The notes beneath the pieces are model-generated. The model saw only the letters and a list, made by a program, of their open reading frames with translations. It was not told the origin of the DNA and searched no databases. A stretch of DNA of 64,000 nt, taken from IMG/VR virus record IMGVR_UViG_3300024502_000010, positions 62,001-126,000 of that record; one strand, given 5' to 3'. This document shows, one piece after another, positions 1-64,000 of this stretch. Position numbers and translations under genes: made by a program. Numbering within the stretch: position 1 is the stretch's first letter; the number at the start of each line of letters is the position of its first letter.

Positions 1-220
1 TGGGTCCATAAACACCCTTCACTGCACTATCATTCCAGCGGTCATCAGTCCAGCAGCAAGACATATCACCACCATCAATCAAGTCAGCAACTTTCTGACG
101 AGTGTTGTAATGAGTGTTCAGGATACGACCCAACCATTCAGGATAACCATCCCAGTGGTGATACACAGAGAGAATAGAACCATTCTTAAGTTCAAGACCG
201 ATTCGTGCTCGGGTGGACAT
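1..220 (-). CDS. Hypothetical phage protein, truncated by the window edge
   Basis: ATG at 220 reads MSTRARIGLELKNGSILSVYHHWDGYPEWLGRILNTHYN... open to position 1; TATAAT at 239-244 upstream. Confidence 0.7.
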   Translation of the reverse strand, partial: MSTRARIGLELKNGSILSVYHHWDGYPEWLGRILNTHYNTRQKVADLIDGGDMSCCWTDDRWNDSAVKGVYGP

Positions 221-266
221 TTCAAGTTTGTTGCTTACATTATAGGTACACTTTAGAGGATCCAAG

Positions 267-1118
267 TTAGTAAACTGCTATGAGTTCACTTGCTTTTTTC
301 CTACTGCCGCCTTTTGCAGCAATCGTTCTAGTTACTTGAATTTGATAGATTGTAGCATTTTTGTAGAGTTCTCTTGTAATAGGAACATCGTGATTTGATA
401 CAATCACTTTGATACCTTTAGATGAAAGAGATTCTGCAAGTTGTGCTAACTGAACTTGTTGGTCAGAAGTAAATCCATCAGTCGCATAACTTGTGAAATT
501 TGCAGTATTTGATGCAGGAACATACGGTGGGTCAAAGTAGACAACATCACCTGCTTCCAAATCCTCATACAGAGATGAATCTTCAAAAGAAAGTGATGTG
601 AACCTCACCAATTGTTTGGATAAGAAATACATCCTGAAGTTCATCATTTCCTCTCTGGGAAAGTAAGCACTTTGTATTTCTTTCTCCCCAGTATCCTTAT
701 TTACAACTTCTCTACCATAAGGAACATTAAACATTCCTTTGCTATTATATCTTGATAGTCCATTAAAACAGTGCTTATTCAAATAAATGAATAACCTTGC
801 TCTCTCTGTAGTATCTGTTGCTTGATTGAAGTGCTCTCGCAACTCCAAATATACTTCTCTTGTATTATTCTCTGGCGTGAATAGTTCTTCGCAGTATTGA
901 ATGAAACTATCATCATTTGGATTTACCAAATTCTGATAGATTGCTACCAAATCCTTATTCACATCGTTGAGGATATATTGCTGTGCTGGTGTATTCAAAG
1001 CAACAGCAAGACTACCACCAAAGGGTTCACAATAACGCTTTGGATAACCAATATGGGGAATAAGATGGGGCAGAACTCTTGTTTTATTGCCAGCCCATTT
1101 AAGAAAAGTTTTGTTCAT
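267..1118 (-). CDS. dam: DNA adenine methyltransferase (Dam/D12 class)
   Basis: N-terminal LKWAGNK, SAM-binding EPFGGS, RARLFIYLN..CFNGL..YN..G.FNVPYG and catalytic DPPY motifs. Confidence 0.95.
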   Translation of the reverse strand: MNKTFLKWAGNKTRVLPHLIPHIGYPKRYCEPFGGSLAVALNTPAQQYILNDVNKDLVAIYQNLVNPNDDSFIQYCEELFTPENNTREVYLELREHFNQATDTTERARLFIYLNKHCFNGLSRYNSKGMFNVPYGREVVNKDTGEKEIQSAYFPREEMMNFRMYFLSKQLVRFTSLSFEDSSLYEDLEAGDVVYFDPPYVPASNTANFTSYATDGFTSDQQVQLAQLAESLSSKGIKVIVSNHDVPITRELYKNATIYQIQVTRTIAAKGGSRKKASELIAVY

Positions 1119-1124
1119 TGGATA

Positions 1125-1158
1125 AGTATAGCATAAAAAAGAGGGTTGTCAACCCCCC
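1125..1158 (-). promoter_or_regulatory. sigma70-like promoter overlapping a terminator-like hairpin, upstream of dam
   Basis: Minus strand TTGACA (1147-1152)-N16-TATACT (1125-1130); -35 lies within a GGG(G)TTG/CAACCC stem-loop followed by a T tract. Confidence 0.75.
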
Positions 1159-1164
1159 AGAAAC

Positions 1165-1831
1165 TCAACCACCCTTTTCTCTCAAACTTCGCACAAGATA
1201 CTCAGTAAATTGCTCCATCTTCTCAGGAACTACAGCAGCAGGGCGTTGATTGATTACATTTTTAAGTGCAGTCATTTCATTAAACTCTTCGTCTGTAAGT
1301 TTTTTATTTCCCTTTGAAGGAAGAGTCATAAGTTTTGCTCCCGTGATTATGTCCATATCCTAACACTATTTAAGGGGGTTGTGTGGTTTCTTAATATTCT
1401 CTTTGGGATTGTTTAACAGTTCTTAATCGTTGAAGAAAGAACCAAAACTACCACGACTTCCTGGTTTTCTATCTTCCAACATATCCATCAGTTCTTCGAT
1501 TTTTTTGCAGTTTTCCATATCAAGAAGAACTTGTGACAGTTGTTTTACAACTAATGGTTTTTCTGATGTAGATGCAACACGAATAGCAGCACGAAGATGT
1601 GATTCTGCTTCCAAGATATGATCTAAAGTTTGTTTACTTAGTGCCATTTAATCGGTCCTCGCATTTAGTGTAAAAAGTCCCTTCAACATAACAGGACTTA
1701 CCAGCTTCGTAGTATCTTACCACAGATGGTTTGGGTTGGTCAAGAGCACAATATCCTTGATTAGATAATGCACTTTCGGCACATAACATTAAAGCAGCGG
1801 GTGCAAGAAGTTTGATTGTATACATCAACAC
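1165..1831 (-). CDS. Three small hypothetical proteins (1165-1356, 1423-1647, 1634-1831)
   Basis: Co-oriented, closely packed ORFs from the track; no recognisable domain. Confidence 0.6.
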
Positions 1832-2391
1832 TCATCCATTCCAAGTGGTTTAGTTACTTTACGCAACTCAAAACTACCGTCCCCACGGTCAATCCACTCC
1901 ACAGTATCACCTTCCTTCAGATTTGCTGCTTCTAATAAATCATCAGGGAAACTGATAAAATATTCTGTCTCATCAGTATCAGTATCTTTACATTCTTCAA
2001 CAGGAAGTTGCCACTTTACTACTCTATCTTTTACTGGATAAAGGTCTCCATCTTCAGTTATATGGACTTTGGATTTTTCTGAGCGATTATCAATATCTTC
2101 CCAAAAATCATCCCAAGCACTTTTACACTCTGGTGAAGAGTTATCTTTATCACAACTCAAGATTTCATTTAGATAATCCTTATATTTGTTATTATCAACA
2201 CCACTATTCAAAAGTCCAAGAAGTTCATATGCTTCAGATGTTTTTTGTTTATATGTGTAGTAATTATCTTTTACTACACCAACAATTACATCATAAATCT
2301 CTTTTGGTGTTGCTTCACCAGAAGACATTGCATCATGCATCCAATTTTCAAGATTCTCAAGAGAATACTTTTTGTAATCAAAGTCAGTCAT
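1825..2391 (-). CDS. Hypothetical protein with C-terminal AbrB/SpoVT-like swapped-hairpin domain
   Basis: C-terminus ISFPDDLLEAANLKEGDTVEWIDRGDGSFELRKV fits the AbrB pattern; start reassigned to MTDFDY at 2391. Confidence 0.6.
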   Translation of the reverse strand: MTDFDYKKYSLENLENWMHDAMSSGEATPKEIYDVIVGVVKDNYYTYKQKTSEAYELLGLLNSGVDNNKYKDYLNEILSCDKDNSSPECKSAWDDFWEDIDNRSEKSKVHITEDGDLYPVKDRVVKWQLPVEECKDTDTDETEYFISFPDDLLEAANLKEGDTVEWIDRGDGSFELRKVTKPLGMDEC

Positions 2392-5300
2392 TTCTTGGTT
2401 TGTGTTTAGAGCAATCGTGGCAATAGTAAGAGAAACCATCGCGGAAGTATTTTACCACCTGATAGTGGTCTTTGTCAAGTGGTTTCACCACTCCACACTT
2501 ATCACAAATCCTTGTCTTTCTTGATAGACTTTCGAACTCGTTTGAGTTCCTTGAGTTCCATTTTAATATTTTTGTAAGCAGCGTCAGCATCTAATTTGCC
2601 TCCCATTTCCATTGCAATAATTACATCGACTCTTGTGCCAAAGTGTGCAAGAGCCTTTTCAAAATCATCGAGTTCATACATCGTTTTTATTCCAATTTTC
2701 AAGAGTCAGAATATCTATGCGTGCATCAACTGCATCAATAGAATTAGAGAGTTCATAAAAGCAATTGCTATTCTCTACACTTTCCGCTTCAAGTGCTTCA
2801 ATTCTCAATTCAAGTTCAAGTAACTTTGAATAAACATCATCTTCAACAAAAATTTCTGTTGAAGTAAAAAACCATTCAATAAATTTTCTAATCATTATCA
2901 AGAAGTCCAACAGATTTTAAGTAACGCCTATATGACATAAAACGCCCCAAAGATGGTTGTCCTGGAGCATTTAATTGGTGGCAGATTTCGCAGTAACACA
3001 ACCACTCATACCAAGGAGTAGTCTTATCAAGAACATGATAGGGATATTCTACAGCAGTTCTTTCCAAAATTGTTCTCCTTTTTGTAACGCTAATACGACA
3101 GTTGTATGCTCTCTTGCGTGTCTATCGAGGTCTTTTTCATTAAAGTAAATGTTAGACCTTTCTACAGCACAACGAAAGATATTTGCCCAAAATTGTTGAT
3201 TAGGATTCAGTCGCATTTTCATTCTTATTGAATCCAAATTTAATCTTTTCTTCTTCTAAACGAAGTTTGTGTGCAAGATTACAGACCGTTTCCATTACCT
3301 TGAGCGTGTCTTCTGTTGTGGCATTTGTAGGCATACGACTATTAACAATGCGAAACAAAGGAAAGAATTGTTCTGCTGCTTGCTGTACTTCTTCAGGCGT
3401 TAGGGGTTTATTGTTCATTTTTCAAATCAGGATGTGGTGCATAAAGAGGTCCGTTGTAATTACCAGCAAACTTTGCAAGTTCTTGAACTGCTTTTACAGT
3501 CTCTTCTGTCTCAACCCATTCCCACGAATTGCCGTTTTTATCTACAAAATTGCGAATAGTCATAGTTTTCCTCCAACAGTTGAATCATAAGTTTTATCAG
3601 GTGATTTGTCAAACTCACCGTCTTGTTTTGCTTTTAAATACCAACGAGTAGCAGTTACACATTGGTCTTCAGTTAGTGATGTGATAATCCCACCACCATC
3701 TGGATAATGTGATTGCCAAGTACCCCAACTTTTTTGCTCCACATAAAAAGCATCGTCGTCATAAAACTGTTTACTCATAATGATTCAGTTGCCTCTGTAG
3801 TTCAATTCGTGTGGAGATTAGTTTACTGTATAGAAAGTCTTGATACTGATTTCCTTTTAGTAGTTCAGTAAGATTATCAATCTGCATCATAGCAAGAATG
3901 AGTTTGGTTTTATCATCCATCGTCTTTCAGTTTTTGAAGATGTTCCATAATGACTTTGATGAAGTCTTTTTCAGTCCAGGTGTTGAGAATACTTTCCGTA
4001 GGAGAATTTTCATCCCAGGAGATATCGAAAGATCCATCTTCATTTTCAATTACCTGTATCATTTTTTAGACTTTGTAGAGCGAGTAGTGTTTCGATTGGA
4101 ATCCACGCTGGGTTTTCGTTTGCGAACTGTACTTGAACTTCCGTCACTTTTTGGTTTAGACTTTTGTTCCACACTTCTCTTGTGTTTTTTACTGGACTCA
4201 ATGGGTTTTCCATCACGATAATCAATCTTTGTTGTCTTACTATCCAGTCTATACCTTTCTAGATATTTTTGCAAGTGTTCTTCGCAAGAAAAATAACAAA
4301 CCGTAGGATTTTTCTTTTCACCAAACTCTAATCGGTATGGGTGATTCTCATGAGGAAACAGTTCAGTAGAAATCATCGTGTTCCAAACTCATAGTCCATA
4401 AGTCTACCATACTTGAAGTGGATTTTACAGCGAGGCCAGTCAGTCCATTCACCGTCCCAAGTTGGAGGATAAACCTCAACATATTTGGTAATCATACAAG
4501 GACTAATTTTTCCGTGATTGCCATTGGGAACCCACTTAAAGTTACACCACAGATGTATAGAATCATATCCTTCATCACCTTCTTTGAGTTCTACAAAGTC
4601 TGCAGTGTGGGAGAAATCAATATGATACAAATATCCGTGAGGGTCTAACCAATAGTGAGACATTGTGCCACCTATTCCGTCTTCAATATCTTTGGTGTGT
4701 AGTTCTACATTTGTGAATTGTTCTCCAAGATCATAGGAAGACCTCAAATAGTCAAACATCCCCATCACTCTTCTCCCCAAGTTTAATAGGAAATTCTTTA
4801 TCGTTTAAATCATTATACAACAGATTGGCAAAGATTTCATATGCAGGTTGTCTAGATTCAATTGCGGATGAAGTAGCAACACTCCACATAATACGCAATT
4901 CGTTTTTATCAGGTAATGTCTTCATTGGGTAACTTTTCATTTAAATCAACTTCAATATCACCAACAAGGTCATCAAGTTTATCAATCATTTCTAGGGTAA
5001 ATGGAATTGTTTTAACTTTACCAGTCTTTACATCTTCTGCCATTTGCTGCAGATGCTCAAGAAACTCCTTGGGTAAAGTATCGTCATCACCTAAACATTG
5101 CCAAAACCAAGACAAACACTCTTCATAAGGGTCGTCATACCACATCAGCGCATAGTCCTTATAGTTTCCAGAAATCAAATCACGCCAGATACGAAATGAT
5201 CCGCGAATGTTTTGCCAACCAGTAAACCAGCAGTGGTTAATGTAGTAATCGATCCAAGTCATTAGAGATAATGCGGTTTTTCAGTATCAAATTGGTAAAA

Positions 5301-8300
5301 CTTTACGTCTTTCATATCAAGACACATACGGATAGTTTCATGCTCTCTGTGCTCCCTATCTGTTCCTTTGTACATCCCTCTGCGTTGATAGGCACAACAC
5401 CAGATATTGTAGTAGATTTTAGATTTCTCGTTCATCTTCCCAAGGTGCTTTACGACTTAATAATCTAGCAATCTTTTCATTATATTCTGGTGGTTGATTG
5501 ATTGCTTCTACAAGAGCATCATATGCTTCTTCTGATACATAAATGACTGGTGGTTTTTGGTCTAACCTCAACTTGCGTTCAGGTGAAATAGTGATATTGT
5601 ATGGGTCATCATAAGGATAGATGTACTCCATATACCATCCCAAAGATAAACCTTCCCAGAACTCACTATATCCCCAATCATCCCCGTCATTATAACAATC
5701 CAGACAGTTCCAGAAGTTATGGAATCCATCAAGAAAGAGTTCCCATTTCGTTGGATTTTCAAATCTCACGGGGTTTCATCACTCCAATAGTACCTCAGTT
5801 TATCACCATCCGCAGAAATATTCAAGTGATAGATTTTATCGTCTTCAGTATACACACCAACCCATAAGGTGCGTTCATTCATACTTTCAAGATGAAACAT
5901 TTGAATGTCTTGAAGTACAATTTCGTCTGGGTTTTCAGTAAATCTACTCACTCTACTTCCTCATAAGCATCTTGAATCATCTGTGCAAGTTCCATAACTT
6001 CCAACTTCATTTCAGAAGGTGCTGTCTTTGCAATCTCATCATAGAACAAAGTAAGGGCAGTTGTCAATAGAACCAGTTGGCGTTTTGTGAAGTCCATTAT
6101 GAGAAGTTATAATGAACACGGGTGTAGAAGTCTTTGAAGCAACTTCTATTAAGGAGCTTCATCATTGCTGGAGGAATGTAGTATGAATATTCACTGAAGA
6201 AATCTTCTTTACTGAGAAATCTGAGACCATGAAGATACCAAGTGCCAAACTGCTCATGAAATGCCCTTACAGCACGATATTGCTGTGTAGTACAAGCAAC
6301 ATACTTATTGGTAGAGTTTTCAAAATCTTCTTTATGACCAGGATTTGCCTGTGTCATCATAACACACACAGTTTGACCCTCCCCTGTGCCGAAATATTCG
6401 GAAACCATATACACCCAATGCTCATCCACTGGGAATACATCACGATGATACTTCTGCTCATATTCTTTCATACAAGCATCGGCAACCAGTTGGAAGTTTT
6501 CTTTTTTCTTTGCTTGCAGTTCTTCAATTAGTTCTTCATGCTCAATCTTACGAAGTTGTTTCATTGCTTCTGAATGTTCTTCAATGAAATCAATAGCAAT
6601 CTTTAATACTTCATTCTCTTTTTCTCGTTTTGCCGCTTCTTCAAGCATTTCTTCGTGGGTCATTTCTTTGATGTGCAACTGTGTTTCTGGAGTTTGGACT
6701 TTTCCCCAAGAACTATCATCAATTGTGAGAGTTTCTTTTCCTTTATCATAAAACCTCAACTTACCATCAGTCATCGTAGATTTTCCCTAATCATTCTAAT
6801 ACACTCATTCCACTTATAACTGTTAGTTTCGTGTTCTTTCGGCAACCAATCCTTTACGATATTCACAATCTCATTTACCAGAACATCTCTGGATTGTGCG
6901 AAGTTTCCATAATCAACCCACTCTTCTAGTTTATTATAAAGAGTTGGTTTTTTATTCATAAGTTCTCGGATTTTCTGTTTGCCGTATTCTGTGAGTTCTT
7001 GTTTATTGGTGCGGAGTTGTTGGATTTCTTCATCAGTTAGTCCAATCACCCAAGGCATATCTTCATTAGTCATTGTGATACAGGTATAAAATCCAACTCA
7101 AATAGTTGGTTGTTCTCATTACAATAATAAAGTTTAGCATCCTCATCGTCAGGATAATACCAGAGTAGTTGGTTTTTGAGATTATACTTATCTGGTTGTA
7201 ATGGTTTTTTACCTCTTCTCAACTGAAAGATACCACCATCCTCCATAGCAGGATGATTGAGATTGATACCTTTTGCTCCGTCAAATCCTGCGTTTTTTGG
7301 TTTCATCGTTCATTATAAAATACAAATCCAGTTGAGGTTTTTTCGTCGTAGTAATAATACTCTTGAAACACTCCGTTTTCAAAGTGTTCAATAGGTTCAA
7401 GTTCATCACTACCCGTTGAATAGTAACAGTCTAACACAAAATCAGAATATTCACCAACAAAACCACAGAAACGGTCAGGAAACTTTGAAATACTTTTGTC
7501 TGGGAACAGTTCGTAGTATGTGTCTAATACTTCCTGTCCATATTCTTCTAGGATTTCTTCAAGTGTCATAAGGTTGCTGTGGGTCTTTTTTCCAAACTTC
7601 TTTGTAGATAATCCAAGGTTCTTCTTGGTGGGTCATTTGAGCAGACCAATGGTATCCATTCTCATCAACAGCATCCAGATAATGAATGCGTGTCTTTGGG
7701 TCAATCACTCGTGTGATAGTTTTGAATTTTACTCGTTCAGTCATTTTACTCCAAGCAAGTCCTTTTCAAAATCAGTCAAACGAGCAAGAAGTTCTTGTCG
7801 TTTTTGTTCTTTGATTTCTTCTTGTCGTTTTTCTTCTAACTTTTCATCAAGAACATCCATCATATAATCAAAACTATAACATCTCTTATCCCAATTAGTT
7901 TCACCTTGTTGATTGATGAATACTGTTTCATCAAATCCTTCTGGGTGGTACATTTCGTAGATACGAACTATATAATCACCATCTTTGTCCTCACGAATTT
8001 CAACACTTAAATCAAGTTGCTTTGCTTTGGAAAAGAGTTTGAGAAGTTCAGTTGCTTTGATAGTCATTTCAGTTCTCCATAAGAAAGTGTTTTGATTTCT
8101 TCTTTACTCAAAGGTTCTGTAGGATAATATCCAGAAGGATAATCATTCATACCAGCATCAAAGATAAACACAGGAATGTCTGCTTTTTTACAGAATTCTT
8201 TGAACTTTTCTCCATCCAATTCAAACTTACCAACATACTCAACATTTGGATACATATCCCAAGATGCTACAAGTCCTTCTGGATAATAACTCCACTCAAA

Positions 8301-8786
8301 CTCATCAAGTAATTTGATAATATCTTCTACAACTTGAATGTGTTCTGGATTAGTGTAGATGCGTCCGTATCCTTTGTAAGTGAAGGCAGTCATTTCAAAT
8401 GAGGTTCAATTTGTGTTTGAAGTTTAAGTTGTTGAAGCAAATCACGAGCAAATGTTATTTCACCATACTCAAATCCCGCATCAAAAGCATCATCATAATT
8501 TCCAGCGTCTGAAGGAGAATAATCATCACCACATTCATCATAACAATGCTTACTGTCTGCAGTTTCTTGAAGTTTGGTGAGAAGGAATTGAAGTTTTTGT
8601 GTATCAGTCATTTCAGTTCTGGTGTTGTTTGAGATGGAGTTGGATACATTCCATAACATCATCAAGTGTGGAAGCACTACCCTCATAGTAGTAATCCATA
8701 TTCATTACATCTGTGACTTTGAGTTTGTAATAAAAATCACCATCAGATGAATACTGATGAATGATGATGTCAGTTTCGTAGTGCAT
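2384..8786 (-). other. Array of about 25 co-oriented small hypothetical CDSs (e.g. 3560-3778, 4059-4376, 4373-4780, 4909-5262, 5419-5769, 6097-6774, 6771-7073, 7070-7306, 7303-7569, 7559-7744, 7741-8067, 8064-8393, 8390-8611, 8613-8786)
   Basis: Contiguous minus-strand ORFs, many with 4-bp ATGA stop/start overlaps; several ORFs under 60 aa fill the gaps; no recognisable domains. Confidence 0.75.
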
Positions 8787-8807
8787 CGGTTTGTTTGTTA
8801 TGAAGTC

Positions 8808-8866
8808 ATTATACAACCAAAAGGAGCACCTGTGGGATGCTCTTGTGCCAGTTTAGAAAGTGTCAC
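8808..8866 (-). promoter_or_regulatory. Hairpin promoter cassette 1 (palindrome + stem-loop + -10)
   Basis: TATAAT 8808-8813; GAGCA/TGCTC hairpin; 22-bp quasi-palindrome GTGCCAGTTTAGAAAGTGTCAC 8845-8866; -35 position reads CCCACA. Confidence 0.7.
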
Positions 8867-9426
8867 TTGTCGTTCCAAGTAAAGTCAAGAAGTAGCTTAG
8901 TAAAGTATCTCACAATCACATTTGGTTTCTTTTCCAGATACACTTTGATGTTTGGTTTGATGTCCCAGTATCCTACCACATCTTTACCAATTCTAAATTC
9001 TGTAGTCCAATCTACAGCACTGCTCACACCAAGAGTAGAACAATCTAAATTACCTACTGTAAGTCTGACTGGGAATTGTCCGTGTTCCTTCGCATACTTA
9101 AAGTTCTCAATAATTCTATTGAACTTTTGATTGTAGTAATACTCTTGATGACATTTGAGTTCAGCAAACTTATGCTTGATACTCTCAATATGTTTATCAA
9201 TCTTCTCATCAAACTCTTGTGAGATTTCTTCTAATGACTTGCGTGGTAGTTCAAATTTGATTTCTTGTGCTTCGTTTGGAATTGTGAAGTATTCTTTGAG
9301 GAGTTCATACTTTTCGTGGTCTTCTTCAGCATAAGAATACAAATTCATACACTCAAAGACATTCTTTACATCTGTGAGTGTTTTGATTTTACTTACATCT
9401 AATTTATGGTTTAATGGTTCAATCAT
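8863..9426 (-). CDS. Hypothetical protein
   Basis: 187-aa ORF coupled to 9423-9731. Confidence 0.7.
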   Translation of the reverse strand: MIEPLNHKLDVSKIKTLTDVKNVFECMNLYSYAEEDHEKYELLKEYFTIPNEAQEIKFELPRKSLEEISQEFDEKIDKHIESIKHKFAELKCHQEYYYNQKFNRIIENFKYAKEHGQFPVRLTVGNLDCSTLGVSSAVDWTTEFRIGKDVVGYWDIKPNIKVYLEKKPNVIVRYFTKLLLDFTWNDK

Positions 9427-9731
9427 TTCAACCTCAACTTCAACTTCTCAACACAATCATTCCAACCACAAGCATATCTATCATCACCACCATCTTCATC
9501 AGGCAACCATCTTTCAACAATATCACAAATAACTTCTCTATTTACAAACTCCAATTGTTCTTTACAGAACATCTCATAAAGTGTTTGTGGTTTTGGTTCT
9601 TCTACTTTTTGATACTTCACACCATCAATCATTATGGTTTCTTCATCAAGTTTTTGATAAACTCTCATAGTATAATCCACAGCACATCTTCCGTATTTTT
9701 TTCTTTCTACGATGATTTCTGGTTCAGTCAT
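9423..9731 (-). CDS. Hypothetical protein (WLP...GWNDC family)
   Basis: 102-aa ORF; C-terminal motif shared with 9733-10308 and 6771-7073. Confidence 0.7.
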   Translation of the reverse strand: MTEPEIIVERKKYGRCAVDYTMRVYQKLDEETIMIDGVKYQKVEEPKPQTLYEMFCKEQLEFVNREVICDIVERWLPDEDGGDDRYACGWNDCVEKLKLRLK

Positions 9732-9732
9732 T

Positions 9733-10308
9733 TCAGTTTTTCCTCTTGATTTCGTTCAAACAATCATTCCATCCTTGATTATATCCCATCTCATCTTCTT
9801 CATATTCTAACTCATCAGGCAACCATTCTTCACCCACATAAGTATAATTTCCCTTTCGCACCTCATTAAACCAAAGTCCTTCAAGCAGACGACGAGTTTC
9901 ACCATCAGTAATACGAACCAGCATCATACCATCAGCAGGTTTCTTTTTCTTATACCAAATAACATCAGTTGGATATTCCAGACGATAATAATTCTCACCA
10001 TTATAAGAGACAACCTCATACTTCCCAGAGTTTTCAAGATACATTCTTGGTTGAGATTTATGTGTCTCAATCTCTTTGAGGAGTTCAAGTTTCTTTTGAA
10101 GCACTTTGATTTCTGCTTCTGTTTTTTCAATATCAGATTTGAAAGTCATAGATTTAAAATAAGGAGTAGCATCCATCACACCATCTTTGATTGCTTGTCT
10201 AAAAGCATCACGAAGTCCATTTGCGACTTCTTCGGGGTGTTGCTTCCTTGGTTCCCAGTTTGTTGATTGTCCTTCGTTGATTTCAGTTGGTTTCCAATCG
10301 TTATTCAT
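9733..10308 (-). CDS. Hypothetical protein (WLP...GWNDC family)
   Basis: 191-aa ORF directly downstream of the promoter at 10331. Confidence 0.7.
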   Translation of the reverse strand: MNNDWKPTEINEGQSTNWEPRKQHPEEVANGLRDAFRQAIKDGVMDATPYFKSMTFKSDIEKTEAEIKVLQKKLELLKEIETHKSQPRMYLENSGKYEVVSYNGENYYRLEYPTDVIWYKKKKPADGMMLVRITDGETRRLLEGLWFNEVRKGNYTYVGEEWLPDELEYEEDEMGYNQGWNDCLNEIKRKN

Positions 10309-10330
10309 TTAAGTGATTACTCATAAGGTC

Positions 10331-10389
10331 AGTATACAACAAAAAAGGTGCCCTGTAAAGGCACCTTGTTCCAGTTTGTAAAGTGTCCT
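10331..10389 (-). promoter_or_regulatory. Hairpin promoter cassette 2
   Basis: TTTACA (10354-10359)-N17-TATACT (10331-10336); -35 in the loop of an AAGGTGCC/GGCACCTT hairpin with T tract; palindrome GTTCCAGTTTGTAAAGTGTCCT 10368-10389. Confidence 0.8.
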
Positions 10390-11174
10390 TATACCACTCT
10401 CACTCGTTTAGTGATGTCTATTCCATTTTTCTTTTGATAATTTGAAAGAGCACCTGCGTTTGTGATAAATCCAGTTTCAAGACACATCCATCTTTGAGAA
10501 CTTGTTTTTTTACCTCCTATTTTTCCACCTCTTCTTCCATTTTCCGTCATTTTTTCTTTGCTTTGTCCGTGTATTCCAATTCCAAGTTCATATGTTCTAT
10601 TTCCACACTTTCTACCATTTTCAACCATCTGGTCTTTGGTTCTTCCGTGTATTCCTATTTTAAGTTCGTATGATTTTTTTCCTCCTTGTTTCCCATCTTC
10701 ACTCATCTGTTCTTTTGTTCTTCCGTGAACTCCAACACCAAGTTGATATACTCTTTCACCTCCTTTTTTTCCATAAATTTTACCAGTTCTTTTAGCATTT
10801 TCACTTCTTTGCTCTTTGGTTAGTGAATGAACTCCTAAACCAAGTTCATAACATTTATTTCCACTTTCACGCAAAACTTTTAGAGATACTTTACCACCAC
10901 AACTTTCATTTAGACACCATTTATCTGTATTAAAAAATGGTTTTATCAATCTTTCTTCAATTTCTTGTGCTTTCAACCAACCTTCATCCGTATAATCAAA
11001 AAATTGAAGTATTTGTTTCTTTGGTGTATAAAGTTCCCAACACCACTTGTTTGTTGTAGGAGAACCCCAGTATTCTTCGTTGAAGTATTTTTCCTTATGA
11101 ACTCCATAATAGTAATATGGAACTTCTTCAAAGGTAATTTTGTATATGTAAATTCTTGGACTTTGGTAAGTCAT
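10389..11174 (-). mobile_element. Free-standing GIY-YIG-like (Seg-type) homing endonuclease with repeated C-terminal modules
   Basis: N-terminal YIYKITF...YYYYG, conserved E (EIEERLI) and LN; four ~25-aa G-x-x-YELGIGIHGRTKEQM-like repeats; late promoter upstream. Confidence 0.75.
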
Positions 11175-11181
11175 CGTTATT

Positions 11182-11278
11182 CTACAGAAACCGCATTAGT
11201 ATTTATAATAGAAAAGGTGCCCGAAAGCACCTAATCTGTCCGTAGAGAATTGCGGTTTCTATAGACATTTTATTTATA
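11182..11278 (-). promoter_or_regulatory. Two T4-type late promoters, a 14-bp inverted repeat and a UUCG terminator upstream of the homing endonuclease
   Basis: TATAAATA at 11200-11207 and 11271-11278; arms 11182-11195 and 11251-11264; minus-strand AGGTGCT-TTCG-GGCACCT-TTT hairpin at about 11212-11232. Confidence 0.75.
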
Positions 11279-11280
11279 AG

Positions 11281-14200
11281 TCATTTTTTACTCCAACTAC
11301 CTCGTTCATATAATGCTTCTGTAAGTTTGTTATGCCATTCCAATCTGGCATCTCGTTGTTCTTCGTATTCTTCGTCAGTAGGAATGGGAGCAAGTTTTGC
11401 CCACCAACTACCATCAAGTTTCCATAAGGTATTGTCGGAACATAATACCATATCACCAGAGATTTGTATAGGTTTTCTTTCAGTCATCACAGGTTTCCTT
11501 TGCTATTTTTTTAATCCAAATAATATCAAGTTTGTTTGCCTTTTTTACTACTCTACCATATTTACTATAACGAAGTCCCCCACCATTTCCCAAATCAAAT
11601 ACAAAAGGACGGTCATCATCTGGATAGGTGGGAGAATTTCTAATTTTACCATAAAGAGTTGTATCGTCTCTGCGAACAACTTTGACGACATAATCAACAC
11701 ATTCTTCAAGATTAACAATTTCAGTCATCTTGCCCTCATCGCAGCAATCACAGCATCACGGGCACTTTTACCTTTTGCTCTACTCATAGGAAATCCACTA
11801 TTCATAAAAACCCAATCGTGTTCTCCATTCATTTTAGGAGAACACATCTTGAATTGATTGAGTAGAAATTCAAGGATTTCTGTGTCTGTTGGTTCAGTCA
11901 TTTTCTTCATCGGGTAGTTTTTCATTCAAATCAATACCATCTAAAACTTTATCAGACCATTTTAGCACATTCTCAATCAGTTTATCATTAACTTCTTTTT
12001 TCTTTTCCACAAACTTTTCAATCAGTTCATCATTAGGGTCGTTGAGGATTTGTTTTACTGGGTCTTTCTCTTCAATCATCAGTTTGATTTGTTTGAGATT
12101 ATCATAAAGTTCTTTATTGAAATCATAACATTCAGTCAAATGGTCTATGTTGTTGTCCTCAAAGTTAGTTTCCTCACGGATTTCCCAAGACAAACCATCC
12201 ATATCTGCTGCGGTTTCTGTGAGAAAGTATTCAAGTGTTTCAAGTAAATTCATTTTCTAATTACAGCAATTACTTTACGATTTGGATACTTCTCTACAAT
12301 TATATCACGAGCACTCTCATAATCAATAGCATCCTTTACGGTTTCATAATACACAGTTTTATCTGCATCATCCCAAGTTTGAACTTCGTAAGTCATTTCT
12401 CCTCCCAATTTGCTCTCACATCTTTATAAGGTTCTGCTTTTACTACATTATGAATAGTAGGAGTAGTGCTTGAAGCAGGTGGAATATAAGGAGTGCTATA
12501 AAGTGGTGGAGATTTACTCAAATACTCTTCAATAATATTACAAGACCATCCATCCTCATAGAATTGCTTACCATAGAAAACAGCATCTTCCTTATTTGGA
12601 AAGGAAGCAACATAAGTTTCGTTGTGATAGAGTGAATAAACTTTCATTTCACATTCTCCCTTGCTTTGCGAGCAGCATCATAAAGTTCCCGAAGTCGTTG
12701 AGACCTATCCTTTCGTTTATTGACTTGTTCTGGACTATTATACCACACACTATCAGTTCCGTGTAATGGGCAATCTGGATTGAGGTTTTTGCTATTGGAG
12801 GTCTTGGTTCCTATTTGAATGTAAGAACAGGTGCATTTAGTCATTTTACAGAACTCACAAATACAGGAACTTCACCACAAATGTTAGTTGCGGAATTAAT
12901 CACATTATAAGACTTCCTACATTCTATCACAATCTCATAAGATTTCAAGAACATCTCTCTGTCCTTTTGAGTATTGTAAGTATTCAGTAGTTCCATAGAA
13001 AGGAAATAACCAGTAATGATGAGAAGTGGAATGATGAAGATAAAGATAAAGGGTTTCATTTCACTCATAGTAGGACATATCATAACTACCTTCATTATAA
13101 CCCATTTGAAAGATTTCTTGGGCAAACTTCACAAAGGCATCAAAGTTTCCAGAATACTCCCAACCATCATTTTCATCCCAATCTTCTTCAAAGTGTTCTT
13201 TTACAAGTTTGATGACTTCTTCATCTAAAATCATAGTCATTTTTCTCCTGTTCTAAAACATCACGGGCACGGTCAGCAATCTGTCTCAAACTAATGCGAG
13301 GGTCATTATAAGATGTCGGAGTCCAATTATCACACCAACTATCAAGTTCAATAATAACTCGTTCTAATGCTGATTGAGTTTTAGTCATCACCAATCCAAC
13401 TCCACATAAATGCTCCACCCCAAATTATTAGGCAGATTATCTTTCAGGTATTCTAACATATAATCCTGAAAATCATAAGCAGTTGGAGAACATTCTTCAA
13501 TCAACACACCATACTCCAAATCCTCTTCGTGAATACTATATTTCACCCACACATCAACCACTCGTAGGTCAGCATAATTTACACCACCAAATCGTTCTGT
13601 GGAATTCTTGAGTTCTTCAAGTGCCTTTGTAGCAACCTCCTGAATGAGTGTGAGGTTCTTATTAAGTGTTTCGTTCATCGTATCCCCGCATCAAATAATT
13701 TTTTTAGTTCATGATAAACAAGTTTTAGTGTATTATCAGTTTCTAAATTTACATCTCTCAAAATCCAATAGAGTTCTTTTGCTTGTTGTTCTGTTAGTTC
13801 CAAGACATAAGATTTTTTGATTTCAATCATTTTCAATCTCCTCTACATTTACATAAGGAGCAGTTTTCCATTCACTCCATTCCTCACAATCATAAAGGAT
13901 GGGAGGACATAAATTACCAGAAGCATCAGTAGTAAAAATATGATACCGATACTGAATGTCTGGTTTCACTCCCAGTTCATTCTCAACGATACGAAGTTCA
14001 ATCATTTTCCAAGTTCCTTTTGAATACGATACTCACACCATTCTGTATGATTTTTAAGTTCTCCGTTGATTTGTGGGTCACTTATCTTACAATAAGAACA
14101 GCAGTAATAAGGATTACCACCACCAATAGGTTCTTTTGGATAGTCGTTATAATATTGGTTCATTTCACAAAATCTCCAATCACAGGAACTTCTCCACAAA

Positions 14201-15853
14201 TCTCATTCACTCTTACTACTGTTTGGTCTTTGAGTGCTTGACGACACTCCAAGTTTTTATTGTATGTTTGTTGGAATAATACTCGTTGTTGTTGGGCATC
14301 ATAGGTGATGATAGCACCAGCAACGATTGCAATAAAAAATACAAACAAAACTGCCCAATCAATTCCATCAAATTTCATACTTAGCCTCCACTTCTTTCAC
14401 CCGTTCCATAAAACTATCTTCACCATGATCACCTGAATACAGATAATCAATATGCCTCATAATCTCTGCCATCTTTTTCATTTTTGGCAGTTGTTCTTTT
14501 AGATATTCGATAGTTTCTGGTTCAAAAGCAGGATAATACTCTTCACCATAGTATCCACCATCTTCACGTTTCTGACCATTTTTGAGAATCTCATCTTCCA
14601 ATTCATCAGCAAACTGATAAACTTTGTAGTAATCGTAACCACAGTTACCAAAATGTCCACCACTCATTTTCCAAGTCCTACTGGGGGTTTGATGTCGTTG
14701 AACTCATCATACAGCATCCTGGCAAAATGGATGTTAGGTCTTGTGCCAGTTTCCAAACTGGTACTGGTTGCAACAGTCCACATTATATCAAGTTCTCTTT
14801 TGTCAGGTAGAGGTTTAGTCATCTTTCAACTTCATATAATCTTTTGCTTGATAGAACAACTCATCACGCCAGTTTCTCCCCCAGATATCAAAAGTAAATC
14901 CTAAACGACCAAGAGAGAATAGAAAGGAAAACAGTCTACCATATCCCATAGAGATTTGAAGATAAGGCCACTCAATCCACTTACCATATTCACCAAAATC
15001 AACTGCAACTTGAAGCAGTGAATATCGTTCAGTAAGAAAGAGTGATAGGTAGAACTCTTTACCATAATCCTCTCTTACACCCCATTTTGCGACTTGAAAG
15101 ATTTTCATTGGTTTAGTTCCTCTGCAAGTCGAATCATATCACCTTTATCCAAAACAATTCTACCATCTTGAGCCGTAAAGAACTGCACTTTTTCTGCAGC
15201 AAGACAAAGAATAGCAGAAACTAACTTTTCTTCAGTATCAGCACCGAAATTATTTCGGTGTTCCCATACTTCATTCATAAATTCTTGTGCTCGTTCAGTC
15301 ATTTTACTTTACCGTGAATAGGACAATCAGCATTAACCCACTTGCGTTCTTCAGGCATCTCTTCATTATCCATTACAGGACACTTACAACCTTTCTCAAC
15401 TGCTTCAGGAGACCCAGGAACAACACCATTCCATTCTTGATGAGTCATTGCTGACATTTCCTCATCGGTATATTGAGGATTTTCGGGTTGCTGGCAGCGT
15501 GAAAGTTTTGCTTTCAGATCATAAATCTCATCTTCCAACCTACGGAGTTCTTTAGAATAATCCTCTGACATCATCAGCTCAAACTCTTCCGAAATTTTAC
15601 GCATATCTTCTTCACTACGCATATCATTAAATGCAAGCGAACAAGCACCTTTCATAATACCAATTTCATTATGTCCCATCGTGCGGGCAACAGTTCCAAA
15701 GAAACGGAAGAGTTGAATGGTGTTGATGTCTTCACAGGGAATCTCAAAAGTATAATGCTCCTCAGGAAGAGTTTCGTCGTCATACATTCCAGACGAATAA
15801 CTTGGAGTCCATTCAGTATCAAAAGAAACTTTGAGTTTTGCTGTGTAGGTCAT
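11281..15853 (-). other. Array of about 22 co-oriented small hypothetical CDSs (e.g. 11480-11728, 11894-12253, 12393-12647, 12644-12844, 12841-13125, 13388-13678, 13823-14005, 14002-14199, 14160-14378, 14368-14667, 14815-15108, 15105-15302, 15299-15853)
   Basis: Contiguous minus-strand ORFs with ATGA overlaps; no confident domain calls. Confidence 0.75.
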
Positions 15854-15875
15854 TGCTTTGGATGTCTATGCACCT

Positions 15876-15933
15876 ACTATAAAACCCTTGACCGCGAAAG
15901 TCAAGGGTGAATGGACAGACTTTAAACTGGTCT
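15876..15933 (-). promoter_or_regulatory. Hairpin promoter cassette 3
   Basis: TTGACT (15899-15904)-N17-TATAGT (15876-15881); CCCTTGAC/GTCAAGGG hairpin; palindrome TGGACAGACTTTAAACTGGTCT 15912-15933. Confidence 0.8.
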
Positions 15934-17957
15934 ATGTGGTCAAGAGTTTTCTACATATTCTTCTACAACTCTGCGTATCCTCATCACATTCAGTTAGACA
16001 TTCAAAATATGAATTCATAATTTCGTGCTGGTCTATAAACTCATCTAGCGTATTACCGATTTTTTTCCACCCAGCAAGTTGATTGTAAGAAATTAAATTG
16101 TGCATAATGACCTCCACGCACAAAGAATATCATAATAAAGAGTTTTCAGTTCATTTTTATGACCTTACTATTCTACCACTATCTAGGAGGTTTATGTGGA
16201 TTGCTTAATACAACTTAATTATAAATTGAACAAGGAACTCTGACTCGTTCTCTCCAAGTCCTTACATATCCAGGATTCCATCTATTGCCTGGCACATATT
16301 CTTCACGATACACAACTTCTGTGCAAATTGGTTCTCTATAATAAACTCTTGGTTCAAAAGGTTCCCAAAACTCTCTCCAAGTGATAGCACTTGCGGGTAG
16401 AGTTGCAAATGGCAAAAGTAAAAGTAAATATTTCATCAGTCTCTTTGTCGCCAATCGTCTGGTTTGTCTCCTGTGAAGAAATCAATAATATCATCAGCTC
16501 CATTGAATCCAGTGCGGTGATTTGAAGGGTCGGGATCACCCAAATCCAATGCGTTCATAAAGTCATCTAAACTTCCTTCTTGCATATCTGGATTTGCAGC
16601 ACGGCGTCTTGCTTGCCTTAGAAGTGTTGCAGCGGAACGATTTGCTTTTGCCAACTTCTCTGCCCAAATCATGTCGCTTAACTCTACAGATTCGCCTTTT
16701 ACAATTCGCTCACAGATTGCTTCAAGGCGAAGACGGTATTGAGTGGAGAGCATATGTATTACTCAGATAATGTTTATTTATTTCTTGATTTTAACTCCTG
16801 TTGCAATTCCTTCGCAAGTTTATATGCTCTTCTCCACATAAAATACTTTACAATTGGATTTGCTGGATTATGTAAAATCCACCACTTTGTCTTTTCATAC
16901 TGTACTCTTGCTAGTTGAGTTAGCATATAAAATGCCCTCGCTACTGATTGGTCTGTAGCAATAAAATACAAAACAAAAGCAAATATAATCAACCAAAAGG
17001 TATAAGAACTCATTGTCTCAATGTCTTAAGATATTGTAGGACTTGTTCACGAACTGCCATAAGTTCATTAAAACACTTTTGGTTATGAGCACAGTTGCGA
17101 AGTTCAGGATCTGGTTTCAATACACTTTCCTCAAAGAGAGTCAGTCCACGATTCCACTTGTCAATTTGAGATTCTTCATTCATTGTTTTACTACTTTAAC
17201 GGGACAGGAAGGAATAACTTTGCGGATTTCTTGAATAATTTCTGTTCTTTGAACTTCAGTTAATCCCACAACTTTAGAAATGCGTTGAATCACACTCAAT
17301 GCGTCAGAGCAAGTAATAATGGTTGCAGTAAGAAATACAACCATGGTTTTCTCCTATTCTACTACTATTTAAGGTAGTTTATAATTTTTTAAGAAATTAA
17401 GTCATGTCGAAGGCAGACCAACTTACCAATCAAAACACCATAGCGTAGCAAAACAGCACGATCTTCATGCTCTTTTGATTCTTTCTTAACCAATCGAATT
17501 AGTTCGATAATATCGTCCAAATTCAAGTCTGTATCTTGAATGTTATGTTCAGTAACTTTCATCAGTCCCAACTAATATTTTCAAGAAGAACACCTGGCAT
17601 TACATAAGTCCAACCACTACCACCAACTTTATAATCAAACTTATATTCAAATTTGTTGTGACTATCCCAAGTCACATATCCTTTCTCTTTATCAAACCGT
17701 CCTTTGATAGTCAAACCAAACTTATTGGAGAAAATGTTACGAGTTCTCAATGCTCCACCAGTTTCACGAGTTTCAATGACTTTACAAACATCATCATAGG
17801 TTTGAACACCATACTCTAAAATACAGTTTGTTTCATATACAAAAGGACGATAAACTTTTACCTTAGGAACTACTGGTGCAGACTGTGCAAAAACAGGAGA
17901 ACCAAACAATAGTGCAGCAAGAACAATCAGTTTTTTCATCCAACAACCCTCCAACAA
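15932..17957 (-). other. Cluster of small hypothetical CDSs (15932-16123, 16215-16454, 16436-16753, 16774-17013, 17010-17183, 17180-17344, 17389-17571, 17562-17957)
   Basis: Packed minus-strand ORFs; several have N-terminal hydrophobic/signal segments; late-promoter-like TAAATA near 16775 and 17367. Confidence 0.7.
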
Positions 17958-18247
17958 ACGACAGCGTTACCTTTTTTTACAGAAGAAATGTGAGCAAAAG
18001 CAGCATAAGAAAGATCCAAATCAGCATGTGAGTATGGACCACGATCATTTACACGAACAATAACTTGTTTACCATTGTCTTGATTTGTCACCCGTATGCG
18101 TGAACCCATAGGTAGATAAGGGTGAGCTGCAGTCCAACGATAAGCGTCAAACCGCTCACCATTCGCAGTAACTTTTCCATGAAATCCGTCTCCGACTCCA
18201 TAGTATGTAGAAATTCCACAAGTCAACGCAGCAATCAATCCAATCAT
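17936..18247 (-). CDS. rlpA: RlpA-like lytic transglycosylase (double-psi beta-barrel) with signal peptide
   Basis: STYYG..FHG..TANGERFD...TAAH..LPMGS.IRVTN..NGK.VIVRVNDRGPY and DLS..AF motifs. Confidence 0.9.
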   Translation of the reverse strand: MIGLIAALTCGISTYYGVGDGFHGKVTANGERFDAYRWTAAHPYLPMGSRIRVTNQDNGKQVIVRVNDRGPYSHADLDLSYAAFAHISSVKKGNAVVCWRVVG

Positions 18248-18462
18248 TTCTCAATTTTCCAATGTTCATTACCAGACTTGGGAATCCAAGTGCAGTATTG
18301 TCGATTGATAGAAACCAAAAATAACATGTTATCAGTTTCTTGTTCCACTTCCATTGTATGAAGTGATTGCATGATATTCACAAAGCGATTCTTTGCCTTG
18401 GAACTTAGCGGTGTTACACTTACAAATTTCTTCTTGGTCTTAGGAGCTTTCATAGTGATCAT
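18244..18462 (-). CDS. Hypothetical protein
   Basis: 72-aa ORF downstream of the promoter at 18487-18515. Confidence 0.65.
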   Translation of the reverse strand: MITMKAPKTKKKFVSVTPLSSKAKNRFVNIMQSLHTMEVEQETDNMLFLVSINRQYCTWIPKSGNEHWKIEK

Positions 18463-18486
18463 AGTTTTTCAACCTCCACAAAGGTC

Positions 18487-18515
18487 ATTGTACAGAGTTT
18501 TCAGTGTTGTGTCAA
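18487..18515 (-). promoter_or_regulatory. sigma70-like promoter
   Basis: TTGACA (18510-18515)-N17-TACAAT (18487-18492). Confidence 0.8.
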
Positions 18516-18926
18516 GTAGTCTAAGTATTCATTGAAAAGCACTTCTTCCATTTGAAATGCTTGTTGTTCCCATGGTTGGTCTTCATAGTCCGTCTCAGAG
18601 TGGTCTATGCCCCTCCAGTACCTCTTTCCGTGCTTATCCTTCAGAGCACCCATAACATGCTGATAAACATGCCAGAGTTCGTGTAGAAGGGTTCTGGTGT
18701 AATGGTCAGGGTCCATATGATTGTGTAGTTCAATCTCAAAGCATCTTGGTCTCCAATTACAACCAATTACTCCTACCCAACCATAAACTCCATCGCGTAA
18801 CATTCCACGATGATTGACAATGATTTCAAGTTTATATCTTGGAAGGTGTTTGGAAATGAACCAATCTACAACTTGATTGCAACGACGCTTGCTATAGTTG
18901 TATCCACTGGTGTATAATGTAAGCAT
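18501..18926 (-). CDS. Zincin/SprT-like metallopeptidase domain protein
   Basis: TLLHELWHVYQH (HExxH) followed by PWEQQAF (third ligand E). Confidence 0.7.
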   Translation of the reverse strand: MLTLYTSGYNYSKRRCNQVVDWFISKHLPRYKLEIIVNHRGMLRDGVYGWVGVIGCNWRPRCFEIELHNHMDPDHYTRTLLHELWHVYQHVMGALKDKHGKRYWRGIDHSETDYEDQPWEQQAFQMEEVLFNEYLDYLTQH

Positions 18927-19053
18927 CAGAATAGTGCATTAAACACTGCTTCGGTTACTTTGGTTGCCCAATGAGCAACCCATACAAAACTGCCGACAAA
19001 AATCAGTCGGTTCAGATTTGAGTACCTCATTCGTTTCTCAGGTGTCTTTAGAC

Positions 19054-19111
19054 ATTATAAAACCTCCCAAGTCGGTTTTGGGAGGTCAGTGGACAGTTTT
19101 ATGAGTGTCTA
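19054..19111 (-). promoter_or_regulatory. Hairpin promoter cassette 4
   Basis: TATAAT 19054-19059; ACCTCCCAA/TTGGGAGGT hairpin; palindrome TGGACAGTTTTATGAGTGTCTA 19090-19111; -35 position reads CCCAAA. Confidence 0.7.
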
Positions 19112-19119
19112 CCTCAAGT

Positions 19120-19587
19120 TCAATTTGGAATTAAATTTAGTAAAGATTCTAAATCACTTATTGAACTGAACGAATATCTGTTTTTCAGAGGAAATTCTGG
19201 AAAGACATATTCTTCAGGATATAAATCTTCGTTAGAAAGAAAACGAAGATTTGATCTATATTCAACTAAACTTGAATATTCCGCATCGGATAAAGATGTT
19301 TCTCCATTAGAACTAGATTGTTCAGAATGTCTTTGAACTAACCAATCAGTTTCAGTTAAAACTAAAGAAACTTTAGTTTTTAATTCTGTTTGATAACTTT
19401 TCTTAAATGTGTTGCGATTAAATTGTTCAACCTCAGTTTCGGAGAATGGAACTACTTCCCCATCAACAAGTTTATAAAAACTATGACCTTCATGTTCAGT
19501 TGGAATTAAATACCAACCATCACCTTCTTGTTCAGATGATACTTGAACTGTACTAATATTTTGTTCGTTAAATTGTACGTATGCCAT
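19120..19587 (-). CDS. Putative tail-fibre assembly chaperone
   Basis: L..TDWLV.R.....YR..LR.L motif typical of fibre chaperones; directly downstream of fibre genes. Confidence 0.6.
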   Translation of the reverse strand: MAYVQFNEQNISTVQVSSEQEGDGWYLIPTEHEGHSFYKLVDGEVVPFSETEVEQFNRNTFKKSYQTELKTKVSLVLTETDWLVQRHSEQSSSNGETSLSDAEYSSLVEYRSNLRFLSNEDLYPEEYVFPEFPLKNRYSFSSISDLESLLNLIPN

Positions 19588-19605
19588 TAGAGTACTCCTT
19601 TTATA

Positions 19606-20868
19606 TTATCTATTACCATACATGTCTGCACATGCATTATAAACTTTGTAGAATTGATACTGATTAGTTGAAGTTAGACCGTATCTATACCAATCAGCAA
19701 ATTTCATAGTATTAATCATTCTACTATCAACTTGAATATATGGATCAGAAAAAGTAGATGATAAATTATAGAATTTATTTTGGTCATACATCCAAAAAAT
19801 ACCACCAGTATTTGTCCAATAGTATGATGTTGCAACTTGCATGACAACATAAGTTGTTTGTGCTGGAATTGTAATGTTTGCCGACCAAGTAAGTCCGTAA
19901 CTACTATTACCAGTTCTTTGCCCAAGATTTGTCCAAGTACCAGATGTTACTCCACTATAAGTTCCGTTTTGTCCCGGAGAATATACCCACAAAGAACTTC
20001 CATCATGTCCAGATGACCAATATGATGAATGCATTCCATAAATTGTAATTGTCTTAGAAATGTTGGAATGATTACGAATTGGCATCATTAAGATGCTTAC
20101 GGGGTTGTAAGAAGTACTGTTTGGATATGCTCCTGATAGAGCTTGAGAACCTATATTATTCCCAGTCACATTCATCTGCTGTCTAGTGAGAGGATAATTT
20201 TGTCCAGTATCTCCATAATTATAAGTACTATCATTTACTCTTGGGATAAATCCTAAACCAAACCAAGACCACTGTTCGGCATCAGACTGTCCATTGGCAC
20301 CATATGCACGAAGATCGCTGACCAATGGACCAGCAGCTACAGCAGGACCATTAGTTGCCCAACCATTCAGAGTATTTTGTCTTGCATTAATACTATAGAT
20401 TGCCGAAATACTTTTTCTTGTTCCGCCAAAAATCTGCTCAAGAGAGTTATAATCGGCAGATGTGACTGGTTGCCAAGTTTGATCACCTCTTAAGAAAGTT
20501 CCTGAGTTAGCAGTACCTGATGCTAATCTTGCAGTTGGTATTGTACCAGAACTAAGATTTCCTGCATTAAAAAATATCGAACTATCATATCCATCAAGTA
20601 AATCTGCATTCAGATTGTTTACTTTAGTTGTAGATGAAACTGTAAATGGCGCGGTGCCTGAAGCAGTATTTGATGTAAAAGTAGGTGCAGTAATAGTACC
20701 ACTAGAAACGGTAAATCCCGAGGGGAAATTGGCTGAAGAAAGAGTTGTAATTCCAGTTACATTCAGATTTCCTTGAACAGTAATGCTACCCGTAGATGTC
20801 AAAGCAGGAACAGTAGGTCCACCTGTCCCTAATCTATTTGCAATATTATCAACATTTAGTTGAGACAT
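19606..20868 (-). CDS. Tail-fibre/fibre-like virion protein
   Basis: MSQLNVDNI.NRLGTGGP start, LNADLLDG and GTANSGTFLRGDQTW fibre motifs, Ser/Thr/Gly-rich. Confidence 0.7.
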   Translation of the reverse strand: MSQLNVDNIANRLGTGGPTVPALTSTGSITVQGNLNVTGITTLSSANFPSGFTVSSGTITAPTFTSNTASGTAPFTVSSTTKVNNLNADLLDGYDSSIFFNAGNLSSGTIPTARLASGTANSGTFLRGDQTWQPVTSADYNSLEQIFGGTRKSISAIYSINARQNTLNGWATNGPAVAAGPLVSDLRAYGANGQSDAEQWSWFGLGFIPRVNDSTYNYGDTGQNYPLTRQQMNVTGNNIGSQALSGAYPNSTSYNPVSILMMPIRNHSNISKTITIYGMHSSYWSSGHDGSSLWVYSPGQNGTYSGVTSGTWTNLGQRTGNSSYGLTWSANITIPAQTTYVVMQVATSYYWTNTGGIFWMYDQNKFYNLSSTFSDPYIQVDSRMINTMKFADWYRYGLTSTNQYQFYKVYNACADMYGNR

Positions 20869-20899
20869 ATCCCTAATTTGTTTTTTAGTTATTTATAGT

Positions 20900-22153
20900 C
20901 TATTTATTTAATCCCAGTGGATTTATAACTACAACCTTATTGGAATCAATGTTTAAAGTTCCGTTAAAATCTATCACTAACTTTGCAAAATTTCCTACAA
21001 CATAACTTGACGAGACTCCTGTATTTTGATTTCCAATTGTGATTGTTTCATTCGCTAATATTCTTTTTTCAAAAGGTAGATGCCCAAACATATCTTTTGC
21101 ATCTTCAACATATGATCCAAGAATACCTTCATCTCTCATTGCAACTTCAATTCGTGAAGTTGAGTTATTGACCCTAACGCTTACTCCAGTTCCAACAAAG
21201 TCTAATGTCGTAAGACCTGCACCAACATATATTCCATTAGAGTTTATACCAACGATTGCACCTGCTGTGATATTTAATAATCTTCGGTTGAAATCAATAA
21301 CTGGTACATTGCCTGCTCTGTATTGTCCTGTTATATTAAAGTTTGCTGATGTTGTGACTCCGGATATGAAAGAATCGCCATCAACATAAAGAGCTGATGT
21401 TGGAGCAGCAAAATTAATACCCAAAGATCCGTTAAAATATGCACCGCCAGCAACTTGAAGTCTTTGGTTTGCCGTTCCAGTTGGGGTATCTGCGCCAATT
21501 AATAGAGCACTTGAAGCGTGTCTCCATCTAAATCTATTTGTAGAGTTAGTCTGGAATATAATATCTTGAGAATCATTATGATTAATGATTAATCCACCTG
21601 TAGTTGATGTTATCAGAGTTCTATTCCCAGTACCACCAACTTCAGATAATCCTAAAGTTCCGGCAATAGAAACTTGAGTTGTTGGCGTAACTGTAAGAGC
21701 AATTCCAAGTCTTGATGATATATATGCGTTGCCAGTTACTTGAAGTGATTGTGATGGAGTGCCAGTTGAAGTGGCAGATCCAATTATAACTGGATTTCCT
21801 CTAAAAAGCGTAGTATTTGTAAATGTGGAAATTCCAGTAAAAAGAGAAGTGTCAGTTACATGAAATTTTGATGTTGGAGTTGAAATTCCGATACCAACAT
21901 TATCAGTACCTGTATCATAAAAAAAGTTATTTGCACCCGCAGGATATCCACCATTATTCAATTGAATTGATTTTGCTGGACCCGTTGGAACAAATGATGC
22001 GACAATATTAGTTAAATATCTACCATCTCCATGATAATAATTGGCAGTAACAACACCAGAAACATTTATATCTGTTAATATTCCTATTCTTTTAGCCGCA
22101 TCATTTACACCCAAATAAGATGCAAACTGCGATAGTTCTCTGTTGTATGCCAT
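20900..22153 (-). CDS. Fibre-like virion structural protein
   Basis: Repeated VGIGT..PT..L.V.G fibre motifs; late promoter near 20890 drives the next gene. Confidence 0.7.
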   Translation of the reverse strand: MAYNRELSQFASYLGVNDAAKRIGILTDINVSGVVTANYYHGDGRYLTNIVASFVPTGPAKSIQLNNGGYPAGANNFFYDTGTDNVGIGISTPTSKFHVTDTSLFTGISTFTNTTLFRGNPVIIGSATSTGTPSQSLQVTGNAYISSRLGIALTVTPTTQVSIAGTLGLSEVGGTGNRTLITSTTGGLIINHNDSQDIIFQTNSTNRFRWRHASSALLIGADTPTGTANQRLQVAGGAYFNGSLGINFAAPTSALYVDGDSFISGVTTSANFNITGQYRAGNVPVIDFNRRLLNITAGAIVGINSNGIYVGAGLTTLDFVGTGVSVRVNNSTSRIEVAMRDEGILGSYVEDAKDMFGHLPFEKRILANETITIGNQNTGVSSSYVVGNFAKLVIDFNGTLNIDSNKVVVINPLGLNK

Positions 22154-22197
22154 TCTTGTAGATCTCCTATGTCTTATTTAGAATTGGAGCGAAATAA

Positions 22198-25119
22198 TTA
22201 AGCAATATTTCCAATTGAGTCTGAATTTCCTAAGCACCTAATTTTTAGATAACTATCCTTAAGCGGCGTAATTGTACCAGCACTGACAAATGCTTTTAAA
22301 GTCACTCTGCAGTCTGCAGATGGTATAGCAAGTCCTTTAACCTGAATCAATCCTCCTGCACCATTAATAATAGATGCTGATGGAGACATTGTGACTGTTT
22401 GACCAGTTCCTGCAAGTACTCTTCCACCAACAATGTCAATATTACCAGTAACATTACCAGTTGCAGTTAATGATGCAAATCCAGACCCGGAAGAAGAACT
22501 GAAGAGCAATGTGCAAGTTCCTGCTGTCGTTTTCGTGAAGAAGAGATTATAGTCAATTTCATAATAATGTCCAGAGAGAAGTGAAACTCCTACATTGTTT
22601 CCAAACCAAGAAACTGAGGTTTCTGCCGTTGTTGCACTAATATCACTACCGTTTGCATTTAATCTATAAAATTGCGTTGAGTCAATAAATGCTCTCTTAG
22701 TTCCATTTGTAATATCATTTTGTGTTACGAATAGATTCACTCCATCATATTCAATTGCATTTGATTCTGGCGTTGTTAATAAAGATCCTGCATTAACTTT
22801 GATTGGAGCTCCATTAGGAGTTGTTCTACCAGCACCAATATGCAAATTGCTACTGATTGTTGTTGTTCCAATTCCAACACCGGGAATAGATGTGTCAAAA
22901 ACAAATGGTTTTGACGAATCTGAACTTGAAATTTGAGTAGTAACTCCTGCGGAGGATGATGTTAGAACAACATTAAATGAACCAGAAGACCCAACATTCA
23001 ATAATACACCATCTTGTCCAGCAAGTCCCTGAGTACCTTGAACACCTTGTGGACCTGTATTGCCGAGAGGACCTAGAGTTCCTTGTGAACCTTCAGTTCC
23101 TTGCGCTCCCTGACCAGCAAAGGCTCCCTCTCTTCCTTGAACACTGGTGCCTTGAGTGCCTTGTGTTCCATTAGAACCTTGAAGACCTTGAACACCTTGA
23201 TTTGATCTACCTTGAATTCCTTGAACACCTTGAGAACCTTGGGAACCATCTTGACCAACATAACCTTCATTTCCCTGAATTCCCATGAGACCTTGAATAC
23301 CATCAAGTCCCTGAATTCCTTGAGCACCTTGGATTCCTAATGTTGAACTATTAATCCAAGAAACATTAGAACCATCACTTCCTAAGACATAACCCAAAGA
23401 ACCAAAATTTCCATCTTTATCTAAGATATTTCCCGTTACTTTAAGATCTCCTTGTACATGCAAGTCAGTATCTGCTTTTGTTGTACCTATACCAACTCTA
23501 CTTTGTCGGTAAATTGTTGTTCCTGCTCCAGTAGTCCAACGCGAAGCGACAAAAAGACTGCCATTTTGATATAATGAACCACCAAAGTTAATATCAGAAT
23601 TTACATCTAAAGAATATGCTGATTTTGCCGTTGTTCCTATGCCGACATTAGATAATGTATGAATTCCAACTGATGTTTTATTCCAATATTGGGTGCTACC
23701 AACACTTACGCCAAGTAAATATTGTCCATCACCATAGTATGTTATAATACCAGATGATGCAGTAACAATACCCGCAGATATTGATACATTTCCTACAGAA
23801 AGACCGGAAGAATTTACAAATCTTTGTACCAATACAGAACTTGCAGAACTAATTCCGGTTGATATTGTGCTGGATGCTCCAATTTGAACTACATCTTTTT
23901 GAGTAACTCTACTTGAGAATCCTACTGGAGAATTAATCGGGATTACAGTGGTTTTTGCAAATCCGGGACTGATTAAAACCGCATTAACATAACCACTTTG
24001 AACTAAAATTGTTGAGAATCCAACAACTGGAACATCTGTAAAAATACCAACGATACTGATAGAACTTCCAACAGATACTCCAATTGTACTTGCAACACCA
24101 ATTGCTGTTGAACCTATTCCAGTGTTAATTGCTGTTGAAGTATTTAAAAATGTTCTATTATATGGAGTAACTGCAGTTGTAGTTATTGCAACAACAGGTG
24201 CTGAAGTTAGCACTCCAACTACAGTAATTCTATCTCCAACTATAATATCGGAACTACTGTCTAAAATTATTTCTGTTGATCCAATAGAAACTGGATTATC
24301 TACTGTCTTTGTAAAATTTAAACTTGAATATTGTTGTCCAGTTACATTTAATTCGTCAGTTGTGATAGTTCCAGTATCAATTTTATTTTGTGGACCATTT
24401 ATAGTTACACTTGAAGAACCTACAGTCAATATTCCAGTGATTCTTGCATCACCATCGATATAGTTTATGTCAGTTGGTGTAATGAATACTGTAACTCCTG
24501 CACCCGTGCCAGCAGCAACTACATCACCGCCAACAAAGTTAATTGATGTAACTAAATCAACTGTACCTACAGGTGTTCCTTCATCAAGAACTGTAATACC
24601 ATTAATAGTTGATCCGCCAGTATATGCGCCGAGCACACCATAACCAACAAGTTCTACAATATCACCCTGATTTGTTGAAGAAACTAAAGTTACATCGACA
24701 CTGCTATCATAGTATTCTGAACTTGATAATTTTACACCATTGACAAAAACATCAAGTTCATTTGGTGTATGAGTAAATGGAAACTCAAATTGTCCATCAA
24801 AAGCAGTATAAGTTTGTACCGTTCTAAAATTAGGAAAACTTGACCACTCAACTCCACTATAAGTTGTTCTTAGATACTGTCCAGTTGATCCTAAACTTGT
24901 TAGACTTCCTGCAGCTACTGGTCCTTCAAGTACAAGAGTTTGGAAAGTTGCAATTCCGGTTAAATTTATATGAGTTGCGGCAATACCACCACGAACATCT
25001 AAAGTTGCTCTTGTTACGGTAGTACCAATACCAACTTTATCGTTTGTAGCGTCGGCAAAGATAAGATTATTGTTTACTTCTAAACCGTTTTTGACAACAA
25101 AATTCTTATTTATTCCCAT
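22198..25119 (-). CDS. Tail-fibre protein with collagen-like (G-X-Q) segment
   Basis: MGINKNFVVKNGLEV start, VGIGT motifs, about 35-40 Gly-X-Y triplets. Confidence 0.75.
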   Translation of the reverse strand: MGINKNFVVKNGLEVNNNLIFADATNDKVGIGTTVTRATLDVRGGIAATHINLTGIATFQTLVLEGPVAAGSLTSLGSTGQYLRTTYSGVEWSSFPNFRTVQTYTAFDGQFEFPFTHTPNELDVFVNGVKLSSSEYYDSSVDVTLVSSTNQGDIVELVGYGVLGAYTGGSTINGITVLDEGTPVGTVDLVTSINFVGGDVVAAGTGAGVTVFITPTDINYIDGDARITGILTVGSSSVTINGPQNKIDTGTITTDELNVTGQQYSSLNFTKTVDNPVSIGSTEIILDSSSDIIVGDRITVVGVLTSAPVVAITTTAVTPYNRTFLNTSTAINTGIGSTAIGVASTIGVSVGSSISIVGIFTDVPVVGFSTILVQSGYVNAVLISPGFAKTTVIPINSPVGFSSRVTQKDVVQIGASSTISTGISSASSVLVQRFVNSSGLSVGNVSISAGIVTASSGIITYYGDGQYLLGVSVGSTQYWNKTSVGIHTLSNVGIGTTAKSAYSLDVNSDINFGGSLYQNGSLFVASRWTTGAGTTIYRQSRVGIGTTKADTDLHVQGDLKVTGNILDKDGNFGSLGYVLGSDGSNVSWINSSTLGIQGAQGIQGLDGIQGLMGIQGNEGYVGQDGSQGSQGVQGIQGRSNQGVQGLQGSNGTQGTQGTSVQGREGAFAGQGAQGTEGSQGTLGPLGNTGPQGVQGTQGLAGQDGVLLNVGSSGSFNVVLTSSSAGVTTQISSSDSSKPFVFDTSIPGVGIGTTTISSNLHIGAGRTTPNGAPIKVNAGSLLTTPESNAIEYDGVNLFVTQNDITNGTKRAFIDSTQFYRLNANGSDISATTAETSVSWFGNNVGVSLLSGHYYEIDYNLFFTKTTAGTCTLLFSSSSGSGFASLTATGNVTGNIDIVGGRVLAGTGQTVTMSPSASIINGAGGLIQVKGLAIPSADCRVTLKAFVSAGTITPLKDSYLKIRCLGNSDSIGNIA
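22990..23345 (-). repeat. Collagen-like Gly-X-Y coding repeat
   Basis: GIQGAQGIQGLDGIQGLMGIQG...; CCTTG/CCCTG recurring on the + strand with triplet-multiple spacing. Confidence 0.85.
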
Positions 25120-25142
25120 TGGAGGAGAGCGCCTACCTTTTT

Positions 25143-25160
25143 ACTTATTTATAAATATTA
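25143..25160. promoter_or_regulatory. Divergent T4-type late promoters
   Basis: ACTTATTTATAAATATT contains TAAATA on both strands between divergent genes. Confidence 0.65.
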
Positions 25161-25181
25161 TAAAAGTATTTCAGAATTAAT

Positions 25182-25445
25182 ATGGCTTCTCAAGTTTTAA
25201 GTGGAAGTACTAATGCAACATATACCAATAGCACCGGTCAAAATGTAAGATTAGTGATAAACTTCATGGCAAATTGTACTTTGATGAATTGGGGTGGAAT
25301 ATCCCTTACTGGAGGTTCAACAAGTATAGCAAAAGGTCGTGAGCCTCTTGTTTTTCCTAATGAAATTGTTCTCTCCGCAAATCAATCATTTAGTGCAACA
25401 TGCGGTGCTTACAATATTATTGTAATCAAAGAAGACGGAACCTAA
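25182..25445 (+). CDS. Small hypothetical (virion-associated?) protein
   Basis: 87-aa + strand ORF with its own late-type promoter. Confidence 0.65.
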   Translation: MASQVLSGSTNATYTNSTGQNVRLVINFMANCTLMNWGGISLTGGSTSIAKGREPLVFPNEIVLSANQSFSATCGAYNIIVIKEDGT

Positions 25446-25652
25446 TCAAATAGGATTAGAAAATCCATTTGTTGTAAATGGAGTCTTAAAAGAAACATCA
25501 GCAGCAAGTTTATCTTTTGTGATAGTTGCGGCAGCAATTTTTGCTGCCGTAACATTCCCGTCAGCAATTTTTGCAGTTGTGACTGCAGAATTGGCAATAT
25601 CTGCAGTCCCCACTGCTCCATCTAAAATTAAATCTACTTGTGTTTGAGACAT
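25446..25652 (-). CDS. Small protein with T.AKIA repeats (fibre-like)
   Basis: VGTADIANSAVTTAKIADGNVTAAKIAAATITKDKLA. Confidence 0.6.
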   Translation of the reverse strand: MSQTQVDLILDGAVGTADIANSAVTTAKIADGNVTAAKIAAATITKDKLAADVSFKTPFTTNGFSNPI

Positions 25653-25669
25653 TTTAGTAACCTCCTAAT

Positions 25670-28600
25670 TTAGAATAATCGCCAACCAATGGTGCTATTT
25701 ACAAACATGAGATTCAGCGAAACATAACCGACATCCATTATCATGTCTTCCGCAAGTCCCATGAGTAAACTACCATTTCTTGCGATGGTAATATTTTGGA
25801 AATTGCCTGTGTTGTTTATTGTAACAAACCACCCAGCCACTGGATTTGTTGGCAAAGTTATTGTGGTATTATTTTGAGTTACGGAACAAAATTCCTTGTT
25901 AACTAACACTTTGTTTGCTGTAGTCGATGTTGTTGAATATAGATTTTTCCAAGTTATGCCAGCACCTACAGTTGAATCAATTGTTAACATAGTACCTTCA
26001 GGTCCAGGTCCAACAATTATTGCACTGTTGTTTGCAGATCCAACAACAAGTTCACCTTTGTTCTTCCAAGAGTTATCAGATAATAATGCACCCTGAGCAC
26101 CTAATGCAACTATGAAGTGAGATTTTCCTGCCTGTGGTGGGGTTAAAAAGCGAATTGTATTTGTGTTATCCCCAGCAGTTTGTAGAACTGTATAGTCAGT
26201 TCCTGGTTTCTGAATAACTCCCCCAATAGAAACTATAAGGTTTGCCGCATTACCTGATGGTATATAGTTAGTACCATTAATCTTCATGGAGAAATCAGTT
26301 CTTGAACCATTGAAAGGTCCACCATTAATTGCCTGATCAATACTATCAACAACAGCTGAGTTTCCTAATGGATATGCACCAGTAAGAGAGGAACTGTTGG
26401 TGGGAACAAATCCAAGAGCTGTGGTAACTTCGGAATATGATAATGGGGCATCTGCACCATTTGCCTTTAAGAAATTAGTTGGCGTTGCGTTCAATTTAAT
26501 AAACTGATTTGCTCTATAAATTGAAGTTTCACCAAGTCCAATAATATTGACTGTAGAAATGCCAGTTGTTGTATTGTATTGAGTATCTACACGAAGATTT
26601 GTGCCTACAAACTTAATTTGAGTTGTTAATCCAACATATGAGGTACTATTAGCGAGACCAATAGCAATATTGTCGGAAGAAACTGTAATGGTTGCGATAC
26701 CTATCGCAGATCCAAAAGAACCATTAATCTTAATCGGACCAGATCCTCTTATGTCTATGTTGGATGCAACACCAACAAAGTTTCCATTTGCAGATAGTCC
26801 AACAGCATTTTCCGAATATGGGAAGATTCTTCCAAACTTTTCCCATCTATTATTATTAGTATAAACCCAACCAATATAATCACCCGTAGATGGAATAGCG
26901 TTATAATGAACATCACCCGGGTTACCAGCAAGTGCTGGAGTAGAAATTCCTACAGTATGCTTTCTTGAGACTGCTGCATCTCCTTGTAAGAAGAGAGAAA
27001 CTACTTCAATACCTTTAGATGAATTTGAAGTTATCTTCTCATTGAAAACTACTGGTCCATTGAACTCAGAAATTGCTCTTCCGTTTGCCCCACCTTCAAC
27101 ACGGATAGAACGATTAAAAGTCCCTTCAATAGCAGTCAAAACATTAAGAGACGGTTCATTTCCAATATCTTCACCAGTTACGGTTAAGATTGGAGTATCA
27201 AATACTTCTTCCTGTCCAGTAACTGTGCTTAATTTCTTATTACCCGCATATGAAATTCCTTTATCATTCATACCGGTGTAGAAATTAACACCACCTTCTC
27301 TTCTTGTAGATTGTGCTAATAATTCTTCTTCTGTGGAAGTTTGTCTATCTTGCTTATCGGGGAAAGCAGTTGAATAGTTACCTGGTCCAAATCCAACATA
27401 TTCGAAGGTATGACCAGATGCACGAATAATTGAATTTCTTCTTAACTCAACTGGATTTACACTTATTCTTCTTACTGTAGAGTTAATTTTGTGACTTACT
27501 GCTTTAGTACCAAGAGCACCTCTAAATACAAAAATTGGATCTCCACTAACAATTGTTGATGGTACAGTTGTTTTAACTCTTACAACTTCTCCGTCTATTT
27601 GCAAGTAATCTCCAATTTTAATATCCAAATTATCAATTCCTCGGATGGTCACATTATCCGTGGTTGCATCGGTAATACCAAAAAGCAAAGTAGTAGTGAT
27701 TCCAGCATAATTATAATTCACTCTTCCAGAAATATTTTCATTATCGGGACTTATATCTCCATAATTTGAAGTTACTCCTTCTGGATAAACATGACCAAAA
27801 CTTGTACTGTTTTGAGCTGTGGTAGCAATTCCAACATTTACTACAAAGGACGTTAACCCAACATTATTAATAATAGAGAATCTTCCATTATGAATTGGAA
27901 GTTGATTTCCACTCAGTCTAACAGTATTGTCTATACTAAAACCATGATTTTCTAATGTTACAATCGTAGCAATTCCAGTTGTATGGGTATATCTAATCGT
28001 TGAAATTCCAATAGATCTTCCAGTTAAATAAACAAAGGAATTTTCTGAGAATGTTCTTCCAACCCCAGTTGAACTTCGATTAGGCACGGGATTTGCTGAA
28101 ACTGCCACAAAGCTCTTTGCAGCGCCAACCTTAACATCGGTAATTCTATATAAATCATTATATTCCAAATAGGAGACTGAAGAAATTCCAGAAACCCTCA
28201 CTACATCTCCAACATTATTATAAATTTTCGAAACAGTAACAACTCCGTGAGTGTGTCCAGTTGTTGTTGCTATACCGACTACAGCAAGTGTATTTCCGAT
28301 TCCATATGCACTACCACCATGCATAATTTGAACTTGGGAAAGACTTCCGTAAGAGTCAATTACAACTTTTGCAGTTGCATCTTGACCTGCAGCAGACCCA
28401 ACAAATCCGACTAATTTTGCATTATAATATGTGCCGGGAACATATTTTGCTCCAGTATTTGCAATACTTACTTTAGTGACTCGATTTAGACCATGTTCTA
28501 TTGATGTATAAAAGTCATGATTTGTTTGAGATGATGATTTGATGTCAGTAATACCAACTCCAACATCATTATCTTTAAGAAAATCATTAATAGTTTCTTT

Positions 28601-31600
28601 AGTAATACTATTTTGTACATCATCAACAACAACTTGTCCAATTAAAGATGGAGTTGCAAATGAATTTGCTGCATCTGGATCAGATTCTGGATTGTCTCTG
28701 TTTAGTTGTGGGTAAAGATCTTTTATTGATTGTGAATATTTTTCTTCTGTAAATGGAGTAACTGTGGGTGCGTTTGAGGAATTTAATATAGTTAAGTAAT
28801 ATATACCATCTTGTTTTTCTGGTATGTATTTTTGAACCTCTTTGTTTTGTTGAATATAATAAACTGAAGTATATTTCTTTCTCTTGAAGTATGGAAGATC
28901 TATATCTCTTTCTGTGGTATCATTTAAATATTCGCCGGGATTTGTATTTAATCCAACCGAAAATTGTCTGGAGCTTGAAATGCCAGAAACTGTAAATACT
29001 CTATTAAATCCTGTTTGGGATACGCCAATTGGATTATATTCGCTCTTAATGTTGACAAGTTCAACTTGAGAACCAACTGATAAATTATGTGGCAATTCTG
29101 TTAAAATATTCGCAACATTTCCACTCCAATTTGCATCAGCAATAAATTTGAAGTTTCTTTGTTGATTAATATTTGATAAAGTTCCTGTACCAAAATATGT
29201 TTGTATTTCTCCAGTGGTTGACCCAATAGAAGCATTTGATTCTTGAATAACAAAACCATCACTTGGTGGTCTTGCATATAATCTACCAGTTTGTGCAGGA
29301 ATTACATATCTTAATCTATAAATTCTATCCGATAAAATTCTATTATCTTTTTTACGAGTTATATAAGTTCTTGGAGTTGCATTTCCTAATGCAGAAACAC
29401 CAAGAGTCTTTATAATAGAATTAATTGTATTTTCACTTGATGCAGTTGCTACCTTTATATACCATTGTTGCTGAATATTATCATATTGAACAGGGTGTCC
29501 AATATCTCCAGGATTCTTATCAGAAACTCTACTGACTATTCTTAAAATTCCACCATTTGAGTTAATTGTGATCTGATTTCCATTAATTGCATCATTTAAA
29601 TTTTTTGCAAGTTTAAGAGTTGTATTTGTAGTCAATCCACTTAATGGATTTGCATTCGTTATTGCATAGTAAATATTATTTGGAATTAACCCATCGGGCA
29701 AATGTCCATTTCTACTTAAAATGCGAACTGTTTCTCCATTTTCGAAATTATGAGCTGTTGGAAAAGAAATGATGCTTGATGTATCGATGCTATTAATTCC
29801 AACAATGCTTCTACCAACATAAAAACTCTTTTCAGAACTCGTTTGAGAATTCTGCATCACAATACGAGAGCGATATTCTTTTACTGTCTCATTAACCGAT
29901 AGTGTAAGATTTAGATAGTCGTTCTCTTTTGCACCAACTCTATATCCTTCTTTTATGGTTTCTGGAAGAACATCTGGGTCAGTCTGACCGTATAAGTATA
30001 ACCTTTCGTTTGTTGTAGTAACCCCTACAACTTTTTGAACATCTATAGAGTCAAATTCAATTGCATATTCTGTTGGGGAAACATCCTTTGGTGGAATAAT
30101 ATGACTGATATAACCAAAATCATCTTGGGGGAAAGCATTTCTTCTGAATCCACTTGAAACTAATGACTTCGCACCAAAGTTAGAGTTGGAGTTTGTGATT
30201 GATTGGTCTCCACCAGTATCAACAGAAAAATGCTCTGCATAACCAATTGCAAAAACAGAGACATTCTGAATGAATGCATCGTTAACACATTTGATGTGGT
30301 AGTTTTTATATGCTGGTTTAAAGAGTGCTTTTGAATTGGAACTTATATTTTCATTACCAGTTATTGTATTGTCTTCATAAAGTCCCGTGTCAGAGTTATA
30401 AACAACAAATGCATTATCATCTTTCTGTAGTCCAATTCCAGTAAATTGGGCAACAACCATGGATTTAAATCCACTTGCCTTATCCCCATCTGCAAGAAGT
30501 CCACACATTCCGTATACAGAACGCAATGAACAGTTGAAGATGTATGGAGAAGCAGAGTTAACGGTATCGGATGCTAAAGCGAGTGTAGATCCAGTTGGTG
30601 ATGGTAAAGCTACTTGTGGTGCATTTTGAACTCTATAGACAAATGTGGTATCATTTAATTTTTCCGATATTACATATTGTCCATTATATCCAGGAACTTC
30701 TATTCCGTTAATTTTGATTGGAGTATCTGGTTCTAAACCAGGAACATTATCTACAGTGGTTACTGTAATTTTATTTGTTGGGGTGATTCCATTACCAGCT
30801 TTAATACTGCTTATTCCTACTGATAGACCAGTTGATCCAACAATTCTGTATTCATCAATTTTTGGTTCAATATCTAAACTTGCTGAAGGATAATCTGGTT
30901 CAATTGCACGACCAGATGATGCTCCATAAGCAAGACCAATCTTTTCATAATACATGTCAAGATCAGTACGATCATATTCTAAAGCAGAGGGATAAAATGC
31001 GTCTTGAATTCTGACACCATTTACACCATCCGCATATTCAAAAACTGTTAACTTATGGTGAGAAAAATTAGGGACAAATAGATTATCTGTATAATCTGTG
31101 TAGCATATTCCATTTGGATCTGCATCAAAAACAGTGAACTGCCAGAAATAGCATCCACCAGTTACTCTAAAAATAGCAGTTCTCTCAATGTTATCATTAG
31201 TTGGGTTCGGAACATATAGGGGACGAATCTTTGTTTTACGAAGATCCATTCCAACGATAGATGTTCCACGAGGGATAATAACACCACCATAAACACTATT
31301 AAGTTTGTATAGAGAGTTATTTCTGTCGGTTAAATCAAAGCTTGTTGTGGAATCAAATGGTGGGAAATCATTTGAAGTTAGTCCATTTCTCAGTCTATAA
31401 TTATTCTCTCCATCTGGAATATATCCGGGTCTGTTATCTACTAAGTGATCTCCCGGATACAATAGAATCGTAGTTTTTCCGAATCTATCGTTGTTTAATC
31501 CTCTTTGATACGAAAATCTTGCAGATTCAATTAATGCTCTCTGAATCGTTTTAAATGGACGAGTTAGAGAGTTTCCTTGATTTTCAACACTATCCGTAGA

Positions 31601-31678
31601 ATCTAAACTATTGGGATCTACGTATATAATTGTACCACGAACTGATTTCAGAAAATTATCTAATCTGGAGAGACCCAT
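25670..31678 (-). CDS. Large cyanomyovirus virion structural protein (2002 aa)
   Basis: MGLSRLDNFLK...GNSLTRPFKTIQRALIE start recognised from cyanomyoviruses; late promoter ATAAATA near 31710. Confidence 0.8.
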   Translation of the reverse strand: MGLSRLDNFLKSVRGTIIYVDPNSLDSTDSVENQGNSLTRPFKTIQRALIESARFSYQRGLNNDRFGKTTILLYPGDHLVDNRPGYIPDGENNYRLRNGLTSNDFPPFDSTTSFDLTDRNNSLYKLNSVYGGVIIPRGTSIVGMDLRKTKIRPLYVPNPTNDNIERTAIFRVTGGCYFWQFTVFDADPNGICYTDYTDNLFVPNFSHHKLTVFEYADGVNGVRIQDAFYPSALEYDRTDLDMYYEKIGLAYGASSGRAIEPDYPSASLDIEPKIDEYRIVGSTGLSVGISSIKAGNGITPTNKITVTTVDNVPGLEPDTPIKINGIEVPGYNGQYVISEKLNDTTFVYRVQNAPQVALPSPTGSTLALASDTVNSASPYIFNCSLRSVYGMCGLLADGDKASGFKSMVVAQFTGIGLQKDDNAFVVYNSDTGLYEDNTITGNENISSNSKALFKPAYKNYHIKCVNDAFIQNVSVFAIGYAEHFSVDTGGDQSITNSNSNFGAKSLVSSGFRRNAFPQDDFGYISHIIPPKDVSPTEYAIEFDSIDVQKVVGVTTTNERLYLYGQTDPDVLPETIKEGYRVGAKENDYLNLTLSVNETVKEYRSRIVMQNSQTSSEKSFYVGRSIVGINSIDTSSIISFPTAHNFENGETVRILSRNGHLPDGLIPNNIYYAITNANPLSGLTTNTTLKLAKNLNDAINGNQITINSNGGILRIVSRVSDKNPGDIGHPVQYDNIQQQWYIKVATASSENTINSIIKTLGVSALGNATPRTYITRKKDNRILSDRIYRLRYVIPAQTGRLYARPPSDGFVIQESNASIGSTTGEIQTYFGTGTLSNINQQRNFKFIADANWSGNVANILTELPHNLSVGSQVELVNIKSEYNPIGVSQTGFNRVFTVSGISSSRQFSVGLNTNPGEYLNDTTERDIDLPYFKRKKYTSVYYIQQNKEVQKYIPEKQDGIYYLTILNSSNAPTVTPFTEEKYSQSIKDLYPQLNRDNPESDPDAANSFATPSLIGQVVVDDVQNSITKETINDFLKDNDVGVGITDIKSSSQTNHDFYTSIEHGLNRVTKVSIANTGAKYVPGTYYNAKLVGFVGSAAGQDATAKVVIDSYGSLSQVQIMHGGSAYGIGNTLAVVGIATTTGHTHGVVTVSKIYNNVGDVVRVSGISSVSYLEYNDLYRITDVKVGAAKSFVAVSANPVPNRSSTGVGRTFSENSFVYLTGRSIGISTIRYTHTTGIATIVTLENHGFSIDNTVRLSGNQLPIHNGRFSIINNVGLTSFVVNVGIATTAQNSTSFGHVYPEGVTSNYGDISPDNENISGRVNYNYAGITTTLLFGITDATTDNVTIRGIDNLDIKIGDYLQIDGEVVRVKTTVPSTIVSGDPIFVFRGALGTKAVSHKINSTVRRISVNPVELRRNSIIRASGHTFEYVGFGPGNYSTAFPDKQDRQTSTEEELLAQSTRREGGVNFYTGMNDKGISYAGNKKLSTVTGQEEVFDTPILTVTGEDIGNEPSLNVLTAIEGTFNRSIRVEGGANGRAISEFNGPVVFNEKITSNSSKGIEVVSLFLQGDAAVSRKHTVGISTPALAGNPGDVHYNAIPSTGDYIGWVYTNNNRWEKFGRIFPYSENAVGLSANGNFVGVASNIDIRGSGPIKINGSFGSAIGIATITVSSDNIAIGLANSTSYVGLTTQIKFVGTNLRVDTQYNTTTGISTVNIIGLGETSIYRANQFIKLNATPTNFLKANGADAPLSYSEVTTALGFVPTNSSSLTGAYPLGNSAVVDSIDQAINGGPFNGSRTDFSMKINGTNYIPSGNAANLIVSIGGVIQKPGTDYTVLQTAGDNTNTIRFLTPPQAGKSHFIVALGAQGALLSDNSWKNKGELVVGSANNSAIIVGPGPEGTMLTIDSTVGAGITWKNLYSTTSTTANKVLVNKEFCSVTQNNTTITLPTNPVAGWFVTINNTGNFQNITIARNGSLLMGLAEDMIMDVGYVSLNLMFVNSTIGWRLF

Positions 31679-31720
31679 CTTATTAATACTTATAGTTTCC
31701 GTTATAAGTTATTTATTAAA

Positions 31721-31758
31721 CGAAAAAAGAGACTAGGATTACTCCCAGTCTCTTTTCG
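31721..31758 (-). terminator. Intrinsic terminator (possibly bidirectional)
   Basis: AAAAGAGACT...AGTCTCTTTT inverted repeat with A/T tracts. Confidence 0.85.
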
Positions 31759-31772
31759 CACTTCCTTCACAC
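31721..31772 (-). ncRNA. Candidate ~50-nt small RNA (5'-GUGUGAAGGAAGUG + terminator hairpin)
   Basis: TTGACT (31803-31808)-N18-TATAAT (31779-31784) puts +1 at about 31772, only 14 nt before the terminator. Confidence 0.45.
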
Positions 31773-32390
31773 CTCAATATTATACCATGACTCTTCTTTC
31801 CAAGTCAAGCGTTTTTGAAGTTGTTTATCAAATACCATTAAATATCTGTGCTTTCTACTTCGTTCTTTCCACTCACCTTCATAACCTTTTACTTTTCCAC
31901 GAGAGTGTTTAGTTCCGTCTGAATAGTAGAAATCTTTTTTTCTATCCGTGAGACCGTAATATTTAAAATTGCAAGCCCGATAGATTGTACCAGAATGGTA
32001 ATCGTTATCAGCATAAGAGAGGATTGCTTTAACTTCAGTATCTCTCCGAAGTTGTCTAATCGCTTTTGAAACAAACCAAGAAGTGATGTTATATTCACTA
32101 GATTGTGTATCAGGTCTGATGCATAATCTGGAGAGTTCGAAGAGTCCTTGTTGTTCGTGTCTTTCAAGTCCAAATGCTCCTTTCGCTACTTCAGGTACTG
32201 GCAGTCCAGTGAATATACAAACTCCTTGAAGACCACCTATATTCAAAGGAGAGAACTCATTATTTTTAAAGAGTCCGTAATTATATCCAGACTTGAATCC
32301 TTTTGATATATCTTTAAGATAATGGTATTTTAGTAAAAGTTCTTCTGATTGTTTTTTTGTTACTTTATCAATATAGAAGTCAGACTTCAT
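31767..32390 (-). CDS. Mom-like GNAT-fold DNA modification protein
   Basis: HYL..., GVCIF.G.P, ELSRLCI, SWFVSKAIRQL, ILSYADN.YHSGTIYRACNF motifs resemble Mu Mom family. Confidence 0.7.
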   Translation of the reverse strand: MKSDFYIDKVTKKQSEELLLKYHYLKDISKGFKSGYNYGLFKNNEFSPLNIGGLQGVCIFTGLPVPEVAKGAFGLERHEQQGLFELSRLCIRPDTQSSEYNITSWFVSKAIRQLRRDTEVKAILSYADNDYHSGTIYRACNFKYYGLTDRKKDFYYSDGTKHSRGKVKGYEGEWKERSRKHRYLMVFDKQLQKRLTWKEESWYNIEV

Positions 32391-32560
32391 TCAGGTTGCT
32401 TACATTCCATCATATATTCTACAGTGTTTGCTACATCATTCATAGCATCACGGAGAAATGGTTGTTGACCAGATTCTTGTTTAATGATTGGTCTTGAATC
32501 ATCAGTGAGAATCCAACGCCACTGCTTCATGGACTCACAATACCATAGATTAATTTTCAT
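32387..32560 (-). CDS. Hypothetical protein (MKINLWYCESMKQWRW...)
   Basis: 57 aa; start reassigned because ORF 32550-32708 occupies the upstream part. Confidence 0.65.
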   Translation of the reverse strand: MKINLWYCESMKQWRWILTDDSRPIIKQESGQQPFLRDAMNDVANTVEYMMECKQPE

Positions 32561-32708
32561 GTTTGAAGTGCTCCAGTTCGACCCAGTTAAGGAGTGTTTG
32601 GAATGCACTGATAGAGGCAGGAGTGCAGTTATCTTCCTTAAGTTTTTGAACATAATATTCAAGTGCTTCAATGACCATTTGACGGTCTTGTTGTGAAATA
32701 AGTGACAT
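32550..32708 (-). CDS. Hypothetical protein (MSLISQQDRQMVIEALEYY...)
   Basis: 52-aa ORF found by manual translation, below the track cutoff. Confidence 0.65.
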   Translation of the reverse strand: MSLISQQDRQMVIEALEYYVQKLKEDNCTPASISAFQTLLNWVELEHFKHEN

Positions 32709-32726
32709 TGGAGTTATAGAACTCAG

Positions 32727-32798
32727 AGCCCCCGACTGGATTTGAACCAGCGACCAACGGTTTACAAAACCGTTGCTCTACCACTGAGCTACAAGGGC
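32727..32798 (-). tRNA. tRNA-Thr(UGU), no encoded CCA
   Basis: Cloverleaf; D loop TAGCTCAGTGGTAGAGC; anticodon stem AACGG/CCGTT with TT-TGT-AA loop; GGTTCAAATCC T arm. Confidence 0.95.
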
Positions 32799-32799
32799 A

Positions 32800-33069
32800 T
32801 TAATCAACAGGTAACATTTCTGGATTTTCCAGTTCAAGTTCAAACATAAGAGGATGACATTCTTCAAGCATTAAGTAATATGATGCTTGATAAAGGTCCT
32901 CTGGTTCAAATCTTCTTTCGTTATCTGCTAATTTGATAAGTTCCAAATCGAATATTGATTCGTCTGGAAGGTCGTCAAAAGTAAAAGGAATTTGATTTAT
33001 GAAATACATCAGAACAATTTGTGTTCCGCGATTGTACCAAACATATCTGGCATCTATTCTGTATTTCAT
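32800..33069 (-). CDS. Conserved-looking cyanophage hypothetical protein
   Basis: 89 aa; late-type TAAATA near 33092. Confidence 0.7.
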   Translation of the reverse strand: MKYRIDARYVWYNRGTQIVLMYFINQIPFTFDDLPDESIFDLELIKLADNERRFEPEDLYQASYYLMLEECHPLMFELELENPEMLPVD

Positions 33070-33111
33070 AGAATAGTCCCTTACTTTTGTTTATTTAGAG
33101 GTATAACCTCA

Positions 33112-33195
33112 TAGGGCGAGGGAGACTTGAACTCCCACGGGCATAAGCCCAACAGATTTTAAGTCTGGTGTGTCTACCGATTCCACCACCGCCCC
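33112..33195 (-). tRNA. tRNA-Leu(UAA), no encoded CCA
   Basis: GGTGGAATCGGTAGAC D arm; CT-TAA-AA loop; variable arm GGGC/GCCC; GGGAG-TTCAAGT-CTCCC T arm; discriminator A. Confidence 0.93.
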
Positions 33196-33202
33196 AAAAA
33201 AC

Positions 33203-33588
33203 TTACGCTTTGTAAGTAGTAGGATTATACTTGATGTACTCCCAGAATGTCAACTTCATTTCTTTTTGTGACATTCCGCAGTGCTTTGCTGCTTGAGGGA
33301 GATTCCACTTTGCTGAAAAGAGTGCTTCATTTGCCTCTTTTACATTCTCTGGAGTGGTCTTGATTGGTTCCTCTTTGAGGTCTTTATATGAAATTTTATA
33401 TGGACTCATAGGGGACTTGCGTAAGAGAGAGTTTCTTCATCCACTGTAGCACGAACGAACTCTAGCACATTCATAAATTCATCTACCGTATCACAGGTCA
33501 CTTGCTTTTCTGAACCTTCACTGGAATACAGGTACACTGTACGCTTGATAGGGTCCACAACACAGCGTGAGAGGTACTCGTCTTGCAT
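33203..33588 (-). CDS. Two small hypothetical proteins (33203-33409, 33406-33588)
   Basis: Coupled ORFs downstream of the promoter at 33614-33642. Confidence 0.7.
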
Positions 33589-33613
33589 TCGGTCGTCCGT
33601 TGATTACCCATGT

Positions 33614-33642
33614 ATCATAGCACGGTCAGGGGTCGGTGTCAA
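33614..33642 (-). promoter_or_regulatory. sigma70-like promoter, probably also transcribing the tRNAs
   Basis: TTGACA (33637-33642)-N17-TATGAT (33614-33619). Confidence 0.8.
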
Positions 33643-33646
33643 GGGT

Positions 33647-34324
33647 TTAGAGTTCCAACCATTGAGAGGGGTGCGTCGAACTCTGGTGATAGTTAAAATG
33701 TTCTTCTTTCAAAGTAACACGAATATCACCAGGAATTACAATACGCTCTTCTTTTCTCTCCGTAAACTTTTGCGTAAAATGACCAACATTACTCGGAAAG
33801 ATAACAACTGTCCCTTCTTTTGGAGTAATCGTATAGTAATTGCAATTATACTTATTGTAATTACTGATTAAATTGTTTTGAGAGGATGTTTCAAATATTC
33901 CACCAACACATTCATTTTTATTTTTATCCTGAACAATACACAATCTATCAGAAGTTTCGTCAGTCTTTAGATAATAAACATAACTTAAATTAGATTCATT
34001 GTGCGTATGTGGTTTTAATGGTGGTTCTTCATCACTAAAATGGCATCCAACCCACGATTTGATGTTGTGATAACTCAGTTTACTATAATCTACATTGAGA
34101 ATTTTGAAGTAATTGTCTATGTGAGTACGAAGTTCTTTAAAAAAAGACTTATATTCTTCTTTTGAATGGACAAATATTTTTCCAGAGTACTCAGGACTTT
34201 CGTTCTCATATCCATTAAACCAATAATCACGAAGACGATCTAAATTATTTTTTTTAAATTCTTCATGACATTGGACATCACCTTGATAAATTATCAAAGG
34301 AAATAATTCGTGTATTTTACTCAA
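33647..34324 (-). CDS. Putative 2OG-Fe(II) oxygenase (TIGR02466-like)
   Basis: SWV...PHTH.ESNLSYVYYL, P.EGTVVIFPSNVGH, ERIVI jelly-roll motifs. Confidence 0.75.
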   Translation of the reverse strand: MSKIHELFPLIIYQGDVQCHEEFKKNNLDRLRDYWFNGYENESPEYSGKIFVHSKEEYKSFFKELRTHIDNYFKILNVDYSKLSYHNIKSWVGCHFSDEEPPLKPHTHNESNLSYVYYLKTDETSDRLCIVQDKNKNECVGGIFETSSQNNLISNYNKYNCNYYTITPKEGTVVIFPSNVGHFTQKFTERKEERIVIPGDIRVTLKEEHFNYHQSSTHPSQWLEL

Positions 34325-35094
34325 GTATATCTTTTTCCATTAATAACATACTCTCTATTATCTCCTGGATAGTCTTCAGGTGTCAAGCCTTCATATTCTG
34401 GTATATTTTTAGTTGTATCTTTTCTTTCAGCAAAGACAGTGTAATCGCAATTGATTGTGGCACCAGAATTATTTTTTACAATAATCTTTGTACCCCATTC
34501 AATTTTATCAACAAACAATTCTTGATAATGTCCAACAGGAGTTAATGTTACTCCAAGTGTTTCAAAATCTACAAGATTTCTCCAGTATTCTGGAAGTTCA
34601 ATTGTATTTGAATCTTTAAGTTTTCCCCTCAAATAAACTTCTGCAGATGGACCTTCTACGCAAATATATCTTAGCCTGTGGTCTTGTTTTGTTGGATGGG
34701 GAATATCAAATCCTTTTTTTCCATCCCAGCTACTAGCTGCAGAATTTAATGATCTTCCTCCCCATATTAAATTCTCTGCTGTTAGAGTTTTTTGTACTTC
34801 AAGATTGCGATCAATATAAACATCTTTACTAAAGTTAGTTAGATCTGCCTCAATGTTAAAAGTTGGAATAGGACCACTGTTTCTCTCTAGAGTTACATTG
34901 GAAGTACTACTTCCATCCAAATGCAGAGTAACATAATCTGATGGAGATGCTGTAGTGTTAACCAAAAGCATTGAAACATCGCTTAGGTTAAAGTAACCAT
35001 CAAATGGGTCTAATGAAAAATCGTCATTATCTCTAAATTCAACATTTGTTCCGGGACCAGTAAAGGTCCCATATTTTTCAAAAGTATATGCCAT
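34321..35094 (-). CDS. Baseplate hub/gp5-C-associated protein with S74-like chaperone tail
   Basis: GFDIPHPTK...LRYICVEGPSAEVYLRG.L...NTIELPEYW motif. Confidence 0.55.
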   Translation of the reverse strand: MAYTFEKYGTFTGPGTNVEFRDNDDFSLDPFDGYFNLSDVSMLLVNTTASPSDYVTLHLDGSSTSNVTLERNSGPIPTFNIEADLTNFSKDVYIDRNLEVQKTLTAENLIWGGRSLNSAASSWDGKKGFDIPHPTKQDHRLRYICVEGPSAEVYLRGKLKDSNTIELPEYWRNLVDFETLGVTLTPVGHYQELFVDKIEWGTKIIVKNNSGATINCDYTVFAERKDTTKNIPEYEGLTPEDYPGDNREYVINGKRYT

Positions 35095-35480
35095 TATTGA
35101 CTAATCTCCACCTTCTTCCATTCTTGATTTTGCTCATCCCAGTTATAGATTGCTGGATTTTCTGGATCTCGCTCTGGCATGGGCACTGGAGATTCCCATA
35201 AACAAGTTGCCTCATTTAATCTCCAACTTTCATAAGGTTTTGGTGGAATAAAAGCATTTCTCATATCATCATAAGTGTATCCAACTGATGGATAATTTTT
35301 CCTTAGACTGCCATTATAGCTTGCTTGTCTCCAGTTTGTATAATCTCCAAAGAGAGACTTGCAAAATGCAATTCCTACTTCTTCAGATTCTTGACCATAT
35401 TGGTCTCTACAATCATCGTTTCCGACAACGACTACACGAAGAACTTGATTTTCGTGATTAATTTCTGCAAAATGTGCCAT
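35094..35480 (-). CDS. Conserved phage protein (MAHFAEI... family) usually paired with Gly-rich domains
   Basis: MAHFAEI..N.V.RVVVV, W.Q.SYNG.LRKNY...GYTYD...AFIPPKPY.SW.L. Confidence 0.7.
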   Translation of the reverse strand: MAHFAEINHENQVLRVVVVGNDDCRDQYGQESEEVGIAFCKSLFGDYTNWRQASYNGSLRKNYPSVGYTYDDMRNAFIPPKPYESWRLNEATCLWESPVPMPERDPENPAIYNWDEQNQEWKKVEISQ

Positions 35481-35494
35481 ATTTTTCTCCTTAA

Positions 35495-36415
35495 TTAATT
35501 AAAACGAATAGAACCAGAAGTTGTAAATCTATAAACCCTATATCCGGAACGAGTTGGATTGGTTACAGTTCCACTTACTACAGTGGCAGCTGGATAACTG
35601 TCTTTGTATGCAATAATTACAATGCCAGATCCACCATTACCAGCAGGTTCTCCATTACTATATCTATCATTTCCTCCACCACCACCTCCGGTGTTAACAG
35701 TTCCATTACCGCCAGCAACAGTATACCAATTACCATTACCACCACCACCTAATCCACCAGAAGTTTGTGATTGGTATGGATGATATGCTCCACCACCTCC
35801 TCCACCACCATAATAAGTTTGTGTTCCTGTAATTGAATATTGGAGTCCATTTCCACCACTTCCACCATAGGTTTGACTTCCTCCATCAGCGCCAGCTCCG
35901 CCACCACCACCACCGCCACTATTTCCTTGTCCTCCATTATTTCCAGAACTAATTAAGAAAGCCGCAGTGTCTACAGAAGAAACGAAATTATAACTTGCAA
36001 TTGATTGGTAAAGAGTTCCTCCAACACTACTAGAATTATTATTAGAAGCACCTCCTCCAGATCCGCCCGATTTCCCACCAGTAGTTATGGATGCTCCACC
36101 GGAACCACTACCACCTCCACCACCACCTTGAGCTATTAATTTGGAAAAATATGAATCCGATCCAGTAAGTCCATCATATCGAGAACCAGACCAATTTCCT
36201 CCAGCTCCACCTGCACCAATAACTACTGAATAATCTGTTGCAGGAATAACCAAAGTATCTGAGGTATAGACAACTCTACCTGCACCACCACCACCACCTA
36301 ATGATACTCCACCCCCACCTCCACCACCTACTACCAAAATTTCAACAGGAATGGCTCTAGGATCTACTTTAAATGGTATTGTTCCCCCAAATCCAAATTG
36401 ACTTAATCTACTCAT
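35495..36415 (-). CDS. Glycine-rich domain virion protein
   Basis: VEILVVGGGGGGG, YYGGGGGGG, NTGGGGGG, GNGGSGIVIIAY motifs. Confidence 0.75.
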   Translation of the reverse strand: MSRLSQFGFGGTIPFKVDPRAIPVEILVVGGGGGGGVSLGGGGGAGRVVYTSDTLVIPATDYSVVIGAGGAGGNWSGSRYDGLTGSDSYFSKLIAQGGGGGGSGSGGASITTGGKSGGSGGGASNNNSSSVGGTLYQSIASYNFVSSVDTAAFLISSGNNGGQGNSGGGGGGGAGADGGSQTYGGSGGNGLQYSITGTQTYYGGGGGGGAYHPYQSQTSGGLGGGGNGNWYTVAGGNGTVNTGGGGGGNDRYSNGEPAGNGGSGIVIIAYKDSYPAATVVSGTVTNPTRSGYRVYRFTTSGSIRFN

Positions 36416-36481
36416 TTTATTTTTACTTTTATGCTGATTTAGTAGTTATTTAGTATTAAAATCCAAATCAAATTTTCACAA

Positions 36482-37144
36482 TCAAGAATCAATTTCCACT
36501 ATCAATCTTGGAACATCCTTTCTTGTAGCAAAAACATGATAAAAACAATTTATAGGAATTCCTGCTTTTGCTTGAAGATAAATTTTGTTGTCTTGTATTC
36601 TTTTTACTATAATATCCTGATGTGATCCAACGGGAGTTAATGATACTGTAATTGTATCACTATCTACAAGTTCTGTCCAGTATTCTGGCAACTCAATTAC
36701 TGTTTGATTTAATGCTCTACCACGAACATAAACACCATTTTCTGGTCCTTCAAGGCAAGTATGAACTAATTTTTTACCTGCTTTAGATGGGTGGTCAATT
36801 ACAAAGTTTTTAATTGATGCTTGAAGAACTTTTGTCCTTACAACTTCAGCTTCAACATATTTTGCTTTTAAGAGTAAATCAACTCTTACAAAGCTTTGAA
36901 ATCTTGAATATAATCTTGACCACAATGAATAAAGTGGTTGCGTTTTTGCGTCGGGATTTTTTAATTGCCCAATCATTAAAGATGCCTTTGCTGTGCTATG
37001 TTCTCCTGCTGCACCAACTTGAAATGGTCCTTCACAAAATCCAGACCCTCTTATTTTTTCATCAGCAACCCCAAGTGCTTTGGGGAAACCTGACCCAACC
37101 ATCAATTGTCCACCAACTGCATTATCATCCATTAAAAATGCCAT
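36482..37144 (-). CDS. Baseplate hub/gp5-C-associated protein with S74-like chaperone tail
   Basis: KNFVIDHPSK.GKKLVHTCLEGPENGVYVRG motif; start reassigned to MAFLMDD at 37144. Confidence 0.55.
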   Translation of the reverse strand: MAFLMDDNAVGGQLMVGSGFPKALGVADEKIRGSGFCEGPFQVGAAGEHSTAKASLMIGQLKNPDAKTQPLYSLWSRLYSRFQSFVRVDLLLKAKYVEAEVVRTKVLQASIKNFVIDHPSKAGKKLVHTCLEGPENGVYVRGRALNQTVIELPEYWTELVDSDTITVSLTPVGSHQDIIVKRIQDNKIYLQAKAGIPINCFYHVFATRKDVPRLIVEIDS

Positions 37145-37154
37145 AATTTTCTCC

Positions 37155-37820
37155 TTATTTGTTGTTTCTTGATTGTACAGATCTTCCGCCAACTTTAGAA
37201 TCTTTGTTGGCAACAGAATCGCTTACCCCTCTAATTATTGGAGCATAAATTTCCATGACAGTATTTGCAACAATTTCTGCTGTTCCCGGTGTCGCCAATT
37301 TATATAAAGATTTGGCATTAACTAAAACTTTTTTCGCATCTAATTCGATATTTTCGCTTGCATTGATGCGAATGTTTCCTTTGCTACCACCTTCACCAAC
37401 AGCGACTAATTCGATATCAGTTCCTTGAAGTCTGAGTTTTCCGTTAGAAGCAATGATAGCAATACTACCATTCCAAGAATGAATAAAAAGAGTCTCTTCA
37501 GATTCTGTTAAATCTTGTCCAGACTCAATAACAACTCTTCCTGGTGCCGTAATTTGACTACAACCTTTTCTTGGACCATCATTATCCAAAATGACAGAAT
37601 GTCTGGCATCAAATGCCTGAACCATAACACCGGCAGTTACATCAGCATTTTTGTGAATGTGACCGAAACTAATCGACCCATGATCATTACCATACCTCAT
37701 TGCAGTATAATTCTGCTTAGCAGTATTATTTCTTGAGATATTATCTGCAAGAAGTTCCTCTCTACCTGCTCTAGGCGGTGTTGCAACCTTTGTATTAAAA
37801 GTATTTTGGGCTGTTGCCAT
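37155..37820 (-). CDS. gp5 C-terminal beta-helix-like baseplate needle protein
   Basis: Repetitive beta-strand I.I.A..G.I.L.G..IEL.A pattern downstream of the gp5-like gene. Confidence 0.55.
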   Translation of the reverse strand: MATAQNTFNTKVATPPRAGREELLADNISRNNTAKQNYTAMRYGNDHGSISFGHIHKNADVTAGVMVQAFDARHSVILDNDGPRKGCSQITAPGRVVIESGQDLTESEETLFIHSWNGSIAIIASNGKLRLQGTDIELVAVGEGGSKGNIRINASENIELDAKKVLVNAKSLYKLATPGTAEIVANTVMEIYAPIIRGVSDSVANKDSKVGGRSVQSRNNK

Positions 37821-37860
37821 TAGTAGTAAAAATTCAATATACTATTATTTAATAGGGTTA

Positions 37861-40800
37861 TTATTGCTCCGTTGTCGATTGCGGAGTTCCTGGAATATTG
37901 AGTCTTGGATTGTTACTATTAATATCAGTACCAGATCTCTGAATTGCGCTTGGAGCTGTAGTAACCTGAGCAGTAATGCTTTCTTGTAGAGTGTTGTAAA
38001 CTCTGACTTGAGTTCCAACAGTCTTATAGAATCCAGCATATGGAATGCCATTATCGTAGTAAACGGCACCATAGTATGCTCTTCCATCTACATATCCAGT
38101 TTGCTTGAGACCAACCAAATCTGTAACTTGAATTAATTTTTCTGGAATTTGTTGGACTTCTAATATTGGATCTCTAACAACACGAAACACTGGTCTAAAT
38201 GTGGCATTAACACCAGTTTCTGACTCAATAGTAATTTCTGGATATACATCAAATCCAATTCCCGGAGTAACAACTGAAACTCCAACAATTCTACCAAAAG
38301 AATCGCAATTATAATCAAGCACTGCACCATTGCTCGGAGTAATTTTTATCTGATCAACCCCACAGTTATAATTAATTCCCGAATTCTCTACAATAATTCT
38401 ATCTAAAACAAGTAGAACTGTATATTCTCCACCTTGTGGTGGTGGAGGAGTATATCCATTTCCTGGATCTAAAATTTCTACTCTTTCAATAACTCCTCTA
38501 CCACTTATTTTTTTCGCACATGGTGGTGGAATCAGAATTGCAGAAACTGCCATAGGATTGTCTGTCCAAGCAATTGTATCTGAAGAAGAACTTTGAATAT
38601 CTTTACTGATGTATAGTGCAACTCCCATCGGATTCTTTTCAAAAATAAACTCATCGCGAATTTTTGCCTCAGACTTAGTATTCTGCAATATTATCTCAAT
38701 AGTATGGTTTCCAGCTGTTGCATTAAATGTATATTGAACTTTTTGCCCAACAAAATCGGATGTGCTATAAACTTCTACACCATCAACTTTAAATATGGCA
38801 GCATTATCTGCTTGAAAATTGAATTTATAAACTCCACCCTGAGGGAAATTAACATTAGTCCATTTTAATGTAAAATCTCCAATAATTGCTTCATCTTCTT
38901 GACTTATAGATTTAAAAACTTTTGGAGAAATAGAGAAGTCGTTCATGTATGTACTCCAACGACTATCCTGATATTTAAAAAGTGTTGGACCGCTGTAGGT
39001 TACTCCATTTTTTGTAGTAGAACCTCCTGCTGGAGCTCCCGCTTCAACTCTAAAAATAAGATCATAAGTATTTCTTCCCAAAGGAGTTCTTCTTCTATTT
39101 GAAGATTTAAAAATACCCGATGAAGCTGTAATTTGAATGTCGTCATTATCATTGTTGGTTGCAATGTAGTCTGCAAAAATTTTATTACTTTCACCTTCAC
39201 CGGCTTCTTTTGCCTTAGTTCCGTTTTTAATTAATCCTTGCTCAACACTTTTAAATTTTGCAGAATTTTCTTTTGCAACTACTCTATAATTAATACCAGG
39301 TCTTACTTTTATTTTTTCCGTTCTTGTTTCTTTAACCTTTTGGGCACCCAAGATGGTAAATGAATCTTTACCGTCTTCAGATGTAAATGAAAAGGATAAA
39401 TCTCTTATTGCCCCTTCTCCATATACATTGAAAGAGACTTCTGTGCTCTGAGCGGCAGTTGGTGGAGATGCCCAATCTTGTGTACTAAAAACTTTAGTAT
39501 CTACATATTTTTTTATTTCTTGTGGTTTATTGTTAACCTCAACTGTAATTGTATGTCTACCTTTAGTTAGATATTTCTTTGCTAATTTTGGATTGGTTAC
39601 ATTAAATCCATCTAAAGTCGATACTTCTTGCCCATCGATTAATAATCTTCCAGTATTATCTCTGGTTCCTTTAACACCATAAAATCCAGCATAAGGAAGA
39701 TCAACTTCCCAAGAATTACTGAAAGTAACTCCTGCAGTATCGCTTCCCGGAGTATTGAGAGGAAGAACCGGAGATATTGCATATCTATTCATGAATGGAC
39801 TCCAAGCATTTCCTCTGGTAAATCTCACTGGATACCATTTTTGAGAAGAACCCGGAAATCTGGTAGACCAAATTGGATTAGGTGGACATCTTCCAGTTTG
39901 TATTGGTGGTTGCTCTTGAGGGATGTTTGGCATTGGAGCAACCATAGATAAAGAAACTCCCATTGGATTTTCATTCCAAGATTTTGGAGAAATTGTAGTT
40001 TCTGTCTGGGAAGTTACTGCGGATCCTGGAACTTCAAAGGTAAGATCATAAGTGTTTCTTCCGTAAGGTGTCTTTCTTCTATTCGAAGATGTAAAAGTTC
40101 CTAAAGAAGTGGTAACCTGAATATCATCATTGTCATTTCTAGTTGAAGTATAATCCGCAAAAATTTTGTTACCATTACCCGCAGGAAGTTCCTTACTTTT
40201 TACCCCATTTCTAACTAATCCCTGCTCAACTCCTTTAAATTTTGTAGAGTCCTCTTTTGCCTTTACTTTGTATTTTACTCCAGGTCTTACCTTTATCTTC
40301 TCTATTCTTGTTTGTCTGTTGCTCTGAGCCCCTAAGATAGTAAATGAATCTTTGCCGTCTTCGGATGTGAATGAAAAAGATAAATCTCTAAAGGCACCCT
40401 GACCATATACTGTGAAATCTACCTCAACAAAATTTGGTTTAGTGGTAGTTGTAGATTCATATATTTCCTGATTACGCAATTCAACTCTTATTATATGACT
40501 TCCTTCTTGAACTGTTTTTTGGATTGGTTTTGGATTTTCTGCAAATCCATTTAACTTGCCAACTTGATTATCGTCAATAAAAAGAGTTGCAATATTATCA
40601 CAATTGCCTCTAAAGATATATTCTCCAGTAATCGGAAAATACTCTTCCCATTCTAAATTAAAAACAAGACCACTATAATCACTTCCCTTTAAATCGGATG
40701 GAGGAACTGGAGAAACTGCATATTTGTTCATATGCTCTCCCCATCTCGGGAAGGTAACTTGATTTACTTCGTAAATTTCTCCATTAGAGTCTGTAATTGA

Positions 40801-41490
40801 CCTTGGATTAGTTTGTCTCGAAGTCCAGTAAGGATTTTTTAATACGCTTTGGTATAAATCAATCTCTCTTCTAATGGGGTCTTCGGTTATTGATGTGTAT
40901 CCAGATGGATCCCATCTACCAAGATTTTCGCCATTTACTCCAAAAGATTCTCCATATCCAACATCAGTATCTTCGCATAATTCATATTCCTCAAAATCTT
41001 CTTCTCCCTCAAATACTTCTATTTGGTCTGGAGTTTCTCCAAGAATAGATCTTAAAACAGTTCCGTTGCCAAATAAACAATCATCCTTTGCAATAGTGAT
41101 TGGTGGATACTTATATCCATGACCACCTCTAACAACATCAACAGCAAGTAAAGAACCGTCTCTACCAATAATAGGATTTGCTGCAGCACCTACACCATCT
41201 CCACCAAAAAATATAATTTTTGGGGGTCCACACTCACGGTAAGATTGAATTCCGTCACATTCTCCAGTTGCATTGAGTAAGTCGTTAGGAGTTAAATCAT
41301 TAACTTCATTGATATTCAGATATCTAATGTTATTATTGCCATCAGTAAAAATAAAAGTTGTTCCTGGATTATCTTTAGCGTAATTATTTGCTTCACAAAT
41401 AGTTATTTCCGTAATATATCCAAAGTTTGGGTCTACATATCCGACTTTAATATCATCTTTTGTTGGATTAGAAAATAAATTAAAAGTCAT
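37861..41490 (-). CDS. Large virion protein with repeated PA14-like domains
   Basis: W..YFP.TG.Y.F...CDN.ATLFID type repeats; internal duplication with a 984-bp period. Confidence 0.7.
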   Translation of the reverse strand: MTFNLFSNPTKDDIKVGYVDPNFGYITEITICEANNYAKDNPGTTFIFTDGNNNIRYLNINEVNDLTPNDLLNATGECDGIQSYRECGPPKIIFFGGDGVGAAANPIIGRDGSLLAVDVVRGGHGYKYPPITIAKDDCLFGNGTVLRSILGETPDQIEVFEGEEDFEEYELCEDTDVGYGESFGVNGENLGRWDPSGYTSITEDPIRREIDLYQSVLKNPYWTSRQTNPRSITDSNGEIYEVNQVTFPRWGEHMNKYAVSPVPPSDLKGSDYSGLVFNLEWEEYFPITGEYIFRGNCDNIATLFIDDNQVGKLNGFAENPKPIQKTVQEGSHIIRVELRNQEIYESTTTTKPNFVEVDFTVYGQGAFRDLSFSFTSEDGKDSFTILGAQSNRQTRIEKIKVRPGVKYKVKAKEDSTKFKGVEQGLVRNGVKSKELPAGNGNKIFADYTSTRNDNDDIQVTTSLGTFTSSNRRKTPYGRNTYDLTFEVPGSAVTSQTETTISPKSWNENPMGVSLSMVAPMPNIPQEQPPIQTGRCPPNPIWSTRFPGSSQKWYPVRFTRGNAWSPFMNRYAISPVLPLNTPGSDTAGVTFSNSWEVDLPYAGFYGVKGTRDNTGRLLIDGQEVSTLDGFNVTNPKLAKKYLTKGRHTITVEVNNKPQEIKKYVDTKVFSTQDWASPPTAAQSTEVSFNVYGEGAIRDLSFSFTSEDGKDSFTILGAQKVKETRTEKIKVRPGINYRVVAKENSAKFKSVEQGLIKNGTKAKEAGEGESNKIFADYIATNNDNDDIQITASSGIFKSSNRRRTPLGRNTYDLIFRVEAGAPAGGSTTKNGVTYSGPTLFKYQDSRWSTYMNDFSISPKVFKSISQEDEAIIGDFTLKWTNVNFPQGGVYKFNFQADNAAIFKVDGVEVYSTSDFVGQKVQYTFNATAGNHTIEIILQNTKSEAKIRDEFIFEKNPMGVALYISKDIQSSSSDTIAWTDNPMAVSAILIPPPCAKKISGRGVIERVEILDPGNGYTPPPPQGGEYTVLLVLDRIIVENSGINYNCGVDQIKITPSNGAVLDYNCDSFGRIVGVSVVTPGIGFDVYPEITIESETGVNATFRPVFRVVRDPILEVQQIPEKLIQVTDLVGLKQTGYVDGRAYYGAVYYDNGIPYAGFYKTVGTQVRVYNTLQESITAQVTTAPSAIQRSGTDINSNNPRLNIPGTPQSTTEQ

Positions 41491-41494
41491 TATT

Positions 41495-43228
41495 CTATGA
41501 ATCCGATTTTAAATCTTCTTGATTTTGTCCAGGAGAAGCAAATGGTTTAGCTGGTTCTGGAGTTATTTTTGTGGTTGGGTTTTGTGCCTTAGAGTCAACT
41601 TCACCAACTCTTGGTTGTTGAGAGTTTGCTGCTGCACCACTTCCATTTTGGATGATAAAATAATCTGATGCAGGACAACTTGGAGTTAACTCACATCCAA
41701 AAATATTTAAAGATATATTTCTGAAACTTAAAGCTGAAGTAATACTTCCAGTTACATCTCCTATTAAATTTTTCTTATCTTTTACAAACTTGGTAATTTC
41801 TCCAATTCCAGACAATATATCATAAAGAAAATTATTCACATTGTCTAATATTTTAGTAACTGTCTTATTTATTTCTGGCATCTGTCCGGATATTATATTT
41901 CCAGTTAATCCTTCTACGGAGCAAATTGGAGTTGTTGGGGTCGATGGTTTTGTTTTTATCGGCAATTCTTTTTTTAATTGACCGTTCAAAAATCCTCTTA
42001 TTTGATCACACAAATTATTGGTTATTTTACTGAATAAACAAGTAATTAATTCGGTTATTCTTTTTTTTACATCAAAATACTTATTCCTTTGATTTGGTGG
42101 TATCAAATTTACAGTTTTTGCTAAAGATTTATTAATCTGTTTCATTATATATTCCATAATCTTATCAAAGATTATTTTCATGTATTTTGCAATTTCACAT
42201 GCAAAATTGTTAATCAATTCTTGTATCTGGCTAAAAATTAAAGAAACTGCATCAACATAACTTTGGACAGCATTCAAAATCTTATCAATATCCTTCGTTA
42301 GGTTTTCTAAAGCAACTTGAATTGCTTTTAATGCAGATTTGACTTTATCGCATGGTGAAAGAATAGCAGTCTTTCTGTGATAATAGTCATTTCTAACAAT
42401 ATCCGCTTTTGACTGCTCATGAACAGCATCTACATTTTCCTTTGTTGCTCCAGGTTTTGTGGGAGATGTTGGAGAATTTGCTGCTTCACATCTTGCCTTA
42501 ATTCCATTTTGAACTGCTGTTTTTACAAAATTAATAAACTCTGGAGTTCCGCGAGTTAGATTTCTTGCCTCTGCTTCAGCAGAAGCACTTTGAATATCTC
42601 TTAATTGGAAAGAAGTTGGTTGCCTATCTCTTCTTAATCCATATTGGTCTACTTGAACTCCCGGTGGAATATCAGCACATTCTTGAGATGTATCTTGGTC
42701 TTTTGGTTTGGTAATTACAAGACCTTCATCCGGAACTTTAATATATGGATCTTTATTACCATCAGCAGGATTTGCATATCCGCTTACAGCAAGACTTCCT
42801 GGTTGAGTGTTTGTTACCTTGCTACCGCCAATTGATGTTGCAAGTTGCGTTTGTGCATTATTACCAAGAACTCCCATGATAACAGGAACTTGCTGATCCT
42901 GTCCATCAAGGAAAAATCCAAAAACAAACATCCCCTGCCTTAATGCAGAGGTTGCTCCTGCATTTGCTTGTCCTCCACCACCAGTCACGGGATACATTAC
43001 CTGTGCCCAAGGAAGGTCTTGAGAACTTATTTCTTCTTCACCTTGATCATGAAGACCTATAATTCTAACTTTATATCTGCGAGATTGTCCAGATATTTGC
43101 TCTTTAGACTCAAATTTGCTTGAGAGCATATTATCTCTCCAAGTGGAATCGCTGGCAATTTGCCCTATCCACCAATTGAAATGTGCTCCAAGAAATCCTG
43201 GATTAAATAAGGTTCCTTCAGACATCAA
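41495..43228 (-). CDS. 5: Baseplate hub subunit gp5-like (N-terminal OB fold)
   Basis: WWIGQI...RYKVRIIGLH...LPWAQV.YPVT...G.FVFGFFLDG.D.QVPVIMG. Confidence 0.8.
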   Translation of the reverse strand: MMSEGTLFNPGFLGAHFNWWIGQIASDSTWRDNMLSSKFESKEQISGQSRRYKVRIIGLHDQGEEEISSQDLPWAQVMYPVTGGGGQANAGATSALRQGMFVFGFFLDGQDQQVPVIMGVLGNNAQTQLATSIGGSKVTNTQPGSLAVSGYANPADGNKDPYIKVPDEGLVITKPKDQDTSQECADIPPGVQVDQYGLRRDRQPTSFQLRDIQSASAEAEARNLTRGTPEFINFVKTAVQNGIKARCEAANSPTSPTKPGATKENVDAVHEQSKADIVRNDYYHRKTAILSPCDKVKSALKAIQVALENLTKDIDKILNAVQSYVDAVSLIFSQIQELINNFACEIAKYMKIIFDKIMEYIMKQINKSLAKTVNLIPPNQRNKYFDVKKRITELITCLFSKITNNLCDQIRGFLNGQLKKELPIKTKPSTPTTPICSVEGLTGNIISGQMPEINKTVTKILDNVNNFLYDILSGIGEITKFVKDKKNLIGDVTGSITSALSFRNISLNIFGCELTPSCPASDYFIIQNGSGAAANSQQPRVGEVDSKAQNPTTKITPEPAKPFASPGQNQEDLKSDS

Positions 43229-43437
43229 TCCTCGTAAATTCTACATTCCAGAGCATTTGGGTTATCATTACAATAAAGTTCTAACCCAGTAGGGTCATGA
43301 TCATCATCTGGATGGTTTTTAACCCATCTTTCTAAAGATTCTAATTCATCTTGAGCATGTCTTCTTGATTGCGAAGACACTGTTGGGTCGTCAAGAATTT
43401 TTCTGTCATGCTTAATGTGTTGTTCTACATTATCCAT
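43225..43437 (-). CDS. cp12: CP12 Calvin-cycle inhibitor (auxiliary metabolic gene)
   Basis: C-terminal PTGLELYCNDNPNALECRIYED with the C-terminal Cys pair. Confidence 0.9.
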   Translation of the reverse strand: MDNVEQHIKHDRKILDDPTVSSQSRRHAQDELESLERWVKNHPDDDHDPTGLELYCNDNPNALECRIYED

Positions 43438-43473
43438 AGTAGAATTTTTTTATGCTATTACTATTTAACAACT

Positions 43474-44865
43474 TTATATTGCATTATAAGATGGACTTCC
43501 CCTTTTTCCTAAAGAATCTCTAACTAAAGTTAACTTAGTATAACCACCATCCTTTAAACTTAAATAATGGCATAGTTCAGCAATAACATAAAACCCGCCA
43601 AATTGTTTATTAAGTTCTTGAGTATCCTTGCTTGATAGTTCTGGAGAGTCAATGAAAATTAAATCGCCCGCATGTAAACTAAAATCTGCACTAATTGTTA
43701 TTGTAACCTTAGTTGAAAAAAACTGATTATATCTCATCACAGATTGATTCAAAATATTTTTTGGATCAAAATTTGGATCTCTTGATTTATTAATTTGCTC
43801 AGAAACTGGACCAGTTGGCAATGTTCCCCTGTCAATTAGCATGTACTGTGTTCTTGTAAAATCTTTATTTTTTCCATCTCTAAAAAATTCACTATTATAC
43901 TTTGGAAATTCTTTACCAGCTTTTTGCAAATTTGATTCTGAACCAGGAGTTCCACTTGAATTCGCATTTGCATTTATGACTTGATAGTAACAATTAAATG
44001 GATCGAATAAAATTGTCCTCGTTGAGTAAGATCCTATCTCAAATTTGGACTGAACATTTCCTGTAGCGGTGTCAATATTATGTTCTAATATCTTTCCATC
44101 ATATCCTGAAGGAACATTTGCTCCCCTACTATCAGGTGTTTGATTAAATATTAAACTTTTATAATTTTTTTTAGAACCAGAAGGAGTATTCTCCGACAAG
44201 AGATTTTCTATTGATTTGAATTTAAATCCATCTGAGGTCTCATAGAAAAAGAAACCTGCACTATTTCCTATTGCCGTTTGTAGTTTTGGAATTGATTTTT
44301 TAGCAAGCCAAAGTAAAACATAAAAAGGTCTGCGATTATTTCCTATAAAATTATAATTATTCTCGGTTTCTTCTATATCTACATTTTTTTGAGTTCCAAG
44401 ATATTTTGATTCCGTTAATATTTTCCTAACATGGTCAGATATTTTGCCATCAAACCGAGAGTTAACTACTGTTTTATAGTTAAAAATAGATTCCTTAGAA
44501 ACAAGATTTAAAGAAACTACAGTTCTTTGAGTATCTTGACCAATTGGTTTTATATTGTCAATATACAAGTCTAATTTTAATTCAACATCATTTGGATCAG
44601 TCATCTTAATTGTTGCTTTTTCAGTTCCAACTAAAGGCATACCCTCAATCAAAGTCTTATACGCATTTTCTGATTCTACAGTCTTACCACTTTCAACATA
44701 CATCAAATCCAATTTGATAGCTGGATTTAAAATACTTTCATAATAATATAAGTCAGTAATTATTTTTGAGATATCCTTTTTCTTAGACTTATTATTAGAT
44801 TCAATAAGAAACTGTTTAATATTATAATCTCTGGATTGTGCAACAGTAATTGGTGTATTTGCCAT
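43474..44865 (-). CDS. Baseplate hub/tail protein (gp27-like position)
   Basis: Y.ESIL.P, GFFFYET.DGFKFKSI, GDF.LHAGD.I, G.Y.IAELCH, T.LTLVRDS motifs; synteny with gp5. Confidence 0.6.
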   Translation of the reverse strand: MANTPITVAQSRDYNIKQFLIESNNKSKKKDISKIITDLYYYESILNPAIKLDLMYVESGKTVESENAYKTLIEGMPLVGTEKATIKMTDPNDVELKLDLYIDNIKPIGQDTQRTVVSLNLVSKESIFNYKTVVNSRFDGKISDHVRKILTESKYLGTQKNVDIEETENNYNFIGNNRRPFYVLLWLAKKSIPKLQTAIGNSAGFFFYETSDGFKFKSIENLLSENTPSGSKKNYKSLIFNQTPDSRGANVPSGYDGKILEHNIDTATGNVQSKFEIGSYSTRTILFDPFNCYYQVINANANSSGTPGSESNLQKAGKEFPKYNSEFFRDGKNKDFTRTQYMLIDRGTLPTGPVSEQINKSRDPNFDPKNILNQSVMRYNQFFSTKVTITISADFSLHAGDLIFIDSPELSSKDTQELNKQFGGFYVIAELCHYLSLKDGGYTKLTLVRDSLGKRGSPSYNAI

Positions 44866-44893
44866 GCTTCTGTATGTTCTATATTAGTATTTA

Positions 44894-47782
44894 CTACATG
44901 AAAAGTATGTCTTTAGATGGATCTTCACTTCCACTAATATAAGAGGAATTTTTTGGTGGTGAAGGCAATACTCTTGGCGGAACAACGGCAGTTATTGGTT
45001 GTTCTGGAACATGATACATATAATCTTCCTCAGTTTCTGGAAATCCATCTTCGGTATATTGACTCAACATGGATATTAAACTTTCTGATGCTCTTTTTCT
45101 TTGAGAAACAGTTTCTGTCTTATTAATCAAATCATAAAATGGAATTCCAAATAGTTTAACGGAATCAGCATCAACAACATATTCTCCTGGGTGCGTGACT
45201 GCATAATCGGTTTTTCTAATTAAACCACCATGTTCATAAGCAACATGCACATGATCACTGTGTTCAGATGGTTCATTTCTTGCATGTAGTAGTTGAACTG
45301 GTTTAACACCTTTCATTTTATTAAACTCTGCGATAGCAGCAAGAATCGGACCTTGTTCATAAGCATACGCACCTAAATCAATTGCTCTACCTTGATAATG
45401 GTAAGAGTTTGCAGCGTGTCTACCAAGAACTCCACCAAATTCTGGATGCTCATGAATACTTCCCGGAACAACACCCAATTTCTGAACATATCTTCCAAGT
45501 TCTCCTGCAATCTTACTACCAAGACTTCCATATCCTTTTCCGAGGTCTAAACCACCCATACCTTCAGCACCAGAAGTTGGTGCGGTATCGACTTCTCTTT
45601 TTTGTTTTAATTTAGAATAATCTTCCGCTGTTCCATGTATTTGGTCTTTTCCACCTCTAAATCCACCATAAAAGTAAAATCCATACTTTCTAACCAATTC
45701 ATTTAACTTTTCATTAATACCACCATTTTTCTGACTGAATGTATCAGAAACTCCAAGAACTCTAACTTTTGCTCCTATAGATTTTAAATATGAAAGTTGA
45801 GATTCAACAGAAGAAAAGTCATCCTTAGAATTTGCAATGCCAGTTGAAAGGTCAATCAATTTCCCCTGAAGGGCATCGCCTTTTGCTTTTAAAATCTTTA
45901 AAACATTTGCCGCACTCCTGCCAACTTGAGTGTCGTCACTATCAGTTCCCTTTCCACTCCTACCGGCAAATCCATGTGCTATACTATCACCAATAACAAA
46001 TTGTGCTTGTCCACCAAATTGTGCGAGTGGATTTTCTTGGGTGTCCCCTACTTTTTGTGCGGAAGGACTTACTGCCCCACCTTGTGTGCTATTTGCCTTC
46101 AGTGTTAATTGATTTGATAAATTAGATATAATTGAATTAATTGGATCAGTAATAGCATCTTTTACTATAGAACTAATCCAATTTGATATATCAATAGGTC
46201 CTGTCTTATCACTGATTACTCCACCTTTAACATCTGGAGATTTTGCAGTATCTAAAATATCATTCAGAAGATTATTAAGACCTACACCAACTGCTTTAAA
46301 ATCACTCTCTGGTGGTTTGTCTCCCATTAAAGTTTTAACACTCATTTCAAGCAAAGGATGTACAAATTTTGTAGTGCCAACAATATCATAAGATTTTTCT
46401 AAGTATTCGTATGGATTTGTTATACTGACATCAGAAAAATTCTGATAGAAAGTTGATATTTTTGTATTAGTTGAATTTTGATATGGAGATAAACCTCCAA
46501 CATCAACACCAGGCTGTAGCGGAGAAGTTGAAATAACCTCAGTTCTTCTTGCCTTAACTCCTTTACCTGCTGTTCTTGTGACTGCCCCCATATACATTCC
46601 GCCTCTGGTAACCTCTCCTCCTTCAGCGTATCCCATTGCTTCTGTGGCACCTTTACCATATAAACTTCCAAAAGAACCTTTCTTTTTAGCAAGAAGTCCA
46701 AAACTAAGAACATTAACCATTTGTCTTAGTTGCTCTCTAATTCTGGCATCAAGTTTTCCAAGATTCTCTCTTTGGGTTCTTATTCCTTTACTATCCCCCA
46801 TTAAGGACATCACCGCAAAATTTATTAACTCAACTGCATATCTAAAGGGAGCACCAATAATATCAAGCAATGTTCCTATACCGGTAGAAAGAAAATTATA
46901 AAATCTGAGTCCGGGAATAGCAAATGTATTGTAAAAAGCAAGTTTGGCTGACCTCGTAATGAGATTTGGATCTTTTTGTGCTTCCTCCACTTTCTTGTAA
47001 GCATCTGATTCAAGTTTTGTAGTAAATTTTCTCTGTTGAAAAAGTAATTCACCAACAAGAGATGATGCAAGTCCAACGAGACCAACAACTCCGACAGTGG
47101 AGCTTGCTATTCTTTGAGCAATAGCTTGCATAGAAGCTCTAAATCCTTGCCTTTTAACAACCTCTTGAGTAACTTTTTCTTGAATAGTATCAACTGCTTG
47201 CCTTTGAACACCTGACTGAGAATCGATTTCAATCAGATCGGAAAAAAGCATTCCAGCAATAAGCATGGAATTCATTACATTTTTTGCGGTCCCTAATGCT
47301 TTCTCATAATTTTGTAGACCTTTATCGCCACCTAATAATTTTGCTTGTTTTTTACCAAAATCAACTATCTGATAAACTTTATCGACAAATGTGACAAATG
47401 AATTTAGTAATGCACCAGAAAACTGAAGAATGAAATCACTAAACTTCATTGCACCCACCAAAACACCTTTTAGTTTTGGTGCATGGGGTAAAAGTTTAAT
47501 TGCAAATGCCCCTAAAAGAACTTTGAATAGGAAATTTTTTACAACATCAAGAAATCCAAGTTTTTTGACAGGCATCTTAGTGGATACTTGTCTTTCAGAA
47601 CTATCCGTTGTATCCTCTAATTTTCTTTCCTTTTCTTCAAATCTCTTTCTTTCGTTCAGTAAATTTTGACGCTTGAACGCAATATCCTTAAATTTGTTTT
47701 TTTGTCCAACAAGTTTTTCGACTCGAACTACTTGCTTTTTAAGTATGAAAGTTGTTGGATTCTTGAGTGTAATGTATGCCAT
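44894..47782 (-). CDS. Tail-associated protein with SGNH-like and M15-like peptidase domains
   Basis: FVIGDSIAHG; SYHYQGRAID and HSDHVHV; GEYVVD C-terminus; scaffold paralogous to 47787-50885. Confidence 0.65.
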   Translation of the reverse strand: MAYITLKNPTTFILKKQVVRVEKLVGQKNKFKDIAFKRQNLLNERKRFEEKERKLEDTTDSSERQVSTKMPVKKLGFLDVVKNFLFKVLLGAFAIKLLPHAPKLKGVLVGAMKFSDFILQFSGALLNSFVTFVDKVYQIVDFGKKQAKLLGGDKGLQNYEKALGTAKNVMNSMLIAGMLFSDLIEIDSQSGVQRQAVDTIQEKVTQEVVKRQGFRASMQAIAQRIASSTVGVVGLVGLASSLVGELLFQQRKFTTKLESDAYKKVEEAQKDPNLITRSAKLAFYNTFAIPGLRFYNFLSTGIGTLLDIIGAPFRYAVELINFAVMSLMGDSKGIRTQRENLGKLDARIREQLRQMVNVLSFGLLAKKKGSFGSLYGKGATEAMGYAEGGEVTRGGMYMGAVTRTAGKGVKARRTEVISTSPLQPGVDVGGLSPYQNSTNTKISTFYQNFSDVSITNPYEYLEKSYDIVGTTKFVHPLLEMSVKTLMGDKPPESDFKAVGVGLNNLLNDILDTAKSPDVKGGVISDKTGPIDISNWISSIVKDAITDPINSIISNLSNQLTLKANSTQGGAVSPSAQKVGDTQENPLAQFGGQAQFVIGDSIAHGFAGRSGKGTDSDDTQVGRSAANVLKILKAKGDALQGKLIDLSTGIANSKDDFSSVESQLSYLKSIGAKVRVLGVSDTFSQKNGGINEKLNELVRKYGFYFYGGFRGGKDQIHGTAEDYSKLKQKREVDTAPTSGAEGMGGLDLGKGYGSLGSKIAGELGRYVQKLGVVPGSIHEHPEFGGVLGRHAANSYHYQGRAIDLGAYAYEQGPILAAIAEFNKMKGVKPVQLLHARNEPSEHSDHVHVAYEHGGLIRKTDYAVTHPGEYVVDADSVKLFGIPFYDLINKTETVSQRKRASESLISMLSQYTEDGFPETEEDYMYHVPEQPITAVVPPRVLPSPPKNSSYISGSEDPSKDILFM

Positions 47783-47786
47783 TTAC

Positions 47787-50700
47787 TTATCCTCTCATAC
47801 TTAGTATGTCTTGTTCCCAATTAATTTCTTCATCAATAATTGTAGTAGAGGACTGAGGTTTGGTCAGAATCGAAGGAGACATTATAAAGTCCACTTCACT
47901 ATTATCAACGATTATTTCTGGTCTTTGGTCTATTTTTCTACCGGTATATTTACTCAAATGCTTTATCAGTTGAGATGATTTTTCATTTCTTTGTTTTTCA
48001 TTCTCAATGCCATTGATCATACTGAAGAATTGGACTCCACCAAACAAATCAACAGAATCTTTATCAATCACATATTCACCTTCGTGCAATAGTCTAATAC
48101 CACCAGATAAAGTAGGTCCACCACTCTGACGAGAAGAACTTAACATAGATTTAACTTCAAGATAATTCAAGAATGAAGTTTGATTTCTGTCGCCCACATA
48201 ACCAACATGAACATGAGGAACTTTATTTGCTACACCAGATAATCCAAGCGGAGTTCCTGCATTTATTTTGATTCCCGATTTATTCTTAACAGCACTCGAT
48301 AGTTCATACAAGTGAGTTGCATAAAAGAAATTAACTGTTTTGCCTTTGTGTGAAAAAGGTTTATCCAATTTTATTCTTACACTATGCTGATCTTGTTGAC
48401 CGGGCATATTTGGATTTGCATCTTGACCCATTTGAGCAACATGTCCACGCTCTGCATACTCTAAAATTCCACTAACAGATGCAACAACTTTTGAACCTAT
48501 AGGCGTTAAAATATCAAGACCAGTATCAGCAGCATATCCTCCTTTATTTGAAGCAATATTCTGAGAAGGAACTGGGTTTACAACACCAGAAATTGAAGTA
48601 GAGACACTCTCTGCACCCATATTTAATCCACTACCATCAGGAGTTTCTGGGTCACAAATGCAAGGATCTACATTTGCGGCAGGGGAACCTGGTGCTATTT
48701 TTGCAGTTGACGGACCTGCACCTTTTTTTATTTGTGCCAATCGTGCCATAAAATTAGATCTTGACATACCAGCCCTATTTCCACCAGCGTGTCTGTCAGG
48801 ATATGTTCCACCACTACTATGGGGAAGACCTCTCCAAGTCGCAGAAAGACGATTACCAAACTCTTCATCACTCATCTGACCACTTCTCCACCTTGAAAAT
48901 CCATGTCCAGAATATAACATTTTTAATGCTGTTCTATCTTGCAATTCTGGCGTAAACTTATCACTTCCTTTACCACCAGCTGCAACTACACGCTCTAAAA
49001 GATATTCTGGCATTTGTTGATATCTACCAACAGCACCATTTGCATTTGATGCCAACCAAGAAACACTCATTTGAGTTGGTTTTCCTGCAGTTGCACCGCG
49101 AGAAACATTAAATGCATCATATTCTTTAGGTCCAGATTCGACTGAAGCAATCAAATCTAAAATTGCTTTATCAATTGCATCTCCAGCAACAGCAAACCCG
49201 CTACCAGTATCGCAAGCAGCAGCACAAGCATCCGCACTTGTTTCTTCAGCAACACCCGGTGGAGGAAGAAGACCTAATTGAATTCTAAGTTGATTTTGTA
49301 TCTGAGAAAATTTGTCCTGCAAACTTTTTGAGATTTCTTGTTCGATAATATTCTTAAATTCATCAGTTCCTAAAGATGTGTATATTTGATTATACGCTTG
49401 CCTATTTTCTTCATAAACTCCGGATAATAATAAAGAGGACAATGAACCACTTGCATTAGAATAATCTCTATTCGTAATTCTATCTCCAAGAATGGATTTT
49501 ACAGTTAACCCCATTAAAGGTCCAATTGAACCACCATCATATAAACTTTCATAAGAAGAAATCATATAGTTATATTGATTCATTCTATCATTTTCTTTTG
49601 GATATGGAAAAATCTGTGTCATCATTCCAGTTCCGCCTATTGCAGATCCAGGTTGCAATGAACTCGATTGTGGATTGAATGTTCTTGGTATTTCTACTTT
49701 TTTACCTTTATTATTTTGAGTATATCCACCCCCAGCAAATTTTTTAACTACTAACCCACCACTATAATATCCCATATCTTTAACTGCTTTCTGCCCATAC
49801 AAACTTCCAAATGACCCAGGAGTTTGTAGTTTATTGGCAACGCTATCCATTTTGAAGAATGAGAAAAGAGGAGCAAATACAGATAGACCCTCTCTTATAT
49901 TGTCTCGCACTCTTGCATCAAACTTTCCCAAATTTTTATTTTGTTCTTCAAGTCCTCTTTTATCATTATTAATTTTCATTGCTGCAGCACGAATCAACTC
50001 AACACCGTATCTAAAAGGAGCACCAATAATATCCAGAAGAGTTCCAACACTACTTAAGAATGCTATCGGAACTTTAAACATTGCGGAGAGAACACCGAAT
50101 TGGTTCAATCCTTTGGAATATTTTTTAATTTGATATATTCCTTCACCTAAAGCCGAGGATAATAGACCTGCGCCAAGAACTATTCCAGCAGCACCCAAAG
50201 GTCCAATTGCTGCTCGTGCTGCTACCTTTGATCCTTCTTCTGCCGCTTTTGCTGCTGCTTCTCCTTTTATCTTTTGTTGAATAATATCGGTGCCAGATTC
50301 TATTGCTTGACTTGCTGCAGGTATTCCACTACCAACTCCACCAAAATCACTGAATATCATTCCGGCAATCATGATAGAATTCATTAAAGAATTCGCTTGA
50401 TTGTTCAATCCATCCAAAGAATCAACTGCTTTTTGTCCGCCAATAGTCTTTACTAATTTTCTTGCATGTTCGGCTGCTTGATATCCTTTATCTACAAATG
50501 TGACTAATCCATTTAATAATTTGCCACTCATATCAAGAATAAAATCACTGACCTTAAACATTGTGGTCAATAATCCCATCATTTGTGGAAGATATTTTAA
50601 CAGACGAACTGCTACAAATCCTAATAAAACATTAACAATAAATTGTTTTAAGGAATCTAAGAAACCAAGTTTTTTTCCTATCTTCTTTATTGGTTTTCCT

Positions 50701-50885
50701 ATAAACTTTAATGTTTTTTCAAGTCTTGATTCATAATCAATAAATCTTTCTCTTTCAGAATTTTTTCTCTTATCATCAATACTTTTTTTCTGAGTAATTA
50801 ATGATGACTTAATAAGTTTTTCCTTTGCAACAAATTGTCCCTTTACGGATTTAAGAGTTGTTGTGAATGGAGAAACTATTTTCAT
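47787..50885 (-). CDS. Tail-associated protein with lysozyme-like and M23-like domains
   Basis: ILDLIASVESG...AVGRYQ.MP...F.PELQD...W.GLP lysozyme-like; DTGLDI..P.G..V.A...G and PHVHVG M23-like. Confidence 0.7.
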   Translation of the reverse strand: MKIVSPFTTTLKSVKGQFVAKEKLIKSSLITQKKSIDDKRKNSERERFIDYESRLEKTLKFIGKPIKKIGKKLGFLDSLKQFIVNVLLGFVAVRLLKYLPQMMGLLTTMFKVSDFILDMSGKLLNGLVTFVDKGYQAAEHARKLVKTIGGQKAVDSLDGLNNQANSLMNSIMIAGMIFSDFGGVGSGIPAASQAIESGTDIIQQKIKGEAAAKAAEEGSKVAARAAIGPLGAAGIVLGAGLLSSALGEGIYQIKKYSKGLNQFGVLSAMFKVPIAFLSSVGTLLDIIGAPFRYGVELIRAAAMKINNDKRGLEEQNKNLGKFDARVRDNIREGLSVFAPLFSFFKMDSVANKLQTPGSFGSLYGQKAVKDMGYYSGGLVVKKFAGGGYTQNNKGKKVEIPRTFNPQSSSLQPGSAIGGTGMMTQIFPYPKENDRMNQYNYMISSYESLYDGGSIGPLMGLTVKSILGDRITNRDYSNASGSLSSLLLSGVYEENRQAYNQIYTSLGTDEFKNIIEQEISKSLQDKFSQIQNQLRIQLGLLPPPGVAEETSADACAAACDTGSGFAVAGDAIDKAILDLIASVESGPKEYDAFNVSRGATAGKPTQMSVSWLASNANGAVGRYQQMPEYLLERVVAAGGKGSDKFTPELQDRTALKMLYSGHGFSRWRSGQMSDEEFGNRLSATWRGLPHSSGGTYPDRHAGGNRAGMSRSNFMARLAQIKKGAGPSTAKIAPGSPAANVDPCICDPETPDGSGLNMGAESVSTSISGVVNPVPSQNIASNKGGYAADTGLDILTPIGSKVVASVSGILEYAERGHVAQMGQDANPNMPGQQDQHSVRIKLDKPFSHKGKTVNFFYATHLYELSSAVKNKSGIKINAGTPLGLSGVANKVPHVHVGYVGDRNQTSFLNYLEVKSMLSSSRQSGGPTLSGGIRLLHEGEYVIDKDSVDLFGGVQFFSMINGIENEKQRNEKSSQLIKHLSKYTGRKIDQRPEIIVDNSEVDFIMSPSILTKPQSSTTIIDEEINWEQDILSMRG

Positions 50886-50887
50886 TT

Positions 50888-53236
50888 TTATCTAATACCT
50901 AAGATATTAGCATTTCTTCTATTTGAACTTGACGAAGCACTGAAGGATGGAACTGATGGATTTGAACCACTTCCTCTTCCTCCTCCCATTCCACCTCCAG
51001 CAACTTTTGGCTTAGATGAAACAACTTTAGGTGCTGGTTTTGGTGTTGGGGTGATTGGTCTTGAGTTTGGAGATGTTTTACCTATCTTTGCCATTCTCAA
51101 GTCTCTTGCTCTCTTCGCCTCAGCATAACTTCCATAATATTTTCCATCCGAAGATGAATAGTATTTACCCATTGCCGCAGCACCAGATTGCTTTATTCTT
51201 GCCTCAGATGCTTTGTCGGCAGCATTTGCTTTATCTATTTGGTCATATGTACCAAACATTCTGGTTAATCCACGACCAACTCCACCAAGAAGTCCACCCC
51301 TATTCATAAATTCTTGATTTGCAGTTCTTACCTTAGCATTAGTTTCTCTTTCTCTTTGCTGTGGGGTAATTGAAATTGATAACTTTTTCTTTGCATTTGA
51401 ATCATTTACTGCTCTTGAATATCCATTAGGTCCAAGGCGTTCATTCATCATTTTTTTAATATTTTCTTCTTTCATTCCACGCCTTCTCATATCTTCCAAA
51501 TCACTAATAGCAGTGAGACGCATTTTTCTTGCGTTTAAAGTCTCCTCTCTGCCAGTAGAACCTTTTGGATCAAAGAAGTCTGCAATAGACTCCAACATTC
51601 CTTTGTTTCTTTCAGTTGCTCTTTGATAAGTTGGTTCTCCTCCTTTAAAAGACAAGTAAGCAACAAAAGGTCCATCAGGTCCCATCATAATTTTAGTTTT
51701 TGGTAGGTTCTTTTTATCTACATTTCCAAGACCACTACTCATCAAACCACCACCTTTACCACTATATCCTTTATTTCTGGCACCATACTTATCAACTTGT
51801 CCAGAAAGACCCTTTGCAAAATTAGAGGAGTATATAATATCCTTTCCTCTTTTTTGAGCAAAATATCTCATTCCACCGACATTAATTTCATTAATAGGAA
51901 TACTATCGGCACCCGTTCCTGCACCAAGGGTTTTTACTCCACCTTTAACAAGGATTGATTGTCTACCACCATAAGTTGTTCCATAACCAGCACCAAGAGG
52001 TGTTTTTACTCCTTTTCCGGATGAAAGTGCTCTTTGAACTCCTACTTGGTCTTCTATTCTCTTTAATCTTTGGTCTAAAGATAATCTTTTATTATCTTCA
52101 AGAACAGGATCTCTATAATTAGGATCTTCTCCAATCAATCCACCACCTACAGCATGAACTGCATGTCTTACAATTTTGGGGCGATTAGTTCCACCACCAG
52201 CAGAGTTCATTGCTTCAAGTGTGCTCACACCAAACTTCTGAACTGCTCCACGAGACATAACAAATTCACCGTCAGTAAGCATTGCTGGGACTTTATCAAT
52301 TCCCTTTGGACCAGAAATGCTTCCACCAAGTCCTTGAGTTATATTAGCAAGACCACCAGAAGCTAAAAATGCTGTAAATGGATTGAGTTGGGAAGATACT
52401 TCTGCTCCAGTTGACTTTAAAATACCTTTTAAGTCGGCAAGACCACCACCAGCAGCTTCCATTGTGGGAACTGACTGAGGTTCAGGAACTGCTATTTGTG
52501 GTGCTTCTCCATCACCCATGAATTTATTGATTGCAAGACCAGTTCCAACAGCAGCTGCACCGGCAACTCCAAGTTGAAGAAGACCACCGCGCAATCCACC
52601 AATTTTTCCACCACCAGCAAATACGGAGGCAATCCCCTTTCTTTTTAGTATTTGTCCAGTGGCAATTGCTTTTGCTAATCTTGCTGCAATTACAATAAGT
52701 CTGGTTGTTAACCCAACGGCAACTCCAGCAACTTTTCTTACAACTCTACCAAACCCAGTACCAAATAAAATATAACCAGCAACCAGAGATGGCCACCAAT
52801 CACTCAAAAATCTCATTATGGAGCGAATTTTGCTCCTATTTTTTTCGTCCGCAAACCAATTTAATAATAATATAAGTGCTCTACCAAGAAATACGGTAAC
52901 AAAAAATTGTATTATCTGGTCTAATATACTTTTAACTGGAGCAACAACAGATTGTGCTACATTCTTTACGGTTGCAAAAGATCTTTCCAGACCAAGTTCT
53001 ATACCCTGTCTTCTACTTCTTTCCTGACTTTTTCTTGTTTCATCAACATCTCTCTTTGTCTGAACATTTTGTTGAGAGAGAAGTTGAATGATATTTGTTA
53101 ATGATTTAGATATGTCCTGCAGGATGGCAGTGTCTGCAGGGGATGATATTAATTGTTGTTGAGGTTGAGCAGCAAAAGCAGAAGAACGAACCGTTGTCGT
53201 TCTACCCATCATTTTTTGTGCATTTACTGTTGCCAT
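50888..53236 (-). CDS. Baseplate hub/tape-measure-like protein
   Basis: Helical, Gly/Ala-rich; DKVPAMLTDGEFVMSRGAVQKFG; follows gp51. Confidence 0.55.
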   Translation of the reverse strand: MATVNAQKMMGRTTTVRSSAFAAQPQQQLISSPADTAILQDISKSLTNIIQLLSQQNVQTKRDVDETRKSQERSRRQGIELGLERSFATVKNVAQSVVAPVKSILDQIIQFFVTVFLGRALILLLNWFADEKNRSKIRSIMRFLSDWWPSLVAGYILFGTGFGRVVRKVAGVAVGLTTRLIVIAARLAKAIATGQILKRKGIASVFAGGGKIGGLRGGLLQLGVAGAAAVGTGLAINKFMGDGEAPQIAVPEPQSVPTMEAAGGGLADLKGILKSTGAEVSSQLNPFTAFLASGGLANITQGLGGSISGPKGIDKVPAMLTDGEFVMSRGAVQKFGVSTLEAMNSAGGGTNRPKIVRHAVHAVGGGLIGEDPNYRDPVLEDNKRLSLDQRLKRIEDQVGVQRALSSGKGVKTPLGAGYGTTYGGRQSILVKGGVKTLGAGTGADSIPINEINVGGMRYFAQKRGKDIIYSSNFAKGLSGQVDKYGARNKGYSGKGGGLMSSGLGNVDKKNLPKTKIMMGPDGPFVAYLSFKGGEPTYQRATERNKGMLESIADFFDPKGSTGREETLNARKMRLTAISDLEDMRRRGMKEENIKKMMNERLGPNGYSRAVNDSNAKKKLSISITPQQRERETNAKVRTANQEFMNRGGLLGGVGRGLTRMFGTYDQIDKANAADKASEARIKQSGAAAMGKYYSSSDGKYYGSYAEAKRARDLRMAKIGKTSPNSRPITPTPKPAPKVVSSKPKVAGGGMGGGRGSGSNPSVPSFSASSSSNRRNANILGIR

Positions 53237-53242
53237 GATGCC

Positions 53243-53425
53243 TTACAGTTGTGAGCTTTGCTGTTGTTGCTTCATCCTCTCTTCTTCAAGATGTTGCTCC
53301 AAAAGACCAACATAAACATCTCTTTCCCACGGGATCATATTTTCAATCTCCCATAAAGAATATTTATGGTACTGTACTAAGGCAAAATTAAGTCGGAAGT
53401 AGTTTTCGAGGTCCATATGGACCAT
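53243..53425 (-). CDS. 51: Baseplate hub assembly catalyst gp51
   Basis: LENYFRLNFALVQYHKYSLWEIENMIPWERDVYVGLL. Confidence 0.85.
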   Translation of the reverse strand: MVHMDLENYFRLNFALVQYHKYSLWEIENMIPWERDVYVGLLEQHLEEERMKQQQQSSQL

Positions 53426-53427
53426 GG

Positions 53428-54147
53428 CTACGCGAAAAAAGACGCTAACCCTTCAAGAACTACTTCACTTTCAACACCAGTAGTTGGGTTCTTGACAGTG
53501 ATTTTATGAGAAAGTTTTGGCATTGTTTCAAAGAACTTTTCAATTTCTTTGAACTGTGAGGAATTCATTTGATCTAAAAATTCAGTAACCTCTTTTTTAG
53601 TTACATCTGCCGTAGACCATACTTCTTCTTCAGTATAGATTTTATCAATGCAAGATGCAATCAAATCAAAAGATTGTTCCATTGCATTTTCATTTTTAAA
53701 ATCGAAGTTAGTTTTGATGAATTGGTCAAGTGATGGATATTTCATTTCCATCATAATACTACTATCTACCTTAATTTTATTGGTATGTTCTGGATTTTTT
53801 TGTACTTTAATATCATCCAAGTTAATACTCACAGAAACATTAGTTTCATTATCATCAGGGCAGATAATATTAACCTCAACATCTTCTCCGACAGATTTGC
53901 CGCGAATATTGAGAAATAAAAACTCAATGTCAAAAGTTGGTAAATTTTCTACTTTAATGTCTTTAGTCAAAATACAACTTTTGATGACATTCTTAATTGC
54001 ATTAGTAATTTGCTTATTGTCTTCGCTTTCTAAAGCAATTACTAATAACTTTTCTTCCTTAACAAGAAATGGTCGGTAAAGAATTGTTTTTCCACTTGAA
54101 GGCAATTCAAGTTCATAAGTCGGTGTAGAAATCTTAGGTAATGGCAT
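53428..54147 (-). CDS. 26: Baseplate hub subunit gp26
   Basis: MPLPKI.TPTYELELPSSG..I.YRPFLVKEEK, FDIEFLFLNIRGKSVGE. Confidence 0.9.
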   Translation of the reverse strand: MPLPKISTPTYELELPSSGKTILYRPFLVKEEKLLVIALESEDNKQITNAIKNVIKSCILTKDIKVENLPTFDIEFLFLNIRGKSVGEDVEVNIICPDDNETNVSVSINLDDIKVQKNPEHTNKIKVDSSIMMEMKYPSLDQFIKTNFDFKNENAMEQSFDLIASCIDKIYTEEEVWSTADVTKKEVTEFLDQMNSSQFKEIEKFFETMPKLSHKITVKNPTTGVESEVVLEGLASFFA

Positions 54148-54187
54148 AATGACCTATAGAGAAAATCAGATGTGATTATTTAGATGC

Positions 54188-55099
54188 TTATGCTCTGACT
54201 GAATTTCCAGAAGAATTTGCTGCTTGTTGAGATACTCCACCAACTGTAAAGGATGATGGAGAAGAAGTTGCCAAAGCTCCAGCACCATCAAGACCAGGAA
54301 GTGCCATATCACCAATGCTAAATTGTGCATTATTGTATATTGCTTGAGTTTCTGGGTCCACAAAATCGCCAAAAGAAGATTGGGCGTCCGAATGAAGAGG
54401 TTCTTTACTTCCAGTTGGGTAAAGAACATACCTAACATAAGAAAAAGACACGGTACATTTTAGTAGAGATGAAGTATCATAAGAAACTGGCATTGAAGAT
54501 ATAGAAATAGGAAATGCGTTAACAAATTGATAACTCAATGTTCCTCCAGAATAAAAATCTTTAGAACCAGTTCTTTCGAATTTTGTGATAGATAATCCCG
54601 ATTTAGAAACATAATTGGTTGGATAATTTATTCTATAAAAATAATTTGTAGCTAAAGAACCAGGTCTGCGTACACCTTCAGTTTTCTCTGGACCTTGAGC
54701 TACACTTTCTCCAACGATATATTTCATCCATACTTCAAAAAATCTAATTGGAAGATATTCGCCAGCGTTGACATAAAATGTCATATCAATTCTATCATCA
54801 TAAATTCTTCTTGAAGCGTGTCTATGAGTAGTTCCGTGATAATCGCTGTTAATATCAATGGTCGCAATATTAGATCCAGGAAGCACTGTTTCGCAACAAA
54901 GCAAATTCAAAGTATCTTGCTTAATTCCCTCAAATTGATATATTCCATTCGCTTCGAAATACTTTCTGCCATTAGTCCCAGAGAGTCCAGGGGGAATGGG
55001 AATTGATACCTCAAAATGAGATGTTAGTGCTGGGTTCAGTAGTTTGGACTTAATGTCCGACACTGACCTTACTGTTCTTCTAACTGGGTCGAATACCAT
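54188..55099 (-). CDS. Tail tube/tube-initiator protein (gp19/gp54-like)
   Basis: L.CCETVLPG, R.Y.DR.D.TFYV, FF..W...I, AFP.SISSM.VSYD, CTV.FSY. Confidence 0.75.
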   Translation of the reverse strand: MVFDPVRRTVRSVSDIKSKLLNPALTSHFEVSIPIPPGLSGTNGRKYFEANGIYQFEGIKQDTLNLLCCETVLPGSNIATIDINSDYHGTTHRHASRRIYDDRIDMTFYVNAGEYLPIRFFEVWMKYIVGESVAQGPEKTEGVRRPGSLATNYFYRINYPTNYVSKSGLSITKFERTGSKDFYSGGTLSYQFVNAFPISISSMPVSYDTSSLLKCTVSFSYVRYVLYPTGSKEPLHSDAQSSFGDFVDPETQAIYNNAQFSIGDMALPGLDGAGALATSSPSSFTVGGVSQQAANSSGNSVRA

Positions 55100-55141
55100 T
55101 TATAAATATTTTTTGACCGTATATATTATGTAGTAAGGATA

Positions 55142-55585
55142 ATGGCAGAAAGTATTAAGAGTAAATATAAACCATCATATCCAAAAAAGTACATAGGAGA
55201 CCCAAATAACATTATTTGTAGAAGTAGTTGGGAAAGAAAATTCTGCCGTTGGTGTGATTTAAATGAAAATATAATTGCTTGGGGCTCAGAAGAAATTCGC
55301 ATCAAGTATTATGACCCAGTGAAGCAAAAAGTAAGAAATTATTTTCCAGATTTTATTATTAAGGTAAGAGAACAGTCTGGAGAAATTAAGAAGTATATTG
55401 TAGAGATTAAACCGAAAAAACAAACAGTTCCTCCACAGCAGAAATCCAGAGTAACAAAATCATATATCTACGAAGCCTATACTTATGCTACAAACCAAGC
55501 AAAATGGAAAGCAGCAGAAGAATTCTGTAAGGATAATATGATTGGATTCAAGATCATCACAGAAAACGAACTGGGTATAGGGTAA
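55142..55585 (+). CDS. 4: Head completion nuclease gp4
   Basis: KYKP..P.KY.GDP..I..RSSWER.FC.WCD.N..I..WGSEE, YFPDF, EIKP..QT. Confidence 0.92.
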   Translation: MAESIKSKYKPSYPKKYIGDPNNIICRSSWERKFCRWCDLNENIIAWGSEEIRIKYYDPVKQKVRNYFPDFIIKVREQSGEIKKYIVEIKPKKQTVPPQQKSRVTKSYIYEAYTYATNQAKWKAAEEFCKDNMIGFKIITENELGIG

Positions 55586-55971
55586 TGGCAGAAGGTTTCG
55601 GGCAATATGCAAGTGTTCCCCCAAGAATGAGAGAGCTCAAAAAGAAAATTGCTGAGGCTGGAACTAATGACCCAGAAGATTTGATGTTAATTATTATGGA
55701 TTCTTTAAAAGAAGAAGTATTATATCCAGAGCCAGGAAAATTTTATACTTTTATATACAACCCCAAAACACCGGAAATTGAATATGACCAACATCCATTG
55801 ATTGCTTGTACTTCATTAGAGAGATGGGGATTCAAAGCAATCAATTTTCATTGGAGAGAAGGTAGGCAATATACTTGGGAAGAAGTTGCTGGCAAACTTC
55901 ATGTAATAAAGTATGATGAACTTGATGAAATGTTATCTATACCTTATGCAAAATTCCGTCTAAATAAATAA
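55585..55971 (+). CDS. Putative DNA end protector (gp2-like)
   Basis: GKFYTFIY.PKT...YDQHPLI...GF..INFHW resembles T4 gp2; adjacent to gp4. Confidence 0.55.
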   Translation: MAEGFGQYASVPPRMRELKKKIAEAGTNDPEDLMLIIMDSLKEEVLYPEPGKFYTFIYNPKTPEIEYDQHPLIACTSLERWGFKAINFHWREGRQYTWEEVAGKLHVIKYDELDEMLSIPYAKFRLNK

Positions 55972-56035
55972 AACCCACAATTTACGAAGTAAAAATATAT
56001 TTGATTAGAGAAATTCCACCCTCAAAAGTAAAGTA

Positions 56036-57382
56036 GTGGCAAATACAAAAACAAGCAAACCAAGTTTAGTAACTGTAGGAAATCAACAAGTAGCAGTAAA
56101 AACTGTTGTCACTGACAATGGAAATAATAATTTTTCCATACAAGTTGTAAGAAATAGCGCAACTAACCCAAGTGCAACTGGAACTGTTATTGCGGCAACA
56201 GATTCCTCAGGAAAGTTAAAGCCAACAGCAAATGCATCATCTCAAGAAAAATTAGACATTAGCAATACAAATAGTCAATTAATAAAAGAAGTAAGAAATC
56301 AAAAAAGTGGACTTGAAGCACCTTTGGGAGTCACTGATCCAACAGCAAAAGCAGCATATAATAAGGCAGGTGGTCTTGGATCTGGAAATCAAGCAATAAA
56401 TCCAGAGCAGAATAAATCCCCAGAATCTCTTCCGAGTGATGAAGCAAAGGAAGCACTATTTGGAGAATCCGAAAGTTTCAGAGAGAAGACAAGATTAAAT
56501 TATGGAGATGCTAGATATCCATTAGATTTATCAATAGAATTTCAGGATTGTATAAAGTTTACAATTTTAAATTATAGACCATCTTTAGCTGGGGGAAAAG
56601 GTGGACAAGGAAGCACCGGAGAAGTTAGTAGAATTGTCACGATTGATAAAGGAAATCCAACCATAGGTAAAGAAAGACTTGGAACCATAACTCTACCAAT
56701 TCCGGCAGGAATTTCTGATAGTAATTCGGTGAGTTGGCAAGAAGATCCTATTAATAACTTTCAAGAAGCTCTCGGCAATATCACTCAAAAATATATCATA
56801 GGTGGTACGGAAGCTGCAACACCGGCAGTAGGATCTGCGACAGACACACTGAAATCTTCAGTAGATTCTGGAGATTTGCAAAGATCCCTCTCTGCCACAT
56901 TAGCGGGATATGCAGCCCAAACAGATAAGCTGCAGCAGAGAGTATATGGAACTATGTTCAATAATAACCTAGAACTGCTGTTTAATGGGCCCGGTCTTAG
57001 AACTTTTTCTTTTGGATTTAAATTATCCCCAAGAAGTCCATCAGAAGCAAAAGAAGTAATGAAAATTATTCGTTACTTTAAGCAAGCAATGTCTGTAAAA
57101 AGAAGCAAATCTTCTATTTTACTTAAAACACCAAGAACATTTGCAATATCATATATGTCATCTAATCAACAACATCCATACTTAAATAAATTTAAGGAGT
57201 GTGCATTGACATCAATGAATGTTGATTATACGCCAGATGGTCAATACATGACATATATGAGCTCAAATATAAATGAAAGATCAATGATATCATATAATCT
57301 AACATTATCTTTCCAAGAACTTGAGCCAGTATTTGATGATGAATATGGTAATGAGCAAGTAATTACAAACATAGGTTACTAA
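56036..57382 (+). CDS. 48: Baseplate tail-tube cap gp48
   Basis: YPLD...DCIKF, I.LPIP..I.D.N.V.W, N.ELLF.GP.LR.FSF.F.L.PRS..EA, F.EL; followed by gp53. Confidence 0.85.
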   Translation: MANTKTSKPSLVTVGNQQVAVKTVVTDNGNNNFSIQVVRNSATNPSATGTVIAATDSSGKLKPTANASSQEKLDISNTNSQLIKEVRNQKSGLEAPLGVTDPTAKAAYNKAGGLGSGNQAINPEQNKSPESLPSDEAKEALFGESESFREKTRLNYGDARYPLDLSIEFQDCIKFTILNYRPSLAGGKGGQGSTGEVSRIVTIDKGNPTIGKERLGTITLPIPAGISDSNSVSWQEDPINNFQEALGNITQKYIIGGTEAATPAVGSATDTLKSSVDSGDLQRSLSATLAGYAAQTDKLQQRVYGTMFNNNLELLFNGPGLRTFSFGFKLSPRSPSEAKEVMKIIRYFKQAMSVKRSKSSILLKTPRTFAISYMSSNQQHPYLNKFKECALTSMNVDYTPDGQYMTYMSSNINERSMISYNLTLSFQELEPVFDDEYGNEQVITNIGY

Positions 57383-57383
57383 A

Positions 57384-58088
57384 ATGTCTTCATATTTCAG
57401 CAAACTACCAAACTTTGAATATGTTAGCAGACTACCAAATGCTGGTATATCTGACTACTCTTTAGTTAAAAATTTATTTAAGAGAGGAGTAATACGAAGT
57501 GATATTTTAGACAATTTAACTTTTTTCGAAAAATATAAAATAATTGGTGATGACCGCCCAGATAATGTAGCATTTAAAGTTTATGAAGACTCAAGTTTAG
57601 ATTGGATAATTCTTCTTTCAAATAATATTACCAACATACAAACAGAATGGCCATTACCTCAAGATGTTTTTGATTCCCATTTAAGACAAAAATATGGATT
57701 TGATGCTGGTTTAAGTTCGGAAGAAGATATTTACAACAACATCTATAATGGAGTACATCACTACGAAACTATAGAAATTAAAAATAGTCAAGGAGTTGTA
57801 ATTATTCCCGCCGGTCTTGAAGTTCCATTTAACTATGCATTAGGTATGCAATATTATGAAGAAACTACGGATACTATAGAAACAATTTATGAGGCAGTGA
57901 GAGTGGTAACAAATTATGAGTATGAAGAAAAAATTGAAAATGAAAAAAGAAATATTTTTGTCCTAAAACCAGAATATATTAGTGTTGTAATCAATGATAT
58001 GGAAGATATGATGGAATATAAAAAAGGTGCCACTCAGTATGTGAGCGACACCTTGAAGAGAGCTGATAATATCAGACTATATCAATAA
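57384..58088 (+). CDS. 53: Baseplate wedge subunit gp53
   Basis: YF..LPNFEY, KNLFKR, DRPD.VA..VY.DS.LDWIILL.NNI...WP, HHYE. Confidence 0.9.
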   Translation: MSSYFSKLPNFEYVSRLPNAGISDYSLVKNLFKRGVIRSDILDNLTFFEKYKIIGDDRPDNVAFKVYEDSSLDWIILLSNNITNIQTEWPLPQDVFDSHLRQKYGFDAGLSSEEDIYNNIYNGVHHYETIEIKNSQGVVIIPAGLEVPFNYALGMQYYEETTDTIETIYEAVRVVTNYEYEEKIENEKRNIFVLKPEYISVVINDMEDMMEYKKGATQYVSDTLKRADNIRLYQ

Positions 58089-59033
58089 TCAATCTTCAGC
58101 AAGACGCTGGAAATAAGAAAGAGCATCATCTTCATCATCATCTTGAGAGATTTGAGGAAGTGAAGGAGACTTAGAACGAGCATAAGACTGTTCTAGTTCT
58201 TCTACTACACGCTCTTGAGCAGTAGGAGTTTGAGTGAACTCTTGGAGTTCATCTTCTTGCTCAACCACTGCACGGGAACGAGCAGGAGAAGAGTTCTTGA
58301 GACCCAGTACCATATTCATACGACGCTCAAGTTCTTCATAAGACTTGAACTGGTCTGGGGCAGTGATGGCAGTAAGAGAATACTCTTTCTTCCAGAGTGC
58401 TTCGAGAGCATCATCATCATCCAGCAGAGGTTCAACCGAACCAAACTCAGACTTATCATAGTTCCAGTAACCATCTTTCTTCACAATCTTCAGTTTGAAG
58501 TTTGCACCTTGCCAGAAGTCAAAAGGATTGATAGGAGTTTCATCCTCAAACTCAGGTTGCATTGCTTCCATAAGTTTATCAAAGATCTTCTTACCATACT
58601 TAAAGAGAAAGACCTTACCTTCGTTTGCAGGATTTGCAGGATCTTTTACAACATAGATGTTGCTGTAGTAAGACAGTTTACGCTTTTGTTTGCGAACAGT
58701 TTCTTTGTTAGACTCAATACCACTATTCCACAGTTCGCGGTTATATTCTCCCAGAGGATCTTTCTGACCAATAGTAGTCAGAGAGTTTTCAATATACCAT
58801 CCACCATTACCTTGGAAGGCATGTGAATACATTTTTGCCCAAGGAAGTTCTTCACCTTCGGGGGCAGGAAGGAAACGGATAACTGCAAAACCGTTACCTG
58901 CTTTATCAACTTCGGGTTTCCAGAGACGCTCATCTGCACCACCTGAAGTTGTACTCATTTTCTCAACTTCTTTTACCAGTTTAGAAGTAAGAGAACCAAG
59001 TTTGGATTGCTTTTTAAGATCAGAAAAAGACAT
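58089..59033 (-). CDS. 32: Single-stranded DNA-binding protein gp32
   Basis: DERLWKP..DKAGNG.AVIRFLPA, HAFQG.GGWYIENSLTT, GKVFLFKYGKKIFDK, acidic tail. Confidence 0.97.
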   Translation of the reverse strand: MSFSDLKKQSKLGSLTSKLVKEVEKMSTTSGGADERLWKPEVDKAGNGFAVIRFLPAPEGEELPWAKMYSHAFQGNGGWYIENSLTTIGQKDPLGEYNRELWNSGIESNKETVRKQKRKLSYYSNIYVVKDPANPANEGKVFLFKYGKKIFDKLMEAMQPEFEDETPINPFDFWQGANFKLKIVKKDGYWNYDKSEFGSVEPLLDDDDALEALWKKEYSLTAITAPDQFKSYEELERRMNMVLGLKNSSPARSRAVVEQEDELQEFTQTPTAQERVVEELEQSYARSKSPSLPQISQDDDEDDALSYFQRLAED

Positions 59034-59078
59034 TAGATTTCTCCGTATTAGTAGGATTTGGCTTTTGTGTACTTCGTT

Positions 59079-59107
59079 ATTCTACAGGTCAGAACCTGTT
59101 TTGTCAA
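59079..59107 (-). promoter_or_regulatory. sigma70-like promoter of gene 32
   Basis: TTGACA (59102-59107)-N17-TAGAAT (59079-59084), ACAGG/CCTGT hairpin in the spacer. Confidence 0.8.
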
Positions 59108-59426
59108 TCTGCTGCTTCATGATATCAAGCATTTTGGACATATTATTGAGAATGATATTCATGTCCGTTCCCGGAGGCATTCCCATCATAATTGCAGAAT
59201 TAACAATTTTTTCTTTCATTTCGACTGCTTCGGGATCATCGGATAAACTCATTCTTGTATAAAGAACTTTTTGTTTATCTAATAGAGTTTCAAGAACTTC
59301 AACATGTTCAAGTTTTTCTTCTTTACTCATCGTAGGAAATTTAAAAATATTTCCATAGATTTGTTCTTGAAGTTCTGCAATTTCAGTCATCTCTGAGCGG
59401 ACGACTTCGGAGTTAAAGAAACTCAT
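59082..59426 (-). CDS. Conserved cyanophage hypothetical protein
   Basis: MSFFNSEVVR.E..EI.ELQ...QK.LYTRMSLSDDPEA; between genes 59 and 32. Confidence 0.75.
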   Translation of the reverse strand: MSFFNSEVVRSEMTEIAELQEQIYGNIFKFPTMSKEEKLEHVEVLETLLDKQKVLYTRMSLSDDPEAVEMKEKIVNSAIMMGMPPGTDMNIILNNMSKMLDIMKQQIDKTGSDL

Positions 59427-60019
59427 TGACCCTCCAAAATAATTTCTTTTAAAATTCGCCTAAAACGAAATACATCAATATTTAGAAATGGATTATATTT
59501 TTTAATCCGACGACTGACGGTTTCCCACACTGGGTCTTGAAGTTTCTTATCAAACTTGTTCCCGAACAGGAATATTTTGTCATAGATCACCATAGTTTCT
59601 ATACTAATCTTCCCGCTCAGGAACTTTTTTAGAAGAGGTGGATGTCCCTTTGAGCACTTAAAAACATCTTCAAAGTTATTATCTTCAAACAAAGATTGAC
59701 TCTCTTCTCTAAAAACATAAGAAAGAGACTGAATTTTCTTTTGCCAATTTTGATATCTTCCTTCACCCTCTTTCATCATTTCACCAATCCACAAAGTTTC
59801 TGGATCTGGACAAGAGACAAAGTTTGCAACAAAAAAGTCTATAACTTCTTGATCAGATTTTTGCCTTGATATTTTTTCAAACCACATTCTGTCCTTCCGT
59901 TTATAAAAAGACTGAACTGTCGCTCTACTTTTACCACAGTACTTAAAATAATCATAACTGTCTTTGGTAAAATGATTTTTCAACGACAAATAGCACTTAT
60001 AGGCATCAAAAGGCATCAT
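59423..60019 (-). CDS. 59: Helicase loader gp59
   Basis: Y..YLSLKNHFT..YDYFKY.GK.RA....FYKRKD..WF.K. Confidence 0.92.
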   Translation of the reverse strand: MMPFDAYKCYLSLKNHFTKDSYDYFKYCGKSRATVQSFYKRKDRMWFEKISRQKSDQEVIDFFVANFVSCPDPETLWIGEMMKEGEGRYQNWQKKIQSLSYVFREESQSLFEDNNFEDVFKCSKGHPPLLKKFLSGKISIETMVIYDKIFLFGNKFDKKLQDPVWETVSRRIKKYNPFLNIDVFRFRRILKEIILEGQ

Positions 60020-60074
60020 TCAAAAAAGTAATATAGGGATTTTTTTGCCGGGATTTTTTCCGCCCAAAAATGGA

Positions 60075-60332
60075 TTAAAAAACCAATTTTGCACGGGAAG
60101 TTTTTTTAAGAAAGTTTAGTTCCATTGCTTCATACTTAATCTTTTCCTTCAAAGGTTTTGAAATGAGTTTAGGAACTGATTCTAAATCAATATTGTTTTG
60201 CTCACAGAAATGAACAATAGCATCAATATAATTCATTTCAACATTAACTTGCACAAGATTTTCAATTTCTTGTGCAAATCGTGATGGACAAAAGAACTTG
60301 TTTTCTAATGCTTTTTCTAATTCATTCTCCAT
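60075..60332 (-). CDS. 33: Late transcription co-activator gp33
   Basis: F..EIE.LV....MNYIDAIV.FCE.N.ID.ESV.KLISKPLKEKI..EA..LNFL; start reassigned to 60332. Confidence 0.88.
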   Translation of the reverse strand: MENELEKALENKFFCPSRFAQEIENLVQVNVEMNYIDAIVHFCEQNNIDLESVPKLISKPLKEKIKYEAMELNFLKKTSRAKLVF

Positions 60333-61002
60333 CTGACCCAGTATTGTGATGTACAAATTCTTTAATATAACGAACTAATAGTTTAATATAATCCCCTTTG
60401 TTTCTTTTGTCAAATACTTTGACTTCACCGCCAGGAGTAACCATTAAAGTAATAAGTTTTTTGACAACCTTACCAGTAAGTTCGTAGTATGCTGCAGCGT
60501 AGAATGTTTCTTGAACAAAATAGTTTTCAATCCATTCTTCTGGTTTAATTTTTTCTGAAGTCTTAAAGTCAATAACTGCTAACTCTCCTTCATATTCAGC
60601 AATACAGTCAACTCGTCCAGCAAGTCCAAGGTATTCTGAATAAAGAGTTCTCTCAATTGCATGAATATTATTTATCTTATCAAGATAAGGTTTCGCATGA
60701 TGAAACATATGCTTTGTCAGGAGTTGATAATCATCCCAGACAAGTGATTTATTTTCAAGGTAATCCTGACAGACTTGGTGAAAGTCAGTTCCTCTTGCTG
60801 TTGCCTTTTTAGTAATACGATTTGCCTCTTCAAGTCCTACACGCTTTCGCCAATCAATAAAGATTTGACGATTATAGAATGAAGTAACTGAAGTAATTGA
60901 AGGCACCCACTGACCATCAGGAAGATTGTACAGACGGATGCCATTTGTTTCTTTCTTTTCTAATTCCAAATCACCTAGGTAATTACAATGAACAAAACTC
61001 AT
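60322..61002 (-). CDS. PD-(D/E)XK exonuclease
   Basis: PSITSV, RGTDFH, AGRVDCIAEY.GELAVIDFKTS, Y.VQ...YA. Confidence 0.88.
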   Translation of the reverse strand: MSFVHCNYLGDLELEKKETNGIRLYNLPDGQWVPSITSVTSFYNRQIFIDWRKRVGLEEANRITKKATARGTDFHQVCQDYLENKSLVWDDYQLLTKHMFHHAKPYLDKINNIHAIERTLYSEYLGLAGRVDCIAEYEGELAVIDFKTSEKIKPEEWIENYFVQETFYAAAYYELTGKVVKKLITLMVTPGGEVKVFDKRNKGDYIKLLVRYIKEFVHHNTGSDGE

Positions 61003-61751
61003 ACACCAACTTCCATTTTAGCAAGAATATATTCCTTCACAAATCCAGAGCGAACAATATCATCAACTCCAAATTCAATAATATCAATTGAAGGCATCAC
61101 ACGAAGAACTTTCATGAAGTCAATGATTCCATTCTTCTCATTCGTCTTAATAAGATCAGATTGAGTAGCATCGCCACAGAACATAATCTTACTGTTTTCA
61201 CCTACACGAGTAATTATACTATCAAGTTCATGAAAATTCAAGTTTTGGAATTCATCAACAATCACAATGGCATTATCTAAAGTGGTTCCGCGAATAAAAG
61301 AGGTGCTCCAAAAACTGATCGTTCCCTGAGTTTTAAGATTGCCATAAAGCATCTCAAATGATGCGTCGTCTGGCATTTGGAACATATACTTTACCATATT
61401 CTTATATGGAATCTGATAAAGACTTGACTTGTCTTCATGGTCTCCGGGAAGAAAACCAATCTCACGAGTAGCAACAAGAGACCTTACAATATAAATTTTT
61501 TCGTAAGGACTTCTTTCATCGAGAACATCTTGAAGTGCATTGTAAAGAGTGATAAAAGTTTTACCAGTTCCTGCACATCCATAAGCAACAATATTTTGTC
61601 CCTTCTCATATGCTCCATATAAAAGTTTTTGATTATCAGTAAGAGGTTCAATATCTCTCATCAAATCAAGACCAATTGGTTTCTTGCGTTTCATTTGTTT
61701 TGCAGTCATCCCAACACCAATTGGTTGATCCTCTCTTCTTCTTCTTGCCAT
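60999..61751 (-). CDS. phoH: PhoH-family ATPase
   Basis: G.AGTGKT, RS.V.TREIGFLPG, RG.TLDNA.VIVDE.QN, CGD..QSDL. Confidence 0.95.
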   Translation of the reverse strand: MARRRREDQPIGVGMTAKQMKRKKPIGLDLMRDIEPLTDNQKLLYGAYEKGQNIVAYGCAGTGKTFITLYNALQDVLDERSPYEKIYIVRSLVATREIGFLPGDHEDKSSLYQIPYKNMVKYMFQMPDDASFEMLYGNLKTQGTISFWSTSFIRGTTLDNAIVIVDEFQNLNFHELDSIITRVGENSKIMFCGDATQSDLIKTNEKNGIIDFMKVLRVMPSIDIIEFGVDDIVRSGFVKEYILAKMEVGV

Positions 61752-61764
61752 AAGATTTTAAGAT

Positions 61765-62013
61765 TTAAACGGGTTTTACTTTAGAGCCTGGAACTTGTGA
61801 TGCTTTTTTAAGAACATCATTCCATCCGGGATGAGATTTTTTAAGTCTATCATACACTTCCCCAATATCACCAGATGATGGGCAAGTACTTGGGTCAGAC
61901 CAATCTCTATCCCACTCGGGATTATCTTTTTTCCATTGATCCCAATCATGAACACTGAGAACAACTTCTTTTTGTTCACCAGTTTGTTTATTAATCACTG
62001 GATATGTTGCCAA
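61765..62013 (-). CDS. Conserved cyanophage hypothetical protein (MATYPVINKQTGEQKEV...)
   Basis: 82 aa between thyX and phoH. Confidence 0.7.
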   Translation of the reverse strand: MATYPVINKQTGEQKEVVLSVHDWDQWKKDNPEWDRDWSDPSTCPSSGDIGEVYDRLKKSHPGWNDVLKKASQVPGSKVKPV

Positions 62014-62042
62014 TGTTACACCTCCATTGTATGTAAGGATAT

Positions 62043-62732
62043 TTATTCAATAGTGATGGAAGGTGCATCAACACACTCAGAACACCCTTCACGAGACCAA
62101 CCAAGTGCTTCAGACACTGCAGGAAACTGGCAAGTAAAGATGCAACGAACAAGTTCTGCAATTTCCATGTGTTCCTTCTGTGTACCATGAGCAGAACGAA
62201 GATCAATATAATGAATCCATGACCTTACAGAACCGGTCATATAGAGTCTTGTAGGCGTCGCTAAGGGCAGTACAAACCTTGCACACTCCTTTGCCACACC
62301 CTTCTCTAAAAGGCGGTTATAAAGGCGTAGAGACTGCTCAAAATGAACGCGGATATCTTCTGTCAGTGTCAGTTTCAGATAGTCGGGAATATCATCAATA
62401 GAGTTCTGACGGTTCTTTGTATCTTGGCGGCGCAGTTCAGGCAGAGGAATAGTGCTATTCAGAAGATTTGTATCAGCATATCGTTGCGAAAATTCTTGAT
62501 ATGTAAATGAACGATGGCGAAGAATCTGAGCTGCTAGTCCACGAGTAGTATTGATTTCAACAGTCATTGAAGCTTGTTCAAAGATACTCCAGTGTTGATG
62601 TTGGATGCAATACTTGAGAAGACCAGAAAACTTATCATTATCCTGATTAGCAGGATTACTTACCCGAGCACAATATGCCATATGCTTTTCTGCATCGGGA
62701 GTAACACTAATGAGTTTTACTTCTGGTTTCAT
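62043..62732 (-). CDS. thyX: Flavin-dependent thymidylate synthase
   Basis: HWSIFEQA, QILRHRSFTYQEFSQRY, KECAR.VLP, LR...TQKEH; start at 62732 or 62753. Confidence 0.96.
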   Translation of the reverse strand: MKPEVKLISVTPDAEKHMAYCARVSNPANQDNDKFSGLLKYCIQHQHWSIFEQASMTVEINTTRGLAAQILRHRSFTYQEFSQRYADTNLLNSTIPLPELRRQDTKNRQNSIDDIPDYLKLTLTEDIRVHFEQSLRLYNRLLEKGVAKECARFVLPLATPTRLYMTGSVRSWIHYIDLRSAHGTQKEHMEIAELVRCIFTCQFPAVSEALGWSREGCSECVDAPSITIE

Positions 62733-62742
62733 AAACTCAAAA

Positions 62743-62922
62743 TCATCGTACATCGTATTCATCTTCCTCGTCATAAAATACTTCGTCGTAGTCACTTAAA
62801 AAATTTTTAATTTCTTCATAGACAGGATCTTTAACCTCAGTCTCAGGTTCAATCTCTGCTTTTAAACAATCTACCAGAGACTCAAGGTTTCTGACAATAA
62901 GTTTAAGTTTTTCTCTATCCAT
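62743..62922 (-). CDS. Hypothetical acidic protein (MDREKLKLIVRNLESLVDCLK...)
   Basis: 59-aa ORF by manual translation, directly after the promoter at 62946. Confidence 0.7.
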   Translation of the reverse strand: MDREKLKLIVRNLESLVDCLKAEIEPETEVKDPVYEEIKNFLSDYDEVFYDEEDEYDVR

Positions 62923-62945
62923 TTTTTATAAACCTCGACAAAGGT

Positions 62946-62985
62946 ATTATAGACAAAAAAAGAGGTGGAGTCAAGTCCACCTCTT
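62946..62985 (-). promoter_or_regulatory. Terminator hairpin overlapping a sigma70-like promoter for the thyX-phoH operon
   Basis: AGAGGTGGA/TCCACCTCT stem + T7; TTGACT (62969-62974)-N17-TATAAT (62946-62951). Confidence 0.8.
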
Positions 62986-62988
62986 AAG

Positions 62989-63087
62989 TCATTTTGCTGC
63001 TACCAGAGTAGCAAGAGATGCTTTTTGACGCCTCTCTTCTTTTTGTTTTTGTTCTTTAATGAGTTGAAGAAAGTTTAGTTTTTTCAT
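62989..63087 (-). CDS. 32-aa basic peptide MKKLNFLQLIKEQKQKEERRQKASLATLVAAK
   Basis: ATG overlaps the DUF4278-like stop (TGATG) and the ORF ends at the terminator. Confidence 0.6.
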   Translation of the reverse strand: MKKLNFLQLIKEQKQKEERRQKASLATLVAAK

Positions 63088-63224
63088 CACTTATGCCCCT
63101 CCTTTACAAACTTAACACCACGATAGTTTTCGTTATACTGTTGGGGTTGTTGCATCATTTGCTGTTGATACTCAAGACGCTTTTGCTTGTCGTATTCAAC
63201 ACCGCGATAAACTACTTTTGACAT
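63087..63224 (-). CDS. DUF4278-like peptide (45 aa, two YRGV motifs)
   Basis: MSKVVYRGVEYD...ENYRGVKF; AGGAG RBS; directly downstream of the glutamine-II-like aptamer. Confidence 0.8.
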   Translation of the reverse strand: MSKVVYRGVEYDKQKRLEYQQQMMQQPQQYNENYRGVKFVKEGHK

Positions 63225-63256
63225 TAGGTTTTCTCCTTAGTTTTTAGGTTAAAGAG

Positions 63257-63307
63257 CGTTCCTTCAGTCGGCGTTTCCGTTCGCTATTTGCGAATAGCGA
63301 ATGAACG
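63257..63307 (-). ncRNA. Glutamine-II (Downstream-peptide)-like riboswitch, compact copy
   Basis: CGTTCA-TTCGCTATT(CGCA)AATAGCGAA-CGGAAAC-GCCGAC-TGAAG-GAACG: P1 CGTTC/GAACG, perfect 9-bp P2, CGG/CCG; upstream of DUF4278-like ORF. Confidence 0.8.
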
Positions 63308-63312
63308 AATTG

Positions 63313-63561
63313 CGTTCCGCGTCGGCTTACTTCCGTCCTATTAGGTTTTAGCACTTTACTATGAAATCCTTTCGGAGTTCTAATAACAATCGGTCCTCTA
63401 TCTTTTGAATTACTACATCGTCGTTTTTAACGATGTCCATTAGTTCCATCGCGGTGTCGCAAGAAACTGCAACCTGTTGGATGCTAGATGCTTGTGGCGC
63501 TGAAACGAAGAGGAAAGGAACCCATGCTAAAAGCAAGAGTGCTTTAGTCATAGGATGAACG
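63313..63561 (-). ncRNA. Second, split glutamine-riboswitch-like aptamer whose P2 loop contains ORF 63348-63551
   Basis: 5' half CGTTCA-TCCTAT (63550-63561); 3' half ATAGGA-CGGAAGTAA-GCCGAC-GCG-GAACG (63313-63341). Confidence 0.6.
63348..63551 (-). CDS. 67-aa signal-peptide protein with C-x2-A...E-x-RK...C pattern
   Basis: Hydrophobic N-terminus; same pattern as ORF 17180-17344. Confidence 0.65.
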   Translation of the reverse strand: MTKALLLLAWVPFLFVSAPQASSIQQVAVSCDTAMELMDIVKNDDVVIQKIEDRLLLELRKDFIVKC

Positions 63562-63562
63562 G

Positions 63563-63624
63563 TAGAGGATTATTATACCTCTATTCAACTTATATAGGAA
63601 GTTTTGTGTGTATTTCCTGATACA
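63563..63624 (-). promoter_or_regulatory. Promoter with NtcA-type site
   Basis: TGTA-N8-TACA at 63609-63624; TATAAT 63572-63577 inside a TAGAGG/CCTCTA inverted repeat; weak -35 (TTCCTA). Confidence 0.6.
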
Positions 63625-63629
63625 GTTTT

Positions 63630-63956
63630 CTATCTCTCAATATAACTTAATGTATGATTGGTAGCATAAAGTTGTTGGATAATAATATCACATCCAATCT
63701 TTGGATTACAATCACCACAAGTATAAACATCAACTGCTGCCTTACCTTCTTCTGGCCATGTATGAATGCTGATGTGACTTTCGGACAACAAGCATATTAC
63801 AGTAACTCCTTGTGGTTCAAACTTTTTTGAAATTGTTTGAACCACAGTAGCGCCGCTCGCTGCTGCCGCGTTTTCCAATAAGTCTATAAGACAACGCTCG
63901 TCGTCCAAAAGGACAAACGAGCATCCATACAAATTAAGTAGGTAATGCTTCCCCAT
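63630..63956 (-). CDS. speD: S-adenosylmethionine decarboxylase proenzyme (pyruvoyl-dependent)
   Basis: HYLLNLYGC, FEPQGVT...LSESHISIHTWPE.G.AAVDVYTCG. Confidence 0.92.
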   Translation of the reverse strand: MGKHYLLNLYGCSFVLLDDERCLIDLLENAAAASGATVVQTISKKFEPQGVTVICLLSESHISIHTWPEEGKAAVDVYTCGDCNPKIGCDIIIQQLYATNHTLSYIER

Positions 63957-64000
63957 TACAACGGATTCTCCTCTGCTTCTTTAATTAATGAACTCACAAT
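63956..64000 (-). CDS. 3' end of an upstream ORF (...IVSSLIKEAEENPL*), truncated
   Basis: TAA overlaps the speD ATG. Confidence 0.5.
   Translation of the reverse strand: MVSSLIKEAEENPL

What the first reader, a model, noticed from the sequence alone, without database searches (positions are those of the whole stretch)
63609..63624. Full-consensus NtcA box in front of the riboswitch operon: two layers of nitrogen sensing in a phage
Seen: TGTATTTCCTGATACA (TGTA-N8-TACA) in the short gap after speD, 32 nt upstream of the TATAAT, centred near -51, with a poor -35. Known: GTA-N8-TAC is the cyanobacterial NtcA (2-oxoglutarate sensor) site; canonical activated promoters have N22 to the -10, so this spacing is about one helical turn longer. 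In hosts, NtcA and a glutamine riboswitch jointly control gifB. Inference: the phage reads host 2-OG at transcription and glutamine at translation on one small operon.
Basis: partly seen in the sequence, partly recalled or inferred. Interest (0 to 1): 0.72.

Follow-up and report, generated by a model that had tools for sequence, protein, structure and literature searches.

The report
Conserved NtcA-type box before phage glutamine riboswitch
A cyanophage carries a binding-site motif for the host nitrogen regulator NtcA at a fixed distance upstream of a glutamine-riboswitch operon, and many related phages do too, so these viruses probably read host nitrogen status twice, although the site is not where NtcA normally activates.

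Summary
The motif is real. TGTATCAGGAAATACA lies on the minus strand at 63624..63609, 5 nt after the speD stop and 32 nt before TATAAT. It is the only intergenic GTA-N8-TAC in the window.

One copy is not significant, but conservation is. In samples chosen without regard to the box, 46 of 79 cyanophage riboswitch promoters carry an exact box (shuffles give 1.2). The spacing peaks sharply at N31/32, there are 33 different box sequences, and only the GTA and TAC columns are conserved.

The box does belong to a glutamine-riboswitch operon: tandem aptamers, an IF17-like DUF4278 peptide, then a terminator. Its geometry is not that of an NtcA-activated promoter. It centres near -51.5 from the TATAAT start, or about -33 from a conserved upstream start. 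Most relatives have a near-consensus -35. Host riboswitch genes place their boxes elsewhere.

I judge it an NtcA-type operator, probably dampening rather than activating. Binding and sign are untested.

Sullivan et al. 2010 already list the equivalent motifs in P-HM2 and P-SSM4, without linking them to the riboswitch.

Seen in passing: small ORFs nested inside the aptamers, including this window's ORF67.

The parts
63609..63624 (-). NtcA-type box TGTATCAGGAAATACA (GTA-N8-TAC core 63623..63610)
   Evidence: Read. It is the only intergenic copy in the window. The same box is found at the same offset in relatives.
63595..63600 (-). Degenerate -35 hexamer TTCCTA, 17 nt upstream of TATAAT
   Evidence: Relatives mostly have TTGACT here.
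63589..63597 (-). Conserved CTATATAAG element (CTAAATA or CTATATA in relatives). It is 13 nt after the box and about 7 nt before the hairpin. It is a candidate -10 or late-type promoter for an upstream start.
   Evidence: conserved columns -18..-13. It occupies the same position as the host -10.
63572..63577 (-). TATAAT -10 hexamer
   Evidence: This hexamer was required by the sampling pattern. In the promoter-independent sample, 79 of 107 promoters have it with at most 1 mismatch.
63563..63583 (-). Inverted repeat TAGAGG / CCTCTA that encloses TATAATAAT in its loop
   Evidence: a stem of at least 4 bp in 59 of 65 riboswitch promoters against 14 of 81 controls, with many different compensating stem sequences.
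63313..63561 (-). Glutamine aptamer 1, split. The 5' part is CGTTCATCCTATG and the 3' part is ATAGGACGGAAGTAAGCCGACGCGGAACG. A 217-nt insert sits in the P2 loop.
   Evidence: Compared with the uninterrupted S-PM2 aptamer 1. Found by the pattern. P2 CCTAT/ATAGG has 5 bp.
63348..63551 (-). ORF67 (67 aa, hydrophobic N-terminus, two Cys), nested in the P2 loop of aptamer 1. Its ATG lies in the P2 5' strand.
   Evidence: Homologues occupy the same place in L072, L079, L105 and L110.
63253..63309 (-). Glutamine aptamer 2 (glnA RNA type)
   Evidence: Rfam RF01739, 34.7 bits (cut-off 35), E 1.2e-5. It is 86.8% identical to the riboswitch annotated in phage S-CREM1.
63087..63224 (-). 45-aa peptide gene (MSKVVYRGVEY...), IF17-like DUF4278, preceded by AAGGAG
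   Evidence: Pfam PF14105, E 0.0024, below the cut-off. phrog_5049, E 6.6e-9. PMC6212724 links such peptides to glutamine riboswitches.
62989..63090 (-). 33-aa ORF that overlaps the end of the peptide gene. No family found.
62960..62985 (-). Intrinsic terminator that closes the unit. The next promoter's TTGACT sits in its loop.
63630..63956 (-). speD (S-adenosylmethionine decarboxylase), the upstream neighbour
   Evidence: Pfam PF02675, E 3.5e-35.

Best explanation
The 16-mer is a working protein-binding operator of the NtcA type (GTA-N8-TAC). It belongs to the promoter of a phage nitrogen-sensing unit: promoter, tandem glutamine aptamers (the first split by ORF67), an IF17-like DUF4278 peptide, a 33-aa ORF, and a terminator.

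When host 2-oxoglutarate is high (nitrogen shortage), host NtcA would bind here, while the aptamers gate translation by glutamine.

The site is not in the activating position. It is centred about -51.5 from the start predicted for TATAAT. It is centred about -33 from a second, conserved start just before the hairpin. I therefore think binding most likely dampens or blocks transcription under nitrogen stress. That would keep the host gifB logic: the peptide is made only when nitrogen is plentiful.

Shown: the motif, its conservation, its fixed spacing, and the operon anatomy. Inferred: that NtcA is the binder, the transcription starts, and the sign of the effect. My estimate that NtcA binds at all is about 0.7. 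The confidence given here, 0.45, is for the committed version with a negative or modulating sign.
For: Conservation, in samples chosen without regard to the box:
- 26 of 35 riboswitch promoters have an exact box against 2 of 82 controls.
- 46 of 79 have it against a shuffle mean of 1.2 and a maximum of 6 in 2000 shuffles. There are 33 distinct box sequences, and information peaks only at G-45, A-43, C-41, T-34, A-33 and C-32.
- The offset mode is -45/-46 from TATAAT.
- Named isolates S-PM2, S-RIM32, Bellamy, P-TIM68, S-SM2, P-HM2 and S-CREM1 carry it.

It behaves as a protein site, not a hairpin: the inner positions are complementary in only about half of the 51 boxes.

The half-site flavour GTATC/GTAAC equals that of host amt1 promoters with the canonical N22 layout.

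It is specific to this promoter: only 1 of 41 other sigma-70-like promoters in the phage genome has a box.

For a negative sign:
- Most relatives have the near-consensus TTGACT-N17-TATAAT.
- 71% of NtcA sites of induced genes lie at -41 to -44, whereas sites of repressed genes range from -69 to +83 with a slight accumulation near -30 (PMC5714215).
- Cellular gifB-type riboswitch promoters carry the box over the -10.
Against: - No binding or expression data exist for any of these phage sites.
- A site that ends 8-9 nt upstream of the -35 does not overlap the core contacts of RNA polymerase, so repression from -51.5 would be unusual.
- The upstream start that would put the box at -33 is inferred only from conserved sequence and from the hairpin.
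- The spacing is not absolute: N26-28 in five cases and N40 in two.
- 33 of 79 homologous promoters have no exact box, so it is dispensable.
- This window's own -35 is poor, which fits activator dependence better.
- 12 of 30 marine host riboswitch genes also carry an upstream NtcA-like element at the activating distance, so host logic is not purely repressive.
Confidence: 0.45

Rival explanations
1. One reading: NtcA bound here activates the promoter under nitrogen stress. It would act from one helical turn further upstream than usual, as a class I-like site contacting the alpha subunit. The operon would then need both high 2-oxoglutarate and glutamine.
For: - The box lies upstream of, and does not overlap, the -35 and -10.
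- N32 against N22 keeps the same helical face.
- The window and L105 have a degenerate -35.
- Two relatives have N40, close to the class I position.
- Sullivan et al. 2010 proposed that cyanophages exploit NtcA to drive genes under nitrogen stress.
- Marine host riboswitch genes have an activator-position element.
Against: - Most relatives have a near-consensus -35 and -10 and need no activator.
- Box presence does not go with weaker -35 elements: 1.55 against 1.77 mean mismatches.
- -51.5 lies outside the -41 to -44 cluster of induced genes.
- From memory, CRP does not activate from -51.5.
- No -10-like hexamer sits 22 nt after the box.
Confidence: 0.25
2. The box is bound by another factor, not NtcA. 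Candidates are another host CRP/FNR-family regulator or a phage protein that recognises a similar palindrome.
For: - The geometry fits neither the known activating nor the known repressing NtcA layouts.
- Only six bases define the motif.
Against: - The match to GTA-N8-TAC is exact in 33 different versions.
- The T and A flanks are preferred.
- The same half-site flavour occurs at host amt1 NtcA promoters.
- The nitrogen theme of the operon fits NtcA.
Confidence: 0.15
3. There is no function. The box is a chance match kept by shared ancestry of the promoter region.
For: - One intergenic copy is within chance for this window.
- 33 of 79 relatives lack an exact box.
Against: - The flanking and inner columns have decayed to background, while GTA and TAC stay.
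- 33 different boxes are found.
- Controls give 2 of 82.
Confidence: 0.05
4. The palindrome acts as an RNA or DNA hairpin, for example in read-through transcripts from speD.
For: - In this window TGTAT/ATACA could pair over 5 bp.
- The box-like GTATGCTAACATAC at -19 in P-HM2-type phages, and the host GTAGC-N4-GCTAC, do look like hairpins.
Against: - Inner positions pair in only 24-28 of 51 boxes, with no compensating changes.
- The stems would be AT-rich and very weak.
Confidence: 0.03

Closest known systems
NtcA plus glutamine-riboswitch control of gifB (IF17) in cyanobacteria (Klahn et al. 2018, PMC6212724; Giner-Lamia et al. 2017, PMC5714215)
   Same: A GTA-N8-TAC box and a glutamine aptamer sit on one transcription unit that encodes a DUF4278/IF17-like peptide, giving two nitrogen signals on one gene.
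   Different: In cellular cyanobacteria the box overlaps the -10 or the start: -24 to -31 from the aptamer in 44 loci, or -15 to -21 in marine picocyanobacteria. In phages it sits at -58/-59, upstream of the -35. The phage unit also has tandem aptamers, often with nested ORFs.
Canonical NtcA-activated class II promoter (GTA-N8-TAC, N22, TAN3T; centre -41.5)
   Same: The same recognition motif, with the same half-site flavour as host amt1 promoters.
   Different: The spacing is N31/32, not N22, and a good -35 is present in most relatives. The defining geometry is not met.
NtcA-like motifs catalogued in cyanomyovirus genomes (Sullivan et al. 2010, PMC3037559)
   Same: Their supplementary table lists motifs at P-HM2 160362, 160392 and 160431 and at P-SSM4 165083. 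These coincide, within 1 nt, with the boxes I find upstream of those phages' riboswitches.
   Different: That work is a genome-wide list. It makes no link to the riboswitch, to the fixed spacing, or to the difference from host layouts. The S-PM2 box is not in their list.
Overlapping early and late promoters of T4-like cyanophages (Clokie, Millard and Mann 2010, PMC2984593)
   Same: TTGACT-N17-TATAAT overlaps a CTAAATA/CTATATA element that resembles the late motif NATAAATA.
   Different: The late-type element is one or two mismatches off the consensus. No start site has been mapped here.

Membership tests
NtcA binding site | Sequence GTA-N8-TAC, preferably TGTA-N8-TACA | tested here: met
   TGTATCAGGAAATACA at 63624..63609.
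NtcA binding site | Lies in a promoter region and is kept in orthologous promoters | tested here: met
   26 of 35 and 46 of 79 relatives have it. The offset mode is -45/-46.
NtcA binding site | Bound by NtcA in a 2-oxoglutarate-dependent way | not testable with these tools
   Needs a gel shift, footprint or ChIP experiment.
NtcA-activated class II promoter | Box centred near -41.5, with 22 nt to a TAN3T -10 | tested here: not met
   32 nt to TATAAT here, 31/32 in most relatives, and no -10-like hexamer at N22.
NtcA-activated class II promoter | No functional -35; the box takes its place | tested here: not met
   The window has a poor TTCCTA, but the box is 9 nt upstream of it. Most relatives have TTGACT.
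NtcA-repressed gifB-type promoter | Box overlaps the -35, the -10 or the transcription start | tested here: inconclusive
   Not met for the TATAAT promoter, where the box ends 9 nt before the -35. It is met (centre about -33) only if the inferred upstream start before the hairpin is real.
Glutamine riboswitch, glnA RNA (RF01739) | Match to the covariance model at the curated score | tested here: inconclusive
   Aptamer 2 scores 34.7 bits against a cut-off of 35, E 1.2e-5, over the full model length. It is near-identical to annotated phage riboswitches. Aptamer 1 is split and was recognised only by comparison with S-PM2.
DUF4278 / IF17-like peptide | Match to Pfam PF14105 at the gathering score | tested here: inconclusive
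   18.6 bits against a cut-off of 25.3, E 0.0024. The YRG repeats are present. phrog_5049 matches at E 6.6e-9. The homologue in P-TIM40 is annotated as DUF4278.

The most novel reading that the evidence does not exclude
The unit is a phage-specific two-output nitrogen switch. A repositioned NtcA operator tunes transcription by 2-oxoglutarate. The glutamine aptamers then choose what is translated. With little glutamine the aptamers stay open, and the small Cys-pair proteins nested in their P2 loops are made, because their ATG lies in the P2 strand. With glutamine the aptamers fold, hide those start codons, and release the IF17-like peptide. Protein genes nested inside riboswitch aptamers, some ending within the aptamer core, would be a new coding arrangement.
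Probability: 0.2. Interest if true: 0.85.

Novelty: new variant of a known kind. Interest (0 to 1): 0.6.

Why it matters
Marine cyanophages are thought to exploit the host nitrogen-stress system, but no phage promoter has been tied to NtcA experimentally.

This box gives a concrete and widespread target. It has a fixed geometry, and it sits on a unit that also senses glutamine and encodes a relative of the factor that inactivates glutamine synthetase.

Testing it would show whether phages copy the host logic, invert it, or combine the two signals differently.

The comparison also cautions against reading every GTA-N8-TAC as an NtcA site. The host 'box' at the transcript start, and the -19 box of some phages, look like hairpins.

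Tried and rejected
- The Rfam search at gathering thresholds found no riboswitch. The aptamer appears only at E-value thresholds, 0.3 bits under the cut-off.
- I looked for a -10 hexamer 22 nt after the box, which would rescue the canonical activating layout. None is conserved.
- I tested whether promoters with the box have weaker -35 elements, as activator dependence would predict. They do not.
- I tested whether the box is a general feature of this phage's early promoters. It is not: 1 of 41.
- I tested the RNA-hairpin reading of the box. It is rejected, because the inner positions do not covary.
- Four river metatranscriptome assemblies were laid on 61500-64000.
  - The riboswitch and peptide segment (63097-63441) has the highest word depth in all four runs: about 300-930, against 40-56 downstream in three runs.
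  - These are contigs. They give no transcript ends and can mix strains, so no start site and no nitrogen dependence can be read from them.
- Literature searches found no paper that links NtcA to a phage riboswitch.
- The Syn9 start-site study is not held in the library.
- The excess of GTA-N8-TAC in the window is coding-sequence composition, not regulation.

Full report
**Observation**

All genes at this end of the window run on the minus strand. Read on that strand, speD ends with TAG at 63632..63630. Five bases later comes TGTATCAGGAAATACA (63624..63609). TATAAT follows at 63577..63572, leaving 32 nt between TAC and TATAAT. The hexamer 17 nt upstream of TATAAT is TTCCTA.

The window is bases 62001-126000 of a 204,829-bp virus record. 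Its relatives are T4-like cyanomyoviruses of Synechococcus and Prochlorococcus.

**Is it more than chance?**

GTA-N8-TAC is over-represented in the window: 21 copies against 9.4 expected, and 5 against 1.4 for the 16-mer form. However, 19 of the 21 lie inside ORFs and one lies at a gene start. That excess is best put down to coding composition.

The copy at 63610 is the only truly intergenic one, and about 0.7 would be expected there. In the whole phage genome only 5 of 59 copies are non-coding, and only this one has a promoter context. The single occurrence therefore proves nothing on its own.

**Conservation**

I took two samples of related loci without using the box as a criterion.

Sample 1 came from viral contigs that match TATAAT-N4-12-CGTTCATC.
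- Of 35 hits followed by a glutamine-aptamer signature, 26 have an exact GTA-N8-TAC within 70 nt upstream. Twenty of these start 45 or 46 nt before TATAAT.
- Of 82 hits to the same pattern with no riboswitch, 2 have a box.

Sample 2 came from viral contigs that match only the aptamer core.
- 66 of 111 distinct upstream regions have a box, with a mode 58-59 nt before the aptamer.
- Among the 79 that have a TATAAT-like -10, 46 carry an exact box. Shuffles give a mean of 1.2 and a maximum of 6 in 2000.
- There are 33 different box sequences.
- Column by column, without conditioning on the box, information peaks at G-45, A-43, C-41, T-34, A-33 and C-32, and falls to background between and around them.

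Named isolates with the box are S-PM2, S-RIM32, Bellamy, P-TIM68, S-SM2, P-HM2 and S-CREM1. S-CAM7 lacks it.

The box is not a general feature of this phage's promoters. Only 1 of 41 other sigma-70-like promoters in the genome has one.

The inner positions of the box are complementary in only about half of 51 distinct boxes, with no compensating changes. It therefore behaves as a protein site rather than a hairpin.

Its half-sites (GTATC or GTAAC) have the flavour seen at host amt1 promoters. In Prochlorococcus-sized genomes those promoters show the textbook GTA-N8-TAC, N22, TAAAT layout.

**What the box stands in front of**

Downstream of TATAAT the transcript would begin directly with CGTTCATCC, the 5' strand of a glutamine aptamer.

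In S-PM2 two complete aptamers follow in tandem, and then a short peptide gene. In the window the layout is as follows.
- The second aptamer is intact at 63309..63253. It scores 34.7 bits against RF01739 (cut-off 35), E 1.2e-5.
- The first aptamer is split. Its 5' part (63561..63549) and its 3' part (ATAGGACGGAAGTAAGCCGACGCGGAACG, ending at 63313) are separated by 217 nt. That insert holds ORF67 (63551..63348), whose ATG lies in the P2 5' strand.
- Next come an AAGGAG site and a 45-aa peptide with YRG repeats. The peptide matches DUF4278 weakly (E 0.0024) and phrog_5049 well (E 6.6e-9).
- Klahn et al. call such peptides IF17-like and link them to glutamine riboswitches in marine picocyanobacteria.
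- A 33-aa ORF and an intrinsic terminator at 62985..62960 close the unit.

**Geometry compared with hosts**

In cellular cyanobacteria with the same aptamer type, 49 of 118 loci have a box. In 44 of these it starts 24-36 nt before the aptamer, mostly 24-31 nt, so it lies over the -10: TTGACA, about 13 nt, then GTAACAATAGATAC. This is the known repressing layout of gifB (PMC5714215).

In eight picocyanobacteria-sized genomes, 24 of 30 Glutamine-II riboswitch genes have a perfect palindrome such as GTAGCAACCGCTAC. In 22 of them it lies 15-21 nt before the Rfam model start. Klahn et al. described this arrangement for MED4. Twelve of the 30 also have a GTATC-N5-GAAC element at the activating distance from the -10.

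The phage box matches neither position. It ends 8-9 nt upstream of the -35.

**Position and likely sign**

Relative to a start about 7 nt after TATAAT, the box is centred at about -51.5.

Two further conserved features suggest a second start.
- A CTAAATA or CTATATA element lies 12-13 nt after the box. It sits exactly where host promoters have their -10.
- A covarying inverted repeat encloses TATAAT in its loop. It has at least 4 bp in 59 of 65 promoters, against 14 of 81 controls, with many different compensating stems.

A transcript that starts just before this hairpin would put the box at about -33.

In Synechocystis, 71% of NtcA sites of induced genes lie at -41 to -44. Sites of repressed genes range from -69 to +83, with a slight accumulation near -30.

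Most relatives carry the near-consensus TTGACT-N17-TATAAT, and box presence does not go with weaker -35 elements.

On this evidence the box is not part of a canonical activated promoter. I lean towards a dampening role under nitrogen stress, which would preserve the host logic. The counter-arguments are:
- the site does not overlap the core promoter;
- the window's own -35 is poor;
- two relatives have N40, near a class I position;
- marine hosts have an activator-position element.

My estimates are about 0.7 that NtcA binds, 0.45 for the negative or modulating version, and 0.25 for activation.

**RNA data**

Twenty-four river metatranscriptome runs hold this stretch. In the four I laid, the segment 63097-63441 has the highest assembler word depth. 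It is about 300-930, against 40-56 for the genes downstream in three of the runs.

These are contigs. They carry no ends or direction and may pool related strains. They suggest abundant RNA from the riboswitch and peptide region and nothing more.

**Prior knowledge**

Sullivan et al. 2010 reported 1-16 NtcA-like motifs per cyanomyovirus genome and proposed that phages exploit the host nitrogen-stress response.

Their supplementary table lists P-HM2 positions 160362, 160392 and 160431 and P-SSM4 position 165083. Within 1 nt, these are the boxes I find upstream of those phages' riboswitches. The motif was therefore catalogued in relatives before.

Glutamine riboswitches in cyanophages are also known. 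I found no paper that connects the two, notes the fixed spacing, or contrasts it with the host layouts.

**Verdict**

The 'two layers of nitrogen sensing' reading is plausible and partly supported. The activating mechanism is not supported by the geometry. I rate it a new variant of a known kind, of moderate to good interest, and directly testable.

Noticed in passing
window 63348-63561 (-); also L008, L025, L034, L037, L039, L041, L043, L044, L072, L079, L097, L105, L110, L368 (P-HM2), L369 (P-SSM4) and others: Small ORFs (50-68 aa) are nested inside glutamine aptamers. One search lists 55 aptamers with a long insert, 52 of them with an ORF, and one search counts 57 distinct ORF sequences.
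- A 137-233 nt insert sits in the P2 loop.
- The ATG lies at a fixed offset of +9 to +11 from CGTTCAT.
- Most ORFs end inside the aptamer core. The endings ..WDAND and ..DAKAD are read from the conserved core sequence, with the stop inside it.
- All have a hydrophobic N-terminus and two Cys about 35-45 residues apart.
- In the 53-aa group (12 sequences) pairwise differences per codon position are 0.44, 0.26 and 0.54, which is coding-like.
I found no description of this arrangement in the papers searched.
   Followed up: partly
window 63563-63583 (-) and the same place in 59 of 65 related promoters: The -10 hexamer TATAAT sits in the loop of an inverted repeat whose arms covary (AGGTC/GACCT, TAGAGG/CCTCTA, GTATGG/CCATAC, GGTGT/ACACC and others). 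In P-HM2-type phages the loop is CTAA and the stem happens to read GTATGCTAACATAC. This suggests a hairpin at the 5' end of transcripts that start upstream of TATAAT.
   Followed up: partly
L338-L367 (marine picocyanobacterial genomes G029-G146): The 'perfect NtcA site' at the start of host Glutamine-II riboswitch genes is always a full palindrome whose inner positions covary (GTAGC..GCTAC, GTAGT..ACTAC, GTATC..GATAC). It begins about where yfr6 transcription was mapped, some 20 nt before the motif. It may be a 5' hairpin as much as an operator. Twelve of 30 loci also have GTATC-N5-GAAC at the activating distance from the -10.
   Followed up: partly
L369 (P-SSM4) 20 nt before its first aptamer: P-SSM4 has GTAGCAATTGCTAC directly before the aptamer. 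This is identical to the box of Prochlorococcus-like host loci L347 and L349, so the layout looks host-derived rather than phage-typical.
   Followed up: no
L248, L285, L289, L294, L320 and L003 (S-CREM1): In a minor promoter class the box starts 38 nt before the aptamer, exactly 24 nt from TAC to CGTTCATC. There is no TTGACT/TATAAT pair, only a TATATAAAT-like element. In L289, L294 and L320 the box follows directly on a gene end whose last codons resemble the speD end of this window.
   Followed up: no
window 62946-62985 (-): The terminator hairpin that closes the riboswitch unit carries the TTGACT of the next promoter in its loop (TTGACT-N17-TATAAT, 11 of 12 matches). The same terminator-with-promoter design recurs elsewhere in the genome, for example at genome position 142973.
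   Followed up: no
window 691-60354, 19 sites inside ORFs: GTA-N8-TAC is about twice as frequent as shuffles predict, but nearly all copies are within coding sequence, several of them in one large gene (19606..20868). This is probably a codon and amino-acid effect.
   Followed up: partly
window 32727-32798 and 33112-33195 (-): Two tRNA genes, found by the Rfam scan.
   Followed up: no
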